Virus record (IMG/VR): IMGVR_UViG_2778261250_000006
Source: a virus
Taxonomy: Duplodnaviria > Heunggongvirae > Uroviricota > Caudoviricetes
Length of the DNA stretch: 6,502 nt
Strand: one strand, 5' to 3'
The notes below the pieces were generated by a model. That model was not told the origin of the DNA and ran no database searches. It saw only the letters and a list, made by a program, of their open reading frames with translations. Position numbers and translations under genes: made by a program. Position 1 is the first letter of the stretch, and every line of letters begins with the position of its first letter. Below, in pieces: positions 1-6,502 of this stretch.

Positions 1-792
1 GAAAAACGAGTATTTTTAGTCATCCTGTTTACCTCTTTCTCAGGAAGTTTAGTCTCCAGGATTCCCGGGGCGGTTCAATCTCCAAAATTGAGCGATGACG
101 CTCCAGCGACAGGCACCGGTTGTTTAACAATTACGGATGTAATGGCAGCGCAGGGGATGGTGCAGTCGAAAGCACCACTTGGGTTGGCCTTATTTCTGGC
201 AAAAGTTGGTGTTCAGGACCCTCAGTTTGCGATTGAAGGCCTGCTAAATTACGCGATGGCACTGGATAACCCGACATTGAACAAATTGAGTGAAGAAATC
301 CGGTTACAGATTATTCCTTACCTCGTGAGTTTTGCCTTTGCTGATTACTCCAGGTCTGCGGCAAGTAAGGCTCGCTGTGAGCATTGTTCAGGTACGGGAT
401 TTTATAATGTATTGCGCGAAGTGGTGAAACACTACAGACGCGGGGAATCTGTAATCAAGGAAGAATGGGTGAAGGAACTATGTCAGCATTGCCATGGTAA
501 GGGCGAAGCCAGCACAGCGTGCAGAGGGTGTAAGGGTAAAGGGATTGTTCTGGATGAAAAAAGAACCCGGTTTCATGGCGTACCGGTATATAAGATTTGT
601 GGGCGTTGTAATGGAAACCGGTTTAGTCGTTTACCGACCACGCTGGCACGACGTCATGTCCAGAAGCTGGTACCAGACCTGACCGATTATCAGTGGTATA
701 AGGGGTATGCGGACGTCATTGGTAAACTGGTAACAAAGTGCTGGCAGGAAGAAGCATACGCGGAAGCGCAATTGAGGAAGGTGACGAGATAA
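1..792 (+). CDS. Phage late-gene antitermination protein Q; probably 5'-partial (frame open to window start, first in-window start is TTG at 88)
   Basis: ORF 88..792 in the track begins with TTG and the same frame has no stop back to position 1. Translation contains four Cys-rich repeats (CEHCSGTG, CQHCHGKG, CRGCKGKG, CGRCNGNR). Position immediately upstream of a candidate late promoter, csp morons and a lysis cassette matches Q in lambdoid phages. Confidence 0.8.
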   Translation, partial: EKRVFLVILFTSFSGSLVSRIPGAVQSPKLSDDAPATGTGCLTITDVMAAQGMVQSKAPLGLALFLAKVGVQDPQFAIEGLLNYAMALDNPTLNKLSEEIRLQIIPYLVSFAFADYSRSAASKARCEHCSGTGFYNVLREVVKHYRRGESVIKEEWVKELCQHCHGKGEASTACRGCKGKGIVLDEKRTRFHGVPVYKICGRCNGNRFSRLPTTLARRHVQKLVPDLTDYQWYKGYADVIGKLVTKCWQEEAYAEAQLRKVTR

Positions 793-823
793 ATGATTTT
801 TGCTGAAGATGGCGACATGATGT

Positions 824-852
824 TTGCATTTTTCAAAAAATATGGATAAAAT
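824..852 (+). promoter_or_regulatory. Candidate sigma70 late promoter (PR'-like): -35 TTGCAT 824-829, 17-nt spacer, -10 TAAAAT 847-852
   Basis: Hexamers read directly from the sequence, 32 nt after the Q stop codon (TAA 790-792). Predicted start near 859-860. Q-dependent late promoters lie just downstream of Q in lambdoid phages. Confidence 0.4.
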
Positions 853-896
853 TTTTTCAACGATGGGCTTTGTATACCCGACGTTAAGAAAAAGTA

Positions 897-928
897 GAAA
901 ACCCGCTGATGAGCGGGTTTTGTGCTTT
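897..928. terminator. Intrinsic terminator hairpin, probably bidirectional (tR'-like for the short late transcript; also downstream of convergent cspF)
   Basis: AAAA-CCCGCT(902-907)-GATG-AGCGGG(912-917)-TTTTGTGCTTT: perfect 6-bp GC-rich stem, 4-nt loop, A-tract upstream and T-tract downstream. Confidence 0.65.
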
Positions 929-1213
929 AAATGGGGCAATGGTAATGTTGAATCTCATCCCGGGACTCATGTCTGTTAACTTATTATTTAGCTGGTGACT
1001 TGGTTATTTGCCTGATGTTTAAAATGTTTTCTTCCAGTACAATGTCCCTAAACACAATGAGTCTGCTTATTATATTATTAGCAGAGCTATTACGGCCAAA
1101 GTACAGCATAAGCTTTTAAAGCCAATCAACCAGTCATCAAGACAGACGGGGTTATTCATAAAAACTCTCCATGTGTGATCCGATGGGGCCTGAAATTAAA
1201 GCTTTAATATAGC

Positions 1214-1426
1214 TCATGAAAGGTAAACATTGGCAGCTGAAGGGCCACGCAGACCATTTATCCGGCAAAATTCCACGCGTAATCCGGTGGTAATTTCTTC
1301 TGCATCGCGGAGATTGAGCGCTGAAACATGAAGCTGGACATCGATACGACCATCGGATGGGGTGATAAGACCCTTGCCGCTTTTGCCGTCAAAGGTTTTG
1401 ACAATTCCTGTCATTTTACGGGACAA
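1214..1426 (-). CDS. cspF: Cold-shock-domain protein, CspF/CspH-like (70 aa)
   Basis: Translation [26 protein letters not shown]...[13 protein letters not shown] has the cold-shock-domain hallmarks with the divergent CspF/CspH-type core (KTFD, GLITP). It is divergently arranged with cspB, as in the Qin prophage. Confidence 0.88.
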
Positions 1427-1530
1427 AAAAATTCCTTAATACTGATAACTTGGCGCACTATACACACGTTCCTGAAGAAAGCTATAGTTTTTTGATGGGG
1501 TTGAAGATGGCTGGATGTCTAAAATAAACA

Positions 1531-1726
1531 TTGCTTCATATGTTCAACTATGCGTTAATGATTGCGTCGGTTTGAAGAACAGACGATATACGAAGTAGTT
1601 TACTAAAGCAGTTCTCATTTCAGGTGTTATTCACTTATTCCTTCTTTGAGTCTCTCCAATTAAGTACGAAGTCGTTTCTGTTATGCAAACCATTTATGCC
1701 GAAAGGCTCAAGTTAAGGAATGTAGA
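1531..1726 (+). promoter_or_regulatory. cspB promoter and long 5' leader (-35 TTGCTT 1531-1536, -10 GTTAAT 1554-1559, cold-box-like GGTTTGAAGAACAGACG about 1569-1585, GCCGAAAGGC hairpin 1697-1706)
   Basis: Hexamers with 17-nt spacing. Predicted leader is about 160 nt, matching the long leaders of cold-inducible csp genes. The GCCGAAAGGC element upstream of the ribosome-binding site matches the cspA leader as I recall it. Confidence 0.5.
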
Positions 1727-1942
1727 ATGTCAAATAAAATGACTGGTTTAGTAAAATGGTTTAACGCTGATAAAGGTTTCGGCTTTATTTCTCCTGTTGA
1801 TGGTAGTAAAGATGTGTTTGTGCATTTTTCTGCGATTCAGAATGATAATTATCGAACCTTATTTGAAGGTCAAAAGGTTACCTTCTCTATAGAGAGTGGT
1901 GCTAAAGGTCCTGCAGCAGCAAATGTCATCATTACTGATTAA
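1727..1942 (+). CDS. cspB: Major cold-shock protein CspB (71 aa)
   Basis: [38 protein letters not shown]... carries the RNP1-like (KGFGFI) and RNP2-like (VFVHF) motifs; AAGGAA ribosome-binding site upstream of ATG 1727. Confidence 0.93.
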
Positions 1943-2053
1943 AATTCATCGCTCGTCTGTATACGATAACGAAGAAGGCTGATGCCTGAGTAGAGATACG
2001 GACAGAGTAGTGAATATTGGATCTCTTTAATAAAAAGTAAGGAGGTCCAATAC

Positions 2054-2089
2054 ATGAAACAATGGCTAGCATATTTGGCAAAATCTTAA
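2054..2089 (+). CDS. Candidate 11-codon small ORF (MKQWLAYLAKS) with near-consensus ribosome-binding site
   Basis: TAAGGAGGT at 2038-2046, 7-nt spacer, ATG 2054, TAA 2087-2089. No homology can be assessed for a peptide this short, so the call is speculative. Confidence 0.2.
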   Translation: MKQWLAYLAKS

Positions 2090-2220
2090 TCAGGAAAAGT
2101 ATGCTAACCATTGTGGTGAAGTGCAGGTTTGCTGCATGAATAGTTTTACAGCAGAAGCTAACTGCTGGCATGGCAAAACAAAGTGCGTAAGTGGATGACT
2201 CCCACAAAAAGCACCACAAT

Positions 2221-2250
2221 CTCAAACCCGCTCAGGCGGGTTTTTTATTA
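2221..2250. terminator. Intrinsic terminator, likely bidirectional (between cspB and the convergent minus-strand zinc-ribbon ORF)
   Basis: AAA-CCCGC(2227-2231)-TCAG-GCGGG(2236-2240)-TTTTTTATTAT: 5-bp GC stem extendable by A-T pairs, with a T-run on the plus strand and an A-run giving a U-run on the minus strand. Confidence 0.6.
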
Positions 2251-2305
2251 TCTGCTTTAAATATATTATTAAAATATAAAAAATACTTGTTACTAATAAA
2301 ATCAA

Positions 2306-2476
2306 TCAGGCTACAGCTTTAAGATTTGTCTGGAATACTTTGTTGCAATGAGGGCAGATCAAAAGGGCACCTTTTTGTACTCTTGAAAAACTGTGTTCTG
2401 ACTCTTGGGTGCAGTTTGGGCAGGAACATTTAACGAGATAATTACGGCGTGATTTTGAGTTTTTACGTTCTGACAT
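2306..2476 (-). CDS. Small zinc-ribbon protein (CPNC...CPHC), 56 aa from the internal ATG; the track ORF extends to 2527
   Basis: Minus-strand ORF MSERKNSKSRRNYLVKCSCPNCTQESEHSFSRVQKGALLICPHCNKVF... has two CxxC pairs about 17 residues apart and a basic N-terminus. A GGAAAAG ribosome-binding site precedes the ATG at 2476. The gene is convergent with cspB and followed by the 2221-2250 hairpin. Confidence 0.5.
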   Translation of the reverse strand: MSERKNSKSRRNYLVKCSCPNCTQESEHSFSRVQKGALLICPHCNKVFQTNLKAVA

Positions 2477-2695
2477 AGGCTTTTCCTGTATAAATGGCCG
2501 TATACAGTACACTAAATATGAAAACATTTCTCGTATTATTATTTTATATATGACTTTCTTTCAAAATAATTACCCACATTTTTAATGTGTATGTTTTTTT
2601 AGCGCCGTTGAGAACAACGTGTGCTGTCAAAACTACCCCGTAGACTCCGATCTTTTCAAACATATTGCACCATCCGTGTACATCGGGGTGAGGAT

Positions 2696-2911
2696 ATGAA
2701 ATCAATGGATAAGTTAACAACAGGTGTTGCCTATGGCACATCGGCGGGTAATGCTGGTTTCTGGGCATTGCAGTTACTCGATAAAGTAACTCCGTCACAG
2801 TGGGCTGCAATCGGTGTGCTGGGTAGCCTGGTTTTTGGCCTGCTGACGTATCTGACAAATCTTTATTTCAAGATTAAAGAAGACAGGCGTAAGGCTGCGA
2901 GAGGAGAGTAA
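2696..2911 (+). CDS. essQ: Class II holin / pinholin, phage 21 S-like (71 aa), dual-start motif MKSMDK
   Basis: Ribosome-binding site GGGGTGAGGA before ATG 2696, second in-frame ATG at 2705 (Met1-Lys-Ser-Met4, the S21 71/68 antiholin/holin arrangement). Two predicted transmembrane segments ([18 protein letters not shown] and [23 protein letters not shown]) and a charged C-terminus [11 protein letters not shown]. The track ORF start at 2621 is an upstream extension. Confidence 0.88.
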
Positions 2912-2915
2912 TCCA

Positions 2916-3223
2916 ATGACTCAAGACTATGAACTGGTTGTGAAAGGAGTCCGTAATTTTGAGAATAAAGTTACGGTAACTGTAGCCTTACAGGACAAAG
3001 AACGCTTTGACGGTGAAATTTTTGACCTGGATGTCGCCATGGACCGTGTTGAAGGAGCTGCGCTGGAGTTTTATGAGGCAGCAGCCAGAAGGAGCGTCCG
3101 GCAAGTCTTCCTGGAAGTAGCAGAAAAATTGTCAGAAAAAGTTGAGTCTTATCTGCAGCATCAGTACTCCTTTAAGATTGAAAATCCTGCCAATAAGCAC
3201 GAGCGTCCTCATCATAAATATCT

Positions 3224-3227
<4 letters not shown>
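2916..3227 (+). CDS. ydfR: YdfR-like acidic protein of unknown function (103 aa) inserted between holin and endolysin
   Basis: ORF starts 5 nt after the holin stop, with GAGGAGAG upstream. Its stop overlaps the endolysin start (ATGA at 3224-3227). No transmembrane segment; identified as YdfR-like by size and synteny. Confidence 0.75.
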
Positions 3228-4251
<1,024 letters not shown>

Positions 4252-4433
4252 GGTAATATTAAATCGGAACATTTACATCGCGGAATGTAAAATTTAAATA
4301 AAAAGGACTCTTCCATGAGCCAAAATTCCTGAAATCTTAAGGGTAAGATAAAAGGTCTTAATCAGAATGACACGTTTTATTAATAAATAAAGCTATTCTT
4401 TCATTGCTGTGTTTTTCTTTACAAAAGTAATCC

Positions 4434-4613
4434 TTGCTATGGGTGGTTAATCATGCGTTAATGGTGTTCTGGTTTGTTACAAATTTATCTGAAGCAGTCA
4501 TTGTTATAATTTTATTATTTGTACCTCTTGAGATTTCCTTGTTGGTTTTTCTCTCTGATATTTTTTTTCGGACCATTCTGCCCAAGGGCTAATTTCTTCA
4601 AAAGGTAATAATT
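4434..4613 (+). promoter_or_regulatory. cspI promoter and 5' leader (-35 TTGCTA 4434-4439, -10 GTTAAT 4457-4462, cold-box-like GGTTTGTTACAAA about 4471-4485, GCCCAAGGGC hairpin 4581-4590)
   Basis: Same architecture and near-identical TGCGTTAATG -10 region as the cspB promoter at 1551-1560. Predicted leader is about 144 nt with an AT-rich upstream region. Confidence 0.5.
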
Positions 4614-4826
4614 ATGTCTAACAAAATGACTGGCTTAGTGAAATGGTTTAACCCTGAAAAAGGTTTTGGTTTCATCACGCCGAAAGATGGCAGCAAAGAT
4701 GTGTTTGTCCATTTCTCAGCAATTCAGAGCAACGATTTCAAAACATTAACTGAGAATCAGGAAGTTGAATTTGGTATTGAGAACGGACCTAAAGGTCCTG
4801 CCGCTGTTCATGTAGTGGCGCTTTGA
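4614..4826 (+). CDS. cspI: Cold-shock protein CspI-like (70 aa)
   Basis: [70 protein letters not shown]: cold-shock domain with both RNP motifs; AAAAGG ribosome-binding site upstream. Confidence 0.93.
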
Positions 4827-4857
4827 GGTAGACAATATTACAAACCATATTCACTTT

Positions 4858-5025
4858 AGATGCCCGTGTTGTCATGGTTCCCAGTATAGAACATCATCTT
4901 TTGATGTTTCTGACATGAATCCTTTCGGGGCAAAATGTATCTTTTGTAAATCAATGATGATTACATTTGATAATATTTCACAATACTTAAATGCCAGCCG
5001 TCTGTCGTTGGATTTAAAAAAGTGA
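4858..5025 (+). CDS. Ogr/Delta-like zinc-finger small protein; no canonical in-frame start upstream of the first CxxC (possible pseudogene or non-canonical initiation)
   Basis: Frame open from 4816 to TGA 5023-5025 encodes ...RCPCCHGSQYRTSSFDVSDMNPFGAKCIFCKSMMITFDNISQYL.... The CPxC, RTS, CxxC and ITF/QY pattern resembles the phage P2 Ogr zinc-finger activator as recalled. The only in-frame ATG is at 4915, inside the finger; ATG 4860 is out of frame. A terminator follows directly. Confidence 0.4.
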   Translation, partial: RCPCCHGSQYRTSSFDVSDMNPFGAKCIFCKSMMITFDNISQYLNASRLSLDLKK

Positions 5026-5028
5026 AAA

Positions 5029-5054
5029 TGAAGGCTCCTTCGGGAGCTTTTTTG
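5029..5054 (+). terminator. Intrinsic terminator after the cspI / zinc-finger unit
   Basis: GGCTCC-TTCG-GGAGCT hairpin (UUCG-type tetraloop) at about 5031-5049, followed by TTTTTTG. Confidence 0.7.
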
Positions 5055-5097
5055 CTTGGTGTCTATTCGATGGATACTCACATACTACGGTAACATC

Positions 5098-5328
5098 ATG
5101 AAAAAAATCATAGTTTTTTTTAACTCTGAACCAGCAGTGGTAGTGCCAGCGATGACTGGAGTTAACACCATCATGCGTGAATATCCAAATGGCGAAAAAA
5201 CACACCTTACTGTAATGGCCGCAGGGTTTCCATCTCTGACCGGAGATCATAAAGTCATTTATGTAGCCGCGGATCGACATGTTACTTCAGAAGAAATTCT
5301 GGAAGCAGCAATAAGGCTCTTGAGTTGA
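5098..5328 (+). CDS. Hypothetical small protein (76 aa from ATG 5098) upstream of the gnsB-like gene
   Basis: ORF MKKIIVFFNSEPAVVVPAMTGVNTIMREYPNGEKTHLTVMAAGFPSLTGDHKVIYVAADRHVTSEEILEAAIRLLS. The track ORF begins at an upstream TTG (5056); ATG 5098 is preferred. Ribosome-binding site is weak and no recognised motif was found. Confidence 0.45.
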   Translation: MKKIIVFFNSEPAVVVPAMTGVNTIMREYPNGEKTHLTVMAAGFPSLTGDHKVIYVAADRHVTSEEILEAAIRLLS

Positions 5329-5499
5329 TTTGATGCTATTGCATTGATAATTCAGGAAAATTCTCTTTGTCTGTTTGTGTAAAATTTAGACTATCGTATG
5401 TTGATTATTGCGATGTTTCATCTTATCTTTTACACGTTTGCACCATATAATCGACTTACTGTGTAACTGGAAAGTCATAACAGACTAAAAGAGGAAATG

Positions 5500-5673
5500 A
5501 TGAATATTGAAAACTTAAAAACAAAAGCAGAAGCAGATATTTCTGAATATATAACAAAAAAAATTATTGAACTTAAGAAAAAGACCGGGAAAGAAGTTAC
5601 CAGTATTCAGTTTACCGCACGGGAAAAAATGACGGGTCTTGAAAGCTATGATGTCAAGATTAATTTAATCTGA
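5500..5673 (+). CDS. gnsB: GnsA/GnsB-family small protein (57 aa)
   Basis: Not in the ORF track (short). GAGGA at 5491-5495 and ATG 5500 (an ATG also at 5497). Translation MNIENLKTKAEADISEYITKKIIELKKKTGKEVTSIQFTAREKMTGLESYDVKINLI matches the GnsA/GnsB pattern as recalled (TAREKMTGLESYDVKI); stop TGA 5671-5673. A perfect -10 TATAAT lies at 5446-5451. Confidence 0.75.
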   Translation: MNIENLKTKAEADISEYITKKIIELKKKTGKEVTSIQFTAREKMTGLESYDVKINLI

Positions 5674-5699
5674 TGTATTCAATAATAAAATTTATCCAT

Positions 5700-5730
5700 A
5701 AACCTCGTTTTTACGGGGTTTTGTTATATT
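5700..5730. terminator. Intrinsic terminator between convergent gnsB-like (+) and ydfO-like (-) genes
   Basis: AAACCTCG-TTTTTA-CGGGGTTT: 8-bp stem with one G-U pair, followed by TTTTGTTATATTT on the plus strand. Confidence 0.55.
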
Positions 5731-5824
5731 TGAATGGTTCCGAATATCTAAATCACAATTGTTGATGGTTTTTATTAAACCAATGCAGTCCGGCTCAGGA
5801 GTGAGAGAAGCCGGACGTTATGGT

Positions 5825-6235
5825 TTAGCGTGGTAAGATCTGTGTAGTTTTCTGGATGCTTTCAGTAAATAGTAATGAATTATCAAAGGTATAGTAATAT
5901 CTTTTTTGTTCGTGGATATTTGTAACCCACCGAAAAACTCCTGCTTTAGCAAGGTTTCTTCTGTATTCCTGAAATGTGATCTCTCTGGATTTCAGCTTAT
6001 TAGAGGTCGTTTCTATAAGATGCCTATCCTTTGAAAATTTGACAGACACAATGTTTTTTAGGCCCTTTAATAACACTGTATTATCATTTTTTAATACAAT
6101 ATGAACATTCTCTGTGGCTAAATAGTAAATGTAATGTGAGACATTGTGACGTTTTAGCTCAGAATAAAACCATTGATAGTTTAAATCGTTTCGAACTTTA
6201 TCAAATATTTGTTTAAAAATGACTACCTGATCCAT
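5825..6235 (-). CDS. ydfO: YdfO/YbcV-like prophage protein (DUF1398-type), 136 aa from the internal ATG
   Basis: Minus-strand ORF. The second ATG (6233-6235) is preferred because GGAAGG lies 7 nt upstream, whereas the first ATG (6250) is preceded by CCTC; this gives 136 aa. Family assignment is from recalled similarity and synteny. Confidence 0.7.
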
Positions 6236-6292
6236 AGATAAACCTTCCATGTGATATGAGGGGGCGTAGTCTGCACGATTATCTAAATTGCT

Positions 6293-6502
6293 TCAATCTG
6301 GTCTGACCTGTTTTCTGAGCAATTCAGTAATGTCACTCTTTTCTTTGTTTGCTTCAGAAGAAACTCTTTTTTCTGAGCACAGTCTCCGGCGGCAGGCTTC
6401 AATGACCCAGGCTGAGAAATTCCCGGACCCTTTTTGCTCAAGAGCGATGTTAATTTGTTCAATCATTTGGTTAGGAAAGCGGATGTTGCGGGTTGTTGTT
6501 CT
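6293..6502 (-). CDS. ynfO: YnfO/YlcI-like (DUF3950) small protein, N-terminus truncated by window end
   Basis: Minus-strand frame open from the window edge to the stop (complement of TCA 6293-6295): RTTTRNIRFPNQMIEQINIALEQKGSGNFSAWVIEACRRRLCSEKRVSSEANKEKSDITELLRKQVRPD. Not in the ORF track because no start codon lies within the window. Confidence 0.6.
   Translation of the reverse strand, partial: RTTTRNIRFPNQMIEQINIALEQKGSGNFSAWVIEACRRRLCSEKRVSSEANKEKSDITELLRKQVRPD

Follow-up and report, generated by a model that had tools for sequence, protein, structure and literature searches.

Two small cysteine-rich proteins encoded beside cold-shock genes of E. coli K-12, YnfU and YnfQ, are already known, as are the families to which they belong. 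Ribosome profiling in which initiation complexes are stalled (Ribo-RET) led to the discovery of YnfU, and SPA tagging confirmed it as a protein; its tagged form was the most abundant among the newly found small proteins, and the gene gave good expression in rich medium at 37 °C (10.1101/511675). Weaver et al. described two CPXC zinc knuckles in YnfU and noted that threading matched it to PA0128 (10.1101/511675), and the gene was later re-detected by PIRT-Seq (PMC12350097). No reported function for ynfU was found in the literature, and no report on its expression under cold shock was found in the searchable literature. Moreover, ynfU is missing from published lists of csp-co-regulated genes (PMC11228462, PMC13058169, PMC11728337).

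Expression data have also been published for ynfQ and for ymcF, which follows the chromosomal cspG gene. The induction of cspI, ynfQ and ynfN together, by 6.5-, 5.9- and 5.8-fold, was reported in one study (PMC11228462), a joint rise of ymcF, ymcE, cspG, cspI and cspB in another (PMC13058169), and a joint fall of cspG, cspH, cspI, ymcF and ynfQ in a third (PMC11728337), while SPA-tagged YnfR was strongly induced by cold shock (PMC6001520). There is thus good evidence that the cspI side of the locus is one cold-inducible transcript.

Gene order of the window and coding status of ynfU and ynfQ

The window, that is, the whole stretch of DNA analysed here (6.5 kb; 6,502 nucleotides), matched many E. 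coli chromosomes, as well as the K-12 annotation, with 100% identity. It is the reverse complement of about 1,636.9-1,643.4 kb of the K-12 MG1655 chromosome, within the Qin cryptic prophage (Table 1). Rfam found a cspA-type mRNA thermoregulator (RF01766, gathering score 78 bits) at both cspB and cspI, so that "cold-inducible csp", the designation chosen in an earlier sequence-only reading of this DNA, is a fair label for the two genes. At cspI, the match extends 27 nt beyond the stop codon and covers the start of ynfQ. Documented cold induction is limited to the cspI-ynfQ-ynfR side of the window, and a terminator-like hairpin (5034-5047) lies inside the ynfR ORF.

Table 1. Features of the window, in coordinates of the window, with the basis of each assignment
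Feature	Position	Strand	Basis
quuQ/ydfT	40-792	+	K-12 annotation
ynfS	1070-1159	-	K-12 annotation
cspF, divergent from cspB	1214..1426	-	annotation
cspA-type mRNA thermoregulator over cspB 5′ UTR and CDS	1566..1958	+	Rfam RF01766, 158.8 bits
cspB, cold-shock CspA-family gene	1727..1942	+	annotation, ORF list
GC-rich hairpin AAACCCGCtcagGCGGGTTT between convergent cspB and ynfU	2224..2243	.	terminator scan
ynfU (b4776) CDS, 56 aa, predicted C4 zinc ribbon	2306..2476	-	RefSeq annotation, Pfam, NCBIfam
ynfU putative 5′ leader/promoter region, non-coding	2477..2527	-	extension unconserved; upstream block conserved
essQ	2696-2911	+	K-12 annotation
ydfR, rrrQ, rzpQ with embedded rzoQ	between essQ and cspI		K-12 annotation
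cspA-type mRNA thermoregulator of cspI	4468..4853	+	Rfam RF01766, 110.9 bits
cspI, cold-shock CspA-family gene	4614..4826	+	annotation
ynfQ (b4724) CDS, 62 aa, YmcF-like predicted zinc ribbon	4837..5025	+	annotation, translation, Pfam
ynfR, 21-aa small protein, directly 3′ of ynfQ	5028..5093	+	annotation
ynfN	between ynfR and gnsB		K-12 annotation
gnsB	5497-5673	+	K-12 annotation
ydfO, ynfO	after gnsB	both -	K-12 annotation

The sequence-only reading had proposed that each cold-inducible csp gene of the window is paired with a small zinc-ribbon ORF, and it had placed the first of these ORFs at 2306-2527 on the minus strand. A frame of 73 aa does exist there, carrying CPNC (C19-C22, in the numbering of the mature protein) and CPHC (C41-C44) with 18 residues between them, but the coding sequence occupies only its downstream part. 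This is ynfU, annotated as "putative zinc-binding protein YnfU", whose 56-aa product (MSERKNSKSRRNYLVKCSCPNCTQESEHSFSRVQKGALLICPHCNKVFQTNLKAVA) has the N-terminus MSERK and starts at the second methionine of the frame, at position 2476. The same start methionine (MS-RK) was found in the homologues of 64 distinct loci. The 73-aa form was rejected, given that the annotation is shorter and that the 17-codon N-terminal extension was unconserved in an alignment of 25 YnfU sequences. These 17 codons overlap a promoter-like block upstream of the gene that was kept in more than 20 species.

In the same alignment, P20, C22, S26, E27, H28, S29, F30, K35, P42 and C44 were invariant, and C17, C19 and C41 were at least 90% conserved; YnfU itself carries the conserved cysteine set (C19, C22, C41 and C44, plus C17) and the SEHSF-R-QKG core. 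Profile searches, suggested as a check by the sequence-only reading, placed the protein well above the cut-offs of its families: Pfam PF23499 was matched over profile positions 1-49 of 49 (107.3 bits, cut-off 27, E 3.5e-31), and NCBIfam NF038384 at 79.4 bits (cut-off 36). The ynfU leader has a Shine-Dalgarno sequence, AGGA, 7 nt 5′ of the ATG, and a –10-like block (GTGTATGGT) that is kept from species to species; its K-12 version, GTGTACTGT, lies at about 2504-2512. A sigma-70 site at 2564..2535 was considered as the ynfU promoter and rejected, as it was unconserved and the conserved block is nearer to the ATG. No consensus RNA structure or thermosensor was found in the ynfU leader by RNAalifold across 24 species, and the Rfam scan found no cspA-like leader on this gene.

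The second zinc-ribbon ORF had been described as a plus-strand CPCC...CIFC frame that follows cspI, and this was confirmed. The open frame spans 4816 to 5025, has 21 residues between the knuckles and corresponds to ynfQ, which encodes a YmcF-like "cold shock small protein". It starts with ATT, 10 nt 3′ of the cspI stop codon and with GAGG 8 nt upstream; because of this start, a standard ORF list gives only a 36-aa fragment of it. The spacing of 10 nt, together with AUU as the start codon, suggests reinitiation after cspI, and ynfQ is most likely translated by termination-reinitiation coupling to that gene. The YmcF-like profile, Pfam PF23641, matched YnfQ at positions 1-61 of 62 (109.8 bits, cut-off 27, E 7.5e-32). 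As in a YmcF-like gene proper, ynfQ lies directly 3′ of a CspA-family gene and is co-expressed with it. Across species, dN/dS was 0.088 for YnfU and 0.094 for the YmcF-like proteins, which indicates strong purifying selection on both. Since each has a Pfam family of its own and is under such selection, and since the YnfU protein has been detected, ynfU and ynfQ are genuinely coding genes and not chance ORFs.

It had also been claimed that the CPNC...CPHC protein converges on cspB and shares its terminator. The annotation bears out the convergence, the two genes being 363 nt apart on opposite strands. As for the terminator, the scan found a single strong intrinsic-terminator hairpin between the genes, which is a good terminator for cspB, being followed by a T-run, but a weaker one for ynfU. 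Only on the plus strand does this hairpin pass the scan rule, as the tail on the minus strand, TTTGAGATTG, makes a weak U-tract. The equivalent hairpins of Raoultella and Klebsiella, which have both an A-tract and a T-tract, are fully symmetrical, bidirectional terminators.

Relationship between YnfU and YnfQ

From the similar layout of the two proteins, the sequence-only reading had suggested that a unit of csp and zinc-ribbon gene may have been duplicated; cspB-ynfU and cspI-ynfQ would then be two copies of one ancestral unit and YnfU and YnfQ diverged paralogues. The similarity on which this was based does exist. Both proteins are about 60 aa long, with a CPxC knuckle, a gap of 18-21 residues and a CxxC knuckle, the genes each adjoin a csp gene with a cspA thermoregulator, and both proteins match the NCBIfam model NF047912 (ECs_2282_CxxC), albeit with scores well under its cut-off (E 0.068 and 0.0026, respectively). 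However, the shared CxxC-N18-21-CxxC layout is a generic zinc-ribbon pattern, and the pairwise comparison that had been proposed as a check gave no similarity: BLASTP of YnfU against YnfQ returned no alignment at E <= 100, and hhalign of the 25-sequence YnfU alignment against a 26-sequence YmcF alignment gave a probability of 1.4% over 7 columns, located at one CPxC knuckle. The two proteins fall into separate Pfam families, and their genes are placed differently with respect to csp, ynfQ being co-directional at 10 nt and ynfU convergent at 363 nt. As judged from these comparisons, YnfU and YnfQ are unrelated protein families with no detectable homology.

The real duplicates, according to DNA identity, are others: cspI-ynfQ with cspG-ymcF, and the divergent pair cspF/cspB with cspH/cspG. 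The cspI-ynfQ segment was 82% identical to the chromosomal cspG-ymcF over 540 nt, a stretch that takes in the 10-nt spacer and the ATT start. YmcF (b4723 in K-12) has the same CPCC...CIFC motif as YnfQ; the C-terminal 20 residues of the two proteins diverge, and the genes that follow are different, namely ynfR-ynfN-gnsB after ynfQ and ymcE-gnsA after ymcF. The cspF/cspB pair was 77% identical to cspH/cspG in an alignment that ended at the csp stop codon. Past that point, the DNA 3′ of cspB gave no alignment with the ymcF/ynfQ region; no ymcF remnant was found downstream of cspB and no ynfU remnant in the K-12 cspG locus. This break, at the point up to which the flanking csp pairs align, argues against paralogy. 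Furthermore, Kluyvera, Enterobacter and Shimwellia have ynfU and a ymcF-like gene together at one csp gene, and genes that flank the same csp gene in several genera are companions rather than alternates. The paralogy of YnfU and YnfQ is essentially refuted at the sequence level, and a common ancestral unit is regarded as extremely improbable.

Linkage to csp genes across genomes and its possible meaning

Both zinc-ribbon genes co-occur with csp genes in other genomes too. In one scan of species-representative genomes, which yielded 80 YnfU loci, a CspA-family gene was found within 1.2 kb of YnfU at 58 of them. The convergent layout of Qin was present at 40 of the 80, with gaps of 93-414 nt; 10 had only a co-directional downstream cspF-like gene, and 13 had a csp gene upstream of YnfU. 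A YmcF-like gene was located within 1.2 kb at 15 loci and a YnfN-like gene nearby at 23, while Qin-like Q or lysis genes occurred at only 10. The csp gene adjoining YnfU carried RF01766 at or above the gathering score in 15 of the 17 loci tested. Given the nine csp paralogues in the 4.6 Mb of E. coli K-12, chance proximity of YnfU to a csp gene would be about 0.5%.

YmcF-like genes were found 10-11 nt after a CspA-family gene in E. coli (cspG-ymcF and cspI-ynfQ), Salmonella, Dickeya and a Morganella phage, where the order is Q, csp, ymcF-like; in Klebsiella, the gap to csp is 435 nt. A metagenome scan with the YmcF alignment returned only near-identical copies from E. coli prophages and added no diversity. 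In several genera, YnfU and a YmcF-like gene stand next to each other, in divergent orientation, at a single csp gene. One recurrent chromosomal order has cspF and cspB diverging, ynfU facing cspB, and then a ymcF-like and a ynfN-like gene pointing away from ynfU; this triad of csp, ynfU and ymcF was seen in Kluyvera, Enterobacter and, with a variant order, Shimwellia. In the phage PHB10, a ynfU-cspB-cspF block stands beside an integrase. Neither csp nor ymcF nor ynfN was found near YnfU at 16 of the 80 loci, where the neighbours include GST-tautomerase, HSP20 and fliE, and in a Klebsiella phage YnfU adjoins the holin without csp. The family is small, with 40 matches at E <= 0.001 among 1.84 billion representatives in an exhaustive profile search. 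Its most distant relatives adjoin lld or MFS genes and not csp, and therefore the csp linkage is not family-wide.

Taken as a whole, it is probable that YnfU and YnfQ represent two unrelated, annotated zinc-ribbon families, with ynfQ as a cistron of cspI, ynfU independent, and both accessory to a csp island. In such an arrangement, ynfQ would be the downstream cistron of a cold-inducible cspI-ynfQ-ynfR-ynfN transcript, and the whole cspI-ynfQ unit is a paralogue of the chromosomal cspG-ymcF. The ynfU gene would be transcribed separately, having a conserved promoter-like block and a Shine-Dalgarno sequence of its own, running head-on to cspB and ending at the same hairpin. The YnfU and YmcF-like families would be recurrent accessories of an enterobacterial cold-inducible csp island, which may move as a block among chromosomes, prophage late regions and integrative elements and in which, where both are present, ynfU would face the csp gene and ymcF would lie at its side in divergent orientation. 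YmcF and YnfQ would be made together with their own csp gene, and YnfU is made at 37 °C as well. Each of them may be a micro-protein, stabilised by zinc, whose binding target in the Csp RNA-chaperone circuit is RNA, the ribosome or another protein; in the case of YnfU, the basic N-terminus, the invariant SEHSF-RVQKG surface between the knuckles and the synteny suggest that such a binding role is the most likely one.

A different explanation would be that ynfU is a small gene of selfish or neutral character, or else a moron whose function has nothing to do with cold or Csp proteins (e.g., in phage-host interaction), and that it stands beside cspB only because cspF-cspB-ynfU is inherited and transferred as one short block. 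The csp-less loci and the distant relatives suggest that the linkage may indeed reflect inheritance or block transfer of one ancestral arrangement and not function, and the holin-associated copy of the Klebsiella phage points in the same direction. The contexts of the block vary, from a place between Q and the holin in Qin to the vicinity of the integrase in PHB10 and to chromosomes; in E. coli, ynfU is accessory (1,651 of 5,426 complete genomes) and travels with the Qin-like region; and the gene appears to have a promoter of its own and is expressed at 37 °C. Nevertheless, the linkage to csp outlives several rearrangements across about 14 genera, in arrangements that include a convergent cspB-like gene, a co-directional cspF-like gene, an upstream csp gene, and a divergent ymcF-like gene or cspI-ynfQ operon. 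The partner is specifically the thermoregulator-bearing, cold-inducible type of csp, and YnfU is under strong purifying selection, all of which makes a mere passenger somewhat unlikely, even if it is the most serious of the alternatives.

The convergence of ynfU and cspB also raises the possibility that the ynfU unit works mainly at the RNA level, with read-through over the shared hairpin producing antisense RNA or interference. Antitermination in the cold is established for CspA-family proteins, and read-through might come about in this way or by Q-dependent late transcription, in the path of which ynfU lies antisense, between quuQ and essQ. The single hairpin between the convergent genes and the number of loci that keep the convergent layout would agree with such a switch. 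Yet YnfU is highly conserved at the protein level and accumulates, which argues that ynfU is not merely a transcription unit; in addition, many loci are without a convergent partner and the intergenic hairpins are unconserved between genera, so we consider this quite improbable. A more ambitious proposal, which at present seems doubtful, is that YnfU and YmcF/YnfQ are dedicated partners of the cold-inducible CspA-family RNA chaperones, forming a mobile "cold-shock island" in which csp and ynfU face each other and ymcF and ynfN lead away, under the control of AUU/AUC starts and shared terminators. If this were true, the near-universal AUU/AUC start of the ymcF type would tie translation to csp coupling or to initiation-factor status, and Csp-dependent melting of a shared bidirectional csp/ynfU terminator in the cold would lead to mutual antisense transcription.

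Returning to the reading of two unrelated accessory families, it adds no new element to the genome, as both genes are annotated in K-12 and their families are curated. What is new is that the synteny of YnfU with cold-inducible csp genes, and with YmcF, extends across genera, which constitutes a modest, testable lead. YnfU is among the best-expressed recently discovered small proteins of E. coli, and its tie to csp across about 14 enterobacterial genera would point to low-temperature RNA or ribosome biology rather than to phage functions. That the ymcF family conserves a start other than AUG provides a second, small lead, into translational coupling.

Predicted fold and comparison with known zinc ribbons

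The AF2 models, of moderate confidence, place the two knuckles of YnfU (pLDDT 72, pTM 0.44) and of YnfQ (pLDDT 71, pTM 0.50) on beta hairpins, with strands flanking both knuckles; YnfQ is given a C-terminal helix at residues 44-59 in addition. From its CPxC knuckles and the modelled ribbon, YnfU is predicted to bind zinc, and its N-terminus is basic (RKNSKSRRN). PDB sequence and Foldseek searches with both proteins returned generic zinc ribbons, none of them significant (no Foldseek match at E <= 0.001), and PHROGs gave no meaningful family for either. For YnfQ, the weak structural echoes were to TFIIE, NrdR and ribosomal zinc ribbons.

Among the described proteins, the best PDB match of the YnfU profile was the DNL zinc finger of Tim15/Zim17/Hep1 (PF05180; 2e2z, E 0.012), an escort of mitochondrial Hsp70. 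Tim15 and YnfU have in common the pattern C-x2-C-x3-S-x-H-x-x-S-[KR]...KG-x-x-L-I-x-C-P-x-C across the whole ribbon. However, the alignment covers the ribbon only, the score of YnfU against PF05180 (13.5 bits) is below the cut-off of 27, the DNL segment that defines this family is absent from the YnfU consensus, and the DNL lineage is eukaryotic and organellar. The top Foldseek matches of YnfU were ribosome- or RNA-bound zinc ribbons, such as eL42/L44e and the archaeal HVO_2753-like zinc fingers, which are similar to it in size and fold class (probability 0.66 for the HVO_2753-like proteins, TM about 0.43-0.47). There is a local sequence echo, CP.C...EHS.S..KG, with this group, but its matches are non-significant (E 0.03-0.8; 0.028 for eL42/L44e) and HVO_2753 has two zinc sites. 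The N-terminal zinc ribbon of PhnA/YjdM (PF08274; PA0128, PDB 2akl) resembles YnfU with a Pfam E value of 1.3e-4 and a PDB E value of 0.52, although the score of 22.4 bits is below the cut-off of 30.8 and YnfU is without the C-terminal YjdM domain. It is with its own family (PF23499, NF038384) that the agreement is complete, comprising a full-length match, all the conserved cysteines, the SEHSF-RVQKG core, and the same position and length.

Start codon of ynfQ-type genes and the hairpin within ynfR

The ynfQ gene and its K-12 paralogue ymcF share ATT as the start codon, and no canonical start is available in frame as a substitute in the E. coli YmcF-like genes. The comparison of 23 distinct YmcF-like loci at the position eight codons before the first cysteine revealed ATT or ATC in most genera, namely Escherichia, Citrobacter, Salmonella, Kluyvera, Yokenella, Dickeya, Shimwellia, Scandinavium and Enterobacter. 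Among these 23 loci, Klebsiella, Atlantibacter and one Kluyvera were alone in having an ATG at this codon or at the following one. The preservation of a non-AUG start within a cold-shock operon is unusual.

Downstream of ynfQ, a terminator-like hairpin falls inside the cold-induced 21-codon ynfR ORF, which crosses it completely. This leaves two options, read-through of the hairpin or competition between the terminator and the ORF.

Coordinates of the features discussed (window positions unless another locus is named)
Feature	Position	Details
QuuQ CxxC motifs (Q-type antiterminator)	88-792	CEHCSGTG, CQHCHGKG, CRGCKGKG, CGRCNGN
Unannotated ORF, MKQWLAYLAKS, with its Shine-Dalgarno sequence	2040-2089	11 codons; ATG start; within the long cspB 3′ region
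Conserved block upstream of ynfU	about 2497-2545	minus strand; also in L013-L086, upstream of position 4001
ynfQ start codon	4837-4839	ATT
ymcF start codon (K-12)	L172 2185-2187	ATT
ynfR ORF	5028-5093	
Terminator-like hairpin	5034-5047	GGCTCCTTCGGGAGC, then T6; 9 nt downstream of ynfQ stop

Surroundings of ynfU and cspB

The block upstream of ynfU, composed of AAT.A...CAAGCAA, a gap of ~17 nt and GTGTATGGT, with ~35 nt left to the ynfU ATG, was kept in more than 20 species regardless of which gene adjoined upstream. Its –35-like portion matched σ70 poorly, and the block could be a regulator site. On the other side of ynfU, the short ORF 3′ of cspB is preceded by a near-perfect Shine-Dalgarno sequence (TAAGGAGGT) placed 7 nt upstream of its ATG; reading through the Kluyvera locus L078 revealed no counterpart.

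In Kosakonia, ynfU without an adjoining csp gene neighbored either an HSP20/IbpA-like small heat-shock gene, in two orientations, or fliE-fliF (observation drawn from L032, L037 and L171 of Kosakonia, and from L052, L054, L056 and L072). Additional RNA elements were located near YnfU/csp islands at L062 2717-2781, L035 3740-3869 and L004 1820-2021; a FourU RNA thermometer (66.9 bits) was found near the island of Enterobacter sp. ENT03, and the sRNA STnc100 near those of two loci.

Gene names and further cysteine-rich proteins

The RefSeq ynfQ differs from the ynfQ of VanOrsdel et al. 2018, a 37-aa ORF at 1632890-1633003, between ydfJ and ydfK (PMC6001520 Table 1), and literature searches on this name mix two distinct genes. 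In the gene table of a second paper, ynfT opens a Qin gene cluster whose range also starts at 1632890, and this common coordinate suggests that ynfT may be the present-day name of the 37-aa ORF.

NCBIfam NF047912 (ECs_2282, putative zinc-binding prophage proteins) was matched below its threshold by YnfU (E 0.068) and also by YnfQ (E 0.0026). The four CxxC motifs of QuuQ make it a third cysteine-rich protein of the window, and these motifs resemble zinc-finger repeats of the DnaJ type.

Follow-up and report, generated by a model that had tools for sequence, protein, structure and literature searches.

Results

Genes and features of the cspI-ynfQ locus

The window, which is the whole 6,502-nt stretch of viral DNA that was analysed (IMG/VR record IMGVR_UViG_2778261250_000006), is DNA of the Qin cryptic prophage of E. 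coli K-12 in reverse-strand reading. The gene order is that of Qin: the putative Q antiterminator gene (ydfT), cspF, cspB, ynfU, essQ, ydfR, rrrQ and rzpQ are followed by cspI, ynfQ, ynfR, ynfN, gnsB and ydfO. The 561-nt segment at 4560–5120 is matched at 95–100% identity by 2146 E. coli records (2145 of 5426 complete genomes), and the best matches, K-12 strains among them, are 99.8% identical. The sole difference between this segment and K-12 MG1655 record NZ_CP032667.1 is at position 4634, where the cspI Gly7 codon is GGC in the window and GGT in the record, a synonymous change. Within the ynfQ ORF itself there is no difference from that record. The features of the region are collected in Table 1.

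Table 1. Features of the cspI-ynfQ region, in window positions
Feature	Position	Strand	Basis and remarks
cspA-type cold-shock thermoregulator (5' UTR and cspI)	4468–4853	+	Rfam RF01766, 110.9 bits (gathering 78), E = 1.7e-28
cspI, upstream cistron of the same mRNA	4614–4826	+	annotation; stop 10 nt before ynfQ start
Shine-Dalgarno GAGG	4825–4828	+	overlaps cspI stop TGA 4824–4826; 8-nt spacer to ATT 4837
Predicted ATT start codon (non-canonical)	4837–4839	+	first codon of annotated CDS; conserved
ynfQ (b4724) CDS, predicted YmcF-like small zinc-ribbon protein MTNHIHFRCPCCHGSQYRTS	4837–5025	+	RefSeq, PF23641, dN/dS
ynfR, annotated 21-aa ORF MKAPSGAFLLGVYSMDTHILR	5028–5093	+	annotation; crosses terminator hairpin
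Intrinsic-terminator-like hairpin and T-run	5030–5053	+	fold and pattern scan; 5 nt after ynfQ stop

A preliminary description of this DNA, made from the letters alone, had drawn attention to a zinc-finger ORF downstream of cspI with no usable start codon. The frame in question is open from 4816 to 5022 (69 sense codons), with TAG 4813–4815 before it and TGA 5023–5025 after it. A script bore out that there is no in-frame ATG, GTG or TTG from 4816 to the Cys9 codon at 4861, and the complete-looking CPCC...CIFC motif is indeed present in frame. The ORF list yields only a 36-aa piece of this frame, from ATG 4915. With a probability of about 0.88, the startless ORF is ynfQ (b4724), an already annotated gene of the E. 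coli Qin prophage. The figure is a joint one, which covers the identity of the gene, an AUU start at 4837 and a bicistronic cold-shock mRNA as the best explanation of the locus. When the RefSeq CDS was mapped to the window, its coordinates were consistent with three E. coli records and its length was 189 nt, i.e., 62 codons plus TGA. The RefSeq identifier is YP_009518790.1, or WP_071524604.1 in PGAP records, and the product is named either "cold-shock protein" or "cold shock small protein YmcF".

The segment cspI-ynfQ-ynfR-ynfN-gnsB is a cargo module that duplicates the chromosomal module cspG-ymcF-ymcE-gnsA. In the intact lambdoid phage Tritos the identical order, S-ydfR-endolysin-Rz-cspI-ynfQ-ynfN-gnsB, is found after the lysis cassette. 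Because of this post-lysis place in Tritos and the parallel with the chromosomal module, we regard the ynfQ module as phage cargo that lies outside late-gene regulation. The chromosomal paralog of ynfQ is ymcF (b4723), found 10 nt after cspG; its product is 65% identical to YnfQ over 62 aa, though the C-terminal 20 residues diverge. Like ynfQ, ymcF has an ATT start, a Shine-Dalgarno sequence (SD) overlapping the csp stop, a 10-nt gap, a terminator directly after its stop, and a GnsA/GnsB-family gene downstream. Unlike ymcF, ynfQ is Qin cargo placed after the lysis genes, and its downstream neighbours are ynfR and ynfN, where ymcF has ymcE.

Two neighbouring genes deserve mention. Annotation of the ynfN gene (5098–5328, + strand) is inconsistent: some PGAP records give it 76 aa, beginning at ATG 5098, one MG1655 record has it as "frameshifted", and NC_000913.3 gives it 51 aa; its product had no Pfam match. 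The ynfU gene (2306–2476, − strand), between cspB and essQ, specifies 56 aa from an internal ATG and matches Pfam YnfU (PF23499; E = 3.5e-31). YnfU is a second small CxxC...CxxC protein of the same prophage, with no detectable kinship to YnfQ (hhalign probability 1.5%).

The ynfQ start codon

Read directly from NC_000913.3, the first codon of the ynfQ CDS is ATT. This in-frame codon, 12 nt upstream of ATT 4849, was missed in the preliminary description. The start region was surveyed in 80 loci encoding relatives, one representative genome being used per species, and the homologous codon could be placed in 79. The codon homologous to 4837 was ATT in 54 of the 79 loci, ATC in 4 and ATG in 21; the 58 loci with ATT or ATC at the start position represent at least 10 genera. 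An ATT start is found for both ynfQ and ymcF in E. coli, and also in Citrobacter, Kosakonia, Yokenella, Scandinavium and others, and Salmonella has ATC. Orthologs that bear ATG have it at exactly the codon aligned to 4837, and many of the 79 loci, the window included, have no alternative in-frame start. Further, an AAGG, GAGG or AGGA(G) motif lies 11–12 nt upstream of the start in all 79 loci, and in a 13-genus alignment both the AGG core (4826–4828) and the "AT" of the start codon are invariant. From these comparisons of sequence, the predicted translation start of YnfQ is ATT 4837, a conserved non-standard codon.

The preliminary description had rightly raised ATT initiation as an option, but it sited the start at ATT 4849 (codon 5) or at ATG 4915 (codon 27), either of which would give a shorter protein. 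Both codons are in frame, and ATG 4915 is the sole canonical start of the frame; neither is conserved, however. ATT 4849 is placed 20 nt away from the SD; at its homologous codon ymcF has CTC, and ATC or ATA is found in other loci. At the position of the Met encoded by ATG 4915, homologs have K, R, E, G or S, and a start there would remove the invariant first CxxC knuckle. In the orthologs with ATG, that ATG is codon 1 and not the equivalent of 4849 or 4915. We therefore consider initiation elsewhere in the frame very unlikely, and return to ATT 4837 as the predicted start.

The ATT start accounts for two kinds of annotation error. The YmcF-like ORF was left unannotated in five of the nine phage records that carry the gene (e.g., PV340562.1, LR595862.1 and LR597641.1). 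Some database proteins of 70–71 aa, with upstream GTG, TTG or ATG starts, carry Ile at the true start position, and such N-terminal extensions of 8–9 residues (proteins P0008, P0010, P0011 and P0013) are gene-caller artefacts. Among the records, JAGZPX010000007.1 (a "Veillonella parvula" MAG, L006) and JAYRLR010000017.1 (a "Mucilaginibacter" MAG, L060) have ynfQ and ymcF loci with an initiation region identical to that of E. coli, and look like contaminant contigs in metagenome bins. As for published start-site work, the TetRP study took in NUG codons only, and the text of the Onc112 preprint makes no mention of the ynfQ locus.

The YnfQ protein

The ynfQ product matched the Pfam YmcF-like model (PF23641) over positions 1–62 of 62, scoring 111.8 bits where the cut-off is 27 (E = 1.7e-32), and a protein search gave 132 homologs from enterobacteria, under the name "cold shock small protein YmcF". 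YnfQ is thus, as judged from profile and homology searches, a member of the YmcF-like family to which RefSeq gives that name. Every invariant column of the family core, F-[RK]-C-P-x-C-x-G-S-Q-Y-R-x-S...N-P-x-G-A-x-C-I-F-C-K, is found in the window protein, and the segment HFRCPCCHGSQYRTSxFDVSEKNPFGAKCIFCKSxM is nearly invariant across Enterobacteriaceae. An exhaustive HMM search of 1.84 billion cluster representatives gave 42 hits, which, save for two spurious repeat proteins, were YmcF-family proteins or fragments. A match of YnfQ to NCBIfam ECs_2282_CxxC was weak (E = 0.0024) and below the cut-off.

The Cys spacing of YnfQ is C9-x2-C12-x21-C34-x2-C37. Distant family members keep C9, C12, C34 and C37 and lack C11 and H13. 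Because only these four Cys residues are kept, YnfQ is predicted to be a plain four-Cys zinc ribbon, with C9, C12, C34 and C37 as the predicted ligands, and a likeness to Rieske proteins was dismissed. That likeness lies in CPCCHGSQY (4861–4887, + strand), which resembles the Rieske box II sequence CPCHGSQY and gave weak cytochrome b6-f matches (E 0.06–0.2). A Rieske-like metal site was rejected as coincidence, given that C11 and H13 are missing in the distant members. The AlphaFold (AF2) model of YnfQ had a moderate pLDDT of 73.5, with values of 81–89 over residues 11–40. When PDB and BFVD were searched with the model by Foldseek, no match had an E below 0.4, and a PDB sequence profile search with YnfQ gave nothing significant. 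The top Foldseek neighbours, all non-significant, were generic zinc ribbons, i.e., eL43/L37ae, the TFIIE-alpha finger and rubredoxin-like knuckles, to which the likeness is at the level of fold class only. YnfQ was also modelled in a 2026 review, as a rubredoxin-like protein that has a metal site (PMC13348028). That a core of 35 residues hardly varies suggests that YnfQ has a single, specific macromolecular partner in the response to cold shock.

A more pointed proposal, made in the preliminary description, was that the zinc finger resembles the P2 Ogr late-gene activator in motif order, so that the ORF would be a second late-gene regulator of the prophage beside Q. P2 Ogr and P4 Delta (PF04606) share with YnfQ the make-up of a single small zinc ribbon of about 60–70 aa, in which an N-terminal F-x-C-P-x-C knuckle is followed by R-T-S. 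Between the YmcF profile and P2 Ogr, hhalign aligned F-x-C-P-x-C..H...R-T-S-x-[FY] and C...I-T-[FY]-[DE]; the probability was 52% (E = 1.5e-4) against a single Ogr sequence, and a weak 19.7% (E = 1.2e-3) against a 30-sequence Ogr family alignment. An Ogr-type activator did not follow from this weak profile likeness. Pfam Ogr_Delta gave no match to YnfQ at E ≤ 10, whereas P2 Ogr, the positive control, scored 76.9 bits (E = 1.1e-21); by tblastn, the control sequence had been confirmed through 100% identical matches in several phage and prophage records. YnfQ has CxxC as its second knuckle where Ogr has Cx4C, the overall spacings being Cx2C-x21-Cx2C and Cx2C-x22-Cx4C, respectively, and no Ogr protein was among the hits of the HMM search of 1.84 billion representatives. 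The genomic context differs too. The paralog ymcF and most homologs are outside prophages, behind csp genes, and ynfQ is set among the post-lysis cargo of a lambdoid phage rather than in a late region of P2 type. We rejected membership in Ogr/Delta following the Pfam scan, the Cys spacing, the two hhalign runs and the exhaustive HMM search. In sum, YnfQ shares a broad fold class with Ogr and is outside the Ogr/Delta family, nothing supports a second late-gene activator beside Q, and we hold that role to be very unlikely for a gene that belongs to the cspI-ynfQ-ynfR-ynfN-gnsB cargo module.

Selection on the ynfQ frame

Selection was analysed over codons 2–44 in 71 distinct sequences, with dN/dS taken against the window sequence where dS was unsaturated. 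First, second and third codon positions were variable at 19, 16 and 42 of 43 sites, respectively, and the median dN/dS was 0.055. The two alternative frames are closed, with stops in 62 and in all 71 of the 71 sequences. The ynfQ frame is under strong purifying selection.

This selection is the reason for rejecting the view that ynfQ is a decaying gene in which a small indel destroyed a former ATG start, so that ynfQ would still be transcribed but no longer translated. The window does lack a canonical in-frame start, the locus is in a cryptic prophage, and ATG 4860 is one base out of frame, just as the preliminary description had said. That ATG is no sign of a start-disabling indel, however; positions 4860–4862 are merely the junction of AGA (Arg8, 4858) and TGC (Cys9, 4861), and homologs that use CGC, CGT or AGG for Arg8 have no ATG there. 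Nor did alignment of related loci reveal an indel, as the ATG of orthologs is at the codon aligned to 4837. Decay is further contradicted by the conservation of ATT or ATC across genera (58 of 79 loci), by the dN/dS of about 0.05, by the intactness of all five Cys in the window, and by the presence of the region at 95–100% identity in more than 2100 E. coli genomes, with the ORF identical in the aligned K-12 MG1655 record. The suggestion that the ORF looks like a real transcribed gene agrees with its being the annotated, conserved ynfQ; that it might be decaying is most improbable.

The cspI-ynfQ transcript and its terminator

The genes cspI and ynfQ are laid out as a bicistron, and the 10 nt between them leave no room for a promoter. 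Published transcript levels of ynfQ co-vary with those of cspI and ynfN (PMC11228462; PMC11728337). This co-variation, the cold-shock rise of the neighbouring YnfR-SPA and the cspA thermoregulator in the leader are indirect signs that YnfQ protein may itself be cold-induced. The data on "YnfQ" of VanOrsdel 2018 (PMC6001520) are irrelevant to this gene, because the name there denotes a different 37-aa ORF between ydfJ and ydfK. At its 3' end the cspI thermoregulator match takes in the SD and the ATT of ynfQ, and refolding of the mRNA in the cold could thus also act on ynfQ initiation. A second Rfam match to the cspA thermoregulator was found at cspB (1566–1958, + strand; 158.8 bits).

As the preliminary description had stated, a terminator directly follows the ORF, and both folding and the pattern scan support it; the description of it as strong was overstated. 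The hairpin (stem 5030–5038/5043–5051, UUCG loop, T-run 5048–5053) is of moderate stability, with a dG of −12.5 kcal/mol and a z of −2.0. An equivalent GC hairpin and T-run is found after most ynfQ homologs. The ynfR ORF starts 3 nt after the ynfQ stop. YnfR-SPA protein is strongly increased after cold shock (PMC6001520), and since the cold-induced ynfR spans the hairpin, the terminator must be read through in the cold, possibly by Csp-mediated antitermination.

A CspI-YnfQ fusion, made by +1 frameshifting of ribosomes within the final three codons of cspI (overlap 4816–4823), is the least probable of the readings considered. The end of cspI does share these positions with the ynfQ frame, which is in the +1 frame and open from 4816, but there is no slippery motif, the open stretch upstream of the start varies without pattern from 12 to 285 nt among loci, csp-less orthologs encode an equal 62-aa protein from ATG, and the conserved SD, which is ideally spaced, speaks for initiation at a site of its own.

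Start codon and csp context

The placement of the cspI stop 10 nt upstream of ynfQ has a comparable csp layout in 46 of the 79 loci, so that this arrangement is common but not universal in the family. All 46 start with ATT (42) or ATC (4) and have an intact CspA-family gene that ends 9–10 nt before the start; wherever an upstream gene was detected at an ATT or ATC locus (46 of 46), it was such a csp. By contrast, an intact neighbouring csp is missing from all 21 ATG loci. In Klebsiella, Raoultella and Shimwellia, which have ATG, a decayed csp 3' remnant with in-frame stops is left. In Silvania, Leclercia and Enterobacter, also with ATG, the upstream sequence has diverged and the motif is a stronger one, AGGAG. 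C. sedlakii (ATG) has a 19-nt deletion that fused a degenerate csp to the ORF.

Some ATT loci have no intact csp. There are three in Atlantibacter, in which ATG is codon 2, and eight Pseudescherichia-like loci; at one further ATT locus (L075) no intact csp ORF was found and the csp 3' end is still recognisable. Seven of the eight Pseudescherichia-like loci (L020, L022, L023, L026, L028, L030 and L054; about 1481–1507) have an out-of-frame 8-codon mini-ORF, ATG AAA AAA GGA YAC TAT TAT TAC TAA, whose stop lies 4–6 nt past the ATT, and which may substitute as a coupling partner. Across the loci surveyed, the association of ATT with csp suggests that the weak start is tied to the csp cistron. The link is suggestive and no proof, because the association represents about 3–4 independent csp losses and the counts are inflated by relatedness of the loci.

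Discussion

The gene and its start are already known: ynfQ is annotated with an ATT start and belongs to the YmcF-like family. The association that points to coupling between ATT and csp, whereas the gene and its ATT start are known, may be a new by-product of the present analysis. The conserved ATT makes this real and annotated gene appear to lack a start, and it defeats many gene callers.

In the reading that we favour, ynfQ is the second cistron of the cold-shock cspI mRNA, and AUU 4837 is probably read as fMet, directed by the GAGG SD that overlaps the cspI stop. The weak AUU may have been kept because ynfQ rides on the extremely abundant csp mRNA. In one version, AUU would keep YnfQ at no more than a small fraction of the amount of CspI made; in the other, AUU would be served mainly by ribosomes that terminate at the csp stop and then re-initiate. 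Where the csp cistron was lost, the start would have become AUG, presumably since a stand-alone gene needs AUG. At clearly less than even odds for the whole, we tentatively suggest that the AUU of ynfQ and ymcF could be a functional device, through which YnfQ synthesis would hinge on csp termination, on temperature-sensitive proofreading by IF3, or on both. Synthesis of YnfQ might then be confined to the cold and kept low, in fixed proportion to Csp, and the repeated switch from AUU to AUG upon csp loss would be the evolutionary signature of the device.

Published work on AUU initiation bears on both sides of this suggestion. In reporters, AUU initiates at about 1–2% of the level of AUG (bioRxiv 10.1101/063800). 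AUU mRNAs are translated in vitro, and they compete poorly, worst at low temperature (PMC5499595). Proofreading by IF3 is reportedly weaker at low temperature (PMC5499595), and the ratio of IF3 to ribosomes rises in the cold (PMC6511846). Poor competition of AUU in the cold is hard to square with a cold-shock gene, unless it is offset by coupling or by laxer proofreading by IF3. Against coupling is the finding that Pseudescherichia keeps ATT without csp.

The E. coli genes with AUU starts to which ynfQ is comparable are infC, which encodes IF3, and pcnB, which encodes poly(A) polymerase; ynfQ shares with them a conserved AUU. A 2016 survey counted only these two as confirmed AUU cases (bioRxiv 10.1101/063800). 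The AUU of infC leads to IF3-dependent autoregulation, infC is cold-induced, and rare start triplets are also thought to keep expression low (PMC5499595; bioRxiv 10.1101/063800). Unlike infC and pcnB, ynfQ has an AUU that follows, at a distance of 10 nt, the stop of a cistron with very high expression, and its family has changed AUU to AUG in lineages without the upstream cistron. The ynfQ/ymcF pair roughly doubles the natural AUU-start gene set of E. coli beyond infC and pcnB. If the AUU is indeed a functional device, ynfQ and ymcF would be the third and fourth natural AUU-regulated genes of E. coli, with a mechanism unlike infC autoregulation. The AUU-csp association offers a testable example of start-codon choice that may be tuned to operon context in the cold-shock response.
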